A stretch of 64,000 nucleotides of DNA from Candidatus Forterrea multitransposorum CG_2015-17_Forterrea_25_41 (lineage in GTDB: Archaea; Iainarchaeota; Iainarchaeia; Iainarchaeales; CSSED10-239). Where the stretch lies: contig CP045477.1 in assembly GCA_009392915.1 (NCBI GenBank), positions 416,001 through 480,000 on the forward strand, read 5' to 3'. How positions within the stretch are numbered: position 1 is the first letter of the stretch; every line of letters starts with the position of its first letter. The position numbers were made by a program, and so were the translations under genes. Shown piece by piece: positions 1-64,000 of this stretch. Under the pieces are notes generated by a model. It saw only the letters and a list, made by a program, of their open reading frames with translations, was not told the DNA's origin and made no database searches.

Positions 1-140
1 GTTTTTTTACTAAATATATGTCTTAATAATCTACTCTTTCCAGAATTATTTCCACCTACAAAAATATTTAGTTTTGATAAACTATTAATAGTATCTGGAT
101 AACCTTCAAAATTTAATTTAATATTTTTAATTAATTCCAT
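1..140 (-). CDS. N-terminal fragment (approx 46 aa, truncated by window start) of an AAA_15/OLD-family-like ATPase. The ATG at 138-140 overlaps the hsdS stop codon.
   Basis: Reverse-strand translation MELIKNIKLNFEGYPDTINSLSKLNIFVGGNNSGKSRLL..., with a Walker A-like GGNNSGKS. The ATG overlaps the TAA of the upstream hsdS by 1 nt. Confidence 0.45.
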   Translation of the reverse strand, partial: MELIKNIKLNFEGYPDTINSLSKLNIFVGGNNSGKSRLLRHIFSKK

Positions 141-1432
141 TAATATTTCACCCTTATTTTTCCAGACATTAATTTAGGTAATAATAAATCTCTTATTTCA
201 GATAATTTCTTATTTTGCCTTTTATTTTCTGAAATTTTAATAAATGTACTTCTGATCATTGAATTATATTTTTTCAATATTTCATTTGATGGATTCAATA
301 TCTGTATTTTCTGAATGTTTTCATTATTAATTGCTTGCATTGTTGTACCATTACATAAGTTATTTTTTATTATTTCAAAATCATCATTTAATACAAAATT
401 CCAAATATAATACAAAGCATTTTCTTTTATGTCTAACCCAGCAAATCCAGTAGATAAAATTAAATTTTCTAATTCCCAAGCGCTATACTTATCAAAATAA
501 GTTATTTTTTTACTATTTTTCATTTTAGCAAACCACACTGTATTCTCTTTAGGTTGCATATTTGCTCTTGATGGTCTTTTTATAAATGTAATTTTAGTAT
601 TATAATTTATTATTTCAGAATTATCTATATCTGCAGTTGCAACATATGTTTTTTCATCAAAGTCTTCTGTACCAACCTTTGTAAAAGACGTTAGATTATT
701 GTCTCCTAAATGCCCAACATCCCATCCTTTAGGTATTTCTTTTTTTAATTCTTTATTATAAACCATTTCTCCTCCACTAGATTTATAAGGTTCTCCTTTT
801 TCATTTGGAAATTCAAAATCAACAAACCATCTTTTAAATAAAGTTTTTCCTATTTCTTCAAGTGTTTGATTCATTTTTCTGTTTAGTTCTATTTTTTCAT
901 CTAAATCAGAAAGGATTTTTGCAATTTTTAACATTTCATTATTATTTTTTGGAACTATAACTAGTAATTTTTTAATATCCCCTAAACTAAGTGTTTTTTG
1001 TGTAGAACCACCAACATTTTTTTCAATTTGATTTAAAATATATTTAGAATTTAAGGCATAATATAAAAAATAACTGTTTATATTCGGGTTAATTATCACC
1101 GTATTTTGCCCTAAACAAAATAATTCTGTTGTATTTACAAAACTTGTAATTCCATATGTTCCAACCCTAGTCATTATGATATCATTTTGCTTTGGGATAT
1201 AATTTTTAGTAAATTCATCATAAATAGATTTAGTAACTTTTAATGTATTTGATAAATCTAAACTACCTGATTTCACATCAGTTACTCTTACCATTGATAT
1301 TCCTTTATTAACATAAATTGGAGTTTTATGACAAGAATCAATAACTATAGATATATCATTTAATGATTTAACGTCCCAATCTTTAGGAATTAATCCAATT
1401 TCTGTTTTTTTAAATTTTATTTTATTAATCAT
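140..1432 (-). CDS. hsdS: Type I restriction-modification specificity subunit HsdS.
   Basis: 430 aa. Two target-recognition halves separated by a conserved central helix (KKLLVIVP...LDEKIELNRKMNQTLEEIGKTLFKRWFVDFEFP) and a C-terminal LLPKLMSGKIRV motif typical of HsdS. Sits in an operon with hsdM. Confidence 0.8.
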   Translation of the reverse strand: MINKIKFKKTEIGLIPKDWDVKSLNDISIVIDSCHKTPIYVNKGISMVRVTDVKSGSLDLSNTLKVTKSIYDEFTKNYIPKQNDIIMTRVGTYGITSFVNTTELFCLGQNTVIINPNINSYFLYYALNSKYILNQIEKNVGGSTQKTLSLGDIKKLLVIVPKNNNEMLKIAKILSDLDEKIELNRKMNQTLEEIGKTLFKRWFVDFEFPNEKGEPYKSSGGEMVYNKELKKEIPKGWDVGHLGDNNLTSFTKVGTEDFDEKTYVATADIDNSEIINYNTKITFIKRPSRANMQPKENTVWFAKMKNSKKITYFDKYSAWELENLILSTGFAGLDIKENALYYIWNFVLNDDFEIIKNNLCNGTTMQAINNENIQKIQILNPSNEILKKYNSMIRSTFIKISENKRQNKKLSEIRDLLLPKLMSGKIRVKY

Positions 1433-2400
1433 AATATTTCCAATTTATGTTCTGAATTAACAATTTCATAAAAATCATTAATATAAGTAATTATGTTTAA
1501 ATATATCGTATTATTTTTTACATCTGATACTTCTATGTGAGAAGTTATTTCAAAAATAGATCCTGTTCTTGTTTCTTCAGGAATATTAATATTCTCAGAA
1601 TACTCTAAAATTCTAAAATTTTTAATTTTAACTTTATCTTCTCCAATTTCAATTTGATTTAATTTAGACATATAATCATTAATATAACTTTTAAAATCAT
1701 ATGAATTGCTAAATTCCTCAATTGAATTAATAAAATTTTCTTCAGGATAAATATTATCTAATTTAATAAATAAACCATCACCTATCGGTTCTATAACTAT
1801 ATCTTTATTAAATAACTCTTTAAATTCTAATGCACAATTTTTATTAAATCCTAAATCCCTTGTAATTAAAAATACATTTTCATAATCATCAAAATCTTGA
1901 GATAATATTGTCTCCCATATCAAGGCATCTTTAAAACCAGAATCAGATTTTTTATCTTTATTAAAAGGAGACTTTTTTTCTAATGCTCTTATTTTTAGAT
2001 CATTAAATTTTTGAAAAATTAAATCATCAGAAATTTTTAAAATTTTTATTTTGTTTTCAAAAATATAATTTCCAATTTTATCCAAAATAAAATCTTTTAT
2101 ATTAAAATCATCTGAAATTTTAAATAAGTTAATTTTCGAATCAATATAAGCATATCTTTTTTTAATGTCACCTAATTTTCTGCTATCGGATTTAAAACAA
2201 TCTCTTCTTTGTTTTTCTAATTCAAATAAAGTTATATCTGTTATTGATAATTTAATATATTCAAACAAATTTTTTTTAAAAATATAATCATACAATTTTT
2301 TAAAATCATTATTAAATGTAAAAGTATGATAATAAATATTATCACTACTATTTTCTTTTAACACATTTGTATCAAAAATAATTATTGTTTTTGGCATCAT
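1429..2400 (-). CDS. PIN-like nuclease-domain protein (N-terminal approx 190 aa) with a C-terminal domain of unknown function.
   Basis: N-terminal IIIFDTNVL, plus downstream acidic residues including FLITRD (the hhTxD-type PIN motif). 4-nt overlap with both neighbouring genes. Confidence 0.45.
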   Translation of the reverse strand: MMPKTIIIFDTNVLKENSSDNIYYHTFTFNNDFKKLYDYIFKKNLFEYIKLSITDITLFELEKQRRDCFKSDSRKLGDIKKRYAYIDSKINLFKISDDFNIKDFILDKIGNYIFENKIKILKISDDLIFQKFNDLKIRALEKKSPFNKDKKSDSGFKDALIWETILSQDFDDYENVFLITRDLGFNKNCALEFKELFNKDIVIEPIGDGLFIKLDNIYPEENFINSIEEFSNSYDFKSYINDYMSKLNQIEIGEDKVKIKNFRILEYSENINIPEETRTGSIFEITSHIEVSDVKNNTIYLNIITYINDFYEIVNSEHKLEIL

Positions 2401-2879
2401 TTAAAATCAAATATTTTCTTTTTATTAGAATAATTAATTATTATTTTATATTTTAAATTGTTTTCTAAATTCATCTCTTTTTCAAAATTTTCTTTTGAAC
2501 TATAATTTAATTTAACTAATATTTTATCAGTGTGATTTGGTTGTAATAGAAATGGAAATATAACTGGTTTATATGATGGTAGAGGATAACTTGTTTTTAA
2601 ACCAACACCCAAACTTACAGATTCAGATACATTCAAATAAACTGAATTAGGCATAAATTTAGTTTTATTATGATATAATTCCATCTTCTTAATTGTAGTT
2701 GGTCTTTGACCAACATTACTTAAATAAAAATAAATCCAAATTTCATTTTCATCCATCTTAACTTCTAAAACTTCTTTTTCAACATATAATTTAGGTTTAT
2801 TTTTACTTTCTATATAAAAAGATAATAATATACCTAATATTGCAACTATTAAACCCAATATACTAATTATATATTCCAT
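2397..2879 (-). CDS. Small single-pass membrane protein with a beta-rich C-terminal domain, hypothetical.
   Basis: N-terminal hydrophobic helix ISILGLIVAILGILLSFYI. Overlapping start and stop with its neighbours. Confidence 0.4.
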   Translation of the reverse strand: MEYIISILGLIVAILGILLSFYIESKNKPKLYVEKEVLEVKMDENEIWIYFYLSNVGQRPTTIKKMELYHNKTKFMPNSVYLNVSESVSLGVGLKTSYPLPSYKPVIFPFLLQPNHTDKILVKLNYSSKENFEKEMNLENNLKYKIIINYSNKKKIFDFK

Positions 2880-3370
2880 TAGTTATCATTTTTCTTTTTA
2901 AACTTTCTAATTAATGCTAATAATAGTTCTTGTTTAAAAAATATTATACTTAGTAATTCTATACCAAAAGCAATATTTAAAACAACAGATAATTTAAAAT
3001 TATTAATTATTGTTTTGTAAATACTTATTTGACTATTTTCTATATTTTCAAATTTTTGATTTAAATTAGTTATTTGATACTGTATAATATTATAATCATT
3101 TTTTATTTCTTCAAAATCTTTTTTAGTTATATTTTCTGTTATTAATTTGTTATAGTCAGACTGACAATTTTTTAGTTGTGAACTAATCTGTATTATATTG
3201 TTATTTAATGTAATTTTATTTAATTCACAATTATTTAATTTATCTACAATAGGTTTACATTTATCCTCTGATAATAAACCAAACAATCCTTGTATAATTG
3301 GAATAAATATCATCACAATTATAAACACAACTAAAATACCTCCAATTATTGCAAATGGATTATCCGCCAT
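2879..3370 (-). CDS. Small membrane protein with two TM segments flanking a Cys-containing coiled-coil region, hypothetical.
   Basis: N-terminal TM helix (FAIIGGILVVFIIVMIFIPII), a Q/N/K-rich heptad-like middle region, and a C-terminal hydrophobic segment. Start lies 2 nt after the hsdM stop. Confidence 0.4.
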   Translation of the reverse strand: MADNPFAIIGGILVVFIIVMIFIPIIQGLFGLLSEDKCKPIVDKLNNCELNKITLNNNIIQISSQLKNCQSDYNKLITENITKKDFEEIKNDYNIIQYQITNLNQKFENIENSQISIYKTIINNFKLSVVLNIAFGIELLSIIFFKQELLLALIRKFKKKNDN

Positions 3371-3372
3371 AT

Positions 3373-4890
3373 CTATTTCACCTCAAAGCCGATTCCTTTA
3401 AGATTTTTCTTAATCTCTTCTTCTAATTTCTTAGATTCTTTAAATTGTTCGCTTAATTCTTTTGTAAGGCGAGTCATCTTTTCTTGAAAAACTTCAGGAT
3501 CTTCCTCTTCTTCCTTAAAACCAACGTAACGGCCAGGTGTAAGAATAAAGTCTTGCTTTTCAATCTCTTCAAGAGAGGCTGATTTACAAAAAGAAAGCTC
3601 ATCTTGATAACTTTTTTTGTTTATCGGGTCTTTTGACCTCCAAAGAGAAACAGTTTCTGAAATTTTTGTAAAATCTTCTTCAGTGAGTTCTCTTTGTCTT
3701 CTGTTAATCATTTGTCCAAGATTTCTAGCATCAATAAAAAGAGTTTCTCCTTTTCTATGTGCAGGTTTATTTCTATTAACAAACCAAAGACAAGCAGGAA
3801 TCATTGTATTATAAAATAATTGAGATGGAAGAGCAATAATACACTCTACAAGATCATCTTTAAGTATATTTTTTCTAATTTCTCCTTCTCCAGAAGTATT
3901 AGAACTTAAAGAACCGTTTGAAAGAACAAAACCAGCAATTCCTTTAGATCCTAAATGATAAATAAAATGTTGAACCCATGCAAAATTAGCGTTCCCTGCA
4001 GGAGGAACTCCATATTTCCAACGAGCATCCTCTCTTAATAGATCTCCAGACCAGTCTGAATCATTAAAAGGAGGATTTGCAATTATAAAATCAGCTCTTA
4101 AGTCTTTATGTTCATCATTTAGAAAACTACCTTCATTATTCCAAACAACTTTATTATCAATACCTCTTATTGCAAGATTCATTTTACATAATTTCCAAGT
4201 TGTTTGATTAGATTCTTGACCATAAATAGATATTTGACCTATTTTTCCACCATGTTTTTCAACAAACTCTTCAGATTGAACAAACATTCCTCCAGAACCA
4301 CAACAAGGGTCAAATATTCTTCCTTTAAAAGGTTGTATTATTTCAACTAATAATTTAACAATAGATTTAGGAGTATAGAATTGGCCTCCTTTTTTTCCTT
4401 CAGCAGAAGCAAATTGTCCTAAGAAATATTCATATACTCTTCCTAAGATATCTTTACTATTATCTTTAGAATTAAAAGAAATTGTTCCTATAAGATCAAT
4501 TAACGCTCCTAATTTTGTTTTATCTAAAGATGGTTTTGAATAATCTTTTGGAAGTATTCCTTTAAGTGTTGGATTTTCTTTTTCAATTAAATCCATTGAA
4601 TCATCAATAATTCTTCCAATTTCTATATTTTTTGCATTATCTTGAAGATATTCCCATCTTGCTTTTTTTGGAACATAAAATACTCTTTGAGAGACATATT
4701 CATCTTTATCTTCTGGGTCTGCATATTCTTCTTCTTTTAGTTTAGTATATAGTTCTTCAAAAGAATCAGATATATATTTTAAAAATATTAAACCTAAAAC
4801 TACATGTTTATATTCTGCAGCATCCATATTACTTCTTAATTTATCTGCTGCTTTCCAAAGCTTTTCTTCAAATCCTAAATCTTGAGTCAT
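3373..4890 (-). CDS. hsdM: Type I restriction-modification N6-adenine DNA methyltransferase subunit HsdM.
   Basis: 505 aa with an AdoMet motif ([10 protein letters not shown]) and the catalytic NPPF ([12 protein letters not shown]). N-terminal HsdM_N-like region present. Confidence 0.9.
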
Positions 4891-4960
4891 AATTAATCTC
4901 TTCTTTTATATAAATATAATATACATCTAAACACTTTTAAAGGTATTATGTATTAAAAAA

Positions 4961-5347
4961 CTATTCAAATCTAATCTCTTTTCTATCATCTTCTATTGCT
5001 TGTTTTATTTTATTATATTCTTCTTCACTTAACTCTATTATATTACTATAAGTATAATCTTCCTTTGCAAGCTTAAATCTTTCTTGTAAAGAACGTGCAC
5101 CAAGACCTTTATTAGATAAAAGTAATAAAGAAAGTTTAATCTGATAAGGATATGGTTTTTTCCAAGAAGTAAATTCATTGTCTACTTTTTTAATAACTTT
5201 AAATATTCCAAAAATTACTCCTTGACCATAATATACAATAATATCATCTAAATTAACTAAATCTCTTTCATTTTTGTCTATAAAACCACAATATTCTTTT
5301 GTTTTAACAAAAGATTCCCAAGAATGGTTAATTAAGTAATATTTCAT
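4961..5347 (-). CDS. EVE-like (PUA-fold) domain protein.
   Basis: 128 aa. Pattern MKYYLINHSWESF ... DDIIVYYGQGVIFGIFKVIK ... PYQIKLSLL resembles the EVE consensus (YWLxK..P..F / GDLxFFYHS..IVGIAEV). Lies 70 bp upstream of hsdM on the same strand. Confidence 0.4.
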   Translation of the reverse strand: MKYYLINHSWESFVKTKEYCGFIDKNERDLVNLDDIIVYYGQGVIFGIFKVIKKVDNEFTSWKKPYPYQIKLSLLLLSNKGLGARSLQERFKLAKEDYTYSNIIELSEEEYNKIKQAIEDDRKEIRFE

Positions 5348-5349
5348 TT

Positions 5350-6729
5350 TTAATCATATCTAAATCCATATTTTTCAGTTAATTTTTGCCATTCATCATG
5401 ATATTTTTTCCATTCATTATATTCAAATTCATCTAATACCTGGCCAGAACCATAACTATCTAATTTATTTTGCAAAAATTTTAATCTCAAATTATCATCA
5501 TATTCTTCTTTAACACTTTCAAAAGATTTACCTTCAGAAACAACATAAATATTTGGCTTTGAAATTAATTTACCTACTCCAATATAATCTCCATCACTAT
5601 CTGTAATAATACTTGGAGTTGTTGTTTCTATAAAACAATAACCAGAATTATTATAAGAATATTTAATTGGGCATTTTAATCCTATTGAAGCATGCTGCTC
5701 TAATTCAAAACTAAAAATTGCAACACCATAACCTAACTCTTTTAACATTAATGCAAGTAAATTTGTTTTATCCCCACAAACTCCTGTTTGATCATATAAT
5801 GTTTCATAAGCATATCTATTACTATAATTATGATTAAAAGAATCCCAATCATAAGGCATTGTTTGAACTAAACTGATTGCAATCCTTGCTTGATCATCAG
5901 TATTATTTGTTATTTTTTTAATTTCATTAATTAATGGTAGAATATATCTTTCTTGATCTTCAGTATTAACATACATTAATGACATATATTCAGAAGTAGG
6001 AGGAGATTCATAAGAAGAATAAGTTACTGTTCGAGGTAAATTTGACAAATAATAATTAAACCCATTATAGACAGTGTAATTAAAACTATTAGGTACACCT
6101 CTTAGAGTATAATTTAACTTAATTGGCTTAGGTTCAGTTTGCAATTTATGTAAACACTTCCCATTAATATAAATTTCATCTATATCACATAAACATTTTT
6201 CAGGAAACTCAATTAAATTACCTTTCTGACAAAAATAAGGCTTAATATTTGAACAATTATTATATAAAGTACCATCTTCACACCTATTAATAACAAAATT
6301 AAATAATAAATTCATAATTATATAAATTAGAATAATAATAATAACAATATTTCTTAATTGTTTAAATCTAATTTTTTTAAGTAAATGAATAACTAAAGTT
6401 AAAATTAAACTATTTAGTAAAATTATTATAAAAAAGTTAAAACTAACCTTTAATAATAGATAATTAAAACTTAATAAAATAATAACATAAACTAAAGTCC
6501 ATATAAATAAATAAAAATTAAATCTAAATTTATTTTTATAAATTATAACAGTTATTATGCGTGAAAATAAACTAAATATGATTGCTATAAATACTAATTT
6601 AGTGGTATTATTAACAATATTTAATAAATTTAAAAATAAAGAAGATAAATAATATAATAGACTATAAATTAATATCCAAAATAGAAACCAGTAAGATTTA
6701 TAAAATCTAAAAATATTATTATTTCTCAT
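5350..6729 (-). CDS. Membrane-anchored protein with a Cys-rich ectodomain and a transglutaminase-like cysteine protease core.
   Basis: First ~140 aa are multi-TM, followed by a Cys-rich segment. The C-terminus carries GVCGDKTNLLALMLKELGYGVAIF...EQHASIGL...GYCFIETT, which resembles a transglutaminase-like C/H/D triad. Confidence 0.4.
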   Translation of the reverse strand: MRNNNIFRFYKSYWFLFWILIYSLLYYLSSLFLNLLNIVNNTTKLVFIAIIFSLFSRIITVIIYKNKFRFNFYLFIWTLVYVIILLSFNYLLLKVSFNFFIIILLNSLILTLVIHLLKKIRFKQLRNIVIIIILIYIIMNLLFNFVINRCEDGTLYNNCSNIKPYFCQKGNLIEFPEKCLCDIDEIYINGKCLHKLQTEPKPIKLNYTLRGVPNSFNYTVYNGFNYYLSNLPRTVTYSSYESPPTSEYMSLMYVNTEDQERYILPLINEIKKITNNTDDQARIAISLVQTMPYDWDSFNHNYSNRYAYETLYDQTGVCGDKTNLLALMLKELGYGVAIFSFELEQHASIGLKCPIKYSYNNSGYCFIETTTPSIITDSDGDYIGVGKLISKPNIYVVSEGKSFESVKEEYDDNLRLKFLQNKLDSYGSGQVLDEFEYNEWKKYHDEWQKLTEKYGFRYD

Positions 6730-6746
6730 TTTATCACATTAATATT

Positions 6747-7028
6747 TCAATGTCTTTTTTTAATTGATCTTTTAGAAATATTAGAACTTCTATATCTTAC
6801 AGGTTTACTTTTTCTATAAGAATCTTTTAAAACAGAATCACTTTCATTTTTTAAATCATGAATAGTTGGTTCTTTATAACCTAACTGCTTTAAAGCAGAA
6901 TCAAATATCTTTGTAAAGCTTAAGTTATTCTCTTGTACAAATCTTTCTTGACTTTTTGTAATTCTCATATTTATTCTTATATTTCTTCTTTCTGGAGAAG
7001 TATCTCTTTTTACATCTTCTATATTCAT
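6747..7028 (-). CDS. Small ribbon-helix-helix-like DNA-binding protein (start taken at the internal Met, MNIEDVKRD...).
   Basis: A beta-strand (IRINMRITKSQ) followed by two helices. Basic C-terminal tail. Confidence 0.3.
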   Translation of the reverse strand: MNIEDVKRDTSPERRNIRINMRITKSQERFVQENNLSFTKIFDSALKQLGYKEPTIHDLKNESDSVLKDSYRKSKPVRYRSSNISKRSIKKRH

Positions 7029-7164
7029 ATAAATCAATCCCTTAAATACACTTTTCCCAATCAAGAGCATAGTGTATATACAACTTTGACACAACGAGTT
7101 TATAAATAGATCGATTACACTAAAATATAATAAAAAGAGAAGATTAAAAAATAAATCTTATCTA

Positions 7165-7890
7165 CTAAACTTTAATCTCTATTAAAACAGGATTATGGTC
7201 ACTAAATCTTCTAATTTCATCATTTTCAAGAACTTTGCAAGAAATAATGTTTTTAAAAATAGGTTTATTCATAAAAAAGTAATCATTTTGCCACTTAACT
7301 TTACTTTTTTTATGTCTTAAGGTCTGTACAGGATATTCTTTATCAGTTAAATCAAAAGCATCAAAAAAATTAAAATCTTTTAATCTATCAAAAAAAATCT
7401 TATGAGAGTTATTATATTTATATATTAAATCAAATTGAATACTTGCATTTAAATCTCCCCCCAATATAATATTTCTTTTACCATTAAGTTTACCATAAAA
7501 CAAAGGAGATAAATCAGATAACATGCTATGTAGATTAGGAATTGAATAACCATCTGTCATAAGACCATATAATGATATAAAAGTAAGTTTTTTATTATTT
7601 ATAACAGTATTTGCTATTGTTAAAGATCCATTAAATTTAGTATTTATTGTTTCCTGAGAAAGATTGTATTTTTTACTATAAATTCCAGATCCCCAATTAC
7701 GATTTTTATCAATTTTATTCCAAATAAGATTTGAATCTTTTTTAATATGTTCAGGAGGATTTGATTCTTGAAATAAATATATATCTGCATCAATATTATT
7801 TAAAAAATAATCCCAAATATCTTTATTTAGCTTTTTATTTTTCCAATAATCCATATTCCAAGTAACTATTTTAATATTCATTCTTATCAA
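7165..7890 (-). CDS. Endonuclease/exonuclease/phosphatase (EEP) family protein.
   Basis: N-terminal KIVTWNMDYW (TWN motif) and C-terminal RFSDHNPV (SDH motif), both characteristic of the EEP fold. Confidence 0.7.
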   Translation of the reverse strand: MIRMNIKIVTWNMDYWKNKKLNKDIWDYFLNNIDADIYLFQESNPPEHIKKDSNLIWNKIDKNRNWGSGIYSKKYNLSQETINTKFNGSLTIANTVINNKKLTFISLYGLMTDGYSIPNLHSMLSDLSPLFYGKLNGKRNIILGGDLNASIQFDLIYKYNNSHKIFFDRLKDFNFFDAFDLTDKEYPVQTLRHKKSKVKWQNDYFFMNKPIFKNIISCKVLENDEIRRFSDHNPVLIEIKV

Positions 7891-7898
7891 TTTTTATT

Positions 7899-8738
7899 TT
7901 AAATAACCTTCTTAATATTCTTTTCCAAGTAAACAATAAACTTATCTTTATTCTTTCCTTTTAACTTTTCCCAAGAATTATATACTTTTCTTATTTTATC
8001 TTCTAAAATAATATCTTCTTTATCATTATATCTGTATCTTGCATATTTTTCTTTATTATAACCTAACTTATATGCTAAAATATTTTCAATAGTAGATGTA
8101 AAAGTTTCACTAAATGACTGCTTTTTTATTCCACCATATTTATCTAAAATATATTTTTCAATTCTATTATATATTTCATTATTTGAATTAATTACATGAA
8201 TAAGTTCATGAATTAATAAAATATATATTCTATTTTTAGTAAATTTTCTATAATCAACATCATCTCCTATAGATATATGAAAAGATAAATTTGTTGCAGA
8301 ACCTCCAAAACCAGGCCTTGTATTATTTGCAACAAAGAAAGTAGAGCTTACTTTTGTAGAATTATAAATAACATCTAAATAAGGTTTAATTATTTTAAGT
8401 TCTTTCTCTTTAAAATTAGTTATAAATGTATTTAGAAAATCTTCTGATTTTTTATTAATAACAATAGGAAATAATTTTTTTAAAACAATTAGATGTTTTT
8501 TTTCAATATTACTTAATTTTTTTTTATTAACAATATTATCTATTAAATTTTTGTAATTAAGCCTATTTGTAGAAATAATACTATAATCTTTATTAATCAA
8601 AAAAATTAAATCTACCATTTCTTTTAATTGATTTTTATTAGCAAAAGTATAAACTTTATCAATATTACAATATGCTTTACAAGCAAGTCTTAAATCTTTT
8701 GAAGGTTTTATTAAGTTTAGTTTAATATCAACACTCAT
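7899..8738 (-). CDS. Hypothetical protein with a HExxH motif (possible zincin-like).
   Basis: LLIHELIHV motif. Start lies 8 nt upstream of the EEP gene. Confidence 0.3.
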   Translation of the reverse strand: MSVDIKLNLIKPSKDLRLACKAYCNIDKVYTFANKNQLKEMVDLIFLINKDYSIISTNRLNYKNLIDNIVNKKKLSNIEKKHLIVLKKLFPIVINKKSEDFLNTFITNFKEKELKIIKPYLDVIYNSTKVSSTFFVANNTRPGFGGSATNLSFHISIGDDVDYRKFTKNRIYILLIHELIHVINSNNEIYNRIEKYILDKYGGIKKQSFSETFTSTIENILAYKLGYNKEKYARYRYNDKEDIILEDKIRKVYNSWEKLKGKNKDKFIVYLEKNIKKVI

Positions 8739-8805
8739 AAAGATATCTATTAAATAAAGGTTTTTTAAAAGTTATGTTTAATAAGGAGCTATCATAAACT
8801 AAAAA

Positions 8806-9147
8806 TTAAACATTTACCCAAATAACACAACCTTTCTTATGAACGTAAGGTTTTGGAGAAGAATATCTTTTGATATCAGACAATACCCAAGCATGAGGAT
8901 TATTATATTTTAAATCTAAAACATCTTCTTTCTTTATTTGATGCTTTTCTAAGTTTTTAAATAAAATATCTTTGTTAATTTTTATTGAATCTTTAATAGT
9001 ACATTCACCATATACTTTTTTGCTGCCACTCATAATAAGAGCAATTCTTTCACCAATCTTTGAAGTATTAAAGTTTCTTATCTCCCAAGTCTTTTTTCCT
9101 TCTAAGATTAAATTTAACCATTTTTCTTTAATTATAAGGCCTTTCAT
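8806..9147 (-). CDS. ASCH domain (PUA-like) protein.
   Basis: 113 aa. KEKWLNLILEGKKTWEIR ... GERIALIMSG ... GECTIKD matches the ASCH pattern (K..w...i.sG.KtvE.R...gd.i.l......vvg.a.i). Confidence 0.6.
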   Translation of the reverse strand: MKGLIIKEKWLNLILEGKKTWEIRNFNTSKIGERIALIMSGSKKVYGECTIKDSIKINKDILFKNLEKHQIKKEDVLDLKYNNPHAWVLSDIKRYSSPKPYVHKKGCVIWVNV

Positions 9148-9244
9148 AAAAGATATCTATATTTCAAAAGGCTTTTAAACTCTTTTATGTAGTAATTAAA
9201 CTATTTATTAAAAAACAAAAATATATCTTAATTAAGATGATAAA

Positions 9245-10603
9245 TTATTTATCAATAACTTTCCAATATCCTGCTTTGTCTGAACCTATTCTTTTTATCT
9301 TCTTTTGCTCTTTTAATATTTTTAAATATCTTTCAATAGTCTTTGTACTTAAATTAAATTCTGTTGCCATTTGAGCATAAGTAACTTTATTATTAGCTTT
9401 AATTAATTTTAATATTTTTACACCGACATTTACACCGACATTTACACCGACATTTACACCGACATTTACAGTGTCTTTTACAGGTGCATTTACACCGACA
9501 TTCATAGTAGATTCTATTATTTTTTGTCTTTTAAAAACAATACAAAACCAATCAGTATCTATATTAAACTTAACACTTGGAAAAAGTTTTTTTATTCTTT
9601 TAATACCAGAACCAATCTTTTCAATAAACTCTGTTCTTTGTAAACAACCTGCTAAAATAGGATTTCTTAATATACTTACTTTTCCAAAATCTTTTGGACT
9701 AAAAAGAAGTTTTCCTGGATTTAATATTTCAACTCTATCTTCATACACTTCTACCAATATTCTTCCTTGAACAAAATAATCTCTATGAATCATGGCATTT
9801 AGTACTGCTTCCCTTAAAGCAGCCTCTGGTATTTCAGGGGTTTCAACTCTTCTTAAATTAATAATATCAGCCCGTGTTTTTGTATTTCTTAGGATAAATA
9901 ACACAGCATTTTCAAAATTTGATAAAAAGTCAGATTCAAATACTTTTTTATCAAGCATAACAGCCTTAGTATCTCCTTGGTATAAAACACAACTAATATC
10001 TGCATTTAAAAAGAATTTAGTAATTCTTTTTGAAAATAATAATGCACAGGCATTATTTGGAATATCATTTGTTAAAAGATTTAAATTTTTTAAAATATGC
10101 TCTTTTGATAGAGTTGTTGAAAATTTTGCTTTTTTTCTATATTTAAGAAATTTAGTATTATCTATATCTTTAAAATTAAATGAAGAAGTTTGTTTTTCAA
10201 AAGAAATTTTATTTTCGTTTTGTAAAAAATCAATAATTTCATTTCTATCTAGCTTTTGAGAGTTAGCACCTTGCCTTACATAAAAAGAACCACCTACTAA
10301 ATATGGTTTATCTTTTCCTAAAGGAACATATATTATACCAATATTATCTATGATTTCAAAATTAACAACTAAAGAGGGATCTATGTTTCTTGCAATTGTT
10401 TGTACTTCAGAGGAAAATCTATTGTTTATAGAAATACCTTTTATTTCTCCTTTATCTGTAACTCCTAAAAGAATTTTACCTCCATCTGAGTTTGCAAAAG
10501 CACAAATTGATTTTCCAATTTCTTTATGGTTTAAACTTTCTTTAAACTCAAGAGTATATCCTTCTCCTGTTTTTATAAGATTAAGTAAGTTCTTTTTATC
10601 CAT
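9245..10603 (-). CDS. AlbA_2 (Schlafen-like, formerly divergent AAA) + HATPase_c_4 + C-terminal wHTH putative transcriptional regulator.
   Basis: N-terminal LLNLIKTGEGYTLEFKESL...ICAFANSDGGKILLGV, a mid EAVLNAMIHRDY motif, and a C-terminal wHTH (TIERYLKILKEQKKIKRIG). Confidence 0.7.
   Translation of the reverse strand: MDKKNLLNLIKTGEGYTLEFKESLNHKEIGKSICAFANSDGGKILLGVTDKGEIKGISINNRFSSEVQTIARNIDPSLVVNFEIIDNIGIIYVPLGKDKPYLVGGSFYVRQGANSQKLDRNEIIDFLQNENKISFEKQTSSFNFKDIDNTKFLKYRKKAKFSTTLSKEHILKNLNLLTNDIPNNACALLFSKRITKFFLNADISCVLYQGDTKAVMLDKKVFESDFLSNFENAVLFILRNTKTRADIINLRRVETPEIPEAALREAVLNAMIHRDYFVQGRILVEVYEDRVEILNPGKLLFSPKDFGKVSILRNPILAGCLQRTEFIEKIGSGIKRIKKLFPSVKFNIDTDWFCIVFKRQKIIESTMNVGVNAPVKDTVNVGVNVGVNVGVNVGVKILKLIKANNKVTYAQMATEFNLSTKTIERYLKILKEQKKIKRIGSDKAGYWKVIDK
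9421..9504. repeat. 12-bp tandem repeat (CACCGACATTTA): four perfect plus three degenerate copies, in frame inside the regulator CDS (encodes the (VNVG)n linker).
   Basis: Read directly in the sequence: caccgacattta x4, followed by cagtgtctttta, caggtgcattta and caccgacattca. Confidence 0.85.
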
Positions 10604-10937
10604 TTATATCATTCTTTTTAAAATTATACTTTTCTTTTAATTATTAAAAATTATGTTTTTTTGGAAGGTAATCTCTTTTATAATATATATTAGGACCTTT
10701 AAACTACATATATATTTTGAAAGGGAGAGGCCTCGTGGCCGAGAAAAGAGCTTTATAATTAAAAGTTACTAAAATGCGCAAAATAAAATTAAAAAAAGAA
10801 TATATTTAACAAAAAAAAGTAAAATTATTTTATTTAAATAAAACATAAAGTAAAATATGTTTAAATATGTTTTGCAAAGAAGATATATATTATATATAAA
10901 AGAATATATAACAAAAATTAAAAAAATATGAAAACTT

Positions 10938-13307
10938 ATGGCCTTAGAAAACTGGAACAAAGATTTAGAAAAAGAAATCATTGAATTTGAAATTAAAAAT
11001 AAACTATTTAAGTTTAGAGAAGCAGAAGAAAAAGAAGTCTTTAGTATAGACACACCTCCTCCATACTTAAACAGACCAATACATATAGGACAAGCAACAA
11101 CTTATGCAATCATGGACATGATTGCAAGATATAGAAGAAAGAAAAACTATAATGTTATTTTTCCTCTAGGACTTGACAGAAACGGACTTCCAATAGAGAT
11201 GGAAGCTGAAAAAAAATATAACATGAATATTTTAACAACTCCAAGAGAAGAATATGTTGATAAATGTAGAGAAATTTTAATTGAATACTCTGGAGAAACA
11301 CAAAGTAGTTTTAGAAAAATAGGAATAAGCTTTAATTCCTATGAAGTAAATGAAGAAATAGGTTCAGTATATGAAACAGATTCTCCAAAATACAGACAAC
11401 TAACACAAAAAACATTTTTATCACTTTATAAAAAAGGACTAATCTATGAAGATGAAAAAGTTGTAAACTATTGTCCAGGCTGTAAGACAACAATTGCAGA
11501 TTCTGAAATTGATTATAAAGAAACAGAATCTTCATTTAATACAATTCTTTTCACAGTTAAAGAGACTGGAGAAAAAATACCAATAGCAACCACAAGACCA
11601 GAACTTATGTGCAGTATTGGTATGGTTATCTTTAACCCAGAAGATGAAAGATGGAAAAACTTAGATGGAAAAACAGCAGTAACTCCTTTATTTAACCTAG
11701 AAGTTCCAATAAAAGCACACACTCTTGCAAAACAAGACAAAGGAACTGGACTTGTTATGATGTGTTCTGCAGGTGATTATTCAGATATTAGATTTTTTAG
11801 AGAACATGGTATTAAACCAATAATCTCAATTAACATAGACGGAACAATGAACAGTAATGCTAAAGAGTTTGAAGGATTAAGAGTTAAGAAAGCAAGAGCA
11901 CAAATAATTGAAACTTTAAAAGAAAAAGGCCTTGTAACTGAAGAAAAGAAAATACAACATAAGGTTCCTATCTGTGAAAGAAGTAAAGATGAAGTTGAGT
12001 TTATTGCTCAAAGTGAATATTATTTAAAACAACTTGATTTTTTAGAAGATGTTAAAAAAATAGGAAATTCAATGAATTTTACAAATCCTGCAAGTAAAAA
12101 AATATTTGATGATTGGCTTAACACAGTTTCAACTGATTGGCCAATTTCAAGAAGAAGATATTATGCAACTGAAGTTCCTTTATGGTATTGTAAAGACTGT
12201 GGAGAAGTTATCTTAGGATCTGAAGATAAATATCAACAACCATGGAAAGAACTTCCAGAAACAAAAACTTGTCCTAAATGTTCTTCTGAGAACATAGAAG
12301 GAGATAAAAGAGTTTTAGATACTTGGTTTGATTCTTCAAACACTCCTCTTTATATACATCATTTTGGAAGTGATTTTTTTAATAAACATCCAGTATGTTC
12401 TCTAAGACCACAAGGTAAAGAGATTGTTAGAACCTGGCTTTATTATACAGTTTTAAAAGCTTATTTAATGAATGGTGGAGTTATCTTTAAAGATGTATAT
12501 ATCCATCAACATATCTTAGATGGAAAAGGATTTAAAATGTCAAAATCTAAAGGAAACATTATAGATCCTCAAAAAATCTTAGATAGTTATGGTGCTGAAA
12601 GTTTTAGATTATGGGCTGTAACTGAAGGTAATTTAGATCAAAAAGATTTTATGTGTTCTGAACAAAATATTAAAGCTGAACAAAAAACATTAAATAAACT
12701 TTGGAATGTTTCAAAGTTTATAACTCAGTTTAAAAAGAATGATTCTGTTGACACTAAGTTTACAGAACTTGATTTAACTTTAAGAAAAGAAATAAATGAG
12801 CTTGTAAAGCTTGCTGATAGAGATTATAATAGATATAATTTCCATATACCTATAGTTAAAGCAAAATATTTCTTAAACAATACTCTTTCTTCAAACTATT
12901 TAGAACTTGTTAAAAGTAGATGTTATAATGGAGAAGGAAAGTTTAAAGAGGAAGAAAAGAATGGTGCTATTGAGACTTTAAGATATGCTCTTGAGAAATT
13001 ACTATATATTCTTTATCCAGTAATACCTTTTACAACTAATATTATTGTTAAAGAAATATATGGAAAAGATATTAATGAAATTTATTTCCCTGAAGCTGAA
13101 GAAATTACAAGTAAGTTTACAATTGAAGATATTGAAACCTTAAACAACAGTATTTGGAAATATAAGAAAAATAATAATATTTCTCTAAAAGATTCTGTTG
13201 AAAAAGTTACTTTACCTTTAAAGTATGAGATTATAAAGGATGATATAAAGGTAACTCATAATATTATAAACCTAGAGTTTAAAGAAGGAGAAGAAATTAT
13301 TATTTAA
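10938..13307 (+). CDS. Class Ia aminoacyl-tRNA synthetase, most consistent with valyl-tRNA synthetase.
   Basis: 789 aa. PPPYLNRPIHIGQA (HIGH-region variant), KMSKSKGNIIDP at ~residue 533, DWPISRR, CP1-like insert with two C-x-x-C knuckles. HIGH-to-KMSKS spacing matches ValRS better than Leu/IleRS. Confidence 0.55.
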   Translation: MALENWNKDLEKEIIEFEIKNKLFKFREAEEKEVFSIDTPPPYLNRPIHIGQATTYAIMDMIARYRRKKNYNVIFPLGLDRNGLPIEMEAEKKYNMNILTTPREEYVDKCREILIEYSGETQSSFRKIGISFNSYEVNEEIGSVYETDSPKYRQLTQKTFLSLYKKGLIYEDEKVVNYCPGCKTTIADSEIDYKETESSFNTILFTVKETGEKIPIATTRPELMCSIGMVIFNPEDERWKNLDGKTAVTPLFNLEVPIKAHTLAKQDKGTGLVMMCSAGDYSDIRFFREHGIKPIISINIDGTMNSNAKEFEGLRVKKARAQIIETLKEKGLVTEEKKIQHKVPICERSKDEVEFIAQSEYYLKQLDFLEDVKKIGNSMNFTNPASKKIFDDWLNTVSTDWPISRRRYYATEVPLWYCKDCGEVILGSEDKYQQPWKELPETKTCPKCSSENIEGDKRVLDTWFDSSNTPLYIHHFGSDFFNKHPVCSLRPQGKEIVRTWLYYTVLKAYLMNGGVIFKDVYIHQHILDGKGFKMSKSKGNIIDPQKILDSYGAESFRLWAVTEGNLDQKDFMCSEQNIKAEQKTLNKLWNVSKFITQFKKNDSVDTKFTELDLTLRKEINELVKLADRDYNRYNFHIPIVKAKYFLNNTLSSNYLELVKSRCYNGEGKFKEEEKNGAIETLRYALEKLLYILYPVIPFTTNIIVKEIYGKDINEIYFPEAEEITSKFTIEDIETLNNSIWKYKKNNNISLKDSVEKVTLPLKYEIIKDDIKVTHNIINLEFKEGEEIII

Positions 13308-13393
13308 TTTCTTTTTTTATAAATTTTATATTTTACCCTGGAGAAACTACTTTTTTTAAATGTCCAGGGTAAAGAATAATTTTGTATTAAAAA

Positions 13394-14014
13394 CTATTTA
13401 TAGCTATTAAAAAGAAACTCTGCTTGCTTCCAATTTACAACATTCCAGAAAGCATCAACATACTCTGCTCTCTTGTTTTGATATTTAAGATAATATGCAT
13501 GCTCCCAAACATCTAAAGCTAAAATTGGTTTTAAGCCTAAAGAGATTGCAGAATCTTGATTTCTTGTCTGTATAATTTCAAGTTTTCCTTCCTTATTTAA
13601 AACAAGCCATACCCAACCAGAACCAAATAAAGTTAAAGCTTTTTCTTTAAATTTTTCTTTAAAGTTTTCAAAACTTTCAAAAGAAGTTACAATTTCTTTT
13701 TCTAAAGCTTCAAAAGGTGCTTTATTTGAGGTAGGAGATAAAATATCCCAAAAGAAATTATGATTGAAATATCCTCCACCATTGTTAATGATCGCTTGCT
13801 TTTTATCTTCTGGTAGAACAGATAAATCTTTTAATATATCAATAACTGACATGTTTTCAAGAGATGTACCTTCAATTGCTTTAATAAACTTATCATAGTA
13901 GGCTCTATGGTGTTTTGTATGATGAACACTCATTGTTTCTTTGTCTATAAATGGTTCTAAGGCATCATATTCATATGGAAGAGATGCAAATTGATTTATA
14001 TTGTTTTCACTCAT
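13394..14014 (-). CDS. sod: Fe/Mn superoxide dismutase.
   Basis: HHTKHHRAYYDKF and DVWEHAYYLKYQNKRAEYV signatures. Confidence 0.85.
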   Translation of the reverse strand: MSENNINQFASLPYEYDALEPFIDKETMSVHHTKHHRAYYDKFIKAIEGTSLENMSVIDILKDLSVLPEDKKQAIINNGGGYFNHNFFWDILSPTSNKAPFEALEKEIVTSFESFENFKEKFKEKALTLFGSGWVWLVLNKEGKLEIIQTRNQDSAISLGLKPILALDVWEHAYYLKYQNKRAEYVDAFWNVVNWKQAEFLFNSYK

Positions 14015-14153
14015 TTTAAAATCACACTCCTTTGGTTATAAGAATTTTTTTAAGTAAAAATATAAGAATAAGATTATATGAAATAACAATCATATATATA
14101 ATAATAGAGAAAAAGGTTTAAAAAGGGTAAGATTAAACCTTAAAACTTAACTT

Positions 14154-14945
14154 CTAAGAAATATTACCCCATTTAACTAAAGTTGCCTTTTCTATCTTTT
14201 TAAAAACTAATTCTTCCATTATAAGCCCAATAATAGCTATTAAAAATATACCAATTAAAACTTTATCAAAAGAAAAAGTCCATTGTGCAGTCCAAATAAA
14301 CTTTCCAAGTCCACCAAAAATTGAAATTAACATTTCAGCTCCAACTAAAGATCTCCAAGCAGAACCAAAACCTAATCTTATACCTGTCATAATTTCAGGA
14401 AGAGCACCAGGTAATATTACTTTTAAAATAATTTTAAATTTTGAAAGTCCAATATTTTTAGCAGCCAAAATCCAATTTGGATTAACATTTCTAACTCCAC
14501 TAATAGTACTATATATCATTTTCATAAAAGCAGAAATAAATATTACAATCCAGATAGTTTCTCTTGTAAATCCAAAAAATAAAATAATAAAAGGAATCCA
14601 TGCAAGTGAAGGAACTAAATATATGGCCCCTAAGAAAGGAGATATAATTTTTCTAAAAGTTTTATTAACTCCAATTAAGATACCTAATAATATAGAAGTA
14701 ATTAATGCAAGTATAAATGCAGGGATTGCATTTTTCATACTTATAAACAATAATCTAAATAATGTTCCATCTATTAATAATTTATAAAACTCCTTTAAAA
14801 CTAATAATGGAGACGGAAGCATCCAATGAGGTACCCATTGAAAAACATAGATTAATTGCCAAAGTACAATTAAAAATACAAATGGAATTGATCCAAGTAA
14901 TATATTTTTAATGTTTTTATTCTTTATATATCTCATATTGTGCAT
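14154..14945 (-). CDS. ABC transporter permease (NitT/TauT-type).
   Basis: Six TM helices. Sits in an operon with a substrate-binding protein and an ATPase. Confidence 0.7.
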   Translation of the reverse strand: MHNMRYIKNKNIKNILLGSIPFVFLIVLWQLIYVFQWVPHWMLPSPLLVLKEFYKLLIDGTLFRLLFISMKNAIPAFILALITSILLGILIGVNKTFRKIISPFLGAIYLVPSLAWIPFIILFFGFTRETIWIVIFISAFMKMIYSTISGVRNVNPNWILAAKNIGLSKFKIILKVILPGALPEIMTGIRLGFGSAWRSLVGAEMLISIFGGLGKFIWTAQWTFSFDKVLIGIFLIAIIGLIMEELVFKKIEKATLVKWGNIS

Positions 14946-15921
14946 TCTTTAATTTTTCTTCAAATCTTTTATCAAATAAATCATCAATAGTTAAATTAAC
15001 ATCTATTAAATTATTTTCTTGAGCATATATAGCATAATCTAAAAAATTATCTAAATCAACCCATAAATTAAATTTTAATAAAGATAAAGAGTTTATAACT
15101 TCTTCTTTAGAATAGGAAATTATATCTTTATTAACAGCATTAATATGCTTTTGTAAAAGATTATATGTTTCATCAGGATTTTCAACCATAAACCTATGAC
15201 TTTCAATATATCCATCAATAAATTTTTCAACAACTTCTGGATTACCTTCAAGATAATCAGTATTTACAACTAAAGAAGTATTTAAAAAATATCTTTTATC
15301 ATATCCTTTTTCCTCCCATTCTGGAAGAATAATTGCCCCTGATTTAAAAAATTCTTCTTTACCTTCAGCACCTTTCAATGCTGCAGAAATTATTTTTTTT
15401 TCAACTAAAGCAAGAGGGGTATATGCATTTTCAATATCAACATAAGTATATTGAATATCTAAATTATTTTCTTTTAAAATTCTATTAAGCACATAACCAC
15501 TAGTACTATCAACTCTTGTTGCAATAGAGGTATTATTTAAATCTTTTAAGGTTAAAATATCATTAGGTCTTACATAAGCCATACTTGGTGCTAGTGCCAT
15601 TGGAGCAATAAATTTAATATTTATTCCTTTTGAAATTGGATCTATAAAATTATTTGCACCACCAGTAACTAAATTTACTTGGTTACTTGATACTGCTTGA
15701 CGAGAATATTTAGTAGAACTAAAAGGAACATATTCTACAATAATTCCTTGTTTTTCAAATAAACCTAATTCTTTTCCAACAAATATAGGAGAATGACCAA
15801 AACTATCTTCACTATATCCAATAATTATGTCTGATTTTACTTTTGAATTATTATTAAAAATAAAAATTCCAATTATTATTAATATTATTATAATGGGTAT
15901 TACCCAAAATTTTAATTTCAT
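14917..15921 (-). CDS. ABC transporter substrate-binding protein (NitT/TauT SsuA/ThiY-like).
   Basis: N-terminal signal/TM anchor. Its position between the permease and the ATPase supports the call. Confidence 0.55.
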   Translation of the reverse strand: MKLKFWVIPIIIILIIIGIFIFNNNSKVKSDIIIGYSEDSFGHSPIFVGKELGLFEKQGIIVEYVPFSSTKYSRQAVSSNQVNLVTGGANNFIDPISKGINIKFIAPMALAPSMAYVRPNDILTLKDLNNTSIATRVDSTSGYVLNRILKENNLDIQYTYVDIENAYTPLALVEKKIISAALKGAEGKEEFFKSGAIILPEWEEKGYDKRYFLNTSLVVNTDYLEGNPEVVEKFIDGYIESHRFMVENPDETYNLLQKHINAVNKDIISYSKEEVINSLSLLKFNLWVDLDNFLDYAIYAQENNLIDVNLTIDDLFDKRFEEKLKNAQYEIYKE

Positions 15922-15937
15922 TTAATCTCAACTCCTT

Positions 15938-16768
15938 TTATAATTTAACATTTAATATTTTATTTTCCATATCATTACTAACAAAATCAGACTCTTTAGT
16001 TTTAATAAAATCCTCTTTCATTTCTTTTTCAATATCTTCTCTTAATTTAATGATTTCTAAACTATTAAGTTTTCTTGGTCTTTTATGCTTTAAGTTATAG
16101 ATTTTTTTAATCTTTGCAGGTCTTGGGGATAATAAATATATTCTATCTGCAAGATAAAGTGCTTCATTAATACTATGAGTTACAAAAATAACTGTTTTTT
16201 TTGTTTTAAGCCATATTTTTTCAATTTCTTCTCTTAAATGTTTTCTATATTGATTATCTAGAGCAGATAAAGGCTCATCCATTAATAATAATTTAGGATC
16301 TACAACTAAGGCTCTTGCAATTGATACTCTCTGTTGCATTCCTCCTGAAAGTTTATGAATATTCCACTCTTTAAAATAATCTAAACCAACTAAAGAAATA
16401 TATTTATTTACAGTTTTTTCTTTTTCTTTTTTACTAAGATTTGAATTTTCTAAAGCAAAAGAGATATTTTCAGAAACAGTTCTCCATGGAAAAAGAACAT
16501 AATTTTGAAAAACCATCATTCTTTCTGGAGAAGGAGCTATAATTTCTTTATCTAAAAATAAGATTTTTCCTTTAGTTTGTTTTAGAAAACCAGCTAAAAG
16601 ATAAAGTAAAATAGTTTTACCACAACCACTTGGACCTAAGATACAAATAAACTCTCCATCTTTAACAGAAAAAGAAATATCATCTATGATTTTAAATTCA
16701 GAATTATTTTCAAAAAAAGACATGGATACATTCTTTAAATCCAACATATATATTTTAGAAGAGAACAA
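15938..16768 (-). CDS. ABC transporter ATP-binding protein.
   Basis: Walker A GPSGCGKT, ABC signature LSGGMQQRVSIARAL, Walker B LLLMDEPLSALD. Confidence 0.85.
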   Translation of the reverse strand: MFSSKIYMLDLKNVSMSFFENNSEFKIIDDISFSVKDGEFICILGPSGCGKTILLYLLAGFLKQTKGKILFLDKEIIAPSPERMMVFQNYVLFPWRTVSENISFALENSNLSKKEKEKTVNKYISLVGLDYFKEWNIHKLSGGMQQRVSIARALVVDPKLLLMDEPLSALDNQYRKHLREEIEKIWLKTKKTVIFVTHSINEALYLADRIYLLSPRPAKIKKIYNLKHKRPRKLNSLEIIKLREDIEKEMKEDFIKTKESDFVSNDMENKILNVKL

Positions 16769-16824
16769 TTTTTAAATAATGATTATTTATGTTTAGAAAG
16801 AACCTTTATGTTTAAGTTTAAAAA

Positions 16825-17169
16825 TTATTTCTTTTTTAAGGACTTTTTAATAGATGTTATCCCATATTCTAAAGGGATGGTATCTAGATTTAAATGAACT
16901 CTATTAATCTCTAAGACTTCAAGAAACTCTCTATAGGAAAGACCAGCAATTTCTGAAGCTGCAGAAATGTTTACAAGATTATTTTTATAAGCTTCTATAC
17001 CCTTTGAAACCCTATACTCAGAAATATCTTTCTCAATTAAAGACCTGATATACTCTGATTCAGTAAGATTTTTCTCTTTTGCAATAGTATAAACAATACT
17101 TGATAAAGAATCTTTAAGTCTTAATGTTTTCACATTCATTTTATCTTTTTCATCTATTTTCTTAACCAC
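16825..17169 (-). CDS. UPF0175-family antitoxin-like protein with an extra N-terminal RHH-like segment.
   Basis: C-terminal EYRVSKGIEAYKNNLVNISAASEIAGLSYREFLEVLEINRVHL matches UPF0175 (LYKEGKISLGKAAELAGMS..EF..LL...GI). Confidence 0.55.
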   Translation of the reverse strand: MVKKIDEKDKMNVKTLRLKDSLSSIVYTIAKEKNLTESEYIRSLIEKDISEYRVSKGIEAYKNNLVNISAASEIAGLSYREFLEVLEINRVHLNLDTIPLEYGITSIKKSLKKK

Positions 17170-17184
17170 AATAAACCATCTCCT

Positions 17185-17697
17185 TTATTTTAAATAACTT
17201 TCAATATTTTTTAAATATTCTTTTGAAATTGATCTTTCAATTAACTTAATCTTTAAAAGAAAGTCTTTTTTAGATATTTTCTTTTCAAAGTATAAAAACA
17301 ACATAAATTCAATAATATTTGAAACTAGTATATTATTTTTTTTACAAAAATCATAAGGTCTTCCATTATCAATAAAAGATATATATCCTTTCTCTAAAGA
17401 TAAAGCAATACAGAATATTTCTCCAGAATTTTTTGAAACTTGACTTTCAAGCTCTTTTGAAACCTTTAAAGGATCTTTAATTATTATTATTTCTTTTTTT
17501 TTAAGTCTTCTATACTCTCTAACATCTAATGGTATAAAAACCTTATACTTAAAAGATTCAAAGAAAGTAAGTTCAGCTTCAACTTTTGAAGGAAATATAA
17601 TTTTAGAATAATATTCTAAAAATATATCTAAAAGATCTACTTTAACCAAATGTATCCAAAAGGAAGTATCTACTATAGCTATAGAGGCGTCTTTCAT
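17185..17697 (-). CDS. DUF3368 (COG2405) PIN-like toxin-like protein.
   Basis: IVDTSFWIHLVKVDLLDIFLEYYSKIIFPSKVEAEL and GEIFCIALSLEKGY...FIDNGRPYDF match the DUF3368 consensus. Confidence 0.55.
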   Translation of the reverse strand: MKDASIAIVDTSFWIHLVKVDLLDIFLEYYSKIIFPSKVEAELTFFESFKYKVFIPLDVREYRRLKKKEIIIIKDPLKVSKELESQVSKNSGEIFCIALSLEKGYISFIDNGRPYDFCKKNNILVSNIIEFMLFLYFEKKISKKDFLLKIKLIERSISKEYLKNIESYLK

Positions 17698-17752
17698 ATA
17701 TTATATATAGACCAAAAAGTATTTAAATGTATTACATAGTAATACGCATCAA

Positions 17753-18391
17753 TTAAATTTTTAATTTGTTTTTATCAACAATCTTAGATAAAAGAACAGA
17801 GTCTTTCTTTTCATAAAATTCAAAAGCATCTAAAATATCTAAATAAACATTTTCTAAAATATTGTTTGCAGTCTTTTTTGAAATCTTTTTAGTTTTATTT
17901 AATTTTTTTAAAAAAGAGATTACATCTTTAATGTCCTTACTTATATTTTTTTCATTAAAATTATTAAATTTAATAGTAAGGTCTTTTAATTTTAAAAAAT
18001 CTTTATCAACTTTGATAAATACAACTTCTTTTTTATTTACTTCTTTAAAAAACTTATAATGTTTCTTTAAAAAATCATAAATATCTTTATCAATTATGCT
18101 TTCTTGTATAAAATGTTTCTTATGATTTAATTTAGAGTATACAAAATGCTCTAAGAAACTATTTGTTTTACCTTCTTTTTTAAGAAGTAAAAGTAAATAG
18201 AAATAAATATGAAAGATACTATTTGAATAAAGATTATGCTTTTCACAATAGACTTTAACATAATTAAAAAAAGAATCTAAATCGTTTTTTAAAAGAAGTT
18301 TTAAAGATTTAGAAATAAACTCATCATTAATGTAAGAAGGTTTCTTAAAGTATTTTTTTAAAGTTAAATTATTTTTTAATTTTAAAAGCAT
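17753..18391 (-). CDS. Hypothetical K-rich protein.
   Basis: An ORF with coding-like composition and no recognisable motif. Confidence 0.3.
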   Translation of the reverse strand: MLLKLKNNLTLKKYFKKPSYINDEFISKSLKLLLKNDLDSFFNYVKVYCEKHNLYSNSIFHIYFYLLLLLKKEGKTNSFLEHFVYSKLNHKKHFIQESIIDKDIYDFLKKHYKFFKEVNKKEVVFIKVDKDFLKLKDLTIKFNNFNEKNISKDIKDVISFLKKLNKTKKISKKTANNILENVYLDILDAFEFYEKKDSVLLSKIVDKNKLKI

Positions 18392-18518
18392 AATTTATCA
18401 CTAATTAACATATATATTATATACATGTCCTTTTTAAATACATATTTTTTATTAATTTCAAACCAAATAAAATAAATATAAAAAAAGAGATAAAATATAA
18501 TATCAAGGAGGGATCTTT

Positions 18519-19175
18519 TTGGAGTATGATAAAGAAAAAATGGAAAAGGCAAATAATTTAGTTAAAATACTAGAAAAAAAAGAAATACCTATTGAAATAA
18601 CTAATTTTAAAGAAGAAACTATTAAAGAGTTAAATAATTTCTACAATTACAACATAAACCCTGATTTTAAAATCATTCTTTTAGATAAAAGAGAAGAGTT
18701 TGATATTATTTCTGGAGAAAAAACCAAAGATTGGATGATTGGTAGAACCATATATGTAATTGGAAAAATAATAATATTTAACATAGATGCAGTTGAAAGA
18801 GAAACAAATCACAAAAAAGAAGATTTTTATAAAACTTTAAAACATGAAATTGCACATCTTTATTTTTTTAAAATAAGCTCTAAAGGTCACCCTAAATGGT
18901 TAAATGAAGGAATGGGATATTTTCTTGCAAAACAAGACTATAAAGATCTTCCTTTAGAACAAGCAGTTGAAGCAATAGATCAATTTAATAGCTTTGATGG
19001 AAAACATTATCCACATAGTGCAAAATTAGTAAGATTACTAATAGAAAAATATGGAAAAGAAAAAATTATTGAATTAATTAACTCTTGGTACTATAAAAGA
19101 GATGAGTTTGAAAATAATTTTAAAGAGATATATGGTTTTAAGTTTACAAAAGAAGAGCTTATTAAAAATCTTTAA
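18519..19175 (+). CDS. Putative gluzincin-like metallopeptidase-fold protein.
   Basis: HEIAHLYF HExxH motif followed by WLNEGMGYF (a possible third ligand Glu). Confidence 0.3.
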   Translation: MEYDKEKMEKANNLVKILEKKEIPIEITNFKEETIKELNNFYNYNINPDFKIILLDKREEFDIISGEKTKDWMIGRTIYVIGKIIIFNIDAVERETNHKKEDFYKTLKHEIAHLYFFKISSKGHPKWLNEGMGYFLAKQDYKDLPLEQAVEAIDQFNSFDGKHYPHSAKLVRLLIEKYGKEKIIELINSWYYKRDEFENNFKEIYGFKFTKEELIKNL

Positions 19176-19768
19176 TATTGTCTAATCTTATCAATATTAA
19201 GCTCCATAGTTACCTTATGAACCTCTTCTGTTAATTCCATATCTTTTAAAAGATATTTTTCAATAGAGGCATAGTCTTTCTTATGACAAAGCTCTGCAAC
19301 CATAGATCCATCAATATCATCTATTAAAGAAACACCAATAGCTTCTCCAAACTCTTTTAAGGTTCCTCTGCTTTTACCATATCTAAAACAAGTAATATAA
19401 TCTCTTAAGTCAAGTATTTCTTTTAAAGAAAAATGTTGTATCTTTACTCTATTAATAAAGCTTCTTGTAACTAGAAAAGAAATATCAAAACTTTTAATAT
19501 TAAAACCAACTATTCTAAAGACAGGATATTTTGTTTTAAAATCTTTAAAGTAGTTCCAGAACTTTTCTAAAAGTTCTTTTTCATTCTCTCCAATTAAAAT
19601 AACTGAATCTTTATCTTTTTCTTTAAGACCAATAGCTATAACTTTTGAATCAACTGGGTTAATTAGCTTTTGTCTTTCCTCTTCCTCTTTTTCAAAATAA
19701 CCATCAAAGGTAACAGGACAGGTTTCAATATCTAAATATAAGTAGTTCATATAGATATATGGTAGCAA
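19172..19768 (-). CDS. DnaQ/DEDD-like 3'-5' exonuclease (PolB-exo related, RNase H-like fold).
   Basis: YLDIETCP (Exo I-like) and IVGFNIKSFDISFLVTR (Exo II-like). Confidence 0.5.
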   Translation of the reverse strand: MLPYIYMNYLYLDIETCPVTFDGYFEKEEEERQKLINPVDSKVIAIGLKEKDKDSVILIGENEKELLEKFWNYFKDFKTKYPVFRIVGFNIKSFDISFLVTRSFINRVKIQHFSLKEILDLRDYITCFRYGKSRGTLKEFGEAIGVSLIDDIDGSMVAELCHKKDYASIEKYLLKDMELTEEVHKVTMELNIDKIRQY

Positions 19769-19815
19769 AAATATATATCTTTATCTAAAGAGGGTATCTG
19801 GCCGAAGAAAGCTAT

Positions 19816-20352
19816 TTACACTTCTAAAAAATAAAAACAAAGATAATTTTCTTTTTCTTTTTTTCTCTTTACAAACTTAAAATTATTCTTTAAAATATTT
19901 ATTTTACTAAAAATATTCTTAGGGTTTACAGTAATTAATATCTTTTTACAACCTTTCTTCTTTAATATTTCAATTCTTTTCTTTATAAAAAAGTCCTGTA
20001 TTCCTTGTCCTCTATATTTAACATCTACAGCAGTTCCAAAAAGAAAAGCAGATTTTAACCCTTCTTTTTTTGAAATATTATATTTTTCAAAATCTTTTTT
20101 TACAGGAAAAAGATATCCACACCAAGAAATAATCTTATCTTTATCTAAAAGAAGTAAAAGTTTTCCTTTTTTTAATTTTCTTTCAAAATTTTCTTTACTA
20201 TGTAAAGGATAAAAATCTATAGTTGTTGTTTTTGCTATTCTTTTATCAAATAAACAAAGTGAAGGAATATCTTTTTTATTTGCAAACCTAAGTTTATATT
20301 TTTTTGAAATCATAATATCATAAATTACATGTATTTTAAATAATATATACAA
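19816..20352 (-). CDS. GNAT family N-acetyltransferase.
   Basis: GTAVDVKYRGQGIQDFFIKKRIE resembles the GNAT motif A (R/Q-x-x-G-x-G/A). Confidence 0.5.
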   Translation of the reverse strand: MYILFKIHVIYDIMISKKYKLRFANKKDIPSLCLFDKRIAKTTTIDFYPLHSKENFERKLKKGKLLLLLDKDKIISWCGYLFPVKKDFEKYNISKKEGLKSAFLFGTAVDVKYRGQGIQDFFIKKRIEILKKKGCKKILITVNPKNIFSKINILKNNFKFVKRKKEKENYLCFYFLEV

Positions 20353-20490
20353 AAGCTATATTTTTAAACAAATCTATTTAAATAAATATATATGAAGTAA
20401 CTACTTTATAATTTATAAAAAAAGTTTTCTTTATTTATATTTTTCTTTTTAAGAGAAGAAGACTTTAAAAAAATACAAAAAAACATATTT

Positions 20491-22314
20491 ATGAGTGAAA
20501 CTAAAGAAAAAACAAAAAAAGTTTCTTACAAAGAAAGAATAAAAACTTTAAAGTTAATCTTAAAGTGGTCCTATAAGTCATCTCCTTCAATATTTATAGG
20601 TGTAATTCTTTTAACAATTGTAAGTGGACTTTTAGTTGTTGTAACTCCATATGTCTACAAAATCTTAATAGATTACTTAACAACCTTAGACCTTACAACA
20701 ACAATAAAAGTGACTTCTTCTATAATATTTTTATTAATCTTATATCTTCTAACTATCTTTGGAGTTTATTTTTTCAATGAAATGAACTATCTTCTAAGAA
20801 CTAAAATGTCTTTAAGAATAGAAAAATATGCAAGTAGAAAGTTAATGGAAAAAACAACTTCTCTTGATTTAGAATATTTTGAAGATTCTGAGTTTTATGA
20901 TAGTTTATATAAAGCAAATCAAGTAATTGGACAAACACCAGGAATTTTAAGAGACTTTGTTTCAGTTTTTAGATTTTTAATAGCATCAGCTGCAATATTA
21001 ATCTCTTTAATTGTATATGATATAAAAATAGCTATACTTGTTTTAATAGGAACAATTCCAACATTATTAGTTTCTTTAAAATATGTAAATGTAAATTATA
21101 TGGTGTTTTCTTCAAACTCAAAAGAAAAAAGAAAAGCAAAATATTATCTTAATTTAATAAATACAGATAAAAAGTCTGTTAAAGAAATAAAACTATTCTC
21201 ACTTAAAAATACTTTTTTAAACAAATTTGAAGAACTTTTCAAAAGTGCAATAAAAAGACAAGATAAAGCAATCAACAAACACATGTTACTTGTATCTTTA
21301 AGTATTCTCTTTAACATGGCTGCAATGGTTTTTGCTTTAATAATTTCTATAAACCTATTTATTAAAGGACAAATAACCATAGGAACTATAGTTTTCTTAT
21401 TTGCTTTAATTACAGATTTTTCATATAATGTAAGTGTTCTTTTTGAATTATTTGGATATCTTAACACTTCAGTAACAGAATCAAATAGTTTAAGAGAAGT
21501 CTTAGTCTATAAACAAAAAATGATAACAAACAAGAGAAAAGTTTTCCCAAAGAAACTAAAACAAGGAATTACTTTTAAAGATGTATATTTTAAATATCCA
21601 AAAACAGAAAAATATGTTTTAAAAGATATAAACCTTACAATTAAGCCAGGGGAAAATATAGCTATTGTTGGAGAGAATGGCTCAGGAAAAACAACCTTTA
21701 TTAAACTTCTAACAAGGCTTTATGATACTTCTAAAGGAAATATCTTAATTGAAAATAAAGATTTAAAAGATTATAATTTATCAGAGATTCATAAAAACAT
21801 AGGTGTTATCTTTCAAGACTTTGTACAATATGAAGTAACTGTTAAAGAAAACATACATTTTGGAAATATTACAAAATCACCTAAAAATATTCAAGACTCA
21901 GCAGTAAAATCAGGAGCTCATAACTTTATAAAAGACTTTGATAAAAGATATTTAGAAAATTTAGGAAGAACCATTGAAAAAGATGGAAAAGAACTATCTG
22001 GTGGACAATGGCAAAAAATAGCTCTTGCAAGAGCTTTCTTTAAAGATTCAAAGATACTTATCTTAGATGAACCAACAGCTGCAATTGATGCAAAAGCTGA
22101 ATATGAGTTATTTAAAAGATTTAAAGCTTTAACCAAAAATAAAACAACTATCCTTATCTCTCATAGATTTTCAACTGTGAGAATGGCTGATAGAATCATT
22201 GTTATGGATAAGGGTAAAATTGTTGAAGAGGGTAGCCATAAAGAACTTATGGAAAAGAAAGGTGTCTACCATAACTTATTTACTCTTCAGGCTAAAGGAT
22301 ATGATATAGAATAA
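20491..22314 (+). CDS. ABC exporter, fused TMD-NBD (MsbA/MdlB-like).
   Basis: Six TM N-terminal half; Walker A GENGSGKTT, signature LSGGQWQKIALARA, Walker B ILILDEPTAAID. Confidence 0.85.
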   Translation: MSETKEKTKKVSYKERIKTLKLILKWSYKSSPSIFIGVILLTIVSGLLVVVTPYVYKILIDYLTTLDLTTTIKVTSSIIFLLILYLLTIFGVYFFNEMNYLLRTKMSLRIEKYASRKLMEKTTSLDLEYFEDSEFYDSLYKANQVIGQTPGILRDFVSVFRFLIASAAILISLIVYDIKIAILVLIGTIPTLLVSLKYVNVNYMVFSSNSKEKRKAKYYLNLINTDKKSVKEIKLFSLKNTFLNKFEELFKSAIKRQDKAINKHMLLVSLSILFNMAAMVFALIISINLFIKGQITIGTIVFLFALITDFSYNVSVLFELFGYLNTSVTESNSLREVLVYKQKMITNKRKVFPKKLKQGITFKDVYFKYPKTEKYVLKDINLTIKPGENIAIVGENGSGKTTFIKLLTRLYDTSKGNILIENKDLKDYNLSEIHKNIGVIFQDFVQYEVTVKENIHFGNITKSPKNIQDSAVKSGAHNFIKDFDKRYLENLGRTIEKDGKELSGGQWQKIALARAFFKDSKILILDEPTAAIDAKAEYELFKRFKALTKNKTTILISHRFSTVRMADRIIVMDKGKIVEEGSHKELMEKKGVYHNLFTLQAKGYDIE

Positions 22315-22321
22315 TTAAAAG

Positions 22322-22392
22322 TCCCCTCAACCGGATTTGAACCGATTCTAAAAGGTCTACAGCCCTTTGTGCTATCATTACACCATGAGGGG
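22322..22392 (-). tRNA. tRNA-Tyr (anticodon GUA).
   Basis: Manual fold: 7-bp acceptor CCCCTCA/TGAGGGG with C1:G72 (archaeal/eukaryal Tyr identity), D-stem GTGT/GCAC, anticodon loop CTGTAGA, T-loop TTCAAAT. No intron. Confidence 0.8.
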
Positions 22393-22447
22393 TTTTTTCT
22401 TCTTTAATATTTCTTCTTTTTAAAAAAATAAAAAAAGAGGTCATCTT

Positions 22448-22710
22448 TTATCCTCTAAGTCTCACCATCTTCTTTCTCAAATCATCTGTATCCATAGCTA
22501 TGCTTATAAGGTTATTTTTTAAAAGCCTACTCAGGTTATGCCTAAGCGTTCTATCAGATATATTCAATGATTGATTTAATTGAGAAATAGAAATTGACTC
22601 ACGACTAGATAACTCTTCTAATATCTTTTTAGATGTTTTTGTAATAGGGACACTGGGTTTTTATCCTTTTAACATCACTTAAAACCCAACACCTTTTATC
22701 GTCGTTCATA
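22448..22710 (-). pseudogene. Small Lrp/AsnC-type HTH protein interrupted by a frameshift at an A5 homopolymer (plus-strand T5 at 22659-22663).
   Basis: A 26-codon ORF from the ATG at 22710 stops (MNDDKRCWVLSDVKRIKTQCPYYKNI*). The +1 frame continues ...PITKTSKKILEELSSRESISISQLNQSLNISDRTLRHNLSRLLKNNLISIAMDTDDLRKKMVRLRG* with no start codon. Removing one A merges the two into an ~86-aa HTH protein. Confidence 0.35.
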
Positions 22711-22892
22711 AATAAGTAAATAAAGAGAAAAGCTTTTAAAGACAAAGAAAGTGGCAATTATTTAATTTTGTCCAAGAAATATAGAAATTACCTTTATAGA
22801 GAAAAATACATAAAGTTTATATATATTATGTTTATACTATATAAATATATTATATATATGAAAACTTATAAACAAACGAGGTAGACTTAAAA

Positions 22893-25400
22893 ATGAAAAA
22901 AATATTTTATATACTTATAATCTTTATGACTTTATTTTTTGCAGGAAATTTATTTGCATTCACACCAACATTTTATGTGGGAGACGGAGTAACAGGACAA
23001 GCAACTCAATGCCTTACTCCTAATTACAATACAATAACTGGAGCATTAGAAAATATTTATAGTAACAATATTCCAAATTCACTAATAATTCTTTGTGAAG
23101 GAACATATAAAGAAGATGTGTTTCTTTCAAGTGAACTTGGAATTACATTAATGGGAGAAAATGAAAATGTAATTCTTGAAGGATTAGATAATGAAAATAG
23201 TGTAATTTCTATTTTATATGGAAAAAAATTTTTTCTAAAAAATTTAAAAATTAATTCTGATTCACTATATGGAATTTTTTCAATACAATCAGAAAACATA
23301 AATCTAGAAGATATAGAAATTAATCTTTCTTCATCAACAATTAAAGATGAAAATTCATCAGGAATAAATTTTTCTTATTCAGATAATGTAACATTAAAAA
23401 ATAAAATAGAAATTAATGTTAGTTCTAAAGATAAAGATAAAATAACAGGAATTACAATTAATAATTCTCAAGTTAGTTTAGAAGCTGAAGATTTAATTAT
23501 AGAAAACTTATTTTCAACAAATAATTCAGCAATAATATATGGACTTGAGATTATAGATTCAGAAGTAGATTTAAAAGAAAATATTAAAATAAAAAATATC
23601 AGTGGACTTGAAGCAATTGGAATTTTAATAGATAATTCAGAAATTAATAATACATCTCAAATAAGTATTAATTCAGAGAAAATAGATTCAATGTCAATTT
23701 CTAAAGGAATAGAAATTAAAAATAATTCTCAAATTAATATTAATGGAGATACAATAATTAATCTATTAGAAATAGGTAATGGAAATTCAGAAGCTTATGG
23801 TTTATTTTTAGAAAATACCCAAATACCTTCTTTTGGAGAAATTAGTCTATATGATATTAGAGGAGATTATATTTCTAAAGGAATTTACATAAAAGATACT
23901 GATGCTTTCTTTATAAAAGAAATAATCTTTTCAGAGAATAAAACAAATGATCAAACAACTTTTGTTGAGATAATTAATTCATCAGGAGATATTTCAGAGA
24001 TATATGATTCAGAAGAATCTTTTACAAATTATTCTAATTTTAAATATATACATCTTAAAGAAAATTCAGATATTAGAATTAATAAATTTAATATATATAG
24101 TGGAGATGCTTTCCCTGAATGTTTATATATTGAAGAAAATTCAAAAATAGAAATTACAAATGGTAATTTTCAAAATTGTCTGACAGGTTCTATAAAAAAT
24201 AAAGATTCTCAAATAATATTAAAAGAGACAAATAATTTTAATGAAAATAAAATTATTTCTTTTCAAAGTAATGATTCTAAAATAGAAGTTTACAAACCAG
24301 TAAACTTAAGTTTTTATAAAAATGGAAATAAAATAAACTTAGATTTAATTAAATTTTATAATGAAGATGGATATTATACAAATATATTTTTACAAAATAA
24401 ATCAGATGTAAAAATTGATTTATTATACTATAAACTTGCTTTCAATAATGGTATTGCAGATACTAAAGAATACAAAAGTTATGGGATTAAAACAATTTAT
24501 GACAGAATAAATGAAAATCCAGAATATATTTCTCTTGAAGGATATCAAGAAAATAGTTATAATATAGAAACACAAGAAATGCCTACAGAATTTATTGAAA
24601 TGAGAGCAAAAGATGGTGAGGCAACAGAAACTTCTAACCACTTTTCAGTAGTTGAAAAAGAATGTAGTGTTATTAAAAGTAATACCTATAAATGTTATGA
24701 TATTAAAAAATCAGATTCAATTAATGGTACAGATTATGAAATTGATTTTAAAATACCTGTAAGTTGGATAATTGCAAATGAACTTAAAGGAGATAATATT
24801 TCTCTTTACCATTATGAAAATGGAAATTATAAAAAACTAAATACAGAAAAGAAAGAAATGATTAATAATTATCAAAAATATACTGCAAATATTGAATCAT
24901 TCTCAGAATTTAAGATTGGAGGAGAAGAAACAACTGAAGAAAGTTCATCTTCTCAAACAAATGATTCATCAAGTCAAGATACAACTACAAATAATGATAC
25001 AAATACAGTAGATCAAAATAACAATACACCAGAAACACCAGATCAAAATATTACAACACCAGAAACAATAGATGAAAATAAAGAATGTAATATCACTTGT
25101 GATCCTGTTTATGAATATTTAGACATTGATAATTGTGAATGTATAGATATATCAGATAGAGTAGGATGTAGAATAGAGTGTGGTCCAGGATATACAGTTG
25201 ATAGAGAAAATTGTGAATGTGTAGAAATTGTTCTTGAAGGTGTTAAAACAGGAATTAAATTCTTTAATGGTGTTCTTTATATAGTATTAATAATTGTTAT
25301 AATAATACTAAGTATAATAGTATTTAAAAAGAAAAAACCAAAAATGAGAAAAAATGATACCCACAATCCTAAAAATAAAAAAAACACTAGAAGAAAATAA
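22893..25400 (+). CDS. Large secreted surface protein.
   Basis: Signal peptide, an N/S/I-rich beta-helix-like repeat region, a T/N-rich linker, a Cys-rich stalk, a C-terminal TM anchor and a basic tail. The hydrophobic anchor is LYIVLIIVIIILSIIVF followed by KKKK. The Cys-rich stalk reads CNITCDPVYEYLDIDNCECIDISDRVGCRIECGPGYTVDRENCECVEI. Confidence 0.7.
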   Translation: MKKIFYILIIFMTLFFAGNLFAFTPTFYVGDGVTGQATQCLTPNYNTITGALENIYSNNIPNSLIILCEGTYKEDVFLSSELGITLMGENENVILEGLDNENSVISILYGKKFFLKNLKINSDSLYGIFSIQSENINLEDIEINLSSSTIKDENSSGINFSYSDNVTLKNKIEINVSSKDKDKITGITINNSQVSLEAEDLIIENLFSTNNSAIIYGLEIIDSEVDLKENIKIKNISGLEAIGILIDNSEINNTSQISINSEKIDSMSISKGIEIKNNSQININGDTIINLLEIGNGNSEAYGLFLENTQIPSFGEISLYDIRGDYISKGIYIKDTDAFFIKEIIFSENKTNDQTTFVEIINSSGDISEIYDSEESFTNYSNFKYIHLKENSDIRINKFNIYSGDAFPECLYIEENSKIEITNGNFQNCLTGSIKNKDSQIILKETNNFNENKIISFQSNDSKIEVYKPVNLSFYKNGNKINLDLIKFYNEDGYYTNIFLQNKSDVKIDLLYYKLAFNNGIADTKEYKSYGIKTIYDRINENPEYISLEGYQENSYNIETQEMPTEFIEMRAKDGEATETSNHFSVVEKECSVIKSNTYKCYDIKKSDSINGTDYEIDFKIPVSWIIANELKGDNISLYHYENGNYKKLNTEKKEMINNYQKYTANIESFSEFKIGGEETTEESSSSQTNDSSSQDTTTNNDTNTVDQNNNTPETPDQNITTPETIDENKECNITCDPVYEYLDIDNCECIDISDRVGCRIECGPGYTVDRENCECVEIVLEGVKTGIKFFNGVLYIVLIIVIIILSIIVFKKKKPKMRKNDTHNPKNKKNTRRK

Positions 25401-25791
25401 TATTAATTATTTTCTTTCTGGTGGATCTTCTCTTTTTTTAAGAAAAATAATTAAGAATACTAAGGATATTGATTTTTCTATAAAAGAAGAAGATTTAAAA
25501 AAAGCAAAAGAAGCTTTTAAAGAAGAAAAACTTTTAACTTCTAATAAAAAAGCAATTACATTCTATAAAGATGGATTTGAAATAGAACTACTTTTAACTT
25601 CTGAAAAAACAGATAAACTTTCAAATGATATTCTAGAAAAAAAGCTTTTTGATAAAATTAAGATTAAAAATGAAGAAATTAATTTAATTTCTTTAAAAAA
25701 TCTTCTTTCAATATATAGGTTTGTTTACTTAAGAGATGGTAAAGAAAAACATTTTGAAAGAATAAAGCTTATTGAAAAGTTATTAAAATAA
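25354..25791 (+). CDS. Putative nucleotidyltransferase-fold protein.
   Basis: YFLSGGSSLFLRKIIKNTKDIDFSI resembles a minimal NTase hG[GS]...DxD motif. Confidence 0.25.
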   Translation: MIPTILKIKKTLEENNINYFLSGGSSLFLRKIIKNTKDIDFSIKEEDLKKAKEAFKEEKLLTSNKKAITFYKDGFEIELLLTSEKTDKLSNDILEKKLFDKIKIKNEEINLISLKNLLSIYRFVYLRDGKEKHFERIKLIEKLLK

Positions 25792-25893
25792 TATTTTTAT
25801 TTGTATAATTATGCAAGTGTTTAAAAACCTTTTCTTACATAATTATATTACTTATTCTTAATAATTAACAAAAAAAATAAAAGGTGATTTAAA

Positions 25894-26544
25894 ATGACAG
25901 AAAATAGTTTTCCTTTAATAGGAGATAACTTACCAGAAATGAAAGTTCAAACAACCATGGGAGAAAAAAACTTACCAGTTGATTACAAAGGTAAATGGAT
26001 TGTTTTATTCAGTCATCCAGCAGACTTTACTCCTGTTTGTACAACAGAATTTTATTCTTTTGCAAAGAAAAAAGAAGAATTTGATAAAATAAATACAGAG
26101 CTTTTAGGTCTTTCAATGGATCAAGTTTTTTCACACATTAAATGGGCTGAATGGATAAAAGATAATTTAGATCAAGAAATAAATTTTCCAATAATTGCAG
26201 ATCACGGACAAATTGCAACTAAATTAGGTATGCTTCATCCAAGTAAAGGAACAAATACAGTTAGAGCAGTTTTTATAATTGACCCTAAAGGAATTATAAG
26301 ACTTATAATGTACTACCCACAAGAAATTGGAAGAAATGTAGATGAGATTATAAGAAGTATAAAAGCTTTACAATATGCAGATAAACATAATGTAGCAATG
26401 CCTGAAAACTGGCCAAACCACCCTTTATTAAAAGATAAAGTAATTGTTCCTCCTGCAAAAGATGTTCAAACTGCAGAAAAAAGAAAAGAAGAATATAAAG
26501 ATTCTTGCTATGACTGGTGGCTTTGCTATAAAGACATGGAATAG
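25894..26544 (+). CDS. Peroxiredoxin (AhpC/TSA family, Prx6-like).
   Basis: FTPVCTTE peroxidatic-Cys motif and overall Prx architecture. GGTGA RBS 6 nt upstream. Confidence 0.85.
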
Positions 26545-26573
26545 TTAAAAAAATATAAAACAAAGATTTCCAT

Positions 26574-27017
26574 ATGAGATATTTAATAAAGATATTTAAA
26601 AGTAATTATTGCAAAATAGTTTTTTTAATATCTTTATTTTTATCTTATCTTCTTTTACCTAAAAACATTCTATCTTCATGGTATTTAATTTTTGGAATAC
26701 TTTTTATGATTACAATATCTTTAACCATAACTTGCCTGGTTAGAAATATTAAAGAAAAAATAGTTATTGCAAGAACTTATAAAAACTCAATAATTAATAT
26801 TATTCTTACAGTTCTAGGAATTTCTGCACTTCAAGTATGCGGTATTGGAGCCCCTGTTTGTGCAGCAACTGTTTCAGCTGGATTTCTTGGAACTATTTTT
26901 CCAAGTTTATTTTTAAATTTAAGTAAAGATTTTACAATTATTATAATTATTCTTTCAATAGGAATACAAATATTTTCTTTATACTCAATGAAATGTTTTA
27001 AAGTCTGTTCTAAATAA
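26574..27017 (+). CDS. Small polytopic membrane protein, hypothetical.
   Basis: Four hydrophobic helices. Confidence 0.35.
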   Translation: MRYLIKIFKSNYCKIVFLISLFLSYLLLPKNILSSWYLIFGILFMITISLTITCLVRNIKEKIVIARTYKNSIINIILTVLGISALQVCGIGAPVCAATVSAGFLGTIFPSLFLNLSKDFTIIIIILSIGIQIFSLYSMKCFKVCSK

Positions 27018-27921
27018 CTTTTTTAACCTGCCCTTTAGATAAATATTTAGGGTTTACAAATCTTTTTTTACCTGAAAAAGCAGAATAGTCTTCTGGAACT
27101 TTTAGATTTTTATTTTTTAATTTATTAATAGTAAAAGAGACTAAAGGATCCTTAAATTTTTTAATCTTTTTAATAATATAGTCATCAGTCTTATAGAAAT
27201 CTCTTAAATAAATTATTTTTTCACTTAAAGCTTTTTTTAAAAGATCAATAAAAAGATTATACTTATACATGTGAAGTTTTCCACCCCAATGATTCTCTGC
27301 AAAATATTTATAGTTTTTATAAAAGTTTAAAGCTGATTTTTTAGTATTAAAAATAATTTCATTTTCTACAACAATTAAATCATTTACCATTCTCTCTAAA
27401 GTATTTTTATCTTTTTTATAATAATAAAACTCTCTAAAAGTATAATCAAGCCTATCTGCACAAAGGTCAGGTGCATCTCTTTCAAGTAAAGGATAGTTTT
27501 TAAAATCAGAAATTTCTTCTAAACTGATTTTGTATTTTTTAAATATTTTAATTATTTCTTTATCTTTTTTTAAAAAACCATAAAAAATATTGTCTCCATG
27601 TGCTTCTTCTTGATTCTCTAGAAGATAATCATAAAGATGAGAAAAAGCCATGTGAGAAGCGTCATGCAAAAGACCAGCTATCTTTTCTTTTAAAGGAGCA
27701 TTAAATTTTTCTAAAAGAAGTAAAACACCCACACTATGTTCATATCTTGAAAACTCAATACCATAGTGCCATTTTTTAGGTAAACCTTGCTGTCTAATCT
27801 CTTTTAATCTTAAAATTACTTTTGACTTTAAAAGAGCTATTAGTACAGGTTCAGTTATTTTAAAAGAACCATAGACAGGATCTTTAATAATAACATAATT
27901 TTTATAAAAAGTAAGTTTCAT
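27010..27921 (-). CDS. HD-domain phosphohydrolase.
   Basis: H...HSVGV and LLHDASHMAFSH (HD motif). Confidence 0.65.
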   Translation of the reverse strand: MKLTFYKNYVIIKDPVYGSFKITEPVLIALLKSKVILRLKEIRQQGLPKKWHYGIEFSRYEHSVGVLLLLEKFNAPLKEKIAGLLHDASHMAFSHLYDYLLENQEEAHGDNIFYGFLKKDKEIIKIFKKYKISLEEISDFKNYPLLERDAPDLCADRLDYTFREFYYYKKDKNTLERMVNDLIVVENEIIFNTKKSALNFYKNYKYFAENHWGGKLHMYKYNLFIDLLKKALSEKIIYLRDFYKTDDYIIKKIKKFKDPLVSFTINKLKNKNLKVPEDYSAFSGKKRFVNPKYLSKGQVKKVI

Positions 27922-27985
27922 ACAATAGATATTATACTTTAAAAAGATTTAAAAAAAGAAGTATTTTTTCTTTTTTAAAAAAAAA

Positions 27986-28732
27986 TTATACTTCCATTCT
28001 TGAAAATAATTTACTTGCAATTACAACAGAAAATATCATAAGTGTAATTAATATAATAATACTAATAACTACTGAAAAAGAATTAATTCCAATTAAAAAA
28101 TATCTAATTAAATCAACAGCATAAGTTAATGGGTTTAAAGAAGTAATTATTGAAATTGCTTTTGGAAGATTATCTAAAGGAAATAAAGCCCCTGATAAAA
28201 AAAATAAAGGCATTACTAAAAGATTCATCAGTAATTGAAAACCTTGCATATCTGTTAATTTAGAAGCAATTGCAGTTCCAATTGCTGTAAAAAGAATAGC
28301 TGTAATTAACATTGAAATAATAGATAATAAAGCAAACCAAACATTAAATATCTTAAATCCAAATAATAAAGAAATTAAAAGAATAATTATTCCTTGCATA
28401 ACAGCAATTGTAGCTCCACCTAATACCTTTCCAATCATTATTTTAAGTCTTGAAACAGGAGCAACTAATGTTTCTTTTAAAAAACCAAATTGCTTATCCC
28501 ATATAAGTTCAATTCCAGAAAATATTGATGAAAATAAAACACTCATAGAAATTATTCCAGGAACTAAAAATTGAAGATAACTTCCTTGACCTGCTTGTTC
28601 AAAAACAGGACCAAAACCAAAACCAAAAGCAACTAAAAAAAGTAAAGGTTGTGCAAAAGATCCTATAACTCTAGATTTATTTCTATAAAATCTTTTCAAT
28701 TGTCTTTGCCATAGAATATATACTGTGTTCAT
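27986..28732 (-). CDS. ABC-2 type transporter permease.
   Basis: Six TM helices. Lies immediately downstream of a DrrA-like ATPase. Confidence 0.65.
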   Translation of the reverse strand: MNTVYILWQRQLKRFYRNKSRVIGSFAQPLLFLVAFGFGFGPVFEQAGQGSYLQFLVPGIISMSVLFSSIFSGIELIWDKQFGFLKETLVAPVSRLKIMIGKVLGGATIAVMQGIIILLISLLFGFKIFNVWFALLSIISMLITAILFTAIGTAIASKLTDMQGFQLLMNLLVMPLFFLSGALFPLDNLPKAISIITSLNPLTYAVDLIRYFLIGINSFSVVISIIILITLMIFSVVIASKLFSRMEV

Positions 28733-28746
28733 AATTAATTCAAATT

Positions 28747-29535
28747 TTATTTTCTAGAGTGAAGTTTTCTTCCAAGTCTCATTCTATCAAGATTACTTGC
28801 TTCTTCTTCTCTTATGTTATAACCTGTAATCTTAATAAAAGCGTCTTCTAAACTTTTTGTTTTAGTTTTTTTAAGAATTTCTTTAATATTACCTGTTGTA
28901 ATTATTTTTCCTTTATCAATAATTGAAACTTTTTTTGCAACTTTTTCAACTTCGTCCATATAATGTGTTGTAAAAAAGATTGTTGTTTTTTCAGATTTAT
29001 TAATCTTTAAGATATATTCCCAGATATGTTTTCTTGTCTGAGGATCAAGACCTACTGTAGGTTCATCTAAAAATAATATTTTTGGAACATGTAAAAGCCC
29101 TCTTGCAATTTCAAGTCTTCTTTTCATTCCTCCAGAAAAAGTTGAAACATAATCGTCTTTCCTTTCATAAAGTTCAACAATATTTAATAATTTTTTTATT
29201 CTTTCCTCAATTTCTATTTTAGGAACTTTATATAAAACTGCATGTATTTTCATGTTTTCATAAGCAGTTAACTCATCATCAACACTAGGATCTTGAAAAA
29301 CAATACCAAAAGATTCTCGAACCTTCTTTGAATCTTTAAAAATATCAAAACCATTTAAAGAAACATTACCAGATGTTGGTTTTAAAATAGTTGTAAGCAT
29401 TTTTATAGTAGTTGATTTACCAGCACCATTTGGTCCTAAAAAAGCAAAGATTTCTCCTTTACTAACTTCAAGAGAAATATTATCAACAACTTTAGTTTTA
29501 CCATAAACTTTTGTAAGATTTTTAATTTTTATCAT
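28747..29535 (-). CDS. ABC transporter ATP-binding protein (ABC-2/DrrA-like).
   Basis: GPNGAGKST, FSGGMKRRLEIARGL, LFLDEPTVGLD. Confidence 0.85.
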   Translation of the reverse strand: MIKIKNLTKVYGKTKVVDNISLEVSKGEIFAFLGPNGAGKSTTIKMLTTILKPTSGNVSLNGFDIFKDSKKVRESFGIVFQDPSVDDELTAYENMKIHAVLYKVPKIEIEERIKKLLNIVELYERKDDYVSTFSGGMKRRLEIARGLLHVPKILFLDEPTVGLDPQTRKHIWEYILKINKSEKTTIFFTTHYMDEVEKVAKKVSIIDKGKIITTGNIKEILKKTKTKSLEDAFIKITGYNIREEEASNLDRMRLGRKLHSRK

Positions 29536-29586
29536 AAATAATCATTTTAAATAATAAAGTATACGTGAAAAAGAATATATTAGTAA

Positions 29587-30681
29587 CTATTTAAAAGAAT
29601 TAATGATTCCTCCACCTAAACAAACCTTTCCTTTATAAAAAACACAAAATTGCCCTATAGTTACAAATTTTTGTGAATTTTTAAAAACAACTCTCAAGGT
29701 TTTATTTTTTAAGTTAGGATAAACAATAGCATCTTGTTTTTCTTGACCATACCTTATCTTTACTTTTAATTTAATTTCTTTTTCTTTTAATATTTCATTT
29801 CCAGAAATAAAACTATAATCAGTAACAACTATTTCCTTTGAGAAAAGAGGAGTTTGCTTTTTTGTAACATAGATAATGTTTTTATTCCTATTAAAATCTT
29901 TTACAAAATATTTTTCAGGAAAACCTAGACCTTTTCTCTGTCCTCTAGTGTAAAACCATAAGCCTTTATGCTGTCCAAGATATCTTCCTTCATCATCATA
30001 AATAGGTCCTGGATTTTCTCCTAAACTTTCCTTAATAAACTCTGTTAAAGAGCTTCTATGTGCAAAACAAAAGTCTTGACTTTGTTTCTTTTTAACAAAA
30101 ATATCTAAATTATTTTCTCCAGCAACAAGACAAACTTCTTCTTTTGTAAAAGAAGAGACTGGAAACTCTAATCTTTTTATCCACTCTTGTGGAAGCATGG
30201 AAAGCATATATGTCTGATCCTTAAACTTATCTTTAGGTTCTATAAGTTGATAAGTTTTAAGTCTTTTGTTATATCTTTTAGATGCAAAATGACCAGTTGC
30301 AACTTTCTCAATACCATGTATATTCCCCCATTCAATTAAATGTTTTATTTTATGCTCTAAGTTACAATGAATACATGGATTTGGAACTCTTCCATTCTTT
30401 AGCTCTTTTAAAAAATATTTTACAACAGTTTCTTTAAATTCTTTTTTAACATCATAGATATGGTGCTCTATTCCTAAGTCCTTACAGACTAAAGAAACTA
30501 AGTTTAATGAATCAATTGTACAACAAGCATTTTCTGTATCAATATTTTTAGAACTATCCCATATTGGTAAAGCTAAAGATACAGCTATAGGTGTATATCC
30601 TTGTTTTTTAAGTAAAACTAAGGAAACCATAGAGTCAACTCCACCAGAGACTCCAACAACAATTCTTTTATCTTTTTCCAT
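29587..30681 (-). CDS. mnmA: tRNA-specific 2-thiouridylase MnmA-like.
   Basis: PP-loop VVGVSGGVDSMV, internal Cys residues, and a C-terminal GQFCVFYKGKVCLGGGII matching the MnmA C-terminus. Confidence 0.6.
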   Translation of the reverse strand: MEKDKRIVVGVSGGVDSMVSLVLLKKQGYTPIAVSLALPIWDSSKNIDTENACCTIDSLNLVSLVCKDLGIEHHIYDVKKEFKETVVKYFLKELKNGRVPNPCIHCNLEHKIKHLIEWGNIHGIEKVATGHFASKRYNKRLKTYQLIEPKDKFKDQTYMLSMLPQEWIKRLEFPVSSFTKEEVCLVAGENNLDIFVKKKQSQDFCFAHRSSLTEFIKESLGENPGPIYDDEGRYLGQHKGLWFYTRGQRKGLGFPEKYFVKDFNRNKNIIYVTKKQTPLFSKEIVVTDYSFISGNEILKEKEIKLKVKIRYGQEKQDAIVYPNLKNKTLRVVFKNSQKFVTIGQFCVFYKGKVCLGGGIINSFK

Positions 30682-30761
30682 ATTTAAAAAAACCTTATAC
30701 CTTTAAATAAACTTTCATCTTATATACTATTATAACAAAATATTTGAGGTGAAATTAAATT

Positions 30762-31040
30762 ATGACATATGAAGAAACATCAAAACTTTCTGAAAAAACA
30801 TTAAACCTTAGAAGAGCAATTGATTCTTTAAGAGAAGAGCTTGAAGCTGTTGACTATTACCAACAAAGAGCAGATGCAACAAATGACCCTGAACTTAAGA
30901 AAATCTTAGAACATAACAGAGATGAAGAAAAGGAACATGCAGCAATGCTTATTGAGTGGCTTAGAAGAAACGATTCTCGTTTTGAAAAAGAACTTAAAGA
31001 TTATCTTTTCACAGATAAAGAGATAGGACATCACGAATAG
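30762..31040 (+). CDS. EncFtn-type (encapsulated-ferritin-like) ferroxidase-domain protein, stand-alone and without an obvious C-terminal targeting peptide.
   Basis: REELEAVDYYQQRADATNDPELKKILEHNRDEEKEHAAMLIEWLRRND closely matches the EncFtn core (EELEAVDWY.QR.DA.TDPEL..IL.HNRDEEKEHAAM.LEWLRRND). Confidence 0.6.
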   Translation: MTYEETSKLSEKTLNLRRAIDSLREELEAVDYYQQRADATNDPELKKILEHNRDEEKEHAAMLIEWLRRNDSRFEKELKDYLFTDKEIGHHE

Positions 31041-31128
31041 ATTTTTTTTATAAAAAAAATCTTTTTCTTTTTTTCTTTTTATTTTGTTTTTAAAAAAACT
31101 TAATTTTCTTTTTCCCTTAAAACAAAAA

Positions 31129-32169
31129 CTATTCTCTTGAATAATAATTTTCAAGTTCCCTTATCTGGTCAACCTTAAACTCTTTTGTCATATCTTCAAG
31201 TAAACTTACCTCTTGAGGAGTAATGATTGGTTTTTTAAAGTTTGCAAAATCATCATATGCTATTCTTGGGCATGCAGTATTAACATAACAATCTATCTTC
31301 ATACCTAAAATATATTCTTCCTTTACATAATCTGATGCAAAGAGATATACTTTTTTACCTAATTTTTCTAATTTTTCTTGAATATGTCTTGCAAACCTTA
31401 ATCTAAACTGTCCATGCTTTGAACTTACTAAAATACCAAAAGTTTTAGAAGTTAAAGCTTTTGCAACTAAACCATATCTCTGTCTTACAAATCTATCATT
31501 AATTTCTAATTTTTTAGTTTCTCTTAAAATAGGATTAATAACATAGATATCCCTTTCTTCAAAAACAAAACCTAAGTTGTTTGGATGAAAGACTCCATCT
31601 CCTATGTAAATAATAGGGTTTTCTTTATCAATAATAGTTGAAGAATCACAACCTAAAACCATATGCTTTCTAACATGCATAGTTTCTTTTGAGTCTAAGA
31701 CTTCTATTCCTGAAGAAATTAATTCTTTTTTAATTTCTAAAATATCATCTAAGAAATTAGTTGTTGTAACTAAGTTTATTTTTTTTAAGTTAAGTTTTTT
31801 AATTTCTGAAAATATAAACTCTTTTTCTTCTTTTGAAAATAAATAACCAACAGGTACAAAATAAGTATTGATCAGTGGTTTGTTCATGTAGTTATGTCCA
31901 AAATGAACTAATGCCTTACATCCAAAATCAATAGCTTCTTGGTCTTTGATATCACAAGCACCAAAGCAAGGGTCAACAAACAATACTGGTTTATAGTCTT
32001 TTAATTCTTCAAGCATTTCTGTTGCATATTGTTTTAAGCCTTCAGGTATCTGTATAGCTAGAGGAGAATCTTTTTCTACAGCTAACTTTTCTTTTAATTT
32101 TATTATTTCTTTTAATATTCTTTCTTCATACATATAATTATCACTTTTTAATATATATTTAAGGGACAA
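31129..32169 (-). CDS. dph2: Diphthamide biosynthesis protein Dph2 (2-(3-amino-3-carboxypropyl)histidine synthase).
   Basis: 346 aa with conserved Cys residues (CFGACDI...) and the Dph2 domain organisation. An archaeal/eukaryal-specific gene. Confidence 0.65.
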   Translation of the reverse strand: MSLKYILKSDNYMYEERILKEIIKLKEKLAVEKDSPLAIQIPEGLKQYATEMLEELKDYKPVLFVDPCFGACDIKDQEAIDFGCKALVHFGHNYMNKPLINTYFVPVGYLFSKEEKEFIFSEIKKLNLKKINLVTTTNFLDDILEIKKELISSGIEVLDSKETMHVRKHMVLGCDSSTIIDKENPIIYIGDGVFHPNNLGFVFEERDIYVINPILRETKKLEINDRFVRQRYGLVAKALTSKTFGILVSSKHGQFRLRFARHIQEKLEKLGKKVYLFASDYVKEEYILGMKIDCYVNTACPRIAYDDFANFKKPIITPQEVSLLEDMTKEFKVDQIRELENYYSRE

Positions 32170-32309
32170 AAATGTTTATAAATATATGATAATTAACTCA
32201 TATATTCTTATACTGAAAGAATATTTTTAAGAAAGAAATAAATACTAAAATAATCTATATTATATAACACTTATAACAAAAAAATTAAAAAAAAAGAAAA
32301 TGATAAACT

Positions 32310-33395
32310 ATGAAATCAATATTAATGATAATTACAATAATTTTAATATTCTTTGCAATATACTTTTTTGGACTTTATTTTTCAATAAACAAATTATATT
32401 TTTATTTTAATATAAAGCCTCTTTTAAACCCATTAGTAATATCTTTAGTTATCTTTGGTTTAGTTTTTTTAAGTAATTTCTTGCAAGAAAAGTTTAGTAA
32501 TTATTTAACACAAGGCCTATACAATGGTGCATATCTTTTATTTGCCTTAGCCTTGATGCTTGTTTTTGTAACTGTTATCTTAGAGGGAATAAAGTTTATC
32601 TTTAAGATAAATATCTTAAACCAGACTTTTGGTTTTATAATAATTATAGTTACTTTATTGTTATTTATCTTTTCTTTTATAAATGCCTTAAGCTATAATC
32701 AAAAGGAGATTGTTATTAAGAGTGATAAGATATTAGAAAATACAAAAATTATTCATTTATCAGACATTCATCTTTTTGGTATTAACTCTAAACATAGGTT
32801 TGAAAATGTTTATAAAAAAGCAATTAAGAATAATCCAGACTATATTGTTATTACAGGAGATTTATTTGATAGACCAGGAAAAATATCTTTAGACACTTTA
32901 GAGATTACAAATAAAAATAACATACCTGTTATCTATGCTCATGGAAACCATGACCTTATGTATGGAAAAGAAAAAGTTTTAGATATTTTAAAAGATAGTA
33001 AAGTTATAAATCTTGATACTGATATTTATATAGATGAACAAAGAAACATCACCTTTAGTGGTGTTAGGTATGATAGAGCAAATGACTTTTTAAAAAAAGA
33101 GCTTTCTAAAATAGAGATTGATGCAAATAATTATAATGTTTTATTATACCATGAACCAATTGATATTCCTGTAGCTTCTTCTAAAAAAATAGACTTAATG
33201 CTTTCAGGCCATACTCATGGTGGACAGGCTTTTCCAATAACTCTTTTAGTTAAAGCAATGTATCCTTACTATAGAGGACTTTATGAGTATCAAGATATGA
33301 AAATAATTGTAAGTCAAGGAACAAACTTTTGGGGTCCTAAAATACGTTTAGGAACAAGAAATGAGATAATAACTATTAAACTTGAGAAGATATGA
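32310..33395 (+). CDS. Membrane-anchored metallophosphoesterase (calcineurin-like).
   Basis: N-terminal TM helices, then IIHLSDIHLFG, ITGDLFD, GNHD and GHTHGG motifs. Confidence 0.75.
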   Translation: MKSILMIITIILIFFAIYFFGLYFSINKLYFYFNIKPLLNPLVISLVIFGLVFLSNFLQEKFSNYLTQGLYNGAYLLFALALMLVFVTVILEGIKFIFKINILNQTFGFIIIIVTLLLFIFSFINALSYNQKEIVIKSDKILENTKIIHLSDIHLFGINSKHRFENVYKKAIKNNPDYIVITGDLFDRPGKISLDTLEITNKNNIPVIYAHGNHDLMYGKEKVLDILKDSKVINLDTDIYIDEQRNITFSGVRYDRANDFLKKELSKIEIDANNYNVLLYHEPIDIPVASSKKIDLMLSGHTHGGQAFPITLLVKAMYPYYRGLYEYQDMKIIVSQGTNFWGPKIRLGTRNEIITIKLEKI

Positions 33396-33652
33396 ATGAA
33401 CATTTAACTGAAGTTAAAGATTATCCTAGAAGCTTAAAGGAACTTGCAAATGAGGTTGGTTTTCTAAGGTATAAAGAAACAGCTGAATTTTTAGAATATC
33501 TAAAAGAGAATATTAAGGAACAATCAATTGCTGATTTTAAAAAGGATAGAAAAAAGTTATCCCAAAGATTAGAAGAATGTTCTAAGCATTTAGAGAATGC
33601 AAGAAAAGAAATGGAAGAAGCTTGGAATATCTGCGAGCCTTATATGAAATAA
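33392..33652 (+). CDS. Hypothetical small protein.
   Basis: An ORF with a 4-nt overlap to the upstream gene. Helical and charged. Confidence 0.3.
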   Translation: MNEHLTEVKDYPRSLKELANEVGFLRYKETAEFLEYLKENIKEQSIADFKKDRKKLSQRLEECSKHLENARKEMEEAWNICEPYMK

Positions 33653-33840
33653 TTTTAAAAGAGATTATCCAAATAATTTAACTAGTTCTTTTTTACTCAT
33701 TTTTTTAAAACCATATTTTTTAATATGTTTATTTTGAATATCATTAAGCTTTTGTATATATTCTTCTTTAGGAATAGTTTTAGACTTAATATTGTTTTTC
33801 ATAATTTACATCGGATACATATTATTTATTTTAATAAATT

Positions 33841-35403
33841 TTATTTTCTAATATCTTTCTTTCTTAAAAGCCTATTGTAAGTTATAGCAAACCTATGAGT
33901 CTCATCTCTTATCCTCTGTAAAAGCTTTAAAGCTTTTGATTTTCTTGAAAGCTTAAGAGGAATTAAATTATCTTCTAAAAAGATTTCTTCTTCTTTTTTT
34001 GCAAGAGAGATTAAATTTACTTTTTTATAAAGGTTTAAAGAATCAATTGCTTTCTTAGCAGAAGATAATTGCCCTTTTCCACCATCAATAACAATTAGAT
34101 CAGGAAAATCTTTACCTTCTTTTAAAAGTCTTAAATATCTTCTTTTAACAATCTCTTCAATTGCTAGAAAATCATTATTTCCTTCAAAAGATTTAATCTT
34201 AAATCTTCTATATTCTTTTTTATTTTCTCTTCCCTCTTTAAACTGAACCATAGAACCTACAGTAAACTTTCCTGAAAGATGAGAGATATCAAAACATTCA
34301 ATAACTTTTGGAATTTCTTTTAAAGATAAAGCATTTTTAAGTTCTTCTAAAGCAAAAGTGTTTTCTAAAAATTTAATCTCTATGTTCTTATATGCAAAAT
34401 CTAGAAGTTCTTTTTTTTCTCCAGTCTTTGGAACTATTAATTTTATTTTTTTATTTTTCTTTTTAAAATAATCAATAGTTGATTGTTCTGGAAGATAAGG
34501 TAAAATTATTTCAAGAGATTCTTTCTTTTCTAAATATTTATCTAAAATAAAATCATCTAAAATAGTTTCTTCTTCAAAAACATCTAAAGTATATTCTCTT
34601 TTGTTAACTAAGATTCCTTTTGAAATATTAAATATTACAAAATAAGCTTTATTCTTATGTAAAATATAATTAACTAAATCTTGATTATATGTTTTTGTTT
34701 TTTCAACATTTTGTTTTAAAGATAAATAATCAATGGCATTTATCTGATCTCTTAAAACTAAAGCAGACTCAAAATTATTTTCTTTTGAAAAAAATTCCAT
34801 TCTCTCTTTTAAACTTTTTAAAACATCTTCAGTTTTTCCTTTTAAAAGAGAAGAGATTGTTTCAATAGTTTGAAGATATTCTTCTTTTGATATTTTATTT
34901 ATGCAAGGAGCAGAACATTGTCCTATATGGTATCTTATACAAGGTGTTTTAGGTAAAGTTTTACATGTTCTTAGTTTAAAATATTTATTTATATATTTTA
35001 AAAGATTATCTCGTTTTTCAGCAGAAGTAAATGGTCCAAAAGCTATTTGATAATCTTTTGGTTTTTCTCTTAAAATAAATAATCTTGGGAAAGCTTCTTT
35101 GGTTAAGGAAAGATAAGAGTATTCTTTTGAGTCTTTAAAGATGATGTTGTACCTTGGTTTATGCTTCTTAATTAAATTGTTTTCTAAAAGAAGTGCCTCA
35201 AGTTCGTTTTTTGTAACTATAAAGTCAATTGAGGAGATGTTTTCAACTAAAGCCCTAGTCTTTGGGTCTAAATCTTCTTTTGTAAAGTAACTTGTAACTC
35301 TTTTTTTTAAGTTTTTAGCTTTACCTATATAGATTATCATGTTATTTTTATCTTTATAAAGATAACAACCAGGTTCTATAGGTATTTTTGATAGGTCAAG
35401 CAT
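33841..35403 (-). CDS. uvrC: Excinuclease ABC subunit C (UvrC).
   Basis: N-terminal GIY-YIG (GCYLYKDKNNMIIYIGKAKNLKKRVTSYF), a Cys-rich UvrBC region, a C-terminal RNase H-like/HhH region; length 520 aa. Confidence 0.8.
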   Translation of the reverse strand: MLDLSKIPIEPGCYLYKDKNNMIIYIGKAKNLKKRVTSYFTKEDLDPKTRALVENISSIDFIVTKNELEALLLENNLIKKHKPRYNIIFKDSKEYSYLSLTKEAFPRLFILREKPKDYQIAFGPFTSAEKRDNLLKYINKYFKLRTCKTLPKTPCIRYHIGQCSAPCINKISKEEYLQTIETISSLLKGKTEDVLKSLKERMEFFSKENNFESALVLRDQINAIDYLSLKQNVEKTKTYNQDLVNYILHKNKAYFVIFNISKGILVNKREYTLDVFEEETILDDFILDKYLEKKESLEIILPYLPEQSTIDYFKKKNKKIKLIVPKTGEKKELLDFAYKNIEIKFLENTFALEELKNALSLKEIPKVIECFDISHLSGKFTVGSMVQFKEGRENKKEYRRFKIKSFEGNNDFLAIEEIVKRRYLRLLKEGKDFPDLIVIDGGKGQLSSAKKAIDSLNLYKKVNLISLAKKEEEIFLEDNLIPLKLSRKSKALKLLQRIRDETHRFAITYNRLLRKKDIRK

Positions 35404-35437
35404 AAATATATAGTTAAGAGAAACATTATAAAAATAG

Positions 35438-36541
35438 TTATCTTGGTCTTTTTGGTCTCTTTATCATTGGGTAACCTTTTGAAGGTTTAATTCTTTTAAG
35501 TTTAAAATCTTTAGAAAATAATCTTTTAAGAAAGCTTTCTTTTTTAACTTTTTGTTTTTCTTTTTTTATTTTTTCTACTTTGTTATTTTCACTAACTTTT
35601 TCTTTTTTAACTTCTTCTTTTGGTCTTAATAATCTTAAATCTTTTTCTTTAATATCTAAAACTTTTTTATTTTTTGTTTTTCCTAAAAGATAATTAATTT
35701 CAATATAAAGACCAGCTTTATTTCTATTTGAAACATTTCTATGAAGATATAGTTCTAATTTTTCATTAGGTGCATAATAAAGAGCATAATTTCCAAAAGG
35801 AATCATTTTTCCATTTTTAGTATGTTCAAAACCAAATTGAACCATAGGCATAAATAAAACTTTTCCTTCTTTTATTTGTGTATGCCCTTGAATGGATAAA
35901 AATTGAGAGGATCTATTATTAGTGTATTTAAGACCAGAAGAATAAACTCCTTCTTGAAATTTAAAATCTAAAATTCCTTCATAACTTGTAATTTTTCCTT
36001 GATCTATTTTTATTGATGCTCCAGCACCTATTTTTTTAGAAGTAACTGAAGATTGTAAAGAGGTTTTATCTAAAGGTTTAATATCTTTTAAAACAAAATT
36101 TGAAATTTCTTTTGAAAAACCAAGTCTTACATCTAAAGGTGTTTTTAAAAGTTTTGATAAATAAAGAGTTGAATAGATTCTTGCAAAAGTTAACTCTGGA
36201 ACTAATTTTCCATTTAAATAAAGATTATTTTTCCCAACTTCAACTGCAAAATTATATTGATTATCTTTTTTAAATTTTTTTCCAAATCTATATTCAAATG
36301 CTTGTTCTATAAATTTTTTAGAAGAAGAATCTGCTTCAAAACCATATGTTTTTGAAGAAAAAACATGTCCTTCTTTATAGATTGTAGGATATAGTTCAGT
36401 TGGGCTTATAAACTGTAAAGATTGAGCAGATATTTTTTGAGAACCAACTATAAGAGATCCAGAAACAGCTAAAGCTGTTAAAATTTTCTTTGGATCTTTT
36501 AAAAAAGATTTAATAAATGTAACTGGTTCTTTAAATTGCAT
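35438..36541 (-). CDS. Hypothetical secreted/membrane-associated beta-rich protein with a highly basic C-terminal tail.
   Basis: Hydrophobic segment near the N-terminus, alternating beta-like pattern, and a K/R-rich C-terminus. Confidence 0.3.
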   Translation of the reverse strand: MQFKEPVTFIKSFLKDPKKILTALAVSGSLIVGSQKISAQSLQFISPTELYPTIYKEGHVFSSKTYGFEADSSSKKFIEQAFEYRFGKKFKKDNQYNFAVEVGKNNLYLNGKLVPELTFARIYSTLYLSKLLKTPLDVRLGFSKEISNFVLKDIKPLDKTSLQSSVTSKKIGAGASIKIDQGKITSYEGILDFKFQEGVYSSGLKYTNNRSSQFLSIQGHTQIKEGKVLFMPMVQFGFEHTKNGKMIPFGNYALYYAPNEKLELYLHRNVSNRNKAGLYIEINYLLGKTKNKKVLDIKEKDLRLLRPKEEVKKEKVSENNKVEKIKKEKQKVKKESFLKRLFSKDFKLKRIKPSKGYPMIKRPKRPR

Positions 36542-36724
36542 GATTAATTACTTATTTATATATTATATATAATATATAGAAACAGACATTTAAATATTTA
36601 ATGCTTTATTTTATTAAAAAATAGATATAAATCTTCAAAAATATAATAAATTTAGAAAAAAATAAGAATCAAAACCTTTAAACACTTTCTTACATAATAT
36701 AGTTATTAAGAAAAATTTAGAAGA

Positions 36725-37324
36725 ATGATAATTATGAAAAAAATTAAAGAAAAATTTAACCTAAAACATGAAACTAAAAAACATACGTTAAGAAAATTCA
36801 TTCTAGTTTTTTTAGTATTAATTACATATTTTTTAATAACTTCTTTAAAAATTGGTTTTAAAGAAGGAATTTCAATAACATTATTAACATGGTCTTTTTT
36901 TGTTTTGTCAACTCCGATTGCAGATGCTGGTTTTTTATTAGATTTTCCAATAAGATTAATTACAAAATTAAGAATGGTTTATTCAGAAATAATTGTATGG
37001 GTAATTGCAATAGCTTTAAATATTTTTTATTTTTTTACAAATCCTGAAAGTTATAATCAAACCATACTTCTATCTCTATTTAAACAAATATTATCTCAAC
37101 CATACCCTCTATGGATAATAATTATTCTATCGGGAATAGGAACTTTTCTATCAATAATATTTTTTGATGAACTAATGGATGTTAAGTATCATAAACATAG
37201 AAAAAAATATCACAAACACATTAGTAAATATCAATATATATTATTTGTATTCATTATTCTCTTAATAATTACAATATACTACTTTGTAATCAAACAACTA
37301 GGTATAAATATTCCTTTATTTTAA
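36725..37324 (+). CDS. Hypothetical polytopic membrane protein.
   Basis: Five hydrophobic helices. Confidence 0.35.
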   Translation: MIIMKKIKEKFNLKHETKKHTLRKFILVFLVLITYFLITSLKIGFKEGISITLLTWSFFVLSTPIADAGFLLDFPIRLITKLRMVYSEIIVWVIAIALNIFYFFTNPESYNQTILLSLFKQILSQPYPLWIIIILSGIGTFLSIIFFDELMDVKYHKHRKKYHKHISKYQYILFVFIILLIITIYYFVIKQLGINIPLF

Positions 37325-37327
37325 AAA

Positions 37328-40150
37328 TTAAGAGAAAAGAGGTTTAAGATACTTTCCAGTATAACTTTTCTTTTCTTTTAAAATTTCTTTTACAGGGCCT
37401 TCAAAGATTATCTCTCCACCTTCATCTCCACCCTCAGGACCTAAATCAATTATCCAATCAGAAGCTTTAATAACATCTAAATTATGTTCAATTACTAAAA
37501 CACTGTTTCCCTTGTCAACAAGTTTATTTAAAACTTCAATTAATTTTTTAACATCATGGAAGTGAAGTCCAGTTGTAGGTTCGTCCAACAAATAAAGAGT
37601 CTTACCAGTATCTCTTTTAGATAACTCTTTTGTAATTTTTATTCTTTGTGCTTCTCCACCAGATAAAGTTACAGAACTTTGTCCAAGCTTAATGTATGAA
37701 AGACCAACATCCATTAATGTTTTTAATTTTCTTTTAAGAGAAGGTATATTTTCAAAGAAAGTATAAGCTTCTTCAACTGACATATCTAAAACATCAGCAA
37801 TTGATTTTCCTTTATATTTTACATCTAAAGTTTCATGGTTATATCTTTTACCTTTACATTCTTCACAATCAACATAAATATCAGGCAAGAAATTCATTTC
37901 AATCTTAATTTGTCCATCTCCAGAACATGCTTCACATCTTCCACCCTTAACATTAAAAGAAAATCTTCCTTGATCATACCCTCTTATTTTTGCTTCTTGA
38001 GTTTGTGCGAAAAGACTTCTGATATCATCAAAGACTTTTGTATATGTTGCAGGATTTGATCTAGGAGTTCTTCCAATAGGAGATTGATCAATAGAAATTA
38101 CTTTATCTATTTTATCTTTATAAATAATTTCTTTATGCTTACCAGGACTTTCTTTAGATTTATAAATATCATTCATTAGTTGTTTATATAAAATATCATA
38201 AATTAAAGTTGATTTTCCTGAACCTGAAACACCAGTAACAGAAGTTAAAACACCAGTTGGTATTTTTACAAAAATATTTTTTAAATTATTTTCTTCAGCT
38301 CCAACAATTTCTATAAAGTCTTTTGGTTTTCTAGTTTCTTTTTTAATTTCAACTTTAAGTTCTTTTGACAAATATTTTCCTGTTAAAGAATTTTTATCAT
38401 TTAAAATTTCTTTAGGAGTTCCTTTTGAAACTATATAACCTCCATGAACACCAGCTCCAGGACCAATATCAATTACATAATCTGCTTTTAAAATAGTTTC
38501 ATCATCATGTTCAACAACAATTACAGTGTTACCTAAATCTCTTAGTTTAAATAAAGTTTCAATTAATTTTTCATTATCTCTTTGGTGAAGTCCAATAGAT
38601 GGTTCGTCCAAGATATATAACACACCTGTAAGGTTAGTTCCTAAGTTGGTTGCAAGTCTTATTCTTTGTGCTTCTCCACCTGAAAGAGTTCCTGCCTTTC
38701 TTGAAAGAGTTAAATATCCTAAACCAACTTTTTCTAAAAATTCTAAACGAGAATTAATTTCTTTTAAAATATGTTTTGCAATTTCTTCTTGTTTTTTTGT
38801 AAGCTTTAAATTTTTAAAAAACAAAATTGCATTATTAACAGACATATCAGTAATATCAATAATTGATTTTCCAGAAATTTTAACAGCTAAGACTTTTCTT
38901 TTAAGTCTTTTTCCATGACATTTAGGACATGGTAAAGTTTTCATATATTTTTCCATTTCTTGTTTTCTATAATCAGACTCTGTTTGATGATAAAGTCTTT
39001 CTGTTTGTGGAATTAAACCCTCCCATACACCACTATATGAAAAGTTAGAAGTTCCATTCTTTCCAGAAAGATTAAAATCAATTGGATTTTCAGAACCATA
39101 CATTAAGATATTATATTGTTTTTTTGTAAAATCCTTAATTGGCATTAAAGGAGTAAAACCATATCTTCTTCCAACAGCACTTAAATGTTGTCCTCTCCAT
39201 CCATCAACAGCATTTCTATAAACAGCAATTGCACCATCTGCAATTGATTTTTCTTTATCAGGAATAATTAAATCAGGATCAAAAATCATTTTAATTCCAA
39301 GACCAGAACACTCTTCACAAGCACCAAATGGAGCATTAAAAGAAAACATCCTAGGTTCAAGTTCTTCAAAGGAAAGACCACATATAGGGCATGCCATTTT
39401 TGAAGAATATATTTGTTCTCTTTTTTCTTTTTGAGAATATATTTTTACAAGTCCATCAGGAGATTTTTTAATAGCATTTGTAACTGCTTCTATAAGTCTT
39501 GATTTTTCTTTTTCTTCAGAAGATATTTTATCAATAACTATTTCAATATCATGTTTTTTATATCTATCTAAAGTTATTGTTTCATCAGTTCTTTTTATTT
39601 CTCCATTAACTCTAACTTTAGTATATCCTTCTTTGTTTAGTTCTTCAAAAACTCTTTCATAAGTTCCTTTTTTTTGTCTAATGATTGGTGAAAGAATAAT
39701 TATTTCATCTTTAAAAGAATCTAAAATATTTTCTGTTAGCTTTTGAGGAGATTGATTTTCTATTTTTTGAGAAGGATGATCAGGACAAAAAGGAGTTCCA
39801 ACTCTTGCATATAATAATCTTAAATAATCATAAACTTCAGTAACTGTTCCAACAGTTGATCTTGGATTTTTAGAAGTTGTTTTTTGTTCAATTGAAATTG
39901 CTGGAGATAAACCATCTATAGAATCTACATCTGGTTTTTTCATCATCCCTAAAAATTGTCTTGCATATGCAGAAAGTGATTCAACATACCTTCTTTGCCC
40001 TTCAGCATAAATAGTATCAAAAGCTAAAGTTGATTTTCCTGAACCTGAAAGACCAGTAATAACAACTAATTTATCTTTTGGTATATTTATATCTATATTT
40101 TTTAGATTGTGCTCTCTTGCACCCTTAATAATAATATCTTTTAATGCCAT
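37328..40150 (-). CDS. uvrA: Excinuclease ABC subunit A (UvrA).
   Basis: 940 aa. Two ABC cassettes ([10 protein letters not shown]; [10 protein letters not shown]), signature LSGGEAQRI in both halves, Zn-finger Cys pairs. Confidence 0.9.
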
Positions 40151-40504
40151 GAATTATCTTTCTTTTTAGCTTTAAGTATTTTTATAAAATAAATATAAAT
40201 ATGATTTTTAAATCATATAAAAGTAGTAATATAATATAGAGAGAAAATATTTATAAAAGGATGCAAGGTGCCTGGCCAATAAAGAAAATAAGAAGTTTTA
40301 AAGAAAATCTTTAACTTAAAAGGAGTAGATAAACCCAATAATACATATAAAATTAAAAAATAAGCATAAAATACACTTAAAACCTAAAATATACTAAAAG
40401 TTAACTATTTATTATGTAGTGAATATTTAAAATAAGGTATAAAGATTTATAAAGAGAAAAATACTATTTAAAATATTAAAAGTTTAACAATAAAAATAGA
40501 AAAC

Positions 40505-40785
40505 TATTAAGTGTACAGGCACTTACTGGTCGAAAAACAGTTCAAGAAAACATTTAGCTTTATAAAATCTCAAGTCCGCAACCCAAAAAGCATCAAACAC
40601 TTAGGATACTGCTGCTTCCTTCCGGATCTGACAGGGTTTACTAAGATATTCGATCTTAATGGACGAACCGTCAGCAATTTTACAAAGAGTGCCTCCTTGC
40701 TTATTTGCCTTCCAGTAATAATCACTCCGGCTATGTAGATTTCCGGTAACAGGAGACTACAACCCCCCCAGCTAGCCTATACAAG
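40505..40785 (-). ncRNA. Signal recognition particle RNA (SRP/7S RNA).
   Basis: Reverse strand contains GUCAGAUCCGGAAGGAAGCAGC, the conserved helix-8 motif (cf. GGUCCGGAAGGAAGCAGCC). It is a GC-rich ~280-nt island in AT-rich DNA, with an oligo-T run at the 3' end. Ends are approximate. Confidence 0.6.
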
Positions 40786-40941
40786 TAATTAAAGTGACGA
40801 TACATTTAAAAACACTTTGGACAATATATATAACATAAAAATAATGTATTAATTCACTAAAAAACAAAAAAAGGTGTGTTAATACCTTATATACAAAAAA
40901 GAAGCTTAATTTAAGCTTATTTTAATAATGAGGTGGATTGG

Positions 40942-42054
40942 ATGAGATCAATTGTATCAAATGCAGTAGAGCACAAATCTGCAGCTGCTGAGAACATAAA
41001 CGTTAAAGACAGCGAATTTGCAGCCCCAAAGATCATGGTTATGGGAATTGGTGGTGCAGGAAATAATTCTGTAAATAGAATCTGTGCAATGGGTGTTGCA
41101 GGTGCACAACTTGTAGCTATTAACACAGATAGACAACACTTAGGTATCATTTCAGATGATATAACAAAATTATTAATTGGAAAATCAGTAACTAATGGTT
41201 TAGGTGCTGGTGCATACCCTGAAATAGGTGCAAAAGCAGCAGAAGTTTCAAAAGCAGCATTAGAAGAAATCTTAGATGGTGTTGACATGCTTTTCATTAC
41301 TGCCGGAATGGGTGGTGGAACAGGAACAGGTGCAGCTCCAGTAGTAGCTCAAATAGCAAAACAACAAGGTGCAATTGTAATGTGTATAGTAACTTATCCT
41401 TTCGCACTTGAAAGAGCACGTTTAATTAAAGCAGAAGAAGGAATTGACCTTTTAAAAGATATTTGTGACACAGTTGTTGTTATTGATAACAATAGACTTG
41501 TTGAATTAGTTCCAAACCTTCCAATGCAAGATGCTTTCAGAGTAGCTGATGAAGTAATTGCAAGAACAGTAAGAGGAATTACAGAAACAATTACTCAACC
41601 TTCATTAATCAACCTTGATTACGCAGACATAAGAACAGTAATGGGTGGTAAAGGATTATCAGTTATCGCTGTTGGTGAATCACAATCTGTTAACAAAGTT
41701 GAAGAAGTTGTTGAAGACACATTAAAGAATGCTCTTTTAGATGTTGATATAACTGGTGCAACAGGTTGTTTAATCCATATTACAGGTGGAACTGAATTAA
41801 CTTTAGGTGAAGCTAACGCTGTTGGTGAAATGTTAACTGACCAAACAGATTCAAATGCAGCTGTTATCTGGGGTGCAAGAATTGATCCTACTTTTGAGAA
41901 TAAAATAGAAGTAATTGCTATTTTCACAGGTGTAAAATCACCATTCATCAAAGGAAGTAAAATGTTTAGAGGAAAAGATTCACCACAAAGCTACAACGGA
42001 AGTGGCAAAGGTGGAAGATCTTACGATGACAACTATGGATTAGATGTTTTATAA
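40942..42054 (+). CDS. ftsZ: Cell division GTPase FtsZ.
   Basis: GIGGAGNN and GMGGGTGTGAAPVVA tubulin/FtsZ signatures. Start taken at the ATG (MRSIV...), 5 nt after the GAGGTGG RBS; the ORF track uses a GTG 9 nt upstream. Confidence 0.85.
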   Translation: MRSIVSNAVEHKSAAAENINVKDSEFAAPKIMVMGIGGAGNNSVNRICAMGVAGAQLVAINTDRQHLGIISDDITKLLIGKSVTNGLGAGAYPEIGAKAAEVSKAALEEILDGVDMLFITAGMGGGTGTGAAPVVAQIAKQQGAIVMCIVTYPFALERARLIKAEEGIDLLKDICDTVVVIDNNRLVELVPNLPMQDAFRVADEVIARTVRGITETITQPSLINLDYADIRTVMGGKGLSVIAVGESQSVNKVEEVVEDTLKNALLDVDITGATGCLIHITGGTELTLGEANAVGEMLTDQTDSNAAVIWGARIDPTFENKIEVIAIFTGVKSPFIKGSKMFRGKDSPQSYNGSGKGGRSYDDNYGLDVL

Positions 42055-42211
42055 GTAAAACATCTTTTCCTTTTTTTCTTTTTTTTATTATTTTTCTATT
42101 TCTTTAAAACACAACAATTTTTTATAAAAATACACTATTTTTATACATTTCTTTACACTATTATATTAGTACTTTTAACAAAAATTACAAAAAAAAGGAG
42201 TTTGAAAACAA

Positions 42212-44125
42212 ATGAAAATAAAAATAACATTTCCAGATGGTTCCATAAAAGAAATTGACTCTGGAAAAACAGCAGAAGAAGTAATAAGAGAAGAGATCGG
42301 TGAAGGTCTTTTAAACGCAAGCATAGCTGTAAAAATAAATAATGATATTAAAGACTTATCAACTCCAATAACGAACGATTGTGATTTTAAAGTACTTACA
42401 ACAAAAGATATAGAAGCAAAAGAAGTTTTATGGCATAGTTCAGCACATATCTTAGCTTATGCTATAGAAAAAATATATCCAGAAGTAAAACTAACTATTG
42501 GACCTGCTATTGAAAATGGTTTTTACTATGATTTAGATTTAGACACACCAATAACAGAAGAAGACTTTGAAAAAATAGAAAAAGAAGCTGAAAAAATAAT
42601 TTCAGAAAAACTACCTTTCATAAGAAAAGAATTTAGCTATCAAGAAGCAAAAGAAATGTTTAAAGATAACCCTTACAAAATAGAAATGATTGAAGATTTA
42701 GAAAAAGAAAATCAACCAATAACATACTATTCTTTAGGAGACTTTAAAGATCTTTGTAGAGGACCACACTTAAAACATTCAGGAAAGGTAAAAGCTTTTA
42801 AAGTTTTAAAAACATCAGGTGCCTACTGGAGAGCAAATTCTAAAAATAAACAATTAAAAAGAGTATATGGTATTTCTTTCTTTTCAAAAGAAGAAATGAA
42901 AGAATACTTAATAAAACAAGAAGAAATTGCAAAAAGAGATCATAGAAAAATAGGAAGAGAACTTGATCTTTATTCTTTCCAAGAAGAAGCACCAGGTATG
43001 CCTTTCTTCCATGATAAAGGTTCTTTTATCTGGAATAAACTAGTTGAGTTTGTTTCACAGATAATGGAAGATAGAGATTATGAAGTTAATAAAACTCCAT
43101 TAATCCTAAACAGAAGTTTATGGCTTCAATCAGGTCACTGGGATCACTATAAAGAAAACATGTATTTTACAAAAATAGATAACCAAGACTTTGCAGTAAA
43201 ACCAATGAATTGTCCAGGAAACATCTTAATCTATAAAGCACATCAATATTCATATAGAGATCTTCCTATAAGAGCAGGAGAGTTTGGTTTAGTTCATAGA
43301 CACGAACTTTCAGGAGTTCTTTCTGGTCTTTTCAGAGTAAGAGCTTTTACTCAAGATGATGCCCATGTCTTCTGTACTGAAGAACAACTAAAAAATGAAA
43401 TTAAAGATTTAATTGATTTCATGGATGTTGTTTATAAAACATTTAACTTCTCTTACAGCATGGAACTTTCAACAAAACCTGATAAAGCTATGGGTGACCC
43501 TAAGATATGGGAAATGGCAGAAAATACTTTAGAAGAAGTTTTAAAAGAAATGAAAAAAGACTTTAAGATAAACCCTGGTGATGGTGCTTTCTATGGTCCA
43601 AAAATAGATTTCCATTTAACAGATGCTATTGGTAGAAAATGGCAATGTGGAACAATACAACTTGATTTCCAAATGCCTGAAAAGTTTGATCTAACATATG
43701 AAGCTGCAGATAACACTAAAAAAAGACCAATTATGCTTCACAGAGCTGTTTTAGGCTCAGTTGAAAGATTTATGGGTATTTTAGTTGAGCATTTTGCAGG
43801 TAAATTTCCACTTTGGATCTCACCTATGCAAGTAATTATCCTTCCAATAGCTGATAGACATAACGAGTATGCAGAAAACCTAAGACAAGCACTTAAAAAA
43901 GAAGGTTTTAGAGCAAAGATTAACGATAAAGCAGAGACAATGAACAAAAAGATAAGGTCTGCTCAACTTGAGAAAATAAACTATATTTTAGTTATTGGAG
44001 ATAAAGAGCAAGAAAACCAAACAATAAATGTAAGAACAAGAGATGAAAAGATTTTAGGTGAGATGAAATTATCTGACCTTATTGAACAAATGAAACAAGA
44101 AATTTTAAAGAAAGAGATTAAATAG
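42212..44125 (+). CDS. thrS: Threonyl-tRNA synthetase, bacterial/eukaryal-type with an N2 editing domain.
   Basis: 637 aa with an N-terminal TGS-like region, the editing-domain LWHSSAHIL motif, and a class II core (FRVRAFTQDDAHVFC, motif 2/3 regions). Confidence 0.85.
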   Translation: MKIKITFPDGSIKEIDSGKTAEEVIREEIGEGLLNASIAVKINNDIKDLSTPITNDCDFKVLTTKDIEAKEVLWHSSAHILAYAIEKIYPEVKLTIGPAIENGFYYDLDLDTPITEEDFEKIEKEAEKIISEKLPFIRKEFSYQEAKEMFKDNPYKIEMIEDLEKENQPITYYSLGDFKDLCRGPHLKHSGKVKAFKVLKTSGAYWRANSKNKQLKRVYGISFFSKEEMKEYLIKQEEIAKRDHRKIGRELDLYSFQEEAPGMPFFHDKGSFIWNKLVEFVSQIMEDRDYEVNKTPLILNRSLWLQSGHWDHYKENMYFTKIDNQDFAVKPMNCPGNILIYKAHQYSYRDLPIRAGEFGLVHRHELSGVLSGLFRVRAFTQDDAHVFCTEEQLKNEIKDLIDFMDVVYKTFNFSYSMELSTKPDKAMGDPKIWEMAENTLEEVLKEMKKDFKINPGDGAFYGPKIDFHLTDAIGRKWQCGTIQLDFQMPEKFDLTYEAADNTKKRPIMLHRAVLGSVERFMGILVEHFAGKFPLWISPMQVIILPIADRHNEYAENLRQALKKEGFRAKINDKAETMNKKIRSAQLEKINYILVIGDKEQENQTINVRTRDEKILGEMKLSDLIEQMKQEILKKEIK

Positions 44126-44181
44126 TTTCTCTTTATTCTCTTTTCTTTTTTTTTCTTTCGTTTTACTTTTTTTTAAAAAAA

Positions 44182-44481
44182 CTATTCTTCAAAATAATAA
44201 TTATTATCATCTTCAAGCTTTATAGCTTTTCCATTTACTAAAGCAGAAGAAATCTTTTTTCTAGCATCAATTAAAAGTCTATGAAAAGTAGGTTGAGAAA
44301 TATTCATTCTTTCAGCACATTCTTTTTGCTCTAAACCTAAAAAATCTTTAAGCCTAATAGCTTCAATTTCAACAAAGCTTAATACTTCTTCTTCAATTTC
44401 TCTTAAAGGTATTCCAGCTGGTTTAAAATAATTAGAGGATGGTTTATGTGAAATATTTCTCATTCTTCTTTTTCTTGGCAT
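44182..44481 (-). CDS. DUF134 (UPF0251) family putative DNA-binding protein.
   Basis: MPRKRRMRN...YFKPAGIPLREIEEEVLSFVEIEAIRLKDFLGLEQKECAERMNISQPTF...ARKKISSALVNGKAI matches the DUF134 consensus. Confidence 0.7.
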   Translation of the reverse strand: MPRKRRMRNISHKPSSNYFKPAGIPLREIEEEVLSFVEIEAIRLKDFLGLEQKECAERMNISQPTFHRLLIDARKKISSALVNGKAIKLEDDNNYYFEE

Positions 44482-44500
44482 ATTTTAAAACCTTTTTTTC

Positions 44501-44836
44501 TTAATGTTTACAAGGAGTATTTAAATCTTTTAAATCAGCTATATTTTCAATTACTTCTTTTAAGAAATTATAATCTCCTGTTTTAAGAATAATATTTTTT
44601 TCTACAAATAAATCAATTGCTTTTTTACCCATACCTTTACTAAAAACTGTATCTATATTATTTTCTAAAATTTGATCTACTGGAGATTTAGAACTATTAT
44701 GATCTAAATAATTTTTAATAATTTTTAATTCTTTTAAAACTGTATCATATATTGCAAAAAAATTACAAGTTCCAAAATGATTGCTTAATTTTGAATCTAA
44801 ATTATTATTATCTTCTAATGAAATTAAAATTTTCAT
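44501..44836 (-). CDS. NifX/NifB-like dinitrogenase FeMo-cofactor-binding family (Nitro_FeMo-Co) protein.
   Basis: MKILISLED...LSNHFGTCNFFAIYD matches the HFG(R/H)APYF.I(V)D motif. Start taken at the second ATG, which is preceded by a GAGGA RBS. Confidence 0.55.
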   Translation of the reverse strand: MKILISLEDNNNLDSKLSNHFGTCNFFAIYDTVLKELKIIKNYLDHNSSKSPVDQILENNIDTVFSKGMGKKAIDLFVEKNIILKTGDYNFLKEVIENIADLKDLNTPCKH

Positions 44837-44932
44837 AAATAAATCCTCTAGTATCATTTAATATTTTTAAAATTAAATATTTAATGAATATATATAAATA
44901 TATAAAGAAAAGAAATAAAAGAACTACTCTTT

Positions 44933-45067
44933 TTAAAGAGTAGCTCTTCTTCTAAGACCCCTTCCTTTTGTTTGAGAAACACTTTCTCTTTCAGGATTGC
45001 ATCTTCCTCTTTTCATTCCAGTCATTGATCCTTTTCCATCAGGACCAGTTCCGTCTTTATTCGGCAT
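44933..45067 (-). CDS. DUF5320-like small Gly-rich protein (44 aa), not in the supplied ORF track.
   Basis: Translation MPNKDGTGPDGKGSMTGMKRGRCNPERESVSQTKGRGLRRRATL. The GPDGKG..TGRG..C pattern fits the family usually adjacent to DUF134 and NifX-like genes. Confidence 0.5.
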   Translation of the reverse strand: MPNKDGTGPDGKGSMTGMKRGRCNPERESVSQTKGRGLRRRATL

Positions 45068-45228
45068 ATTAAATTCCTCCTTTTCTTTTATGAATCTATA
45101 TTCATAATCATGTTACGAACAGTTTATAAAGCTATTGAATATATATTCATTTAAATAAAATACAAATATTTATAAAGATAATTAACAACATTAATTTATT
45201 AACAATAATAAATATAGGTGATATTAAT

Positions 45229-46158
45229 ATGGGATTATTTAAAAGAAAAACACCAGTTGTTCAAGAAAAAAAATCAGAATATGGACCAATTAACAGACTT
45301 GTAAGAAATGCTAAAGCAAAATCACAAGCAAAACAAAAAGCAAGAACACTAAAAGAAGTTGCAGAAATTAAATTTAATAAAATAAAAAGTGCTTTAAGAC
45401 TAAGACCTGCAAAAGTAAAAATAACTTATGAAGTTTTATCTAAAGAATATTCTTCTGCAGAAATTAAAAAAATAGATCAAAAACTTGCAATGCTTGAAAA
45501 AAGAGCAGAAGAAAGTCATAAAAGAATACTTGAACTTAAAGGTAAAACATTAAAAGATAATACAAATATCGAAGTTATTAATAGAAAAAAAATTGCACAA
45601 CAACTTCTTAAAGGAGAAGAAGTTAAAAGTATACCTAAAAGAAACGCAATTAATCCTGAAAGCTTAGAGGCAAATAAAGGAACAAAAGCATCTACTAAAA
45701 CCTTAAAAGAAATTGAAGCAGGAGATAAAAAAGTTTTAAAAACAAGAGAACTTGACAAACATTTTACTTCAGAAAAGAAAAGAGCAATGGTTTCAAAAGA
45801 AATAAGAAAAGAAATTGAGAATGCAAGATTAATAAATAAAGAAATTGCAAGTATTCAATCAATAAAATTTAATGACATTATAAAAAATCAACTAAAATCT
45901 TTTGGAACAATAGCAGAAACTAAACAAGCAAGAGAAGAAATTATTAAATCTCTTTACAATAAATATGAAAAAGGAGCAATTAATTTATCTGGTTTAAGAG
46001 ATTTAATTAAATATTTATCTGTTGAAGTTGAGATTGGTAAAAAAATGAATATTATAAATTCTGTTGAAAATGCAAACACTTATCTTTTAGGAAATGCTCA
46101 ACTTATAAATGAAATAAAAGATATTTCTGAAATAAAAAAGAAATTTAAGTTTTTTTAA
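45229..46158 (+). CDS. Hypothetical K-rich coiled-coil protein.
   Basis: A 309-aa ORF with strongly helical, charged composition. Confidence 0.35.
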   Translation: MGLFKRKTPVVQEKKSEYGPINRLVRNAKAKSQAKQKARTLKEVAEIKFNKIKSALRLRPAKVKITYEVLSKEYSSAEIKKIDQKLAMLEKRAEESHKRILELKGKTLKDNTNIEVINRKKIAQQLLKGEEVKSIPKRNAINPESLEANKGTKASTKTLKEIEAGDKKVLKTRELDKHFTSEKKRAMVSKEIRKEIENARLINKEIASIQSIKFNDIIKNQLKSFGTIAETKQAREEIIKSLYNKYEKGAINLSGLRDLIKYLSVEVEIGKKMNIINSVENANTYLLGNAQLINEIKDISEIKKKFKFF

Positions 46159-46164
46159 AAAAAA

Positions 46165-46728
46165 TTAAAGTTTCTTTGAATAAATACCCCAAAGATAATC
46201 TTTTTTATCTTTGTGGGTTCCTATTTTTTTTAAATTAAAAGAAAGATGCTTATTAATTGATCTTTTATTTTTTATTGGACTTTCTAAAATCTCACAAATA
46301 TATAATGAAAAGTCTAAAGACTTTGCATGTTTAAACATCTCTTTATTTAAAGACTCTCCAATTTTTGGAAAACTTCTATTTGAGACTAACTGTTTACCAA
46401 AAAGAACTTTATTTTCTTTTAATAATTTTTCATCAACATCTATTTCTTCTAAAAAACTAGGATTAAGTTTAATATATTTCTTTAAACTATAAGCTAAAAA
46501 ATAACCAACAACTTCTTCTTTATTTTTTGCAACAAAAAGGAAAGTATTTTTACATCTTAAAGATTTTAAAAGATTTTCAATTGAGACTTCATAGACTAAA
46601 AAACCATTATCTGTAACTTCTTTTTTATTTATTTTTAAATTATATTCTAAAAGTTGAGATTTTTGTAAATTATATATTTGTAAAATATCGTTTTTTTTAG
46701 CTTTTGTAATATTTATTTCTGAATTCAT
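46165..46728 (-). CDS. Hypothetical protein, possibly GNAT-fold.
   Basis: LFVAKNKEEVVGYFLAY resembles a GNAT core strand. Weak. Confidence 0.25.
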   Translation of the reverse strand: MNSEINITKAKKNDILQIYNLQKSQLLEYNLKINKKEVTDNGFLVYEVSIENLLKSLRCKNTFLFVAKNKEEVVGYFLAYSLKKYIKLNPSFLEEIDVDEKLLKENKVLFGKQLVSNRSFPKIGESLNKEMFKHAKSLDFSLYICEILESPIKNKRSINKHLSFNLKKIGTHKDKKDYLWGIYSKKL

Positions 46729-46774
46729 AGGTTATTACCAATTAAAATTATATTTTTCTTTTTAAAAAAAAGAA

Positions 46775-46856
46775 TGCAGGGTACAGGATTCGAACCTGTG
46801 AAGCACTAAGCAATGGATTTTGAGTCCATCCCCTTTGACCGCTCGGGAAACCCTGC
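46775..46856 (-). tRNA. tRNA-Leu (anticodon CAA), class II with a long variable arm.
   Basis: Manual fold: acceptor GCAGGGT/ACCCTGC, anticodon loop CTCAAAA, T-arm AGGTTCGAATCCTGT region, ~14-nt variable arm. Confidence 0.8.
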
Positions 46857-46920
46857 TATATAAATATATTAAGAGAAGATATGTTTTTAAAAAGAAGTTA
46901 AAAGAAAATAATATTTATTG

Positions 46921-47520
46921 TTACTTAAAAAGATTTAAAATTAATAAAAAAACAGACAAAGAAATAAAAAAGAACAATTCAAAGATACCAGTGAAACCAA
47001 ACAAAAATAACATTAAAAGAGAGCCTCCTAAAGTTATTAAAAACCAATTAAAAGATTTTAGATATATTTTCTTATTATAAGAAGAAAGATATTTAGAGAA
47101 TAAAAATAAAGAAAACATTAAGAACAAAGAAAACAAAAAAGCAAATATATTATGAAAATTAAAAAAAGAAGTATTTTTAATTTCATAATCAACAAACTCA
47201 TAATCATTTTCAACAAAAGTGTTATCAATGGTTGGAGTTAAAACAGTCAATACTAAAAAAAGTATTGAAAATAAAAGAAATTTAAAAGATTTTTTATCAT
47301 GATAATTATATTTTTTATAAATATTATATATAGTTATAAATAATAAAATACCAGTTATCAATCCCCAAACTATAAACTTAAGCTTATAATCAAATAGATT
47401 TCCTATCTTACTTAAAGTATACTCAAAAGGAGATTCATTAAAGCTAAACCATAAAGTAAACAAAGGTATGCTTATTATAAAATAAGTTAAAACAGTGTTA
47501 TTAAATTTAGTAAAATACAT
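46921..47520 (-). CDS. Hypothetical polytopic membrane protein.
   Basis: Five or six hydrophobic helices. Confidence 0.35.
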   Translation of the reverse strand: MYFTKFNNTVLTYFIISIPLFTLWFSFNESPFEYTLSKIGNLFDYKLKFIVWGLITGILLFITIYNIYKKYNYHDKKSFKFLLFSILFLVLTVLTPTIDNTFVENDYEFVDYEIKNTSFFNFHNIFAFLFSLFLMFSLFLFSKYLSSYNKKIYLKSFNWFLITLGGSLLMLFLFGFTGIFELFFFISLSVFLLILNLFK

Positions 47521-47606
47521 ATATATTCTAATATAATATCATGCAATAATTATTAAAAATAGTATTATTTTTAAAATAAAAAAAAATAGAAAAATAATTC
47601 TAAAAA

Positions 47607-48038
47607 TTATTCTTCTAATGAAGTTCTACCTAGATTTTTATTTACACAAACTTTATTTTCACAAGTACAATCTTCTGGAGAGTAAGCTGCCTCATACATG
47701 AAAATCATTGTACAAATTTCTGGTTTTGTAAATTCAGATTCATATTCTTTGTTTATACAAGAAGTTGGATGACAATCAGAAGGCAAAGGAATACAGTCAT
47801 CATCTATTTGACATCCTTGAAATTGATCTAAAGAATCTATTTGTTTTGTAAAAATACCACCATCTTCTGCAATACATTTTTCAGGATAACTTTCTAATAT
47901 AGGATTTCCTGCAGCAACACATTCTTCAAAATTTGTAATTATTAGCTTATCTTTTACAAAAATAACAGGAAGTAAAATTCCAAGTAAAACAACAATAATT
48001 AATAATACAACTCCTAAAATAATATATTTTTTATTCAT
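47607..48038 (-). CDS. Membrane-anchored Cys-rich small protein, hypothetical.
   Basis: N-terminal TM helix, then about 12 Cys in a ~110-aa ectodomain. Confidence 0.35.
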   Translation of the reverse strand: MNKKYIILGVVLLIIVVLLGILLPVIFVKDKLIITNFEECVAAGNPILESYPEKCIAEDGGIFTKQIDSLDQFQGCQIDDDCIPLPSDCHPTSCINKEYESEFTKPEICTMIFMYEAAYSPEDCTCENKVCVNKNLGRTSLEE

Positions 48039-48084
48039 AATTATACTACACCTTTTTATTTAAAAAAAAGAAAAAAAGAAAAAA

Positions 48085-48963
48085 CTATCTTTTCTTTGAA
48101 TTCTTTTTATTTCTTGAAACTAAATAAACTATCCAACCTAAAAATGCAAATGGAATTATTACAAATAAAAATTTCAATAATGCATTTACACTATTTACAA
48201 AAGATCTTACAAGATCAGATAATTTAACAAGTGCTATATTAGAATAACTGTATTTTTCAGAAATATTTAAATTAATTGTAGAATAATCAACTCTTTGATC
48301 CATGTTCTTTAATGAATCTTCTAAATATTTAATTGTTCTTTCTTGATTAAATATTCTATCATTTAATTCTATTTTATCTGAAATTTTTTCAGCACTATTA
48401 TACATTTCTTGATATCTTAAAAGTCTTTCTCTTTCAACTTCAAGTTCAATTTCTCTATTAGTATAACTTCCAGTTATATCATTTGAATTTTCAGTAAAAT
48501 AAGTAACTTTACCAATCTCTCTTAATTGAGAAACAACAGAATCAAGTTTTGAAGATTCAACTTTAATAGAGTAAGAACCATAATATTCTTCTTTATTACC
48601 ATTTTCTCTTGTATTTAAACTTTCATTTAAAACTATTGAATCAGAAGAAGAAACAATTGACTTTACTTTTGAATCTGCAAGTTTAAATTCTCCACCTTTA
48701 ACTTCTAAAGAAAGACTAGAATTTTTTGTAATTTTTCTATCTTCAACTTCTGGTGCAAAATCTTGACTATAGCTTAAACCATAACCACCAGCATATTCCA
48801 TAGATTTAGAATACATGGCACTATCATTCATTGCAAAAGAATCTCTTGCAGAATAACTAGTTCCATTTGAAACTAAAAAAGTTAAAACTAAGAATGCAAC
48901 AACAACTAAAAGAATTATTAACCAATTTTCTTTTAATCTTATTAATTGTTCTTTAAAGCTCAT
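48085..48963 (-). CDS. Hypothetical protein with N- and C-terminal TM helices.
   Basis: The ORF is flanked by hydrophobic segments. S-rich. Confidence 0.3.
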   Translation of the reverse strand: MSFKEQLIRLKENWLIILLVVVAFLVLTFLVSNGTSYSARDSFAMNDSAMYSKSMEYAGGYGLSYSQDFAPEVEDRKITKNSSLSLEVKGGEFKLADSKVKSIVSSSDSIVLNESLNTRENGNKEEYYGSYSIKVESSKLDSVVSQLREIGKVTYFTENSNDITGSYTNREIELEVERERLLRYQEMYNSAEKISDKIELNDRIFNQERTIKYLEDSLKNMDQRVDYSTINLNISEKYSYSNIALVKLSDLVRSFVNSVNALLKFLFVIIPFAFLGWIVYLVSRNKKNSKKR

Positions 48964-49092
48964 TTTTTTTATTCACCTCGTAACTATAAGTTTAATTAAC
49001 TAATTATTATATAAAAAGATTTAAAAAGAGGAACAAATACTTAGGAAAAAACCTTAAAGAACATTTCTTTTAAAAAATAAAAAAGATTAAAG

Positions 49093-49175
49093 CGCAGAGG
49101 ACGGGATTCGAACCCGTGTAGTCGTGAGACTCTAGCTTAGCAGGCTAGCGCGTTTGACCACTCTGCCACCTCTGC
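49093..49175 (-). tRNA. tRNA-Ser (anticodon GCU), class II.
   Basis: Manual fold: acceptor GCAGAGG/CCTCTGC, anticodon loop CTGCTAA, long variable arm, T-arm CGGGTTCGAATCCCG. Confidence 0.8.
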
Positions 49176-49247
49176 TCTATTTGTTTTATTCTTCTTATAA
49201 ACAATTAGTAAATATTTATGCTTCTAAAAGTATTTAAAGGTATTTTT

Positions 49248-50150
49248 TTATTTTTTAGAGAAAACCTTTCCTAAAAAAACCTTTTTATTAACACCATACC
49301 TTTTAACATCAATATACCCTTTACCTTCTAATTTTTTAAGGTTTCTTGAAACAGTACCTTTTGGTAAAAAACATTCTTTTGAAAGATTTTTTTGCAAAAT
49401 ACCATTCTTTTCTAAAACAATTTTAATTATTTTTTGCTCATTTTCATTAAGTCCTAAAAGAAGATCTTCAGCTTCTATTTTTTCTTTATTTGAAGAAATT
49501 AAAGATTTTTTCTTTTTTAAAATAAACTTAACTAAAACAAAAAATACAAAAAAAGAAATAAAAAATATCATAAAAAACAAAAACCAATTAAATGGTTTTT
49601 TATCAATCATAGAAGAAAAATGAATTGAATAATTAATATCAAAATAAGAAATTGGCTCATTATAAGTTACTAAAAACTTATTATCTTGTATAGTTACATT
49701 TCTATAATCTAGAGAAAGAGAAATTATTTCTGTTTTTTTAGGTAAAATTAAAGAAAAACTATCCACATATTCTTTAAAAATAGGTAAATAACTAACAGAC
49801 CAAACATTTCCATTCTTAAAAGAATAAACATCAGTTAAATAAATTATTTCAAGAGTTAAAGAATTATCTAAAATACAGCAATTATTTAGATTAATTGTTA
49901 AAGTATTAAATGAATAATTATAATTAATATCTTTATTTGTATTCTTTATCTTAAGATCATAAACAGGAATAATTGGAAGAACAATAGAATCTCCTTTTTT
50001 AATTTCTGTAAATAAAACTATATCGTTTACTTGTAAAATACCATTCTCATTAACAGTAATAGAAGTATCTATTTTTTCTATATTATATGCAAAAGAATTA
50101 ACAGAAAATAAAACAATTAATAATAATAATAAAAAATAATAATTTTTCAT
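49248..50150 (-). CDS. Membrane-associated protein with a C-terminal winged-HTH (MarR/TrmB-like).
   Basis: Signal/TM at the N-terminus, a mid TM helix, and a C-terminal LSKECFLPKGTVSRNLKKLEGKGYIDVKR wHTH. Confidence 0.4.
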   Translation of the reverse strand: MKNYYFLLLLLIVLFSVNSFAYNIEKIDTSITVNENGILQVNDIVLFTEIKKGDSIVLPIIPVYDLKIKNTNKDINYNYSFNTLTINLNNCCILDNSLTLEIIYLTDVYSFKNGNVWSVSYLPIFKEYVDSFSLILPKKTEIISLSLDYRNVTIQDNKFLVTYNEPISYFDINYSIHFSSMIDKKPFNWFLFFMIFFISFFVFFVLVKFILKKKKSLISSNKEKIEAEDLLLGLNENEQKIIKIVLEKNGILQKNLSKECFLPKGTVSRNLKKLEGKGYIDVKRYGVNKKVFLGKVFSKK

Positions 50151-50229
50151 AATAATATATAGTATATTAAAATATTTAAAATGTATTATTTAATTTTTAT
50201 TAAAAAAAAAAGAAAAAGAAGAGAAATAA

Positions 50230-51753
50230 CTATTCAGTTATCTCTACATCTTCAGAAGCATTTAAAGAAACATACTTTTCTCTATGTCCAAAAGGAATAA
50301 AACCAAATAACTTTCTTTGTTCTTTAACCTTTAAAACATATTCAAGTTTGCTATCTACAGAAACAAGTTCAACATTTCCAATAACATTTTCTGTTTTAAT
50401 ATTATTTTCAATTAAAACATTGTTAATTGGTTTTATTTTTCTAACCTTTTCTTGATTTGAAATATACATTTCAGTCATACTTTCATCTGTAAATACTTCA
50501 TAGTCTTCTAAAGTCTCAATTAAAACATCATCACCTTTTTCTTTTCTAAGGTCTTTTTTAGCTTCAGCATTTATTGAAACATTAGATATCTTTACTTGTT
50601 CTTGAACAATCATTCTATTTTGAAGTTTTTCTTGAGCTTTTTCTGAAAGTGTATCAATTGGAGCAAAAGCTACAACAAAATTTTCAGAAACTATTGTTTT
50701 GTAAAGAGGATCTTGACTATCAACTATTCTTCTATTAACTAAACTTACTTCAATAGAATATTTGTTATCTCTAAATTCTTTCCCAAATACTTTTTCAATT
50801 AAATCTAGATTATTTTTTATAGATACTTGATAATTATAAGTATATACTCTTCTCATTTCAGGTAATACACTATTTGCTTGATTTCTAGTAGCAACTGATG
50901 TATTTGCTGAAACTGATCCAGAACCAGAATTATTTACTTGATTTGAAGCAGAAACAGATGCTCTTACTCTTTCAATATTCTTAATAGATTCTAAATTTTG
51001 TGATGAAGAAACTTGAGTATAAACTTCAGCTTTCACAGTTGAAACATCAATTTCAGAAGATTCATTTACAGAAACACTTGAATCAATTCTTTCTGTTGGA
51101 ACTGTTATACCACCTTCACGATCTACCATTAAATAAACTACTTTATCTGATGTTGATATATCAACTAAAGGAGTCATTTTAAAAACTAAATTATATTCTT
51201 CTTTTAAAAGTTCTTTTGAAGAGATTACTCTTGCATGGATTTTTGAATTATTATAGATAAATCCAGAATTATCGTTTACAACAGGAGTAAATTTAACACT
51301 TAAACCTAATTTATTTTCAGTTACTGGAGGTTTAGGTTTTTCTATAAATTTTTCAATACCAACTTTACATTCTTGTTCAGTTTCAAAAGATCTGATATTG
51401 TTAACTCCACAACCACTTCCACATTCTACAAACTCACAAGAATATTCTATTTCAGATTCTTGATTATAATTTGTTTTAGAATCTTCTTCTTGAACATCTA
51501 CATTAGTATGAACTTCAGAAGATATTACCCACATAGGAATACAAACAGCAGGACAGATTTCATCAATATTTCCTTGAGAATTATCAATTGTATCTATATT
51601 AATATTTGCATTCATATTAAGATTAGGAGTATTATCATCAACTACAATCATTTCTGTTACATAATCTGCATTTATTGGAGGAACAGCTAAAATTCCTACA
51701 GCAAATATAAAAGCTAACAGAATAACTGAAATTATTTTTTTTATAACATTCAT
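50230..51753 (-). CDS. Hypothetical secreted protein.
   Basis: N-terminal signal-like helix. Cys cluster (CPAVCIPMW...CEFVECGSGCG). Confidence 0.35.
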   Translation of the reverse strand: MNVIKKIISVILLAFIFAVGILAVPPINADYVTEMIVVDDNTPNLNMNANINIDTIDNSQGNIDEICPAVCIPMWVISSEVHTNVDVQEEDSKTNYNQESEIEYSCEFVECGSGCGVNNIRSFETEQECKVGIEKFIEKPKPPVTENKLGLSVKFTPVVNDNSGFIYNNSKIHARVISSKELLKEEYNLVFKMTPLVDISTSDKVVYLMVDREGGITVPTERIDSSVSVNESSEIDVSTVKAEVYTQVSSSQNLESIKNIERVRASVSASNQVNNSGSGSVSANTSVATRNQANSVLPEMRRVYTYNYQVSIKNNLDLIEKVFGKEFRDNKYSIEVSLVNRRIVDSQDPLYKTIVSENFVVAFAPIDTLSEKAQEKLQNRMIVQEQVKISNVSINAEAKKDLRKEKGDDVLIETLEDYEVFTDESMTEMYISNQEKVRKIKPINNVLIENNIKTENVIGNVELVSVDSKLEYVLKVKEQRKLFGFIPFGHREKYVSLNASEDVEITE

Positions 51754-51986
51754 ATGTTATTACCACCTTTTTATTTTTTGTATAAAATTATATAAAAGAT
51801 TATAACTTACTTTAATTAGCCTTTTAAAAATAATTAAAGCTACATTAAGTTATAAACTACAAAATACTTATAAACTTTATTATTTAAATAGAATAGGTGA
51901 AACATTGCGAAACTTTACGAAAAATAAGCTTAAAAACCAAAGAAAACTATATAATTTTAAAAGTTTTTTAAAAATTAGATAATAAG

Positions 51987-52058
51987 CGCCCCAGGCGGGA
52001 GTCGAACCCGCCCCACAACCTTGACAGGGTCGTATCCTAACCGATAGACTACTGGGGC
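51987..52058 (-). tRNA. tRNA-Asp (anticodon GUC).
   Basis: Manual fold: acceptor GCCCCAG/CTGGGGC, anticodon loop CTGTCAA, T-arm GGGCGGGTTCGACTCCCGCC. Confidence 0.75.
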
Positions 52059-52174
52059 TTTTTGTTAAAGATTTTAAATTTATACTAAATAAAATAGTTA
52101 AACTATAAATAAATTAATGCACAAAAACATTTATATTTGTATCTTCTAACAAAATTACATCTAAAAACCATGTA

Positions 52175-52777
52175 TTATTTTATCTTTTTTAAAAAATACC
52201 AAAAAGCAATAAATAACACTACAAAACCAACTAAAAAAATCATTAAAACATTAAAATAATTTAAAACTGATTTTGAAATCTCTTCTCCAAGCTTATAACC
52301 AAGAATTGTTAAAAAAGAAACCCATAAAAAAGATCCTAAAAAAGTGTAAAAAATAAAATCTTTTAAAGGCATTTTTGAAAAACCAGCAGGAATAGAAATA
52401 TACTGTCTTACAACAGGTATTAACCTTCCAAAAAAAGTTGCTGATTTACCATATTTTTTAAAAAACAATTCTGCTTTTTCTAGATGAGAAATATTTATAA
52501 AGAATATTCTTTGGTGTCTTAAAAGATATCTCCTTCCTAAATAATAACCTATAGAATAATTTATTAATGCACCAAAAACAGAACCTAAAGTTCCTAAAAG
52601 AATTACAAGAAATATATTTAAATTACCTACATATGCAAAAGCACCTGCAGGAACCATTATGATCTCTGAAGGAAAAGGAATAAATGAACTTTCAATAGTC
52701 ATTAATAAAAACACCAATAAATGTCCAACAAATCCTGTTAAATAATCAGACAAAAATAAAATCATTTCTTCAAACAT
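52175..52777 (-). CDS. DedA/TVP38 family membrane protein.
   Basis: GHLLVFLLMTIESSFIPFPSEIIMVPAG matches the DedA core. Confidence 0.65.
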   Translation of the reverse strand: MFEEMILFLSDYLTGFVGHLLVFLLMTIESSFIPFPSEIIMVPAGAFAYVGNLNIFLVILLGTLGSVFGALINYSIGYYLGRRYLLRHQRIFFINISHLEKAELFFKKYGKSATFFGRLIPVVRQYISIPAGFSKMPLKDFIFYTFLGSFLWVSFLTILGYKLGEEISKSVLNYFNVLMIFLVGFVVLFIAFWYFLKKIK

Positions 52778-52805
52778 AAGTTTTCGTCATTTCTTTTTAA
52801 GATAT

Positions 52806-53510
52806 CTAAACTATATAACTAGATACAAAAAAGATTAAAAGACTTACTGGAAGTAAAAAACATAAATAAATCCAAACTTTCTTTGAATTACTATCAATCT
52901 GTGATAAATAAATTGAAGAAATTATAACATATTCAACTAAATATACAATTGCACAATAATAACTTACAATAAACAAACTAGAATTAGAAGTTAAACCAAC
53001 AACTGAAATATCAACAATTCCAGTTAAACTTTTAACCAAAGAAATTACAACCCCTAAAATCCCAGGAACAATAAAACCACCTGCAAAAAGAATAGTGTAT
53101 TTTTGCATTAAAAGAATTGAAGTTCTTTCATCAAACAATTCTCTTGATTTTAAAAAATCTTTAACTAAATTTTTATAATCTTTAGAAGTAACTGTTCCAG
53201 TAAAAACTGAATATTCTAAAAGATCTAAAAAATTTGAAAGAAAAGAAGAATTATATTTATTTTTTAAAATATTAAACACTTCTTTAGGGGTATGCCCTTT
53301 GTTTATTTTATTTAAAATTAATTTAAATTCAGAAGATATTAATTGATTACTGGAAGATGCAAGCTTTACTAAAATTACTTTTAGATCATTTGTTTTAACA
53401 AACCCAGAGATTCTTAAAACTTCATCAATTAAAGCATCTTCAAATTTCTTTCTCTTAATACTAAAAAAATAATCTCCAAATAAGTAATTTAAATACTTCA
53501 TTAATTTCAT
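52806..53510 (-). CDS. Type II/IV secretion-system F-domain membrane protein (TadC/FlaJ-like half).
   Basis: Cytoplasmic helical domain followed by three TM helices. Adjacent to a similar protein and a secretion ATPase. Confidence 0.45.
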   Translation of the reverse strand: MKLMKYLNYLFGDYFFSIKRKKFEDALIDEVLRISGFVKTNDLKVILVKLASSSNQLISSEFKLILNKINKGHTPKEVFNILKNKYNSSFLSNFLDLLEYSVFTGTVTSKDYKNLVKDFLKSRELFDERTSILLMQKYTILFAGGFIVPGILGVVISLVKSLTGIVDISVVGLTSNSSLFIVSYYCAIVYLVEYVIISSIYLSQIDSNSKKVWIYLCFLLPVSLLIFFVSSYIV

Positions 53511-53533
53511 AATTAATTAACTCTCATTTTTAT

Positions 53534-54280
53534 TTATGGAAGATTAGCTTTCATTGTTAGGAATATAAACATATCAATTATTGGAAATAAAATAACAATT
53601 ATAAAAATAACAGATAAAGGTGTAAAAGATAATTCTAAAAAATTACTACCAACTAATAAAAACATTAAAAACAAAGCAGGAACAATTGCAGAAACAACAA
53701 TATAGATTAAAGATAAAAGACTTAATTTAGTGGAATAATTTTTAATTAAATAATTTTGTTTTTCAATAATACTTGAAGATAATGTTCTTAAAGATTCAGA
53801 TTTATTTAAAGAACCAGTAGATAAAACATCTTCAATCTGATAAAAAACTCTCTTTAAATCTGAGTTTTCAACACCCACAGAAATAAAAGATTCAGAAAGA
53901 GAATAACCTAAGACATTTACTTTATATAAAACTTTTTTAATAATTTGCCCAATTAAAGAAGAATCAACTCTATTTTCTAAAGCAATTTTTAAAGAAATAT
54001 TCTTATCTAAATCATTTGCAAGGTTATTTAAGAAAAAAGGAATTTCTTTATTTATTTGTCTTTGATGATTTTGAAGCTTAATCTTGTATTTAAAAAAAAT
54101 AATAAAAAAGAACATAAAGAAAAACATAATAAATAAATTAAATAAATAACTATAAGATAAACTAATAACCACTGAATCAATTAATAAAAAAATAATTAAA
54201 ATTATTAAATAGAGAATAATAAATAACAAAAAGTTCTTTCTTGTAAATATTTCTTTCTTTAAAAAAATATAATCAATCAT
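53534..54280 (-). CDS. Type II/IV secretion-system F-domain membrane protein (TadB/FlaJ-like half).
   Basis: TM helices flank a T2SSF-like cytoplasmic domain (IGQIIKKVLYKV...). 8-nt overlap with the ATPase gene. Confidence 0.45.
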   Translation of the reverse strand: MIDYIFLKKEIFTRKNFLLFIILYLIILIIFLLIDSVVISLSYSYLFNLFIMFFFMFFFIIFFKYKIKLQNHQRQINKEIPFFLNNLANDLDKNISLKIALENRVDSSLIGQIIKKVLYKVNVLGYSLSESFISVGVENSDLKRVFYQIEDVLSTGSLNKSESLRTLSSSIIEKQNYLIKNYSTKLSLLSLIYIVVSAIVPALFLMFLLVGSNFLELSFTPLSVIFIIVILFPIIDMFIFLTMKANLP

Positions 54281-56036
54281 AATCTTTTCTAATTAATATT
54301 TCATCAATTATTTTTTCTTGTTTCTTATAAACTTTAAGATAATCTTTTTTATTTTTAATATCAAATGCAAATTTTAATTTATCATAGATTTTAATAGAAT
54401 CATTAACTTTAATTAATTTATTTTTATAAATATCAAAATAAAATAAAACATTTAAAGAAATTTTTCCATCTTTATATATAACTTCACAGATTTCAGTAAT
54501 ATTTCTTAAATCAATAGATTTACCTTTTAAATATTTATTATATCTTCTTTGAGTTATAATTAAATCAATTACACCTAAATCAGTTTCTAAAACACCATAT
54601 GACTTAAACCTTAATAGAGCTTCATTAGCACTTTGAGAATGGAAAGTTGTATATGTACCTTTTGCTTGACCACAAAGCATAGATTCAATTAAATATTTTG
54701 ATTCTTCTCTACTTCTAATTTCTCCAATAACAACTCTATCAGGTCTCATTCTTAAAGTGTTTATAACTAAACTTTCAAGATTAATTCCAATCTCAGGATT
54801 TACAAGTGTAAAAACTTTATGTTTATGAGGGATATTTATCTCTCTAACTTCTTCAACAACAACAAATCTTTCATCTAAAGGAACAAAAGAAAGTAAAGTG
54901 TTTAAAGTGGTTGTTTTTCCAGAACCAGTATTTCCAACAACAATTATATTTGAATCTGTTAAAAAACAAAGACTTAAAAAAACTAAAGCTTCTTTTGAAA
55001 CTGTATTAAAAGAGATTAAATCTTTAATTGTAAATGGTTTTTGAGAAAATTTTCTAATAGTAATACAAGCACTTTCAGTTATTGGGTTTATAACTGCATT
55101 AAGTCTTGAATTATCTTTAAGATAAGTATCTAAAATTGGATTTTTTAAAGTAATATATTTATTTGAGTGCCAAGAAAGTTTATTAATTAAATCCCTTATT
55201 ACTTGAGAAGAAGAATAAGAAAGATTACTTTCAAGCCAACCATAATATTTATGATAAACATAAAGTGATTTTCCTTCTCCAATAATTACAATTTCTTCAA
55301 GATAAGGATCTTTTAATATTTCTGTTAATGGTCCATAATTATAAAGATTATTAAAAGAAATATCTATAATATAATTAAATTGATCTTCTTCAAGCTCTAT
55401 GTTATTAACATAACAATAATCAATTAATTCTTTTTCAATATCTTCTTTTATTCTTTCAGTTGAAACTTTTTCAATATATTCTGTTCTAGTTTTATAAGAA
55501 TCTAAAATAAAGTTAATAACTTCAATTTCTTGGATTGAAAGATTTTGATGAAAAATTAAATATCTTTTAGAAGAATCTTTCATTTCAAATACATTTTTAG
55601 AAATATTTCTTAAGATTTCTTTTTTTAAATCTAAAACAACATAACCTAAATATCTATTAAGAATATATTTCTTTTCATCATCAGTAAACTCATCCATTAT
55701 CTTTAATAAAGCAGGATTATTTTTATAACAAAACATAGAAAAAGAACTTAAAGCACATAAATCACATTTATAAGCTTTATTTTTTCTTAAGATAATAGCA
55801 TTATGTGGACAAGCTTTAAGACACTCACCACACCCATCACATTTTTCAGAATCAATTGCTACAACGCCTTTAGAAACATAATAAATAGCATTTTTTTTAC
55901 AAGCTTTAATACAAGGAGCATCTTTACAATTGGTACAATTGAATACACAAGAAGAGTCTTTTTTTGTAAAATTGTAAGGACAATTTAGAAAAACATCTGT
56001 ATCTTTGATAAAATCTTCTGTTTTCTTAAGATACAT
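54273..56036 (-). CDS. FlaI/CpaF/VirB11-family secretion ATPase with an N-terminal 2[4Fe-4S] ferredoxin-like domain.
   Basis: N-terminus: CTNCKDAPCIKAC and CDGCGECLKACP (CxxCxxCxxxCP). C-terminal core: Walker A VVGNTGSGKTTTL, Asp box VVVEEVREI, Walker B RMRPDRVVIGEIRSREE. Confidence 0.75.
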   Translation of the reverse strand: MYLKKTEDFIKDTDVFLNCPYNFTKKDSSCVFNCTNCKDAPCIKACKKNAIYYVSKGVVAIDSEKCDGCGECLKACPHNAIILRKNKAYKCDLCALSSFSMFCYKNNPALLKIMDEFTDDEKKYILNRYLGYVVLDLKKEILRNISKNVFEMKDSSKRYLIFHQNLSIQEIEVINFILDSYKTRTEYIEKVSTERIKEDIEKELIDYCYVNNIELEEDQFNYIIDISFNNLYNYGPLTEILKDPYLEEIVIIGEGKSLYVYHKYYGWLESNLSYSSSQVIRDLINKLSWHSNKYITLKNPILDTYLKDNSRLNAVINPITESACITIRKFSQKPFTIKDLISFNTVSKEALVFLSLCFLTDSNIIVVGNTGSGKTTTLNTLLSFVPLDERFVVVEEVREINIPHKHKVFTLVNPEIGINLESLVINTLRMRPDRVVIGEIRSREESKYLIESMLCGQAKGTYTTFHSQSANEALLRFKSYGVLETDLGVIDLIITQRRYNKYLKGKSIDLRNITEICEVIYKDGKISLNVLFYFDIYKNKLIKVNDSIKIYDKLKFAFDIKNKKDYLKVYKKQEKIIDEILIRKDYD

Positions 56037-56140
56037 CTATAATTTAATTATAGAATAAAAAGATTAATAAATAGATCCTAAAATCTATAAAACAGGTTTT
56101 TTAAAAAGATATTTATATCTATCTATATTTAAATATAAGT

Positions 56141-57061
56141 ATGGAAGATGAATATATTATTATTTCAACAAACAAAGAAAAAGCCCAAGCAACAACAATT
56201 GCAAATAAACTAAATCTTACACTTGGAGATATTAATATAAAACAAGTTCAAGGTTCAGAAACAAGTGTTGATGTTAAAAGTTATGTAAATTATAAAAAAG
56301 TATTTTTAATATATAACATATCTCAACCAGTAAATGAATCAATAATGCAACTTTTATTTATAGCTGATGCCATAAGAAAAGAAGGTGCTGAAAAAATATA
56401 TTTAATTACTTCTTATCTTCCTTACACTAAAATAAAATATAGAACAGAATATAAATTAAATTTTAGTTTATTTTCAAGACTTTTACAAGAAACAAATATT
56501 GATAAAATATATACTTTTGGTCTTTATTCTCCAAAAATAAGTTTTTATCTTAAAATACCTCTTTACAATGTTCCTTTAATAAATCTTTTTTCAAAAGTTA
56601 TTGAAGATAATTTCACTAAAAATAAAAATCTAATAATAACTACAATAGATTATGAAATGCAAGAAACTTCAAAAGATATTGCTAAAAAAACAAAATCAGA
56701 AGTTATTTTTCCAACAAAAGACATAATTAACAATAAAATTAAATTTAATATCTCAGGAAATGTTAATGGAAAAGATATTTTAATAATTTCAGATTCAATA
56801 TTTACTGGAGAAAACATTATTGAATATTCAAACTATTTAACACTTAAGGGTGCAAAAAACATATCAGTTATAGCAACACATGGTATTTTAGATAAAAAAG
56901 CAATACCTCTAATTGAAAAATCTGTGATTAAACAAATATATGTAATTAATCATAATTATCAAAAATCAGAAAAAATAAAAATAGTTTCAACAACTAAGAT
57001 AATTGAAGAAATTATTAAAAGAACTGTAGATAAAAAGAACCTTAAAAACGTATTAAAATGA
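56141..57061 (+). CDS. Ribose-phosphate pyrophosphokinase-like protein (divergent PRPP synthetase).
   Basis: The N-terminal half aligns with Prs (IISTNKEKAQ...SETSVDVKSYVNYKKVFLIYNISQPVNESIMQLLFIADAIRKEGAEKIYLITSYLPY). PRTase-like ILIISDSIFTGENI. Confidence 0.5.
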   Translation: MEDEYIIISTNKEKAQATTIANKLNLTLGDINIKQVQGSETSVDVKSYVNYKKVFLIYNISQPVNESIMQLLFIADAIRKEGAEKIYLITSYLPYTKIKYRTEYKLNFSLFSRLLQETNIDKIYTFGLYSPKISFYLKIPLYNVPLINLFSKVIEDNFTKNKNLIITTIDYEMQETSKDIAKKTKSEVIFPTKDIINNKIKFNISGNVNGKDILIISDSIFTGENIIEYSNYLTLKGAKNISVIATHGILDKKAIPLIEKSVIKQIYVINHNYQKSEKIKIVSTTKIIEEIIKRTVDKKNLKNVLK

Positions 57062-57132
57062 TTTAAATATCTTTCTATACTATATAATATATACTTGTTT
57101 TTGTAAACAATAATTAAAGGTTGTGATGAAAA

Positions 57133-57612
57133 ATGATAAAAAGTGGAATGAAAAACCAAAATGAAAATAATGATAATTATTTAACAATTATCCTTGATGA
57201 TGGGGATGAAGTTGTTTATTGTGTAGAATCTGCTTTTAAAGAAAACTCTATCAAGAAAGCTATATTAGTTTCTGCAGATGGAAAACTAAGAGATTCAAAA
57301 ATGGCAATCTCAAGAGCAGGAAACCTAAGACAAAGAATATATTCAGAACCTTTAAAGATTAAACAAGTTTCAGGAGAATTTAATAAAATAAATGATGATT
57401 ATTTTGGAGATGTTAACATCTCTCTTGAAAAAGACCCAATCCATACTGTAAGTGGAGCTTTACTTAAAGGAATTGCAGATGGAGAAGTAACAATTAGATT
57501 TAAAATAATTAAAGATCTTGATTATCAACCTAATAATACAAAAACAATGGTTAAAGAAAAAATAATACAAGAAACTGTTAAAAAAGAACCTAAGCCTATG
57601 ATTATAGCTTAG
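57133..57612 (+). CDS. PCC/DUF296-like domain protein, hypothetical.
   Basis: KAILVSADGKL and VSGEF...DVNISLEKDPIHTVSGALLKGIADGEV resemble PPC-domain motifs. Confidence 0.3.
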   Translation: MIKSGMKNQNENNDNYLTIILDDGDEVVYCVESAFKENSIKKAILVSADGKLRDSKMAISRAGNLRQRIYSEPLKIKQVSGEFNKINDDYFGDVNISLEKDPIHTVSGALLKGIADGEVTIRFKIIKDLDYQPNNTKTMVKEKIIQETVKKEPKPMIIA

Positions 57613-58376
57613 TTTTTTTCTATTTTTTTATATATTTTTAAAATTATTTTTCTTATATTTCTTTTTAGTTTGTTTTTAAAATTTGGATTATTCTTACAAT
57701 AGTTATAAGAATATATTATAAAAAGCAAAAAAACAATTACAAAAAAATAAACTAAAGTATAATCTTTTTCTTCTTCTTTATAGACTACTATTTTTTCTAA
57801 CCTAAAGGGAAGATAACTTTGAGAAAAATCATCTGTTAAATAACTAAAGTTTCTATCAATAATATAAAATTTATTTAAAGATTCTGAAAATACACTATTT
57901 GTTTTAATTATATCTTTTGGAAAATCATAATAAACATTTAAATCATGTAAAGAATAAGTTACAAATAAATAATCTTGATAGTCTTTTTTAGAAATTACCC
58001 TTAAATGAATTTCTTTCTTTGAAATATTTAAAGAATCGTAAAGTTGAGTATAACCAGAAATATTTAAATCTTTTTTTAAAGAAATTTCTTTTTCAGAAAT
58101 AATTTTAAGTTCTGGAAGAGAATCATATTCTTTTAATATCTGCTCATATCTTAAAGAATCATTAGCATCTATTATGGAAAAATCAATTAATGGAAAATCT
58201 AAAAGATAATTATTAAATTCATTTTTTAAAAGATTATAATCTTTTTCTAAAAGATAAAGATTACTTTCAAAATCACTTGCATAAATAAAAGGTGTAAAAA
58301 ATAAGAAGAAGATAAATATTAAGATACAAAAGTAAGATTGTTTAAATAAAGAATTAAGTAAATCTTTATTATTCAT
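57609..58376 (-). CDS. Hypothetical protein with an N-terminal signal/TM helix and a C-terminal TM helix.
   Basis: ORF with hydrophobic termini. Confidence 0.3.
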   Translation of the reverse strand: MNNKDLLNSLFKQSYFCILIFIFFLFFTPFIYASDFESNLYLLEKDYNLLKNEFNNYLLDFPLIDFSIIDANDSLRYEQILKEYDSLPELKIISEKEISLKKDLNISGYTQLYDSLNISKKEIHLRVISKKDYQDYLFVTYSLHDLNVYYDFPKDIIKTNSVFSESLNKFYIIDRNFSYLTDDFSQSYLPFRLEKIVVYKEEEKDYTLVYFFVIVFLLFIIYSYNYCKNNPNFKNKLKRNIRKIILKIYKKIEKN

Positions 58377-58415
58377 TATAAAAATATTAGTTATTAGAAA
58401 ACTATTTAATTATTA

Positions 58416-59180
58416 CTATTTTTTAAAACCAGATATAAAAAATAAAGTTTTCTTTTCAAAAACTTTAAATAACTCAAATCCCTTAAACTCAGGAGAATAT
58501 TTAAGAAGAGAAATATTTTCTTCTAAAAACCATTTTTTAACTTCTTTGATAGTATGGTAAGACTCAAAAGGAACTAAATATCTATCATAAATAGAATTTT
58601 TTGGAGCATTCTTTAATGGTTTTAATAAAAAAGAATGATTAAAATAATAATCTAGTTTTTTAGGATCTTTTGAAAAGAAAGTATGTAGTAAAAACCTAAT
58701 AATTCTATACCTTAATCTTGCAAATTTATGATAAAGTGCAATAGTTATGACACCATTTTTTTTTAAAAGAGAAGTTAGTTTTTTAAAACCTTTAAAAGCA
58801 TCTTCTGTATGATGTAAAACCCCTATTGAAAAAATATAATCAAATGTTCCTAAATCACTTAAATCATCATTTAAAATATCTTTTTGAAAAATTTTAATAT
58901 TTAATTTTTCATCAATTACTCTCTTTCTAAGAACAGACAACTGTCCAGAAGATAGATCAATTGAAGTAACCTTTGCCCCTTTTTTTGCAAGAAAAATAGA
59001 TTTTTCTCCAGTTCCACATCCAGCATCTAGTATTTTTTTACCTCTTAGGTCTTTTAAGTCTGCTTTAGAGTAAGAAATAATACCAGAAATTAGTTTATTA
59101 TGTTTTTTTCTTTGACGATTAGTATAAAGTTTAATTAAAGGATAATTATAGTTATCATAATAATTTTTTACTTCTTTCAT
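58416..59180 (-). CDS. Class I SAM-dependent methyltransferase.
   Basis: Motif I KILDAGCGTGEKSIFLAKKG followed by the post-I acidic residue (VTSIDLS). Confidence 0.7.
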   Translation of the reverse strand: MKEVKNYYDNYNYPLIKLYTNRQRKKHNKLISGIISYSKADLKDLRGKKILDAGCGTGEKSIFLAKKGAKVTSIDLSSGQLSVLRKRVIDEKLNIKIFQKDILNDDLSDLGTFDYIFSIGVLHHTEDAFKGFKKLTSLLKKNGVITIALYHKFARLRYRIIRFLLHTFFSKDPKKLDYYFNHSFLLKPLKNAPKNSIYDRYLVPFESYHTIKEVKKWFLEENISLLKYSPEFKGFELFKVFEKKTLFFISGFKK

Positions 59181-59836
59181 AATTTAATCAAAGACTTTAG
59201 TTTATTTAAAGTTATTTCTTTAGTACTTTTTACAATTAAAGAAGCTTTTAATTTTTTAAAATCAGAAACTGTAGTAAATTCTGATAACACACCTACAGAT
59301 TTTAGACCAGCTCTATGAATAGAAACAATACCTTGAAGAGAATCTTCTATTCCTACACATTCATTAGATGAAAGTTTTAAAAAAGTTAAAGGATTATAAA
59401 AAGCATCTTTGTAAGGTTTATGTCTTTTAATATCTTCAGAAGTTAAAATTAAATCAAAATAATCTAAAAGATTAAATTTATTAAGTAAAAACAAAATATT
59501 TTCTTTTTCATTTGAAGAAGAAATAACAATTTTAATATTATTTTTCTTTAATGTTTTTAAAAGATTAATTATACCTGGGTTAGGTTTTATTTCTTTTAAG
59601 AAAGAATAAAAAATATCATGTTTTTCAGAAATATAATCTGAAAGCTTTATTGAAAGATTATATTTTTTATTTACATATTTTAGAAAATCTTTAGTTGTTG
59701 TTGCAAGATTTTCTTTTTGTTCTTTTTTTGTAAATTTTATATTATATTTTTTAAAAAAAAGTTCTCTAGTCTTAAGATAATATTTAGCAGAGTTAAATAA
59801 TACTCCATCAAAATCAAAAATAACAGCTTTTAACAT
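59177..59836 (-). CDS. HAD-superfamily hydrolase (beta-phosphoglucomutase-like subfamily).
   Basis: N-terminal VIFDFDGVLFNS (DxD motif I) and downstream S/T and K/D motifs. Confidence 0.7.
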   Translation of the reverse strand: MLKAVIFDFDGVLFNSAKYYLKTRELFFKKYNIKFTKKEQKENLATTTKDFLKYVNKKYNLSIKLSDYISEKHDIFYSFLKEIKPNPGIINLLKTLKKNNIKIVISSSNEKENILFLLNKFNLLDYFDLILTSEDIKRHKPYKDAFYNPLTFLKLSSNECVGIEDSLQGIVSIHRAGLKSVGVLSEFTTVSDFKKLKASLIVKSTKEITLNKLKSLIKL

Positions 59837-59908
59837 AAATTTACACCTATAAAAAAAATGATTAATAATAAAAAAAAAGAAAAAAGAAAAAATGATTTTA
59901 AAAAAAAA

Positions 59909-60370
59909 TTATCTATCTTTCCATGCAACAAGACCTATTATTACTAAATATGCAATTCCAACAAAAATATTTACTATTGGAATAATAGCTAAAATAGGTA
60001 CTAAAGCAAGCCATCCAGGATACTTTCTTTTCTCAAAGATTCTCCACATGGATATTAAAGCTAGAACCATTACAGCAGCCCATCCTAAAACAGGAACTAA
60101 TAGTAAGAATATTAATGCCCAATGGAATCCACCAAGCTCTAAGATCATTGCATAATTTGCAATTGGGATCCATGCAAGCCAAGCTTTTTTATATTTTAAT
60201 TTTTTTCCAATAGTTTGGAATGCAAGTGCTGTATAAATATATAAAGCAACACCAACTATACCAGCTAATAAAGCCATACCAGCAATTAAAGCAATTATAC
60301 CACCTAATGCTTCAGGACTAGCTGTCATATTAGTGCTATCAACTGCAGCAAATAACATATTTGAAAACAT
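59909..60370 (-). CDS. Small polytopic membrane protein (A/G/L-rich, higher GC), hypothetical.
   Basis: Four hydrophobic helices. Composition distinct from its AT-rich surroundings. Confidence 0.45.
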   Translation of the reverse strand: MFSNMLFAAVDSTNMTASPEALGGIIALIAGMALLAGIVGVALYIYTALAFQTIGKKLKYKKAWLAWIPIANYAMILELGGFHWALIFLLLVPVLGWAAVMVLALISMWRIFEKRKYPGWLALVPILAIIPIVNIFVGIAYLVIIGLVAWKDR

Positions 60371-60475
60371 TTATTACGCCTCCGTTTTTAATTGTAATTT
60401 ATAACATATATAACATATAAAAGATTTATAAAGGTATTATTTTTAAAAATACCCTTAAATTTCTTTTAAAAACCC

Positions 60476-60946
60476 TTAAATTTCATCTACAGAATAAACA
60501 AAATCTAAATCTATTTTATCATATGAGAATAATTCTTCATCTTTAAAAAATCTTGCAATTTCAATATCTGAAGAAACTTGTGAATCTGAAGCATGTACAA
60601 CATTACATTGCCCACTTAAAGAATAATCTCCTCTAATAGTTCCAGCTTCTGCTTCATAACCTTTTGTAACACCTACAAGATTTCTTACAACAGTAATAGC
60701 ATTTACACCTTCAATTACAAGTAAAACAGAAGGAGCACTTTGCATAAATCTTTTTAAATGAGGGAAAAAAGGCTTATCTTTTAAATGAAAATAATGTTCA
60801 CCTATTAAGTCATCATTTAAGTGCATCATTTTAAGTCCTACAAGTTTTAGTCCTTTTCTTTCAAATCTATGTAGGATTTCTCCAACAAGACCTCTATTTA
60901 ATGAATCTGGTTTAAAAATAACTAATGTTCGTTCCATATTTGACAC
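60476..60946 (-). CDS. ndk: Nucleoside diphosphate kinase.
   Basis: ERTLVIFKPDSLNRGLVGEI...NVVHASDS (active-site His region), 156 aa. Confidence 0.85.
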   Translation of the reverse strand: MSNMERTLVIFKPDSLNRGLVGEILHRFERKGLKLVGLKMMHLNDDLIGEHYFHLKDKPFFPHLKRFMQSAPSVLLVIEGVNAITVVRNLVGVTKGYEAEAGTIRGDYSLSGQCNVVHASDSQVSSDIEIARFFKDEELFSYDKIDLDFVYSVDEI

Positions 60947-60954
60947 CTCTAAAT

Positions 60955-62145
60955 TTATTTTCTTTCTAAAATGTATATGTATCTATTGATTTTTGAATCG
61001 TTTGCAGCTGCATAAAAAATAGGATTTTCAATTGAAATTTGGTTTGTAATTTTTGATGTATCTAAATAATCAAAACCATTATTTAAAAATACAGAATCAG
61101 AGACTTTTAATAATTGATTATCATATGTCTTAAGTTCTGGTAAGATACAAACAATTCTTGTTTTTGGTTTTAAATTACTATAAAGATTTCTAAATAAATC
61201 AGAATAAAGTTTATTTAAAGAATCAACTATACTTTTAGCTCTTAAAAAATTTGGTAATTTAGAGATAAAAGGACCCATGTATGGTTCAAAAACAACTCCG
61301 TCTACAGAAAAATTAAGTTTAGATGAATCACCATGAAGTACAGTAAAATCATTTGTATATTTAAAATAAGAAACAGCCCAGGCTAAATTTTTCTTAGAGC
61401 TTATAACTTTTTCTCTTTCTTTGTCAATTCCTAAAACATTATATCCTTTAGATAAACCTTCTATTAAAAAATTTCCAAAACCACAAAAAGGGTCTAAAAT
61501 TCTTTTTCCTTTTTTAAGACCTAAAATATTTATCATTATTTTAATAAGTCTAAAAGAAGTTGAATATAATTTTTCTTGTTCAGGTCTTAAAGTATCTTTT
61601 TTAATTATATCTTTAGGAGAATAACAAACAACTGCATATCCTAAATAATATTTATTATCAACTTTTGTAAAAAAGATTTCAAAACCTTTATCTAAAGAAT
61701 AAGAAAAATAATTATTAGGATTAATAATTGTGTTTTCTTTTTTATCTTTAAACTTTTTTGCTTTTTTTAAAACACCTTTAACTTTCTCTAGTTTAAATTG
61801 TTCTTTAAAAGATTGTTTTAAAAAATCAAGATCATCTTGAGAAATAAATTTATGTGAGATTCCATAATTAAATTTATTTGAATAATCTTTATCAAAAAAA
61901 TTTAAAAAATCACTAGATAGTTTATTAGAACTATAAAAGACTTTATAGATCCTTGTAGTTCCACCTAAATCATCTATGATTTTTGAAAAATCTACTTTTT
62001 GTTTAAAATCAAAAATAGCATAAGTATCTGTACTTGTAATATAAGAAAAGGAAATATTATTTAGTTTAAAATAAGAAAATACCTCAAGTATTGATAATTT
62101 ATAATCCCTTCCAAATAAAAATAAGTACATATATTTCAAACACAA
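60955..62145 (-). CDS. Putative RNA (guanine-N2) methyltransferase, Trm11/THUMP-family-like.
   Basis: Motif I ILDPFCGFGNFLIEG (DPFCGSG-type) and a motif IV-like FEPYMG. The N-terminal half could be a THUMP-like domain. Confidence 0.4.
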   Translation of the reverse strand: MCLKYMYLFLFGRDYKLSILEVFSYFKLNNISFSYITSTDTYAIFDFKQKVDFSKIIDDLGGTTRIYKVFYSSNKLSSDFLNFFDKDYSNKFNYGISHKFISQDDLDFLKQSFKEQFKLEKVKGVLKKAKKFKDKKENTIINPNNYFSYSLDKGFEIFFTKVDNKYYLGYAVVCYSPKDIIKKDTLRPEQEKLYSTSFRLIKIMINILGLKKGKRILDPFCGFGNFLIEGLSKGYNVLGIDKEREKVISSKKNLAWAVSYFKYTNDFTVLHGDSSKLNFSVDGVVFEPYMGPFISKLPNFLRAKSIVDSLNKLYSDLFRNLYSNLKPKTRIVCILPELKTYDNQLLKVSDSVFLNNGFDYLDTSKITNQISIENPIFYAAANDSKINRYIYILERK

Positions 62146-62190
62146 TTGTTTTTATTTTTTTTAAAAAAATGAAAAAATAAAAGAAGAAAA

Positions 62191-62919
62191 TTACTTCTTC
62201 TTTTTATCATCTTTTTTAGCAGCAGGAGCAGCTTTACCAGCTGGAGCTTTTGAATCTTTACCAGCAACAACTTTACCTTTTGCAGCTTTAAGTTCTTGAG
62301 CTTTTGCTTCTTCTGCTTTCTTTTCTTCTTCTGCCATAGCAGCAAGTTTTCTTCTCTTCTTTGTAGTTCCAACAGATTTTAAGTTGTCTTTATTTTCTTC
62401 AATTACAACTTTCATTCTACAAGGAAGTTTAGAATCAAGTCTTTCAAAGACTTTTTTTACAAATTCAACATTTGCTTCATCAACTAAAACACTAAATAAT
62501 TTTTGATTAGATTTAACTCTTGCAGCAACACCAACAACTTTTCCAAAAGGGCATTGACTCATACCTTGTTGAATTCTGTCGGCTTTAGCACCTTGAGCTT
62601 GTTTATTTTCTCTTAAGAAAAATTGAGGATATACTCTTAATTTCATATAGAAATTTTGAGCAGTTAATTTTTTATTTAAGTTTCTTACAACAGTTGTTCT
62701 TACAGATTCTAAAGCTGAATCTCTAATTTGTATTTTTTCAGAAGTTACATAATGAACTACATGAGAATATTGTTTTTCTCCAAAACCCATATGGTATTGT
62801 CTAACTTTAATACCTGGAGTTCCGCCTACATAGTTCTTTCTATGCACTCTTTTTGCAACTCTTGTATATGCTCTTTTATTTACTTTTGGATTATAACAAT
62901 GTCCTGGTCTAACACCCAT
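62191..62919 (-). CDS. rpl10e: Ribosomal protein uL16 (L10e) with a ~60-aa K/A/E-rich C-terminal extension.
   Basis: MGVRPGHCYNPKVNKRAYTR...GTPGIKVRQYHMG...LRVYPQFFLRENKQAQGAKADRIQQGM...FGKVVGVAARV aligns with the archaeal/eukaryal L10e. The tail ...KKRRKLAAMAEEEKKAEEAKAQELKAAKGKVVAGKDSKAPAGKAAPAAKKDDKKKK is additional. Confidence 0.8.
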   Translation of the reverse strand: MGVRPGHCYNPKVNKRAYTRVAKRVHRKNYVGGTPGIKVRQYHMGFGEKQYSHVVHYVTSEKIQIRDSALESVRTTVVRNLNKKLTAQNFYMKLRVYPQFFLRENKQAQGAKADRIQQGMSQCPFGKVVGVAARVKSNQKLFSVLVDEANVEFVKKVFERLDSKLPCRMKVVIEENKDNLKSVGTTKKRRKLAAMAEEEKKAEEAKAQELKAAKGKVVAGKDSKAPAGKAAPAAKKDDKKKK

Positions 62920-62925
62920 AAATAC

Positions 62926-62930
62926 TCACC
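62926..62930 (-). promoter_or_regulatory. Shine-Dalgarno GGTGA, 6 nt upstream of the uL16 ATG.
   Basis: Reverse strand reads GGTGAGTATTTATG. The same GGTGA / GAGGTGG motif is seen upstream of the prx, ftsZ and thrS starts. Confidence 0.5.
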
Positions 62931-63290
62931 TATAATTTTAAATTTTTTTATAAATTAACTCCTTTATTTTAAAGTTTTACTTAGTAACAAAGAAATTGTC
63001 TAATATAATATATATATAGAAAAGTATATAAAGTAATATTTTAGAAGTAAAAATAAGATTAAAACTTAATTAAATTGAAAGTAAGAACAGGGATCTGTTA
63101 TATAGGATAACAGTGTGCTCTTACCTTCTTCTTTCTGCCTTTTTTTTCTATTTGTGAAATTAGGTAATAGATTACCGTAAATATTATTGATAAAACTCTT
63201 TTTATAGGTATGGGGGTTGTAAAAAAAAACTAAAATAAGAAAAAAGTTTAGAAAACTAAACTCTTTTATGTTGAAGATAAATTAATAAAA

Positions 63291-64000
63291 TCATCCATAA
63301 GTAGTTGCTTTAATACTTTTAACTACACCACTTACAAGAACCCAGCCACCCCATTGACCAGTATTTCTGGATGAATTGGTTACAGATAAAGTCCAACCAG
63401 GTTCACTGTCACCAACTTCCCAATATTTACATTTTTTAGAAGAACCAAAAGCTTCTACTTTAATATTATAATTACCAGCAGGAACTTTCCAAGATCCATC
63501 TTTATCAGTTGCAAGTTGTGAACCACCATATTTAAGATATAAACCATCATTTCCATAATCATTAGTTATTGAACAAACATATGAAGCACTTGTTGAAGAA
63601 TAATTAAAAGTGAGACCTGCTTGAGAAGTATCATTTTCAGAAGCTAAACTAACTACTCCTTCTAAAACTAAATTACCTTGTGTACTTAAACCCTGGTAAA
63701 AGAAACCTGCAGAAGACCAAAATTCATTTAATTTAACACCACCACCTGAGAACGCAGGCTGAGCTACAACTGTACCACCTGATTGCGACCAACCAGACAA
63801 ACTAGTAATACTAGTTTGATTTAATAAAACTACAGCAGGAGCTGATAGAACAAGATTAATACTTGAACTTGTTGCTGTTCTTGAAGCACCATCTGTTACA
63901 GTTACTCTAATATATTTTGTACCAGTAGTTGAAAATGAATAAGTTGGATTTGAAACTGAAGTTCCAAAAACAATCCAAGTACTTTGATTTGTACTATATT
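63291..64000 (-). CDS. C-terminal ~236 aa of a larger G/S/T-rich secreted surface protein (5' part beyond the window end), beta-rich, with a local GC rise.
   Basis: The reading frame stays open upstream of the TTG chosen by the ORF track, through 63801-63833 at least. Composition is SGGTVVAQPAFSGGG...GSWKVPAGNYNIKVEAFG. Confidence 0.45.
   Translation of the reverse strand, partial: YSTNQSTWIVFGTSVSNPTYSFSTTGTKYIRVTVTDGASRTATSSSINLVLSAPAVVLLNQTSITSLSGWSQSGGTVVAQPAFSGGGVKLNEFWSSAGFFYQGLSTQGNLVLEGVVSLASENDTSQAGLTFNYSSTSASYVCSITNDYGNDGLYLKYGGSQLATDKDGSWKVPAGNYNIKVEAFGSSKKCKYWEVGDSEPGWTLSVTNSSRNTGQWGGWVLVSGVVKSIKATTYG

Follow-up and report, generated by a model that had tools for sequence, protein, structure and literature searches.

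Two genes for membrane proteins and one for a PIN-like protein separate hsdM from hsdS in a type I restriction-modification (R-M) operon of a tiny DPANN-type archaeon, raising the question whether the three form a single system and whether any of them depends on the Hsd proteins. That defense genes can be embedded in operons of this type is already established (PrrC, Ronin, TgvAB and the ‘guilt-by-embedding’ candidates). The initial annotation proposed an undescribed module at this locus. The concept of embedding is known, but the specific linkage of the PIN family to hsdM and the DPANN membrane proteins appear to be new.

Organization of the operon

In the window, the 64,000-nt stretch of DNA analyzed here, the initial annotation described six consecutive minus-strand genes with tight junctions, and all six open reading frames are present (Table 1). 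By ORF coordinates, the junctions from hsdM to the ATPase gene are +2, -1, -4, -4 and -1 nt, the last being a TAATG overlap that places the ATPase start at 140. No hsdR had been seen, which is correct for the window but not for the locus: on the source contig, a gene for a 1018-aa HsdR lies just past window position 1, overlapping the ATPase gene by 4 nt. The R-M system is therefore complete. The order on this contig is hsdM, TM163, TM160, PIN_12, hsdS, OLD ATPase/Toprim, hsdR and TM214, the last encoding a 214-aa transmembrane (TM) protein outside the window, and seven junctions in a row fall within -8 to +2 nt.

Table 1. Genes of the coupled block and the ORF upstream of it, in window coordinates
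Feature	Position	Strand	Basis or remark
hsdM, type I R-M methyltransferase subunit, 505 aa	3373..4890	minus	first gene of the coupled block
TM163, two-TM cargo protein, 163 aa	2879..3370	minus	ORF and hydrophobic segments
TM160, one-TM cargo protein, 160 aa	2397..2879	minus	ORF and TM helix
PIN_12 (formerly DUF4935) nuclease-family protein, 323 aa	1429..2400	minus	Pfam PF16289
hsdS, specificity subunit, 430 aa, two target-recognition domains (TRDs)	140..1432	minus	Pfam, PADLOC
OLD-family ABC-ATPase/putative Toprim nuclease, first 46 codons of 627 aa	1..140	minus	Walker A GGNNSGKS
128-aa ORF, 70 nt upstream of hsdM	4961..5347	minus	possible conserved leader gene; operon membership uncertain

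Profile searches identify the core subunits. HsdM matches Pfam N6_Mtase (3.9e-111) and HsdM_N (1.1e-27) and PADLOC MTase_I (2e-217); its translation contains the NPPF motif, and its nearest solved structure is the type I M subunit 3khk (3.9e-140). HsdS matches Pfam Methylase_S (3.7e-17) and, over residues 17-429 in two stretches, PADLOC Specificity_I (4.9e-92). HsdR (L001:13173-16229) contains HSDR_N, ResIII, SWI2_SNF2 and T1RH-like_C and matches PADLOC REase_I with E=0. The type I R-M operon at this locus is intact: it encodes an N6-adenine methyltransferase bearing the HsdM N-domain, a two-TRD HsdS and an HsdR. The earlier reading of such an operon with tightly coupled embedded genes holds. 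For the 128-aa ORF, searches of Pfam and PADLOC gave no match; a counterpart with 74% identity immediately precedes hsdM in L056, an independent locus.

Tight junctions are frequent in this compact genome, with 10 of 45 same-strand neighbor pairs in the window (22%) at 4 nt or less. The longest run in the window is the hsd block, with four such junctions, five if the ATPase gene is included, or seven on the source contig; the chance of such a run is roughly 1e-3 to 2e-2. Assembly error does not account for this layout. The sequence collection indexes the HsdS protein in 90 blocks, and the 24 hsdS-bearing contigs examined fall into two arrangements (JGI and ENA; L001 and L002) that have the gene order in common. 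In L066, from a different metagenome, the proteins are 100% identical over the aligned parts.

Exchange of the embedded membrane proteins

TM163 has hydrophobic segments at 1-36 and 125-154, giving an N-terminal TM segment, a center of ~95 aa, a C-terminal TM segment and a basic tail of 6-9 K/R, from which the topology was inferred. Alignment reveals two invariant cysteines and an invariant NITKKD core in the center (ITENITKKDFEEIK in the window protein). The protein belongs to no Pfam, NCBIfam or PADLOC family. It is lineage-restricted, with five homologues among 5.8 billion clusters, and its relatives adjoin hsdM or hsdS with varying partners. TM160 consists of a TM helix (2-26, within a hydrophobic segment at 1-26) and an Ig-like domain, that is, a membrane-anchored beta-sandwich. 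It is likewise lineage-restricted and nearly always lies upstream of hsdS.

Do the three cargo genes constitute one conserved module, as first proposed, in which a membrane sensor pair would act with a nuclease effector? They are contiguous and coupled at -1 and -4 nt, and L066 has the same triad, with 100% protein identity. The window, L067 and L059 represent three lineages in which PIN_12 follows TM160, and a TM163-like/TM160-like pair recurs in L061/L062. The full triad, however, is confined to the window lineage. In the close relative L067 (hsdM fragment 94%, PIN 86% and TM160 92% identical), TM163 is replaced by a 93-aa TM ORF and a 63-aa ORF. Other loci carry members with different partners or alone: L003 has PIN_12 beside an unrelated 379-aa TM protein, L056 and L072 have TM160 without PIN_12, and TM163 occurs in L063 and L064, which lack both TM160 and PIN_12. 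In about 40 hsd operons of bacteria and archaea, PIN_12 is accompanied by neither TM protein. This comparison of gene content largely refutes a three-component system, which we regard as very improbable.

The same slots in related operons are filled by Shedu SduA (7e-71, L059), DUF3800, other membrane proteins and orphan genes; in L001 and L063, OLD-type ATPases occupy them. Among the loci compared, every cargo gene outside the TM163, TM160 and PIN_12 families is a singleton. From this architecture and modularity, hsdM, hsdS and hsdR very probably form a chassis whose M-S and S-R junctions exchange unrelated accessory defense genes, even between close relatives. The slot-wise exchange indicates that the three cargo genes are separate cassettes rather than one system; each is associated with hsd operons independently of the others, and they recombine freely.

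Structure and genomic context of the PIN_12 protein

The 323-aa protein matches PIN_12 (PF16289) over the whole 172-position model with 44.3 bits (3.3e-11; Pfam gathering cut-off 32 bits), and its relatives score 65-100 bits. It comprises an N-terminal VapC-like PIN domain with the PIN (Rossmann-like) fold and a C-terminal alpha+beta (cystatin/NTF2-like) domain, which is poorly conserved beyond close relatives. The acidic tetrad D10, E60, D158 and D182 is intact; the first three residues are kept in 47/47 relatives and D182 in 45/47. Judged by these residues, the protein is predicted to be a PIN nuclease with an intact active site, in agreement with its original PIN-like assignment.

As had been suspected, the cargo falls outside the named defense systems: PADLOC-DB v2.0.0 contains no model for PIN_12, TM163 or TM160, and none of the three proteins has a PADLOC match. 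Profile searches assigned no cargo protein to a housekeeping family. The terms DUF4935, PF16289 and PIN_12 do not occur in the supplements of the embedding study (10.1101/2024.01.29.577857). The only analysis of PIN_12/DUF4935 found in the literature is that of Matelska et al. 2017, who described DUF4935 as mostly monocistronic (PMC5499597).

Relatives in reference genomes were retrieved with a motif from the PIN protein only (n=44). The census is therefore unbiased by gene context, and it samples the FKDA(L/V)(I/L)WE subfamily of PIN_12. Of the 44, 36 (82%) are embedded in type I hsd operons and share their strand. In 25, the PIN_12 ATG overlaps the 3′ end of hsdM by 8-17 nt. One of the other embedded genes follows after a 7-nt gap and four after intervening ORFs; the order is M-S-PIN-R in four loci and M-S-R-PIN in two. 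All three IMG/VR relatives are arranged hsdM-PIN-hsdS, and the metagenomic relatives L003, L008, L009, L059 and L067 likewise have PIN_12 in an hsd context. The neighboring hsdM genes are 51-68% identical across phyla. Upstream of PIN_12 lies TM160 or hsdM, not an antitoxin gene, with the start inside hsdM in the 25 genomes above, and no vapB-like ORF was found in the inspected loci where PIN_12 directly abuts hsdM.

The remaining eight relatives lie outside hsd operons, and three of these adjoin McrBC, a DNA methyltransferase with GmrSD, or HNH helicases. Hsd proteins are therefore not indispensable to the family, which can act without them or alongside different restriction systems. Overall, the cargo occurs in R-M or defense settings, in line with the initial reading.

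Where PIN_12 follows hsdR (L012, L023), the protein carries an HsdR-like C-terminal tail. The L012 tail matches Pfam T1RH-like_C (3.5e-8, 33.6 bits; cut-off 26.8) and residues 967-1000 of its own HsdR (BLASTP 7e-6). The L023 tail is weaker, with a BLASTP match of 2e-4 to the L012 HsdR only and no match to T1RH-like_C in Pfam. The tail thus exceeds the Pfam threshold in one locus, L012.

The OLD-like ATPase

The full-length ATPase (627 aa, L001:11293-13176) is encoded between hsdS and hsdR. It matches AAA_15 (4.5e-17) and AAA_21 (5.3e-16) in Pfam, which bears out its OLD-like assignment. The translation contains the ABC ATPase motifs of a class 1 OLD protein: GGNNSGKS (Walker A), LIFIEEPE (Walker B) and TTHS. 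At the C-terminus, OLD-like_TOPRIM is matched below its gathering cut-off (E=0.0064, 17.4 bits against 23.2), and the Toprim motifs WVEG and ADNDG would supply the catalytic E and DxD. The alignment to its best solved relative in the PDB, the class 1 OLD nuclease 6p74 (1.3e-5), reaches the start of the Toprim domain. The protein resembles class 1 OLD/GajA-type nucleases, with an N-terminal AAA_15/AAA_21 ABC ATPase and a putative C-terminal Toprim domain.

The best PADLOC matches are NsnB (2.2e-18), AriA and GajA, at about 1e-17 to 1e-18. Unlike GajA of Gabija, this ATPase has a Pfam Toprim match below threshold and its gene is flanked by hsdS and hsdR; no UvrD-like GajB gene was called in the operon, so the ATPase is not part of Gabija. 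Menshen is excluded as well, as the locus contains no NsnA DUF262 gene (PMC12065111).

Comparison with known systems

A close analogy is PrrC/EcoprrI, in which a latent nuclease gene also lies nearly always within the hsd operon and has no separate antitoxin (PMC2610378; 10.1101/2024.01.29.577857). The proposed logic would be similar too, with an R-M protein as the silencer and a phage anti-restriction factor as the trigger. PrrC combines an ABC-ATPase with an anticodon-nuclease (ACNase) domain in one chain and is encoded between hsdS and hsdR, whereas the PIN_12 protein combines its PIN domain with a cystatin/NTF2-like domain, has no ATPase and is usually encoded directly behind hsdM. With neither the ATPase/ACNase fusion nor any relationship in sequence or fold, it is not a PrrC.

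Ronin offers a precedent for TM effectors under Hsd control, as its small membrane protein is genetically linked to hsdM/hsdS. RonA has 61 aa and one TM segment, and Ronin loci are typically without hsdR. The operon described here includes hsdR, and its TM proteins have 160-214 aa with folded extra-membrane domains. Compared with RonA by description, they form families of their own and do not belong to Ronin.

Same-orientation genes between type I R-M subunits also characterize the HEC/PDC candidates, TgvAB and BrxU (PMC11411939; 10.1101/2024.01.29.577857), and known defense genes (Shedu, OLD-type ATPases) occupy the slots described here. PIN_12 is embedded at a PrrC-like frequency rather than occasionally. 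Compared with VapC toxins, the PIN_12 protein is twice the size, carries helical insertions as well as an additional C-terminal domain, and is partnered by hsdM instead of an antitoxin gene. With no VapB-type antitoxin gene adjacent upstream, it is not a VapBC member.

Possible roles of the embedded nuclease

By analogy with PrrC and Ronin, we tentatively suggest, with a probability of roughly 40%, that PIN_12 is a nuclease kept latent under the control of the Hsd methylase subunits. PIN_12 would be made together with HsdM and HsdS, dock on the M2S methyltransferase core and be held latent there. A virus that disables or titrates the R-M complex, through DNA mimics or anti-restriction peptides, would release or activate PIN_12, and the freed protein would cut RNA, like VapC, or nucleic acid generally, as back-up or abortive immunity. 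The same logic links PrrC to EcoprrI and RonA to HsdMS: PrrC is kept silent by the type I enzyme to which it is linked (PMC2610378) and is almost exclusively embedded in type I R-M (10.1101/2024.01.29.577857), and RonA, a TM protein toxic alone, is held in check by HsdMS and set off by Ocr/ArdA (10.1101/2023.04.06.535777). TM163, TM160 and TM214 are lineage-specific additions and may be either RonA-like membrane effectors or anchors that keep cytoplasmic partners at the membrane, and the OLD nuclease may provide a further independent layer. Counting against control by the Hsd core are the eight non-hsd loci, the tail seen above threshold in one locus, the variable C-terminal domain, the subfamily-only motif, the mostly monocistronic DUF4935 genes of Matelska et al. 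2017 (PMC5499597) and the commonness of gene overlaps. We also know of no anti-restriction proteins in DPANN viruses.

Somewhat unlikely, in our estimate, is a hitch-hiking model, in which PIN_12, the OLD nuclease and the TM proteins are autonomous defense genes that exploit the hsd operon only as a site of co-regulated expression and depend on Hsd neither physically nor functionally (compare TgvAB, BrxU and Septu-in-Hma). Autonomous systems do enter these slots (SduA, OLD-type ATPases), the cargo is very diverse and mostly singleton, and 8/44 relatives live elsewhere; most embedded genes act independently (Payne et al. 2024, 10.1101/2024.01.29.577857), and TgvAB is functional without HsdR (PMC11411939). 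But 82% embedding, with the start inside hsdM in 25/44 across phyla, is PrrC-like and far tighter than typical; Septu, for example, is embedded in 0.7% of cases (Payne 2024, 10.1101/2024.01.29.577857). The HsdR-like tail in L012 argues for a shared binding partner, and a PIN toxin without an antitoxin needs some silencer.

It is quite unlikely that PIN_12 is an accessory restriction subunit, processing or degrading DNA after HsdR translocation and cleavage or boosting target binding, as PcrIIC1 does for Cas9, with the TM proteins holding the complex at the membrane, at the entry point of foreign DNA. Most type I systems function without such a subunit, nearly all bacterial PIN_12 loci lack the TM proteins, and PIN_12 also adjoins McrBC and other methyltransferases. 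Moreover, the VapC-like PINs characterized so far are mainly RNases. Least credible is a role in addiction, in which the PIN_12 toxin would stabilize the hsd cassette by post-segregational killing, or a housekeeping or regulatory function of the cargo. PIN toxins commonly act in addiction, the hsdM identities across phyla suggest that the cassette has spread horizontally, and R-M cassettes behave as selfish elements (PMC5499597). Against this stand the missing antitoxin gene, the lack of any housekeeping match and the restriction genes that again adjoin PIN_12 at non-hsd loci (named for 3/8).

Of the cassettes, PIN_12 is the one most likely to be functionally tied to the operon; it is coupled translationally to hsdM across Bacillota and archaea. 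In dozens of bacteria and archaea its gene comes immediately after that for the methylase, an arrangement suggestive of a widespread accessory weapon linked to restriction enzymes.

A complete type I operon

The six minus-strand genes lie where the initial annotation had placed them, as seen in an ORF check of the window, and Pfam profiles uphold its hsdM, hsdS and PIN assignments. The PIN gene belongs to the PIN_12 family, formerly DUF4935. Junctions within the window are +2, -1, -4, -4 and -1 nt. Tight spacing is frequent in this host genome (10 of 45 same-strand gene pairs in the window are no more than 4 nt apart); the operon is the window's longest run of tight junctions, and on the source contig seven junctions follow one another. 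The hsdR gene, not visible in the window, is present on the source contig beyond the window edge, so that no R-M subunit is lacking. The source contig (L001, JGI, 663 kb) was recovered by searching for the exact hsdS protein, as was another assembly (L002, ENA), in which the gene order is identical.

The ATPase had been labeled OLD-like. Its Walker A, Walker B and signature motifs, a C-terminal half that resembles Toprim and contains WVEG and ADNDG, and its best solved relative, the class 1 OLD nuclease 6p74, make this label reasonable on sequence grounds; it is unproven because the Pfam Toprim match (0.0064) is sub-threshold. Candidate roles as a Menshen or a Gabija component were rejected, as the partners NsnA and GajB, respectively, are lacking.

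Upstream of hsdM lies a 128-aa ORF, with a counterpart of 74% identity directly upstream of hsdM in an independent locus; it may serve hsd operons of this clade as a conserved leader or regulator. The operon stands at the end of a defense-island-like stretch (window 5350-10603, minus strand).

Features of the operon, its neighborhood and homologous loci
Feature	Position	Strand	Observation
ATPase gene, 5' part	window, ATG at 140	-	leaves window after 46 codons; GGNNSGKS; TAATG overlap with hsdS stop
hsdS	window 140-1432	-	Pfam Methylase_S
PIN_12 gene (323 aa)	window 1429-2400	-	Pfam PIN_12/PF16289 3.3e-11, above gathering cut-off
TM160 (160 aa)	window 2397-2879	-	no Pfam, NCBIfam or PADLOC family
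TM163 (163 aa)	window 2879-3370	-	no Pfam, NCBIfam or PADLOC family
hsdM	window 3373-4890	-	Pfam N6_Mtase 3.9e-111, HsdM_N
128-aa ORF	window 4961-5347	-	70 nt upstream of hsdM; no family match
459-aa multi-TM protein	window 5350-6729	-	weak transglutaminase-core match
EEP-family nuclease/phosphatase	window 7165-7890	-	
279-aa orphan	window 7899-8738	-	
ASCH-domain protein	window 8806-9147	-	matches PADLOC PDC-M11B
452-aa Schlafen/AlbA_2 + HATPase_c_4 + wHTH protein	window 9245-10603	-	matches N-terminal part of PADLOC pAgo model
AAA_15/AAA_21 ATPase, whole	L001, directly downstream of hsdS		627 aa
hsdR	L001, after ATPase, 4-nt overlap		1018 aa; HSDR_N, ResIII, SWI2_SNF2, T1RH-like_C; PADLOC REase_I E=0
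TM214 (214 aa)	L001:16222-16866, just beyond window position 1		8-nt overlap with hsdR stop; N-terminal TM helix
128-aa ORF counterpart	L056:4613-4999		
Shedu SduA	L059:263-1666		PADLOC 7e-71; Pfam SduA_C 8.5e-31
422-aa orphan	L003:5050-6318		hsdS-hsdR slot
292-aa orphan	L056:9651-10529		hsdS-hsdR slot
407-aa orphan	L059:4325-5548		hsdS-hsdR slot
706-aa orphan	L061:4199-6319		hsdS-hsdR slot
93-aa multi-TM ORF + 63-aa ORF	L067:575-1050		in place of TM163
TM160-family member, distant	L065:3919-4395		stand-alone
PIN_12 proteins after hsdR	L012:7998-9518, L023:7989-9428		480-506 aa; tail preceded by acidic linker
89-aa ORF + 136-aa ORF	L024:7307-7983		between hsdM and PIN_12; N-terminal TM in 89-aa ORF; bacterial
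99-aa ORF	L022:7582-7881		between hsdM and PIN_12; bacterial

Exchange of cassettes in two slots

TM163, TM160 and PIN_12 had been proposed as a single module. Gene-order comparison of relatives shows that they are not a conserved unit: each cargo gene is R-M-linked, but the full triad is confined to the window lineage. Homologues are rare; among 5.8 billion clusters, TM163 has 5, and TM160 and PIN_12 have 6 each. In related loci hsdM is 73-94% identical to that of the window, where measured, and each interior gene outside the three families occurs just once in the set of fetched loci.

Gene order at related loci
Locus	Order
L003	hsdM - 379-aa TM protein - PIN_12 - hsdS - 422 aa - hsdR
L056	hsdM - DUF3800 - 219 aa - TM160 homologue - hsdS - 292 aa - hsdR
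L059	hsdM - Shedu SduA - TM160 homologue - PIN_12 - hsdS - 407 aa - hsdR
L061/L062	hsdM - TM163-like - TM160 homologue - 267 aa - hsdS - 706 aa - hsdR
L063	hsdM - TM163 homologue - AAA_15 ATPase
L064	hsdR - 58 aa - hsdS - TM163 homologue
L067	hsdM - 93-aa multi-TM ORF - 63-aa ORF - TM160 - PIN_12 - hsdS
L072	... - 130 aa - TM160 homologue - hsdS

L067 is nearly identical to the window operon (hsdM fragment 94%, TM160 92%, PIN 86%) except for the two ORFs that replace TM163. This looks like a recent cassette replacement that retained a membrane protein in the slot directly behind hsdM, and such direct evidence of slot-wise replacement between near-identical operons looks new. Overall, the hsd genes form a conserved chassis around two exchange sites, the M-S and S-R slots. 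The cassettes in them shuffle independently of one another and include a validated defense gene, Shedu.

The SduA gene occupies the M-S slot of a Candidatus Ainarchaeum MAG. The 379-aa protein of L003 was considered as a TM163-TM160 fusion and rejected, BLASTP similarity being absent. The window operon carries the OLD-like nuclease in the S-R slot, where its DPANN relatives have orphans; these four proteins are mutually unrelated and match no Pfam or PADLOC family.

PIN_12 is joined to hsdM across domains

Relatives of PIN_12 were sought in one genome per GTDB species with the motif FKDA[LV][IL]WE; since this motif is taken from the PIN domain alone, the scan is blind to gene context, and it samples one motif-defined clade. 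The window's Hsd proteins served as tblastn queries for annotating the neighboring genes, and start codons were then refined. Within this clade, 36 of the 44 confirmed relatives lie in a type I hsd operon on the same strand. The ATG of PIN_12 overlaps the final 8-17 nt of hsdM at 25 loci and follows hsdM by 7 nt at one; other ORFs separate the two genes at four, and the order is hsdM-hsdS-PIN-hsdR at four and hsdM-hsdS-hsdR-PIN at two. The hosts are bacteria (Clostridia, Bacilli, Negativicutes, Haloplasma, Mollicutes and one actinobacterium) and archaea (Bathyarchaeota, Methanimicrococcus and one uncultured archaeon), and the hsdM-PIN junction is conserved across phyla. All three IMG/VR relatives have the order hsdM-PIN-hsdS; a tblastn search of plasmid and phage collections with the PIN protein gave no match. 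Several of the eight loci outside hsd operons are still amid restriction genes: PIN_12 lies behind McrB-McrC-SF1 helicase (L043) or SNF2-HNH helicase (L054), or overlaps an N6_N4 DNA methylase gene adjoining GmrSD (L029).

Ten representatives all score 65-100 bits against the PIN_12 profile, and none matches a PADLOC v2.0.0 (2023) model. The PIN-superfamily classification lists DUF4935 as "function unknown" and "usually mono-cistrons", and mentions proximity to type I subunits only generically, for some PIN nucleases (PMC5499597). In the searchable literature DUF4935 occurs in two papers, of which this one alone analyzes it, and we found no mention of PIN_12/DUF4935 in the text or supplements of the "guilt-by-embedding" study of type I, BREX and DISARM systems. 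Tight cross-domain linkage to hsdM, for an orphan Pfam family lacking a PADLOC v2 model, looks new.

In many Bacillota loci, one Mollicutes locus and the Methanimicrococcus locus, the stretch between PIN_12 and hsdR also holds additional, partly inverted copies of hsdS, at about +1 to +4 kb downstream of PIN (L026, L027, L037, L038, L041, L048, L049 and L050), which suggests phase-variable (shufflon-type) specificity genes. The 99-aa ORF of L022 resembles, by eye, a minimal nucleotidyltransferase.

Active site and HsdR-like tail

The active site of PIN_12 is intact: D10, E60 and D158 are invariant among 47 aligned relatives, and D182 is present in 45. This conservation of acidic residues indicates selection on the family to remain an active metal-dependent nuclease.

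Where PIN_12 lies behind hsdR, in Gottfriedia (L012) and Psychrobacillus (L023), the protein is extended by a C-terminal tail behind an acidic linker. The linker of L012 is an EEVEEAEE repeat, and its tail matches T1RH-like_C, the HsdR C-terminal domain, over the last ~60 positions (3.5e-8, 33.6 bits, above the Pfam threshold) and aligns with residues 967-1000 of the HsdR of the same locus (7e-6). The L023 tail has a weaker BLASTP match to the L012 HsdR (2e-4) and no match to Pfam T1RH-like_C. If the C-terminal region of HsdR helps this subunit to join the methyltransferase core, the tail would suggest docking of PIN_12 on that partner as well. This HsdR-tail variant looks new. The PADLOC model of this tail, PDC-S15, also matches the HsdR of the window operon.

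Orphan membrane proteins

No significant family was found for TM163, TM160, TM214 or the 128-aa protein in PADLOC, NCBIfam and Pfam scans; weak coiled-coil-type matches (DUF1664, JetC, EAD11) were set aside as compositional noise. Hydropathy places TM segments at both ends of TM163. Its strongly basic C-tail and the ~95-aa region between the TMs suggest an N-in/C-in hairpin with an external loop; in the alignment, two cysteines and the NITKKD core of this region are invariant. TM160 has a single N-terminal TM, followed in a confident structure model by an Ig-like beta-sandwich (pLDDT 84), for which a fold search returned no specific structural relative. K/R residues are clustered immediately behind the TM, suggesting that the soluble domain is cytoplasmic.

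TM214, the third membrane protein of the operon, is N-terminally anchored like TM160 and appears beta-rich from sequence alone; it was rejected as a TM160 paralogue (hhalign probability 0.5%). A viral scan for TM163 found no locus, a metagenome scan for TM160 found just three, all already known, and TM160 has 15 representatives among 1.84 billion proteins. TM163, TM160 and TM214 look like new, DPANN-restricted families with the hsd operon as sole consistent genomic partner. The only TM160 relative found outside an hsd operon (L065) adjoins NTP_transf_2 and DUF2779 genes, with a 914-aa MmeI-like type IIG R-M gene ~3 kb away.

Discussion

Type I R-M is one of the commonest prokaryotic defenses, and anti-restriction proteins are routine equipment of phages and plasmids. 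To our knowledge, an Hsd complex that doubles as a toxin-unleashing sensor has been studied experimentally only in PrrC and Ronin. PrrC is kept silent by the type I enzyme to which it is linked, and a phage anti-restriction peptide activates it (PMC2610378). The Ronin system contains a TM protein linked to hsdS/hsdM; this protein is toxic by itself, HsdMS suppresses it, and Ocr/ArdA act as the trigger (10.1101/2023.04.06.535777). With these two, TgvAB (PMC11411939) and the HEC/PDC candidates, accessory defense genes inside type I operons are already known.

Borrowing from PrrC and Ronin, we suggest that PIN_12 is co-produced with HsdM and HsdS, binds the M2S core and would be latent there. Anti-restriction factors that disturb the R-M complex would release or activate PIN_12, which would then cleave RNA or other nucleic acid and confer abortive or back-up immunity. 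We give this reading, by analogy, a probability of roughly 0.4. For the membrane proteins, a role as RonA-like effectors and a role as anchors fit the data equally well.

The cargo could instead consist of autonomous defense genes that hitch-hike in the operon, a somewhat less probable explanation, favored by the Shedu cassette and the diversity of the cargo and opposed by the recurrent hsdM-PIN_12 overlap. That PIN_12 is an accessory nuclease, or the membrane proteins a tether, in restriction itself seems improbable. A single-triad system, as first proposed, has the unbroken gene order of the window in its favor and the scattered cargo of the relatives against it, and is very unlikely. Least probable is an addiction or non-defense role; an antitoxin is absent.

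More tentatively than for the latent nuclease itself, PIN_12 nucleases might form a large, previously unrecognized class of guard effectors for R-M systems. Synthesized in concert with HsdM, they would stay inactive on HsdM2S (in some lineages via the borrowed HsdR tail) until viral anti-restriction attack fires them; the DPANN version would be wired to TM163, TM160 and TM214 as a second, membrane-directed arm. The PIN_12 idea lends itself to direct tests, since cultivable members of Streptococcus, Clostridium, Psychrobacillus, Gottfriedia and Methanimicrococcus carry homologues.

The immune repertoire of DPANN archaea is poorly known. This locus displays a fast-evolving cassette-exchange site within an hsd operon, and reveals three orphan membrane-protein families tied to R-M. 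A guard role would supply a function for DUF4935/PIN_12, and widespread layered immunity would follow from a conserved nuclease family with an intact active site that is wired to hsdM across dozens of genera. If true, anti-anti-restriction immunity of the PrrC and Ronin type would be common in type I systems, from gut Bacillota, streptococci and clostridia to methanogens and DPANN archaea.

Follow-up and report, generated by a model that had tools for sequence, protein, structure and literature searches.

A probable OLD-family nuclease gene as autonomous antiviral cargo in the hsdS|hsdR junction of an archaeal type I restriction-modification operon

The window, the whole stretch of 64,000 nucleotides analysed here (positions 416,001 to 480,000 of contig CP045477.1 of Candidatus Forterrea multitransposorum), is AT-rich, with a G+C content of 24.5%, and encodes an archaeal SRP RNA, traits that fit an archaeon presumably of the small-genome, DPANN-like kind. 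Its first 140 positions hold the start of an open reading frame (ORF) that overlaps hsdS, the specificity subunit gene of a type I restriction-modification (R-M) system, and that crosses window position 1. The first-pass annotation read the fragment as an ATPase of the OLD, GajA or AriA type and placed its gene in the same polycistron as hsdS. The locus raises the questions of what the complete protein is, and whether it works as part of the R-M system or is carried by it as an independent gene.

The features at this edge of the window are listed below, where L001 is the extended contig described further on.

Window 1..140, minus strand: 5' end of the candidate OLD-family ATPase-Toprim gene, 46 codons, from translation and the AAA_15 match; the 581 further codons are L001:11433-13176
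Window 33..56, minus strand: Walker A motif (P-loop) G29-G-N-N-S-G-K35-S36, with N31, N32, K35 and S36 invariant in 99 homologues
Window 138..142, minus strand: TAATG overlap of hsdS and the OLD gene, read from the sequence
Window 148..153, minus strand: GGGTGA, a Shine-Dalgarno-like hexamer within the 3' end of hsdS, 7 nt before the OLD ATG, read from the sequence and of presumed function

The stop codon of hsdS (TAA, 142-140) and the start codon of the OLD gene (ATG, 140-138) share a single base on the minus strand, where the sequence across the junction reads ...AAGGGTGAAATATTAATGGAATTA..., which confirms the overlap that had been noted at window position 140. Translation of window positions 3-140 (minus strand) yields 46 codons, MELIKNIKLNFEGYPDTINSLSKLNIFVGGNNSGKSRLLRHIFSKK, in which LNIFVGGNNSGKS represents residues 24-36 and includes the Walker A motif GGNNSGKS (pattern GxxxxGKS); the N-terminal fragment with its Walker A was therefore described correctly. 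Despite its shortness, the 46-residue fragment matched Pfam AAA_15 above chance over residues 4-42 (E = 4.1e-6; 27.1 bits against a gathering score of 32.1). The ATG at 140-138 is the first start codon past the in-frame stop in the extended contig, and homologues share the same start position (alignment consensus MIxxI...).

The exact look-up of the HsdS protein returned many public contigs, of which L001 (JGI 3300007985, 663,621 bp) was chosen for extension. Once reverse-complemented, the window agrees with L001 at all 11,432 shared nt (no mismatches), and this extension, which the first-pass annotation had proposed as a check, recovers the full OLD-family gene of 627 aa (L001:11293-13176). 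NCBI lists the identical protein under the name ‘AAA family ATPase [archaeon]’ (NCP72088.1 and further accessions), on 37 contigs of up to 839,632 bp, and the operon in a second assembly (L002, ENA) is 100% identical to that of L001. The operon consists of the following eight genes, all on one strand.

Window 3373..4890, minus strand (L001 6543-8060): hsdM, methyltransferase subunit, 505 aa, first in the operon; Pfam N6_Mtase (E = 3.9e-111) and HsdM_N (E = 1.1e-27)
Window 2879..3370, minus strand (L001 8063-8554): embedded 163-aa protein with one N-terminal transmembrane helix, after which only faint DUF1664 and JetC/MukB-like matches are found
Window 2397..2879, minus strand (L001 8554-9036): embedded 160-aa protein with one N-terminal transmembrane helix and no Pfam or PADLOC match
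Window 1429..2400, minus strand (L001 9033-10004): PIN_12-domain protein, 323 aa, overlapping hsdS by 4 nt; Pfam PIN_12 (E = 3.3e-11)
Window 140..1432, minus strand (L001 10001-11293): hsdS, specificity subunit, 430 aa; Pfam Methylase_S (E = 3.7e-17)
L001 11293-13176, same strand as the operon: OLD-like gene, 627 aa, from the extended contig
L001 13173-16229, same strand: hsdR, 1018 aa; HSDR_N (E = 4.2e-49), SWI2_SNF2, T1R_D3-like and T1RH-like_C
L001 16213-16866, same strand: 217-aa protein with one N-terminal transmembrane helix, last gene of the operon

The OLD gene is thus flanked on the same strand by genes of one R-M system, in the order hsdM ... hsdS - OLD - hsdR. Successive junctions along the operon measure +2, -1, -4, -4, -1, -4 and -17 nt, the OLD stop overlapping the hsdR start by 4 nt, and a 70-nt AT-rich, TATA-like spacer lies upstream of hsdM. 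The proposal that the ATPase gene belongs to the hsdS polycistron is supported, at the level of sequence, by the close or overlapping same-strand junctions of the eight genes, which suggest that the OLD gene shares a transcript with hsdS and hsdR and is coupled to both in translation.

The N-terminal half of the full protein contains the features of an ABC-type ATPase, namely Walker A, a signature-like motif, Walker B and an H-loop. The HMM search that had been proposed for the complete sequence matched AAA_15 (residues 5-354, E = 4.5e-17) and AAA_21 (residues 120-356, E = 5.3e-16), as well as, weakly, OLD-like_TOPRIM (residues 399-463, E = 0.0064; 17.4 bits, under the 23.2-bit gathering score). 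In an alignment of 99 homologues from the OLD subfamily (34-57% identity), K35 and S36 of Walker A, E318 of Walker B and H350 of the H-loop (TTHSNH) are invariant. Invariant residues of the nuclease region are E408 and D412 (WVEGxxD), D477, E527 and E529 (REIEN) and K583, while D479 of the D477-x-D479 motif is kept in at least 90% of the homologues. They correspond to two metal-ligand groups, E408/D477/D479 and D412/E527/E529, plus a catalytic-type lysine, K583. The acidic motifs follow the same order, with similar spacing, in Ts OLD and Bp OLD. The six acidic or polar ligands of Ts OLD, E377/D431/D433 for metal A and D381/S478/E480 for metal B (PMC7049728), are all matched in sequence order. 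The sites of Bp OLD are E400/D455/D457 and E404/T506/E508, with the helical-domain lysine K562 (PMC6755086), and the 56 residues between E527 and K583 equal the distance from T506 to K562. The first-pass annotation had held that absence of a nuclease or Toprim partner domain would speak against its reading; instead, the two-metal pattern is complete and OLD-like_TOPRIM is weakly matched.

The OLD-like_TOPRIM match recurs across the subfamily, being found in 21 of the 50 members of an alignment scanned with Pfam (best E = 7.8e-5). The subfamily profile aligned to P2 Old from residue 257 to residue 416, a stretch that takes in the VEG Toprim strand (hhalign, 95.9% probability, E = 5.4e-9), and weakly to E. 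coli YbjD (E = 3.4e-4), and the best PDB sequence match was Ts OLD (E = 6.5e-12, residues 287-390). Foldseek comparison of the full predicted model (pLDDT 84.9) retrieved the retron-Eco8 OLD effector (1.7e-11), Ts OLD (8.5e-9) and GajA (5e-8). NCBIfam yielded weak, partial matches only, to the retron Eco8 effector (7.2e-11) and to MADS3 (3.3e-5), neither coming near its cut-off. The ATPase domains, the pattern of motifs and the fold of the whole model together give good support, from sequence and predicted structure, for placing the protein in the OLD family.

The Toprim fold of the C-terminal region, taken by itself, is supported only modestly. Taken alone (234-242 aa, 234 aa in the PADLOC search), it gave no matches in PADLOC at E <= 1, a profile of 23 such regions gave none among all PDB sequences at E <= 10, and the C-terminal sub-alignment did not match P2 Old (hhalign, probability 0.3%). 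Because the region alone matched nothing by sequence, the Toprim assignment rests on the motifs, the recurrent weak Pfam matches and structure prediction. Foldseek comparison of the C-terminal model alone (pLDDT 78.6, pTM 0.79) placed the C-terminal region of Xcc OLD in the top two positions (probability 0.96-0.97, but E = 0.02 and TM 0.41-0.50), followed by GajA. The predicted structure has helices at residues 565-624, in the region of K583, although the C-terminal model matches the corresponding fold of Xcc OLD only weakly. As part of the overall explanation favoured below, the C-terminal region is likely to be a divergent Toprim domain followed by a helical domain, which together would form a two-metal nuclease site.

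Among characterised OLD proteins, those of Class 1 (P2 Old, Ts OLD, Vc OLD, YbjD) resemble the 627-aa protein in Walker A, the GxNN[SA]GKS of P2 Old being also present here, and in being encoded by a single gene without an adjacent UvrD-like helicase or retron reverse transcriptase. Sequence similarity to them is limited to Walker B, the H-loop and the first Toprim strand, and the protein has a helical C-terminal extension of about 100 residues, with the invariant K583, that Ts OLD lacks (PMC7049728). Class 1 genes have been reported to lie apart from other defence genes (PMC10568477), whereas the copy studied here is located between hsdS and hsdR inside a type I R-M operon, and its closest homologue (P0002, 56% identity) adjoins GmrSD and an SLFN-type helicase. 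The predicted combination of Toprim and helical C-terminal domains is instead a feature of Class 2 OLD and GajA (Bp OLD, Xcc OLD, B. cereus GajA), whose genes often overlap a helicase gene (PMC6755086). The GajA models of PADLOC matched only in part (residues 313-485, about 1e-17). Unlike in Gabija, the gene downstream is hsdR, encoding an SF2 translocase, rather than GajB, and no UvrD- or GajB-like gene is adjacent either here or in the relatives. Judged from sequence and model, the protein appears to combine the solo context of Class 1 with a Class-2-like C-terminal region, and no solved or curated OLD model is close to it.

PARIS models matched the ATPase segments only, AriA at residues 24-356 (5.5e-18) and AriAB at residues 191-421 (2.5e-16), the latter ending before most of the Toprim region; no full-length match to AriA plus AriB (a DUF4435-type Toprim protein) or to AriAB was found. 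PARIS normally consists of two genes and has a toxin-antitoxin-like hexamer architecture. The OLD part of the first-pass assignment thus stands, but the protein is not close to GajA or AriA by sequence.

ABC-type ATPase defence genes within type I R-M loci, a position like that of the OLD gene here, are represented by PrrC/RloC, RloAB and AbiL. PrrC is reported to be embedded almost exclusively in type I R-M (Payne et al., 10.1101/2024.01.29.577857), and RloAB of Campylobacter has been cited as an ATPase and Toprim pair (PMC10802264). However, PrrC and RloC have an anticodon-nuclease C-terminal domain, in contrast to the Toprim-type motifs and the C-terminal region without PADLOC match of the present protein, while RloAB and the AbiL of Lactococcus are split into two genes and the OLD subfamily is mostly not associated with R-M. 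An AbiLi model was matched at about 7e-14. The best 25 PADLOC matches of the full protein include a partial one to HEC-01A (E = 1.2e-14), but neither HEC-04 nor PrrC. HEC-04 is an ABC-ATPase/TOPRIM protein for which phage defence needs both Walker A and the Toprim metal-binding residues (bioRxiv 10.1101/2024.01.29.577857); it comes from Hma systems of bacteria, whereas the copy studied here lies in an archaeal type I R-M operon. The embedded ATPase plus Toprim candidate HEC-01 gave no protection in the same published screen (10.1101/2024.01.29.577857). [quoted passage not shown] As such embedded ABC-ATPase/Toprim genes are already on record, the stacking of OLD and type I R-M defence is of a known kind and not a new system.

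To place the OLD gene relative to R-M more generally, its relatives were examined. The subfamily comprises at least 3,544 matches at E <= 1e-3, named in their sources ‘predicted ATP-dependent endonuclease of OLD family’ or ‘AAA family ATPase’, and a scan of one genome per species with two subfamily-specific peptide patterns found at least 361 relatives. The subfamily is thus widespread, with its Class-1-like context and Class-2-like C-terminal region. Among the best 80 of these 361 loci, type I R-M genes occur within 10 kb in two and are lacking in 78. One of the two, from Pontibacter oryzae (L003), has the same hsdM...OLD-hsdR order as here, but its hsdM is split and its hsdR truncated, the longest ORF being without a nuclease domain; in the other, from Planococcus citreus (L008), the type I R-M genes adjoin the OLD gene in divergent orientation. 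No conserved neighbour was found in these 80 loci, where no protein cluster is common to more than six, and a same-strand ORF of 100-753 aa directly follows the OLD gene in only 21 of 76 loci. The relatives closest in sequence (40-57% identity) stand alone, either in defence islands or in unrelated surroundings, the latter being the case for P0010, P0012 and P0016. The link between OLD and R-M is therefore positional and not conserved, because the subfamily is normally a solo gene. Regarding the PIN_12 gene of the operon, its pairing with the ATPase, in the manner of the HEC-03-like ATPase and PIN pair, was rejected: a PIN_12 homologue is found in none of the 80 OLD loci, and one R-M locus (L096) has PIN_12 without OLD. 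No experimentally studied member of the subfamily was found in the literature, and the closest solved relatives match only in part; one characterised member would inform how solo OLD proteins get triggered.

The reverse comparison was made on 32 metagenomic loci encoding relatives of HsdR, of which those covering the hsdS|hsdR junction are informative. The contents of the junction in these loci are as follows.

L095 (HsdR 93% identity): 187-aa ORF
L096 (HsdR 76% identity): 422-aa ORF; a PIN_12 homologue (43% identical) is kept upstream of hsdS, in the same position
L098, L099, L101, L102, L105 and L108 (HsdR 49-55% identity): slot empty, hsdM-hsdS-hsdR contiguous
L107 (HsdR 54% identity): orphan GajB-like UvrD helicase
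L109 (HsdR 52% identity): DUF4238 protein plus an NTase/HEPN pair
L104 (HsdR 51% identity): 218-aa ORF
L106 (HsdR 49% identity): PDDEXK_3 protein

An OLD gene between hsdS and hsdR was found in none of the fetched loci that cover the junction. In this HsdR lineage the hsdS|hsdR junction serves as a slot whose cargo of defence-like genes differs between relatives; this is the main addition made by the present analysis, and several of the cargo ORFs have no Pfam or PADLOC match. The junction is consequently a practical place for finding new defence genes. Since the OLD family is solo and the slot varies among HsdR relatives, the OLD gene is best regarded as interchangeable cargo rather than as an R-M subunit.

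These data make it probable that the ORF starting at window position 140 encodes an OLD-family nuclease and is an autonomous single-gene antiviral cargo in the hsdS|hsdR junction of a complete type I R-M operon. By analogy with studied OLD proteins, we infer ATPase activity, nuclease activity and a defence role for the 627-aa protein. The gene would have been inserted as cargo into the variable junction. Its product would begin with an ABC-type ATPase head into which helices are inserted, followed by C-terminal Toprim and helical domains contributing the putative two-metal nuclease site. The ATPase dimer may act as a sensor, or gate and regulate the Toprim nuclease, as can be proposed from P2 Old and Ts OLD (PMC7049728), and the Toprim site could nick or degrade the DNA of an invader or perhaps, in an abortive response, nucleic acid of the host. 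A defence function is known for a solo Class 1 protein, Vc OLD, a nickase that blocks phage replication (PMC12392090). For E. coli YbjD, also of Class 1, phenotypes have been reported without the Toprim domain (PMC13261556), so that a nuclease-based action of the 627-aa protein is not guaranteed. As the gene appears to be co-transcribed and coupled with hsdS and hsdR, a second, nuclease-based layer would be made whenever the R-M enzyme is made. The locus would then be a clean archaeal example of layered immunity, with a solo OLD-type nuclease gene coupled into a type I restriction operon.

Alternatively, the OLD protein could work in functional connection with the archaeal R-M system as its second layer, either as a guard similar to PARIS and PrrC or with HsdR as its motor, as GajB is for GajA. 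This is unlikely, as the mostly solo occurrence of the family speaks against both variants. The guard variant, itself improbable, proposes that OLD fires once a virus disables the type I enzyme, by sensing a DNA-mimic or anti-restriction protein in the style of PARIS with Ocr or PrrC with Stp. It would account for the position of the gene between hsdS and hsdR, the same as that of prrC in the EcoprrI locus, and for junctions that suggest tight translational coupling to both genes. Ocr or Stp are listed as triggers of PARIS, Gabija and PrrC (10.1101/2024.01.29.577857; PMC10802264). The AriA and AriAB matches of the ATPase part point the same way, but they are partial and no better than those of many other ABC defence ATPases. 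With 78 of the best 80 relatives lacking type I R-M nearby, the sensing of an R-M-specific inhibitor cannot be the general mode of the OLD family; moreover, the gene is absent from the loci of the closest HsdR relatives. We know of no anti-restriction protein from viruses of archaea of this kind.

The variant in which OLD and HsdR form a Gabija-like complex of nuclease and motor, or in which OLD supplies the R-M holoenzyme with a further nuclease, is considerably less probable than the guard. It is hinted at by the C-terminal region, which is most similar to that of the Class 2 protein Xcc OLD and has the equivalently spaced K583, by the 4-nt overlap with hsdR, reminiscent of the helicase overlaps of Class 2 genes (PMC6755086), and by the orphan GajB-like helicase that fills the same slot in L107. 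Yet neither a helicase nor HsdR is conserved beside family members, a UvrD-like helicase being within 10 kb in 2 of the best 80 loci and adjacent in none. HsdR relatives work without OLD, and often without any cargo, and the HsdR of this operon retains its own HSDR_N nuclease domain (E = 4.2e-49).

Finally, a protein other than a defence nuclease, be it a housekeeping or transporter-type ABC ATPase or the product of a decayed passenger gene, is very improbable: the plain ‘AAA family ATPase’ label in NCBI would suit it, as would the decayed appearance of the identically ordered Pontibacter locus, but the gene has no permease or transporter gene as a partner, two independent assemblies carry the intact ORF with 100% identity, the catalytic residues of both domains are all retained, the gene lies among R-M genes and a PIN-domain gene, and, in place of the housekeeping ABC ATPase match that the first-pass annotation had considered adverse to its reading and that is rejected on these grounds, the best full-length structural matches are defence OLD proteins rather than transporters.

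The slot between hsdS and hsdR, which holds the OLD gene in the window's operon, carries other cargo in some metagenomic loci encoding relatives of its HsdR.

Cargo of the hsdS-hsdR slot in four metagenomic loci
L095, 765-1328: unannotated ORF, Rx4H motif (RNKYVH)
L096, 5050-6318: unannotated ORF, Rx4H motif (RHNYVH)
L104, 4091-4747: unannotated ORF, Rx4H motif (RNEQYH)
L107, 8061-10004: orphan GajB-like UvrD helicase (PADLOC GajB, E = 1.3e-47; Pfam UvrD-helicase, E = 2.3e-40)

None of the three unannotated ORFs has a match in Pfam or PADLOC, and they show no similarity to each other in pairwise BLAST. Their motifs recall those of HEPN RNases, and the ORFs may represent uncharacterised HEPN-like defence cargo. 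The helicase of L107 is flanked by hsdS and hsdR of a related operon, and no GajA/OLD gene was detected in that locus. This arrangement mirrors that of the window, where it is OLD that stands as the orphan.

Outside the window's operon, the order hsdM...OLD-hsdR was found in a single relative among the 80 species-level loci compared, the Pontibacter oryzae locus L003 (NZ_QWGE01000002.1, L003:6584-14687). There hsdM is split into two ORFs of 339 and 205 aa, the place of hsdS is taken by a 574-aa ORF without a family match, and the HSDR_N nuclease domain is absent from the longest hsdR ORF; this restriction-modification system looks decayed or frameshifted.

Four further proteins are encoded in the operon.

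Additional proteins of the operon
Window 1429-2400, minus strand: 323-aa protein with a PIN_12 domain (Pfam, E = 3.3e-11)
Window 2397-2879, minus strand: 160-aa protein, single predicted N-terminal transmembrane helix
Window 2879-3370, minus strand: 163-aa protein, single predicted N-terminal transmembrane helix
L001 (public contig overlapping the window), 16213-16866, same operon: 217-aa protein, single predicted N-terminal transmembrane helix

The PIN_12 gene lies between hsdM and hsdS, overlapping the latter by 4 nt, and its product has no PADLOC match. A homologue with 43% identity (L096:2794-3756) occupies the equivalent position in a related restriction-modification operon lacking OLD. 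Compared with OLD, PIN_12 seems to be the more stable of the embedded components. The three predicted transmembrane proteins are without a family match; in L107, a 158-aa protein of like architecture, encoded between hsdM and hsdS, is weakly similar to the 160-aa protein (BLASTP E = 0.03).

In L095, the locus whose HsdR is 93% identical, HsdS (L095:40-768) has conserved central and C-terminal regions in common with that of the window (140-1432), but the two are only 45% identical overall. This pattern can be read as an exchange of target-recognition domains between members of the lineage.

The otherwise near-identical assemblies L001 and L002 differ just upstream of the island, where different proteins occupy the equivalent place. 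Another variable slot of defence-like character may therefore lie close to the gene for valyl-tRNA synthetase.

Genes upstream of hsdM
Window 4961-5347, minus strand: 128-aa protein, no match, 70 nt ahead of hsdM
Window 7165-7890, minus strand: Exo_endo_phos protein, about 240 aa, weak match
Window 8806-9147, minus strand: ASCH-domain protein, 113 aa, weak match
L001, 830-2188 (window about 9245-10603, minus strand): 452-aa protein, no Pfam match, present in L001 and the window
L002, 854-2188: 444-aa SLFN_AlbA_2/HATPase_c_4/HTH protein, in place of the 452-aa protein

The first three genes share the strand of hsdM, and the entire 1-10.6 kb of the window looks like a defence island.

The archaeal origin of the window is established by an archaeal SRP RNA (Rfam RF01857, 118 bits) at 40512-40783 on the minus strand, which also carries tRNA genes for Tyr, Leu, Ser and Asp, four in all.

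What the first reader, a model, noticed from the sequence alone, without database searches (positions are those of the whole stretch)
1429..2400. Orphan PIN-like nuclease (323 aa) with an unrecognised C-terminal domain inside the hsdM-hsdS interval
The N-terminus carries the PIN hallmarks (IIIFDTNVL, downstream E/D, FLITRD). The C-terminal ~130 aa match nothing I can name. PIN RNases are typical toxin/Abi effectors. Here the gene is sandwiched between two small membrane proteins and hsdS with 4-nt overlaps.
Basis: partly seen in the sequence, partly recalled or inferred. Interest (0 to 1): 0.7.

Follow-up and report, generated by a model that had tools for sequence, protein, structure and literature searches.

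The report
PIN nuclease gene inside restriction operon
The gene is real and encodes a PIN-type nuclease of the known but uncharacterised PIN_12/DUF4935 family; its relatives across bacteria and archaea almost always sit right after hsdM inside type I restriction-modification operons, so it is probably an untested backup defence effector tied to that system.

Summary

The protein is not an orphan: 1,926 clusters at 50% identity match it. Of 80 species-level genome loci found with a PIN motif alone, 64 have hsd genes within 8 kb. Among those with a 300-380-aa ORF, the count is 57 of 64. In 42 loci the PIN start lies within 17 nt of the hsdM stop. No PADLOC model matches, and the literature I could search calls DUF4935 mostly monocistronic.

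The two upstream membrane proteins are lineage-specific and are not obligate partners.

Best reading, inferred and untested: a latent nuclease coupled to HsdM/HsdMS that acts as a PrrC/Ronin-like second line of defence. The main rival is an independent single-gene defence that is merely embedded. The gene is ordinary; the family-level linkage is a useful lead.

The parts
1429..2400 (-). PIN_12 (DUF4935) family gene, 323 aa plus stop codon
   Evidence: ORF. Pfam PF16289 scores 44.3 bits against a cut-off of 32. AF2 model pLDDT 93.5.
1789..2400 (-). PIN nuclease domain, residues 1-204. Putative catalytic residues D10, E60, D158 and D182. Helical inserts at residues 55-83, 101-115 and 125-140.
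1432..1788 (-). C-terminal NTF2/cystatin-like alpha+beta domain, residues 205-323. Fast-evolving.
3373..4890 (-). hsdM, type I methyltransferase subunit, 505 aa
   Evidence: Pfam HsdM_N plus N6_Mtase, E 4e-111.
2879..3370 (-). 163-aa protein: TM helix, coiled coil, TM helix. Lineage-specific embedded gene.
   Evidence: TM segments at 1-35 and 125-146. Only a weak match to the 176-aa protein of L096, E 0.006. Absent from the other PIN_12 loci.
2397..2879 (-). 160-aa protein with an N-terminal TM helix. This family is itself confined to hsdM-hsdS intervals of related archaea.
   Evidence: TM segment 1-26. Homologs at 48-64% identity lie in hsd operons with or without PIN_12.
140..1432 (-). hsdS, specificity subunit, 430 aa
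   Evidence: Pfam Methylase_S, E 4e-17.
1..140 (-). First 46 codons of a 627-aa ABC-ATPase/OLD-like TOPRIM gene, cut by the window edge. hsdR and a 217-aa TM protein follow, outside the window.
   Evidence: Full operon on contig L001. Pfam AAA_15, AAA_21 and OLD-like_TOPRIM; PADLOC GajA, AriA and Old models.

Best explanation
The gene encodes a metal-dependent PIN endonuclease of the PIN_12/DUF4935 family. An RNase is most likely, as in VapC. [quoted passage not shown] It is co-transcribed with hsdM and translationally coupled to the preceding gene, which is hsdM itself in most homologs.

Proposed mechanism, by analogy with PrrC and Ronin: the nuclease is held latent by the HsdM or HsdM2S1 complex, possibly through its variable NTF2-like C-terminal domain. 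It is released or activated when a virus disables or overwhelms the restriction enzyme. It then cuts essential RNA and aborts the infection.

Shown here: the fold, the conserved active-site residues, and the near-exclusive, tight and ancient linkage to hsdM.

Inferred, not shown: nuclease activity, the substrate, latency, the trigger, and any contact with Hsd subunits.
For: PIN fold and family:
- Pfam PIN_12 above threshold.
- Conservation in 119 homologs: D10 114, E60 119, D158 119, D182 103.

Linkage to hsd genes:
- In a scan of 185,579 species genomes seeded only by the PIN motif, 64 of 80 loci carry hsd genes within 8 kb.
- 57 of the 64 loci with a 300-380-aa ORF do.
- In 42 loci the PIN start is within -17..+17 nt of the hsdM stop, and 24 of these overlap.
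- The arrangement hsdM-PIN-hsdS-hsdR occurs in Bacillota, Bacteroidota, Omnitrophota, Patescibacteria, Syntrophaceae, Bdellovibrionales, Methanosarcinales, Methanoperedens and Micrarchaeia.
- When the PIN gene is not after hsdM it is usually still inside the operon: M-S-PIN-R four times and M-S-R-PIN three times.
- All three IMG/VR hits have the same layout.

Co-divergence: PIN and HsdM pairwise distances correlate at r=0.69, with 0 of 2000 Mantel permutations as high. HsdM and HsdR correlate at 0.91.

No VapB-like antitoxin gene precedes it.

Precedents for effectors embedded in type I loci and released on anti-restriction: PrrC (PMC12707154) and RonA/Ronin (10.1101/2023.04.06.535777). Payne et al. 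note that PrrC is almost exclusively embedded in type I systems, the same pattern as here.
Against: - There are no experimental data for any member embedded in a type I operon.
- Tight linkage and co-divergence are also expected for a passenger gene that only shares transfer and transcription.
- In the window itself the PIN gene follows two membrane-protein genes, not hsdM.
- 7 of the 64 same-size homologs have no hsd genes within the flank held; two of these (L036, L039) have a full 8 kb on both sides and five sit on contigs cut 1.2-3.8 kb downstream. Some of the seven lie next to other restriction genes, so Hsd proteins cannot be obligatory for every member.
- There is no sequence homology to PrrC or RonA.
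- PIN-HsdM co-divergence is clearly weaker than HsdM-HsdR: r 0.52 against 0.83 for divergent pairs.
- Physical interaction was not testable with these tools.
Confidence: 0.42

Rival explanations
1. It is an autonomous single-gene defence or abortive-infection nuclease. The variable C-terminal NTF2-like domain senses a viral component directly and switches on the PIN domain. The gene sits in the hsd operon only because embedding gives co-transfer and co-expression, which is the logic behind 'guilt by embedding'.
For: - Type I operons commonly hold embedded, independently acting systems such as TgvAB and the HEC systems.
- The hsdM-hsdS interval of related archaea holds changing cassettes: DUF3800, Shedu SduA_C, TM proteins and unknowns.
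- Some same-size family members lie outside hsd operons, near GmrSD or another methylase.
- A protein with a domain its authors call PIN12 (Brc24, 'Cosus') defends on its own from an integron cassette (10.1101/2024.07.02.601719). It was not compared with this protein.
- The C-terminal domain evolves fast, as sensor domains do.
Against: - 89% embedding and a fixed position within 17 nt of the hsdM stop in 42 loci across distant phyla is much stricter than expected for a free-standing system that lands in a hot spot.
- The gene stays inside the operon even when its position changes.
- Its distances co-vary with HsdM.
Confidence: 0.27
2. It is an auxiliary subunit of the restriction enzyme that acts on nucleic acid at the restriction step. 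It might process or degrade DNA after HsdR cleavage, or enhance target binding, as the PIN-like PcrIIC1 enhances Cas9.
For: - Translational coupling to hsdM suggests a fixed stoichiometry.
- The PIN-like superfamily includes DNA-acting nucleases (PMC5499597).
Against: - Type I enzymes work without such a subunit.
- The loci seen without PIN_12 (L091, L096/L097) have HsdM, HsdS and HsdR subunits of the same type.
Confidence: 0.1
3. It is one part of a lineage-specific multi-gene module together with the two upstream membrane proteins. The membrane proteins would act as sensors, anchors or co-effectors.
For: - The three genes are contiguous and overlap or nearly abut.
- A 160-aa homolog also precedes PIN_12 in a Ca. 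Ainarchaeum contig.
- Unrelated small membrane proteins lie between hsdM and PIN_12 in L002, L075, L085, L086 and perhaps L044.
- Ronin shows that a small membrane protein can be an Hsd-controlled effector.
Against: - The membrane proteins are missing from about 45 loci where PIN_12 directly follows hsdM.
- The 160-aa family occurs without PIN_12 in L091 and L096.
- The membrane proteins in other loci are not homologous to those in the window.
Confidence: 0.08
4. It is a toxin of an addiction module that stabilises the hsd operon. HsdM or a neighbouring product would act as the antitoxin, and there would be no role in virus defence.
For: - The fold is VapC-like with intact catalytic residues.
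- Matelska et al. noted PIN nucleases coupled to type I subunits without antitoxins.
Against: - There is no VapB-like gene.
- The protein is 2.4 times the size of VapC and carries an extra domain.
- Type I systems already resist loss poorly or well without toxins. This rival overlaps mechanistically with the best explanation.
Confidence: 0.06

Closest known systems
[quoted passage not shown] 2017, PMC5499597)
   Same: - The score is above the gathering threshold over the full profile.
- The protein is about 320-350 aa.
- The N-terminal PIN domain has a long helical insert after strand 2.
- There are 4-5 conserved acidic residues.
- There is a less conserved alpha/beta C-terminal region with no known homolog.
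   Different: - The paper calls the genes 'usually mono-cistrons' and lists 310 bacterial and 2 archaeal members. Here the clade with the GFKDA(L/V)IWE motif is overwhelmingly embedded in type I operons and includes several archaeal lineages.
- The C-terminal region is here assigned an NTF2/cystatin-like fold.
PrrC anticodon nuclease in the EcoprrI type IC locus
   Same: It is an RNase-type effector gene embedded in an hsd operon and found almost only there. The proposed logic is latency imposed by the restriction complex and release on anti-restriction.
   Different: - There is no homology. PrrC is an ABC-ATPase fused to an anticodon-nuclease domain, whereas this is PIN plus an NTF2-like domain.
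- Control by Hsd proteins is unproven here.
Ronin (HsdMS plus the 61-aa membrane effector RonA)
   Same: An effector is genetically tied to hsdM and hsdS. It is a precedent for HsdMS sequestering a toxic partner and for anti-restriction proteins as triggers.
   Different: - Ronin lacks hsdR and its effector is a tiny membrane protein.
- This operon keeps hsdR and the candidate effector is a soluble nuclease.
- The window's own membrane proteins were not compared with RonA.
VapC toxins of VapBC type II toxin-antitoxin systems
   Different: - 323 aa against about 135 aa.
- Three helical inserts and an extra domain.
- No upstream VapB antitoxin gene.
Embedded defence genes in type I operons (Rlo genes, TgvAB, and the HEC/PDC candidates of Payne et al. 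2024)
   Same: The genomic logic is the same: extra defence genes sit inside hsd operons. The window operon also carries an OLD-like ATPase-TOPRIM of this kind.
   Different: No PADLOC 2.0.0 model, including the PDC candidates, matches any of the 119 family members. The Payne supplements do not mention DUF4935 or PF16289.

Membership tests
PIN domain-like superfamily (VapC-like group) | Three-layer alpha/beta/alpha fold with a central parallel sheet | tested here: met
PIN domain-like superfamily (VapC-like group) | Four conserved acidic residues forming the metal site | tested here: met
   Counts in 119 homologs: D10 114, E60 119, D158 119, D182 103. T11 (T or S) is present in 117.
PIN domain-like superfamily (VapC-like group) | Metal-dependent nuclease activity | not testable with these tools
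   This needs biochemistry.
Pfam PIN_12 / DUF4935 (PF16289) | Score at or above the curated gathering threshold | tested here: met
   44.3 bits against 32, residues 7-185 on profile positions 1-172 of 172. All six close homologs carry PF16289.
Pfam PIN_12 / DUF4935 (PF16289) | About 350-aa protein with an N-terminal PIN domain plus a less conserved alpha/beta C-terminal region | tested here: met
   323 aa. The C-terminal domain is present in nearly all of 119 homologs (few gaps) but is highly variable. This matches the description in PMC5499597.
VapBC type II toxin-antitoxin | Adjacent upstream small antitoxin gene (VapB) forming a two-gene operon | tested here: not met
   The upstream genes are membrane proteins in the window and hsdM in most homologs.
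VapBC type II toxin-antitoxin | Single-domain toxin of about 130-150 aa | tested here: not met
   323 aa with helical inserts and a second domain.
PrrC-type restriction-linked guard | Gene embedded in a type I hsd operon and nearly exclusive to that context | tested here: met
   64 of 80 loci, and 57 of the 64 with a same-size ORF, carry hsd genes. 42 loci are within 17 nt of the hsdM stop.
PrrC-type restriction-linked guard | Homology to PrrC (ABC-ATPase plus anticodon-nuclease domain) | tested here: not met
   No PADLOC model (a library of known and candidate anti-phage defence proteins) matches the window protein at E<=1 or any PrrC model among 119 family members at E<=0.001. The Pfam hit is PIN_12.
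PrrC-type restriction-linked guard | Latency imposed by the Hsd complex and activation by an anti-restriction factor | not testable with these tools
   This needs co-expression and toxicity assays and binding tests.
Ronin | hsdM and hsdS without hsdR, plus the small membrane effector RonA | tested here: not met
   hsdR is present in the operon. The candidate effector is a soluble 323-aa nuclease with no TM segment.
NTF2-like / cystatin-like fold (C-terminal domain) | Helices packed on a curved antiparallel sheet (alpha+beta roll or cone) | tested here: inconclusive

The most novel reading that the evidence does not exclude
PIN_12 proteins of this clade are a widespread, so far undescribed class of type I restriction 'guardian' present in both Bacteria and Archaea. 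The nuclease would dock on HsdM/HsdMS through its rapidly evolving NTF2-like domain. It would fire when viral anti-restriction proteins hit the complex. That would make type I systems with this insert two-layered immune modules, and would give DUF4935 its first function.
Probability: 0.3. Interest if true: 0.7.

Novelty: new variant of a known kind. Interest (0 to 1): 0.52.

Why it matters
The gene on its own is an ordinary member of a catalogued domain family of unknown function.

The pattern behind it is more useful. A PIN nuclease with a variable NTF2-like domain is welded to hsdM in dozens of distant bacterial and archaeal lineages. It is absent from the PADLOC defence catalogue I could search, and I found no description of the linkage in the searchable literature.

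If it proves to be a restriction-linked backup effector, it would add a third, mechanistically different example beside PrrC and Ronin. It would extend the restriction-guard concept to archaea, and it would assign a function to DUF4935.

It is directly testable, because many homologs come from named, sequenced bacterial strains (Clostridium, Streptococcus, Runella, Alkaliphilus, Psychrobacillus).

Tried and rejected
- PADLOC, NCBIfam and PDB sequence searches of the protein gave nothing. PHROGs gave only a weak hit, E 0.018.
- PADLOC on all 119 family members gave no system. One member had a marginal AbiEii hit.
- tblastn of the archaeal protein against the plasmid and phage collections gave no match. 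A bacterial member was not tried.
- A profile of the C-terminal domain alone against the 5.8-billion-protein set gave no hit at E<=0.001. I could not show that the domain is used with other effectors.
- The afdb50 library was unavailable.
- I considered a VapBC-like toxin-antitoxin and rejected it: no antitoxin gene and the wrong size.
- I considered the two membrane proteins as obligate partners and rejected this on distribution. The 160-aa and 217-aa TM proteins are not detectably similar.
- I considered recent horizontal insertion of the PIN or TM cassette. GC3 is uniformly 0.06-0.13 across the operon and its neighbours, so there is no compositional signal.
- The Cosus 'PIN12' defence protein is only a literature lead. 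Its sequence was not compared, and the residues mutated there (T12, D14, D96) do not obviously map onto D10, T11 and N12.
Full report
**1. The observation**

The ORF is real: 1429..2400, minus strand, ATG start, 323 aa. IIIFDTNVL is residues 6-14 and FLITRD is residues 177-182.

On the minus strand the gene order is:
- hsdM (4890..3373; Pfam HsdM_N plus N6_Mtase)
- a 163-aa protein (3370..2879)
- a 160-aa protein (2879..2397)
- the PIN gene (2400..1429)
- hsdS (1432..140; Methylase_S)

Reading the sequence confirms ATGA start/stop overlaps at both ends of the PIN gene. A hydropathy scan gives TM segments at residues 1-35 and 125-146 of the 163-aa protein and 1-26 of the 160-aa protein. It gives none in the PIN protein.

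An identical protein lies on a 99-kb ENA metagenome contig (L001) that shows the whole operon:

hsdM - TM163 - TM160 - PIN - hsdS - 627-aa ABC-ATPase/OLD-like TOPRIM - hsdR (1018 aa) - 217-aa TM protein

The window carries an archaeal SRP RNA and is 24.5% G+C. Close homologs of the neighbouring gene are annotated 'archaeon' and 'Candidatus ainarchaeum sp.'. The host is therefore an uncultured archaeon, probably DPANN; that last step is inference. GC3 is uniformly 0.06-0.13 across the operon and its neighbours, so nothing looks recently acquired.

**2. What the protein is**

Family assignment:
- Pfam PIN_12 (PF16289, formerly DUF4935) matches residues 7-185 over the entire profile at 44.3 bits, against a gathering score of 32. 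PIN_8 is a weaker second hit.
- NCBIfam, PADLOC and a sequence search of the PDB give nothing.
- The word-indexed search found only six relatives.
- A full HMMER scan of 1.84 billion cluster representatives, using a profile of those six, found 1,926 at E<=1e-3 and 167 at E<=1e-30. Most are 320-360 aa, and many alignments run into the C-terminal third.

So the protein is not an orphan, and its two-part architecture is a family trait.

Conserved residues in a 119-sequence alignment:
- Invariant: E60, P145, K157, D158.
- D10 in 114 of 119, T11 as T or S in 117, N12 in 113, D153 in 110, E163 in 112, D182 in 103, E192 in 115.

This is the PIN acidic tetrad (D10, E60, D158, D182) plus the D-T-N motif.

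**3. Structure**

AlphaFold2 with that alignment gave a confident model: mean pLDDT 93.5, pTM 0.82.

N-terminal part, residues 1-204:
- The strands and helices of a PIN domain are interrupted by long helical inserts at residues 55-83, 101-115 and 125-140. Matelska et al. described such inserts for DUF4935.
- Foldseek alone was not significant. The best hit was VapC2 at E 0.07.

C-terminal part, residues 205-323:
- It is three helices followed by a five-stranded antiparallel sheet.
- The 'unrecognised' domain is thus a generic NTF2/cystatin-like alpha+beta roll. Fold class is assigned; homology and function are not.
- It evolves much faster than the PIN core (column entropy about 3.1-3.4 bits against 1.2-2.5 in the most conserved PIN-core blocks) yet is rarely deleted.
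- A profile of the domain alone retrieved nothing from the 5.8-billion-protein set.

**4. Genomic context is the main result**

The five independent homolog lineages from the first search already pointed one way:
- P0003: hsdM - 379 aa - PIN - hsdS - 422 aa - hsdR
- P0004: hsdM - PIN - hsdS
- P0005: hsdM - PIN - hsdS
- P0006: not in an hsd operon

I then scanned one genome per species (185,579 species) with a pattern taken only from the PIN motif DxGFKD[AVN][LVI][IL]W. This gave 80 loci. I located Hsd genes in them by tblastn with the window's own proteins.

Results for the 80 species-level loci:
- 64 of 80 have hsd genes within 8 kb.
- Among ORFs of the same size class (300-380 aa), 57 of 64 do.
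- In 42 loci the PIN start is within -17 to +17 nt of the hsdM stop codon, and 24 of these overlap.

Architecture counts over all 90 loci then held:
- hsdM-PIN-hsdS-hsdR: 41
- Truncated versions of that order: 19
- M-S-PIN-R: 4
- M-S-R-PIN: 3
- PIN alone: 18. These are mostly distant, longer (400-458 aa) relatives or short contigs.

The hosts span Bacillota, Bacteroidota, Omnitrophota, Patescibacteria, Syntrophaceae, Bdellovibrionales, Methanosarcinales, Methanoperedens and Micrarchaeia.

All the linked HsdM proteins are 51-84% identical to the window's (51-68% apart from the closest relative, L002), so this is one type I family. Its closest solved M subunit is 3khk. Its closest solved R subunit is EcoR124I, and only moderately so.

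Only three hits exist in 2.9 million IMG/VR viral contigs. All three are hsdM-PIN-hsdS.

Of the few same-size members with no hsd gene in the flank held, one overlaps the end of an N6/N4 DNA methylase with GmrSD nearby. One is next to GmrSD. Two have housekeeping neighbours.

A chance expectation for hsdM within 8 kb of a random gene is of the order of a percent. This is inference from general knowledge of type I frequency, so the enrichment is very large.

Pairwise distances of PIN and HsdM across 43 complete operons correlate at r=0.69, with 0 of 2000 Mantel permutations as high. HsdM and HsdR correlate at 0.91. For divergent pairs only, the figures are 0.52 and 0.83. This indicates long co-inheritance with some exchange.

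**5. The neighbours**

The two membrane proteins:
- Neither was found by tblastn in any of the 90 loci then held except L001.
- The 160-aa protein has close homologs only in related archaea, and all of them are in the hsdM-hsdS interval with changing company:
  - hsdM - DUF3800 - 219 aa - TM160h - hsdS (no PIN)
  - hsdM - Shedu SduA_C - TM160h - PIN_12 - hsdS (this PIN is 39% identical to ours)
  - hsdM - 176-aa TM/coiled-coil protein - TM160h - 267-aa unknown - hsdS
- The 176-aa protein weakly resembles TM163 (E 0.006).
- Unrelated small membrane proteins sit between hsdM and PIN in a few bacterial loci.

The interval is thus a cassette hot spot, and the membrane proteins are not obligate partners of the nuclease.

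No recurrent partner gene of PIN_12 was seen. The large gaps in clostridial loci hold half-hsdS genes and a recombinase-like ORF, which indicates phase-variable shufflons.

The 627-aa protein between hsdS and hsdR is an ABC-ATPase with an OLD-like TOPRIM domain. It matches PADLOC GajA, AriA, Old and NsnB models and is a second embedded defence candidate.

**6. What is known**

- Matelska et al. 2017 defined DUF4935 as a VapC-group PIN domain with an uncharacterised, less conserved alpha/beta C-terminal region. They gave its function as unknown, called the genes 'usually mono-cistrons', and listed 310 bacterial and 2 archaeal members. In a separate section they mentioned 'several cases' of PIN nucleases coupled to type I subunits, some without antitoxins.
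- DUF4935 appears in full text in only one other paper, inside genomic islands next to DUF3800, TIR and reverse-transcriptase genes. PF16289 appears only in Matelska et al..
- A preprint reports an integron cassette protein (Brc24, 'Cosus') with a 'PIN12' domain that blocks T7. Mutations in predicted PIN residues weaken the defence. I could not compare the sequences.
- Embedding of defence genes in type I operons is well documented:
  - PrrC
  - RloF and TgvAB
  - the 'guilt-by-embedding' survey of Payne et al., which notes that PrrC is almost exclusively embedded
  - Ronin, where HsdMS suppresses a toxic partner and Ocr, ArdA or Aop1 trigger it
- None of the 119 family members matches any PADLOC 2.0.0 model, including the PDC candidates.
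- The supplements of Payne et al. do not mention DUF4935 or PF16289.
- Further searches found no description of a PIN_12-hsdM module.

**7. Mechanism**

Shown:
- A PIN fold with an intact, conserved acidic site.
- An added fast-evolving NTF2-like domain.
- No antitoxin gene.
- Near-exclusive, translationally coupled and ancient linkage to hsdM.

Inferred:
- The protein is an active nuclease, most likely on RNA, as in the VapC group.
- It serves the type I system as a second line of defence. It would be kept latent by HsdM/HsdMS and unleashed when the complex is inhibited, on the PrrC/Ronin model. The C-terminal domain is a candidate docking or sensing surface, because many NTF2-like modules are protein-binding.

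I give this 0.42.

The main rival, at 0.27, is an autonomous single-gene abortive-infection nuclease that is merely embedded. It is supported by the cassette-like nature of the interval, by members outside hsd operons and by the Cosus precedent. The strictness of the hsdM coupling weakens it.

Minor rivals:
- An auxiliary nuclease of the restriction complex (0.10).
- A module with the membrane proteins (0.08).
- An addiction toxin (0.06).

**8. Verdict**

'Orphan' is wrong. 'Unrecognised C-terminal domain' reflects a gap already noted for this family, now narrowed to a fold class.

As a single gene it is a new member of a known family in a known kind of context. The family-level pattern is a variant of the restriction-embedded effector theme, and I did not find it described. 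It is an untested but readily testable lead, and the interest is moderate.

Noticed in passing
window 1-140 (-); full gene L001 12261-14144: A 627-aa ABC-ATPase (AAA_15/AAA_21) with an OLD-like TOPRIM domain lies between hsdS and hsdR. It matches PADLOC GajA, AriA, Old and NsnB models and is a second embedded defence candidate in the same operon.
   Followed up: partly
window 2397-2879 (-); L091 6001-6480, L094 1663-2148, L096 1577-2065: The 160-aa N-terminal-TM protein family is confined to the hsdM-hsdS interval in all four archaeal lineages examined. Its neighbours change: DUF3800, Shedu SduA_C, PIN_12 and a 267-aa unknown. It has a weak PHROG hit (phrog_4989, E 7e-6). Its function is unknown.
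   Followed up: partly
window 2879-3370 (-); L096 1050-1580: A small protein with the layout TM helix, coiled coil, TM helix precedes the 160-aa family member in two lineages (weak similarity, E 0.006). The two may form a two-gene membrane module.
   Followed up: partly
window 4961-5347 (-); L091 2613-2999: A 128-aa ORF directly upstream of hsdM is 74% identical to a 128-aa ORF in the same position in another archaeal hsd operon. It has no Pfam match. It may be a conserved leader or regulator of this operon type.
   Followed up: partly
L001 17181-17834 (outside the window, downstream of hsdR): A 217-aa protein with an N-terminal TM helix overlaps the end of hsdR. It has no Pfam or PADLOC hit and is not detectably similar to the 160-aa protein.
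   Followed up: partly
window 5350-9147 (-): Upstream of the hsd operon lies a run of small or unknown genes. It includes a 459-aa multi-TM protein with a weak transglutaminase-core hit, a 241-aa protein with a weak Exo_endo_phos call and an ASCH-domain protein. This may be a wider defence island.
   Followed up: no
L041, L046, L050, L061, L074 (between PIN_12 and hsdS): Clostridial hsdM-PIN_12 operons carry extra half-size hsdS-like genes and a ~328-aa ORF that looked recombinase-like from its N-terminal sequence (no domain search run), conserved at 70-98% identity. These look like phase-variable hsdS shufflons, and PIN_12 sits upstream of the shuffling region.
   Followed up: partly
L052 6776-8993; L036 10083-11924: Where PIN_12 is not in a type I operon, it overlaps the end of an N6_N4 DNA methylase with GmrSD nearby (L052), or lies next to a GmrSD gene (L036).
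   Followed up: partly
window 40512-40783 (-): An archaeal SRP RNA (Rfam RF01857, 118 bits) identifies the window as archaeal. There are also four tRNA genes: Tyr, Leu, Ser and Asp.
   Followed up: yes

Follow-up and report, generated by a model that had tools for sequence, protein, structure and literature searches.

Why does an archaeal genome carry two genes for small membrane proteins beside a gene for a PIN-domain nuclease? We analysed a 64,000-nucleotide stretch of contig CP045477.1 (hereafter the window) from Candidatus Forterrea multitransposorum, a small-genome, DPANN-type archaeon, in which the genes for the two membrane proteins, A and B, directly precede a PIN_12 gene. We found that A and B are independent of each other, that each encodes a small membrane protein, and that both are embedded in a Type I restriction-modification (R-M) operon. 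On balance, and with modest confidence, we read this operon as one of framework plus cargo genes, in which A and B would be R-M-embedded membrane accessories that follow the logic of PrrC and Ronin and not sensors for the PIN protein.

Two membrane-protein genes between hsdM and hsdS

A 128-aa ORF, hsdM, A, B, PIN_12, hsdS, an OLD-like ATPase gene and hsdR, in that order, make up one Type I R-M operon (Table 1). A, B and PIN_12 are all sandwiched between hsdM and hsdS, on the same minus strand, with junctions of 0-4 nt. The original prediction was silent on these flanking genes. The 128-aa ORF had zero matches in Pfam, NCBIfam and PHROG and shares with hsdM a nucleotide block of 78% identity; the hsdM product matched MTase_I in PADLOC (E 2e-217). 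The part of the ATPase gene inside the window encodes a Walker A motif (GGNNSGKS), and the Pfam and PADLOC matches of the ATPase include AAA_15, AAA_21, AriA, GajA and Old. hsdR lies beyond the window edge, 3' of the ATPase gene, and encodes 1018 aa with HSDR_N, ResIII and T1RH-like_C domains (full genes read in the same genome, L023/L024).

Both A and B had been predicted to overlap their neighbours at start and stop codons. This was the case for the end of A and the start of B (1 nt, TAATG) and for the end of B and the start of PIN_12 (4 nt, ATGA), and PIN_12 and hsdS likewise overlap by 4 nt. It was not the case for the start of A, which is separated from the hsdM stop codon by a 2-nt spacer (TAG-AT-ATG). 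A, B and PIN_12 are tightly packed and probably translationally coupled.

Table 1. Features of the operon within the window, in the direction of transcription
Feature	Position	Strand	Remarks
128-aa ORF 5' of hsdM, operon framework member	4961..5347	-	74% identical to the same-position ORF in L001
hsdM, Type I methyltransferase, 505 aa	3373..4890	-	Pfam N6_Mtase E 3.9e-111, HsdM_N E 1.1e-27
Shine-Dalgarno-like GAGGTGA, in final hsdM codons	3378..3384	-	7 nt 5' of the ATG of A
Protein A gene, 163 aa, exchangeable cassette	2879..3370	-	two predicted TM helices around a helical hairpin
Protein B gene, 160 aa, framework gene	2397..2879	-	N-terminal TM helix and Ig-like beta-sandwich
PIN_12 (DUF4935), 323 aa, swappable cargo	1429..2400	-	Pfam PF16289 E 3.3e-11
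hsdS, Type I specificity subunit, 430 aa	140..1432	-	Pfam Methylase_S E 3.7e-17; PADLOC Specificity_I E 4.9e-92
AAA_15/AAA_21 ATPase, 627 aa, OLD-like Toprim domain	1..139	-	window holds the first 46 codons only

A and B are real, conserved genes and not chance ORFs, because both have homologues in several clusters (36-54% identity in 5 clusters for A; 48-64% identity in 6 clusters for B) and because dN/dS was ~0.35, from few substitutions, between B and a 92% identical orthologue.

The architectures originally predicted for the two proteins held up. For A, the expected pair of TM helices, with a Cys-containing helical region between them, agrees with Kyte-Doolittle maxima at residues 8-26 and 127-145 and with an AlphaFold (AF2) hairpin of helices 35-78 and 83-125; the model is of low confidence (pLDDT 56) and was judged too poor for a fold search. 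Cysteines are at residues 38, 48 and 69. C38 and C69 are invariant across the 5 homologues in the family alignment, as is the stretch N80-I-T-K-K-D85. The K-rich C-terminal tail of A is probably inside and the hairpin, with its two invariant cysteines and the NIT sequon, outside. For B, a single-pass protein with a beta-rich domain had been expected, and we found one N-terminal TM helix (residues 3-21) and a beta-sandwich, modelled with confidence, whose nine strands are at least 3 residues long (AlphaFold; pLDDT 84.4, pTM 0.69). The TM helix has a conserved small-residue face in the family alignment, a pattern that one would expect for helix-helix packing or oligomerisation, and 11 of its positions are invariant among 6 close members. 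Because the helix has 0-1 K/R before it and 2-6 after it in all 20 TM-bearing members, the Ig-like domain of B is probably cytoplasmic (N-out/C-in in 20/20 members). The topologies given here for A and B are those predicted by the positive-inside rule only.

That the families would be unfamiliar was also borne out. Neither protein had an above-threshold match to a Pfam, NCBIfam or PADLOC family, save for a coiled-coil-type match of A to JetC in PADLOC-DB v2 (E 8.6e-4). The Pfam matches of both were all below threshold, and neither NCBIfam (A and B) nor PADLOC-DB v2 (B) gave any match. Neither A nor B is a member of a housekeeping family, and PADLOC revealed no homology of A, B or PIN_12 to tested defence proteins. 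B scored 15.5 bits against PF22544 (HYDIN/CFA65/VesB-like Ig), under the cut-off of 25.5, and 6 of 19 members of its family had weak matches to this profile (best E 0.0013). The resemblance of B to ASH/PapD-like Ig folds is generic only. A weak profile match of B to superoxide reductase (NEQ011, PDB 6gq8; E 0.019 over 46 residues) was rejected: the ligands are absent, B being devoid of Cys and its family alignment of an invariant His.

A and B could also be ordinary cell-envelope proteins, pilin-like or surface-exposed, that are in the operon by chance and play no part in defence. The top Foldseek match of B in the PDB is indeed an archaeal type IV pilin (8fk7, E 5e-4), and the archaeal pilus subunit 8q30 was matched too; both share with B an N-terminal hydrophobic helix followed by an Ig-like beta-sandwich. 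However, the TM-scores to these pilins were low (0.38-0.45), no pilus-assembly genes are nearby, and the two families, of 5 and 15 clusters, are rare and occur almost exclusively beside restriction or defence genes. We rejected B as a type IV pilin: unlike the archaeal pilins, it does not have a class III signal peptide (no positive leader, no K/R-G/A motif), and its charge bias is reversed, with an N-flank of 0-13 residues in all members (for example ME, MNE or MIDTGS) and a K/R cluster after the helix. We regard an envelope role as highly improbable.

Framework genes and cargo slots

We compared the operon of the window genome to those of L001, L004 and L006. Nucleotide identity (67-92%) was confined to the 128-aa ORF and hsdM, B, the conserved regions of hsdS, and hsdR. 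There was no alignment for A, PIN_12, the target-recognition domains of hsdS or the ATPase gene. A comparison of L004 to L006 gave the same mosaic pattern. The conserved framework consists of the 128-aa ORF, hsdM, B, the hsdS core and hsdR, and there are three cargo slots, between hsdM and B, between B and hsdS, and between hsdS and hsdR, that hold exchanged, unrelated genes. A is one cargo cassette and PIN_12 is another; B has been kept through the swaps.

The slot occupied by A in the window is filled differently elsewhere. L017 is 92-94% identical to the window in nucleotide sequence over hsdM, B and PIN_12 and has unrelated DNA in place of A; the swap spans window positions 2900-3373, that is, from the hsdM stop codon to 20 nt 5' of B. 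A gene for Shedu SduA occupies this position in L004, and in L006 it is taken by a 176-aa protein that is a distant homologue of A (hhalign 93%; hmmsearch 4e-8). A 130-aa TM protein encoded 5' of B in L008 was considered as a relative of A and is not homologous. The position of PIN_12 is likewise variable: L006 has a non-homologous 267-aa gene there, and the PIN gene is absent from L001 and L008.

The cassette breakpoints are at the hsdM stop codon, just 5' of B, and at the hsdS start. L010 and L007, for example, are 94% identical up to the hsdM stop codon and share nothing beyond it, and in L008 the 5' end of hsdS is duplicated over 40 nt. The end of hsdM, ...GGNTTTGAGGTGAAATRR, is followed at 0-3 nt by the start codon of any of five different first-cargo genes, encoding A, a 93-aa TM protein, a DUF3800 protein, SduA and an A-like protein. 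Both hsdM and hsdS carry near their 3' ends a ribosome-binding sequence able to serve whichever gene arrives in the slot; in hsdM this translation signal is the Shine-Dalgarno-like GAGGTGA. We rejected integron-like or repeat-flanked cassettes: the borders have no meaningful direct or inverted repeats, only AT-rich noise (window 1-5400). The cassettes are more likely to have been exchanged through homologous recombination between framework genes.

Partners of A and B

The PIN_12 match is well above its cut-off (44.3 bits versus 32 for PF16289, profile positions 1-172). The protein also carries an uncharacterised C-terminal domain. No relatives of it were found on plasmids by tblastn or among IMG/VR viral contigs, and it had no match in PADLOC-DB v2.

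The original prediction linked A and B to this nuclease. In its full form this would be a three-gene abortive-infection module, whose membrane proteins sense, signal or permeabilise in concert with the cytosolic nuclease. The three genes are joined by stop/start overlaps, the order B-PIN is found again in L017 and in the diverged L004 (B 55% and PIN 40% identical), and the PIN active site is intact, with acidic residues D10, E60, D158 and D182 invariant in three orthologues. The pairing fares poorly elsewhere, however. Co-occurrence with PIN_12 in other genomes had been set beforehand as the check that could refute it, and what we found was weak for B and negative for A. PIN_12 adjoins B in 3 of 14 distinct loci, two of the three being near-identical lineages, and B has no PIN neighbour in the other 11. 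None of the 4 other A loci has PIN_12 beside A (no PIN neighbour in 4/5 loci overall), which limits that pairing to the lineage of the window. In addition, the swaps in L017, in which B and PIN_12 were kept, in L004 (SduA for A) and in L006 (the 267-aa gene for PIN_12) break up the trio. A module of this kind is very unlikely. The broader idea of small, defence-type membrane proteins encoded beside a nuclease gene is supported by the operon setting and by the precedent of RonA (below); PIN_12 as their specific partner is not supported.

The recurrent partner of A and B is restriction-modification: Type I hsdM/hsdS, an MmeI-like enzyme, Mrr, HNH and other methylases. A adjoins restriction genes (hsdM or hsdS of two Type I families, Mrr or HNH) in 5 of 5 loci, where most A contigs, like several B contigs, are 1-3 kb and display immediate neighbours only. 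For B, the neighbours are Type I genes in six lineages and, in one further locus, an hsdS remnant. Because the hsdM genes of the six Type I loci are orthologous (74-94% identity), these loci may go back to a single ancestral embedding and not to separate associations.

On its own, without the rest of the operon, the B gene has moved to other restriction/methylase loci and to ABC-3C loci. In L011 it is located behind an MmeI-type enzyme, and the 78% nucleotide identity between L011 and L008 is confined to the B gene. Other methylases are near B in L015 and L020. Distant members of the family are beside ABC-3C systems (L019 and L021) or solitary in an integrase-bearing integrated element (L012), in each case with no visible R-M gene. 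The cytosolic nucleases encoded next to B are of several folds (PIN_12, SduA_C, PDDEXK_1 and VRR-NUC-like).

The loci in which B is solitary or beside ABC-3C, with no R-M gene, fit an autonomous function of B better than one bound to R-M. That is, B could be a membrane protein derived from a mobile element that blocks the entry of foreign DNA or superinfecting viruses and hitch-hikes, partnerless, in defence islands. The small, N-terminally anchored Sie proteins of prophages provide an analogy. Profile comparison suggests a distant relationship of B to phrog_4989, which 15 of 19 members of the B family match at E <=0.01 (best E 1.7e-10; PHROGs have no curated threshold), and the B of the window aligns over residues 3-81, its N-terminal half only, with profile positions 10-88 of 173 (E 7.4e-6). 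Fold matches in BFVD were to uncharacterised phage proteins of 170-200 aa (E down to 7e-6, TM-score 0.47-0.56), of similar size to B and likewise built of an N-terminal TM helix and then a beta-sandwich. The extremely varied neighbours of B and its single-gene move between loci are also consistent with autonomy. In contrast, tblastn found no relatives in GenBank phages (queries B, P0019 and P0025) or on plasmids (query B), and five pattern scans of IMG/VR contigs found none. Because these searches were all negative, the link to phages comes only from the PHROG profile and the BFVD folds. In addition, the folded domain of B is predicted to be cytoplasmic, which is unusual for an entry blocker, and a framework gene that co-diverges with hsdM, hsdS and hsdR suggests more than hitch-hiking. 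We consider an autonomous B rather unlikely.

The same topology bears on another alternative, in which B is a membrane tether or adaptor, itself non-toxic, whose cytoplasmic Ig-like (ASH/MSP/PapD-like) domain would recruit the R-M complex and nearby nucleases to the membrane at the place where incoming DNA arrives. The N-out/C-in prediction in all members, the weak PF22544 matches, the co-divergence of B with the hsd genes and the assortment of cytosolic nucleases beside B all point this way. However, the conservation of the TM helix exceeds what a passive anchor needs, and one adaptor for many unrelated partners is unparsimonious. This alternative is unlikely.

Probable restriction-linked membrane accessories and their precedents

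A and B probably serve an antiviral defence operon as accessories at the membrane, and we infer how they might work. B would be the membrane arm of the restriction machinery. The role that we tentatively favour is that of a latent effector, or guard, which the R-M complex would hold and which would hit the membrane once restriction is blocked, as in the logic of PrrC and Ronin. Possible, and ranked less likely, is that B is a tether that would keep nucleases and the restriction complex at the point of the membrane through which foreign DNA comes in. A would be a separate restriction-linked membrane sensor or effector, sometimes located 5' of B and not required by it. Also counted against this reading are the resemblance of B to phrog_4989 and the presence of hsdR, unlike in most Ronin loci.

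It is also conceivable, if doubtful, that B, anchored in the membrane, is a hitherto unrecognised fourth component of R-M systems, Type I and some others, in DPANN archaea and physically couples restriction to the membrane. As such it might station the enzyme and plug-in nucleases where DNA enters, or be a membrane-permeabilising fail-safe that is freed upon inhibition of R-M; the 3' ends of hsdM and hsdS would then be built-in expression sockets for exchangeable defence cassettes (A, PIN_12).

Miller et al. in 2005 reportedly described the rlo (R-linked ORF) genes of Campylobacter hsd loci. A and B are located between hsd genes on the same strand, and their association with restriction recurs, with the Type I loci counting as one hsdM lineage. 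Among the genes located within Type I R-M, BREX, DISARM and Hma systems (the HEC/PDC candidates), many turned out to function in defence (Payne et al., bioRxiv 10.1101/2024.01.29.577857). Like A, B and PIN_12, these belong to varied cargo families between hsd genes on the same strand, and the ABC ATPase and PIN protein of HEC-01/03/04 have counterparts in the operon of A and B. In contrast, neither A, B nor PIN_12 matches as a family any PADLOC v2 model, HEC/PDC included, and B is a conserved framework gene, not swappable cargo.

The experimental precedent is RonA of Ronin in E. coli, a small membrane protein that is an abortive-infection effector inside hsd loci (bioRxiv 10.1101/2023.04.06.535777). 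The logic proposed for Ronin is that the R-M methyltransferase complex restrains the membrane effector until the complex is hit by anti-restriction proteins, whereupon the effector acts (bioRxiv 10.1101/2023.04.06.535777). As with A and B, genes for small TM proteins are tightly linked to hsdM and hsdS. The systems differ in host (E. coli versus an archaeon) and, by size and architecture, in the proteins: RonA has 61 aa, one TM helix and no folded domain, whereas A has 163 aa and two TM helices and B has 160 aa and an Ig-like domain. Most Ronin loci also do not have hsdR, whereas a 1018-aa hsdR is present here. PrrC and RloC are likewise encoded by accessory genes inside hsd operons, are conserved with them and are kept latent by the restriction enzyme (PMC12707154). 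They are cytosolic fusions of an ABC ATPase and a nuclease, whereas A and B are in the membrane and have no enzymatic domain.

New antiviral systems have demonstrably come from genes embedded in R-M loci, and the guardians of R-M (PrrC, PARIS and Ronin) show restriction enzymes wired to back-up suicide effectors. Immunity in archaea, above all in DPANN archaea, is poorly charted. Here, B, a rare membrane protein without a name, shows the conservation of a Type I core subunit while the nuclease and membrane-protein cassettes on either side of it are exchanged at codon-exact breakpoints. If B is merely embedded cargo, then two families are added to the candidate defence genes, which is useful but ordinary. 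Should B couple restriction to the membrane, Type I restriction would gain a spatial or membrane layer, and the operon would be a compact example of modular, plug-in defence.

A and B are conserved genes within a Type I restriction-modification operon

We found that A (a 163-aa protein with two transmembrane [TM] helices) and B (a 160-aa protein with an N-terminal TM helix) are encoded by two separate and conserved genes that lie inside a Type I restriction-modification (R-M) operon. They and the PIN gene are inserted between hsdM and hsdS, a placement on which the original prediction was silent, in a tight series of minus-strand genes (hsdM, A, B, PIN, hsdS and a further ORF). Both genes had been described as overlapping their neighbours. 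This is correct for A/B (TAATG) and B/PIN (ATGA), as it is for PIN/hsdS (ATGA), and incorrect for the start of A, which follows the hsdM stop codon after a 2-nt spacer (TAG-at-ATG). The junction of hsdS with the next ORF is TAATG.

Features of the Type I operon in the window
Feature	Position	Strand	Description
128-aa ORF	4961-5347	minus	directly upstream of hsdM; 74% identical to the same-position ORF in L001
hsdM	3373-4890	minus	505 aa; Pfam N6_Mtase, E 3.9e-111
A	2879-3370	minus	163 aa
B	2397-2879	minus	160 aa
PIN_12/DUF4935	1429-2400	minus	323 aa; Pfam 44.3 bits (cut-off 32)
hsdS	140-1432	minus	Pfam Methylase_S; PADLOC Specificity_I, E 4.9e-92
ORF after hsdS	begins at 139, cut by window edge	minus	627-aa ATPase; window 1-139, continues in L023 12740-14623

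In the public assemblies holding this genome (L023 and L024), hsdS is followed in order by the 627-aa gene, a 1018-aa hsdR and a 214-aa ORF. The 627-aa product is an AAA_15/AAA_21 ATPase with an OLD-like Toprim domain that matches AriA, GajA, Old and HEC-01A, and is a second embedded defence-type gene of the operon. The 128-aa ORF had no family match. It falls inside the conserved hsdM nucleotide block and is apparently another conserved and unnamed component of this operon family. Window 5350-10603 (minus strand), upstream of the operon, resembles a broader island of defence or variable genes: it contains genes for an ASCH-domain protein, an Exo_endo_phos-like protein and a TM protein whose core weakly resembles transglutaminases, together with a 452-aa ORF. 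The L023 and L024 assemblies (2277-7530) disagree in gene calls and Pfam annotation at two positions of this island (452 aa versus a 444-aa SLFN_AlbA_2/HATPase_c_4 protein; 321 aa versus 459 aa).

Neither A nor B was matched by Pfam (above threshold), NCBIfam or PADLOC models. Homologues of B fell into six clusters (48-100% identity) and those of A into five (36-100%). A profile search with B against 1.84 billion representative proteins gave only 15 clusters at E <= 1e-3, all of 95-173 aa. The members with names are all archaeal ('archaeon', Candidatus Iainarchaeum sp., a Nanoarchaeota MAG). All loci are AT-rich, those of B having 22-33% GC. For B, compared with its 92% identical orthologue, dN/dS was 0.35; it was 0.42 for PIN and 0.125 for hsdM.

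B is retained with the hsd genes, and A and PIN are swappable cargo

We compared the neighbours of 14 distinct B-family loci and 5 A-family loci, each set including the window; many of the relatives' contigs are only 1-3 kb.

Neighbours of B-family and A-family genes (L numbers are other loci carrying relatives)
Family	Locus	Genes
B	window	hsdM, A, B, PIN_12, hsdS
B	L017	hsdM, 93-aa TM protein, 63 aa, B, PIN_12
B	L004	hsdM, Shedu SduA, B, PIN_12, hsdS, 407 aa
B	L006/7	hsdM, 176-aa A-like, B, 267 aa, hsdS, 706 aa, hsdR
B	L001	128 aa, hsdM, DUF3800, 219 aa, B, hsdS, 292 aa, hsdR
B	L008	354-aa TM, 130-aa TM, B, hsdS
B	L009	385-aa protein (only a weak mad4 match, E 0.0014), B, ORF opening with hsdS codons
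B	L011	MmeI-like Type IIG enzyme, B
B	L015	PDDEXK_1, B, 63 aa, ABC-3C system (CTD10-like, MC6, DUF2326); C5 methylase and reverse transcriptase nearby
B	L021	VRR-NUC-like, AbrB/MazE-like, B, ABC-3C
B	L019	ABC-3C, GNAT, B
B	L020	B, CopG-like, N6_N4 methylase
B	L012	B solitary, integrase-bearing element
B	L022	neighbours uninformative
A	L010	hsdM, A, AAA_15 ATPase; contig ends without B
A	L025	EcoEI-type hsdR, 58 aa, hsdS, A, probable hsdM start
A	L026	Mrr, A
A	L027	HNH (divergent), A

Co-occurrence with PIN, proposed as a check on a partnership, did not hold for A and held in small part for B. PIN lies next to A in the window lineage only, and a restriction gene adjoins A in all five loci. A is exchangeable cargo and has a recurrent link of its own to restriction genes. 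B adjoins PIN_12 in 3 of the 14 loci, two of which (the window and L017) are near-identical lineages. In an earlier description (PMC5499597), DUF4935/PIN_12 is a family of unknown function whose genes are usually monocistronic. We consider it improbable that B is a dedicated partner of PIN. The Type I loci with B share one hsdM lineage (74-94% identity) and are therefore not independent. B persists together with the hsd framework genes and is found again next to R-M, methylase and ABC-3C genes at other loci; a role as an envelope protein unconnected with defence seems very improbable. Distant B members adjoin three-gene ABC-3C systems (CTD10-like protein of 162-171 aa, MC6, DUF2326 ATPase) at three separate loci (L015 8540-11178, L019 3245-5740 and L021 2215-3404).

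The window and L017 are 92-94% identical in nucleotide sequence across hsdM to its stop codon (window 3374). Identity resumes at window 2899, 20 nt before the B ATG, and spans B, PIN and the start of hsdS. Between these points, 474 bp with A in the window correspond to 454 unrelated bp in L017, coding for a three-TM protein (93 aa) and the 63-aa ORF. L010 and L007 are 94% identical to the hsdM stop and unrelated beyond. Comparison of the window genome with L001, L004 and L006 aligned only the 128-aa ORF with hsdM, B, the conserved central and C-terminal parts of hsdS, and hsdR (67-92% identity); A, PIN, the hsdS recognition domains and the ATPase gave no alignment. L004 and L006 showed the same pattern against each other. 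This pattern marks B as a framework gene, with three surrounding cargo slots (hsdM-B, B-hsdS and hsdS-hsdR). PIN is one of several swappable cargo genes, and in the hsdS-hsdR slot unrelated proteins of no recognised family (292, 407 and 706 aa in L001, L004 and L006) replace the ATPase.

Recombination has left traces at the hsdS start in two loci. The 130-aa gene upstream of B in L008 opens with a 40-nt copy (37/40) of the hsdS 5' end, and this direct repeat (1711-1750 and 2580-2619) brackets a unit of the 130-aa TM gene plus B. In L009 (1994-2040), the ORF after B opens with codons of the hsdS N terminus, beyond which it diverges to encode an unrelated protein of 227 aa. No repeats were found at cassette borders in window 1-5400. 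Identity between L011 and L008 (78%, nucleotide) is confined to B, indicating that B moves on its own as well. Shine-Dalgarno-like sequences lie in the last codons of hsdM (...TTTGAGGTGAAATAA, window 3373-3392) and hsdS (...AGGGTGAAATATT, window 140-160), and the start codon of the slot gene, whichever it is, lies 0-3 nt past them (junctions in L001, L004, L006, L007, L010, L017 and L023). The 3' ends of hsdM and hsdS may therefore be a built-in expression socket for slot genes.

Architecture and possible roles of A and B

As originally predicted, A has two TM helices flanking a Cys-containing region: its hydrophobic peaks are at residues 8-26 and 127-145, with Cys 38, 48 and 69 between. The AlphaFold model was poor (pLDDT 56) and had a helical hairpin (35-78, 83-125) between the TM segments. 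C38 and C69 are invariant in the A family (alignment A2), as is N80-I-T-K-K-D (residues 80-85, within ENITKKD) at the predicted hairpin tip, where N-I-T is an N-glycosylation-type sequon. The 176-aa protein before B in L006, a distant A homologue, keeps QNITEKD without the Cys. An acidic residue in TM2, or close to it, is conserved as well. The K/R-rich C-terminal tail of A suggests, by rule, an N-in/C-in topology with the hairpin outside.

The prediction that B is single-pass and beta-rich was borne out: it has a single TM segment, at the N terminus, and lacks Cys, and a confident AlphaFold model (pLDDT 84.4, six-sequence alignment) places a beta-sandwich after a helix at 2-26. All 20 TM-bearing members have 0-1 K/R before the TM helix and 2-6 in the 15 residues after it, so that by the positive-inside rule the sandwich would be cytoplasmic. 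The helix is strongly conserved (11 invariant positions in the close family), and the small residues kept family-wide at positions 9, 13, 16 and 20 suggest helix-helix packing. B might tether the restriction and nuclease machinery to the membrane, a reading we regard as doubtful. The top Foldseek PDB match was an archaeal type IV pilin (E 5e-4, TMq 0.38); we rejected this likeness, as B is without a class III signal peptide. A HYDIN/CFA65/VesB-like Ig model gave weak matches in 6 of 19 members.

It is unlikely that B is an autonomous exclusion protein of mobile-element origin. The phage family phrog_4989 was matched by 15 of 19 members (alignment A3; best E 1.7e-10), and BFVD holds uncharacterised phage proteins of 170-200 aa with a similar fold. 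Neither tblastn nor pattern scans found B relatives in phage, plasmid or IMG/VR collections.

A and B probably have accessory roles in restriction or defence, exerted at the membrane. Accessory and defence genes embedded in R-M operons, small membrane effectors among them, are already known, and embedding itself predicts a defence function (bioRxiv 10.1101/2024.01.29.577857). PrrC, encoded within an hsd locus, is latent on EcoPrrI and activated upon restriction inhibition (PMC12707154). RonA of Ronin, a TM protein of 61 aa, is toxic by itself; HsdMS neutralises it and Ocr/ArdA trigger it (bioRxiv 10.1101/2023.04.06.535777). Our tentative suggestion is that B could serve the R-M complex as a guard or latent membrane effector; we rank this first, followed by tether, autonomous exclusion protein, PIN partner and non-defence envelope protein. 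A and B represent unnamed families. What is unusual is that this archaeal Type I operon has in B what resembles a conserved fourth or fifth component, with cassettes swapped around it at codon-exact borders.
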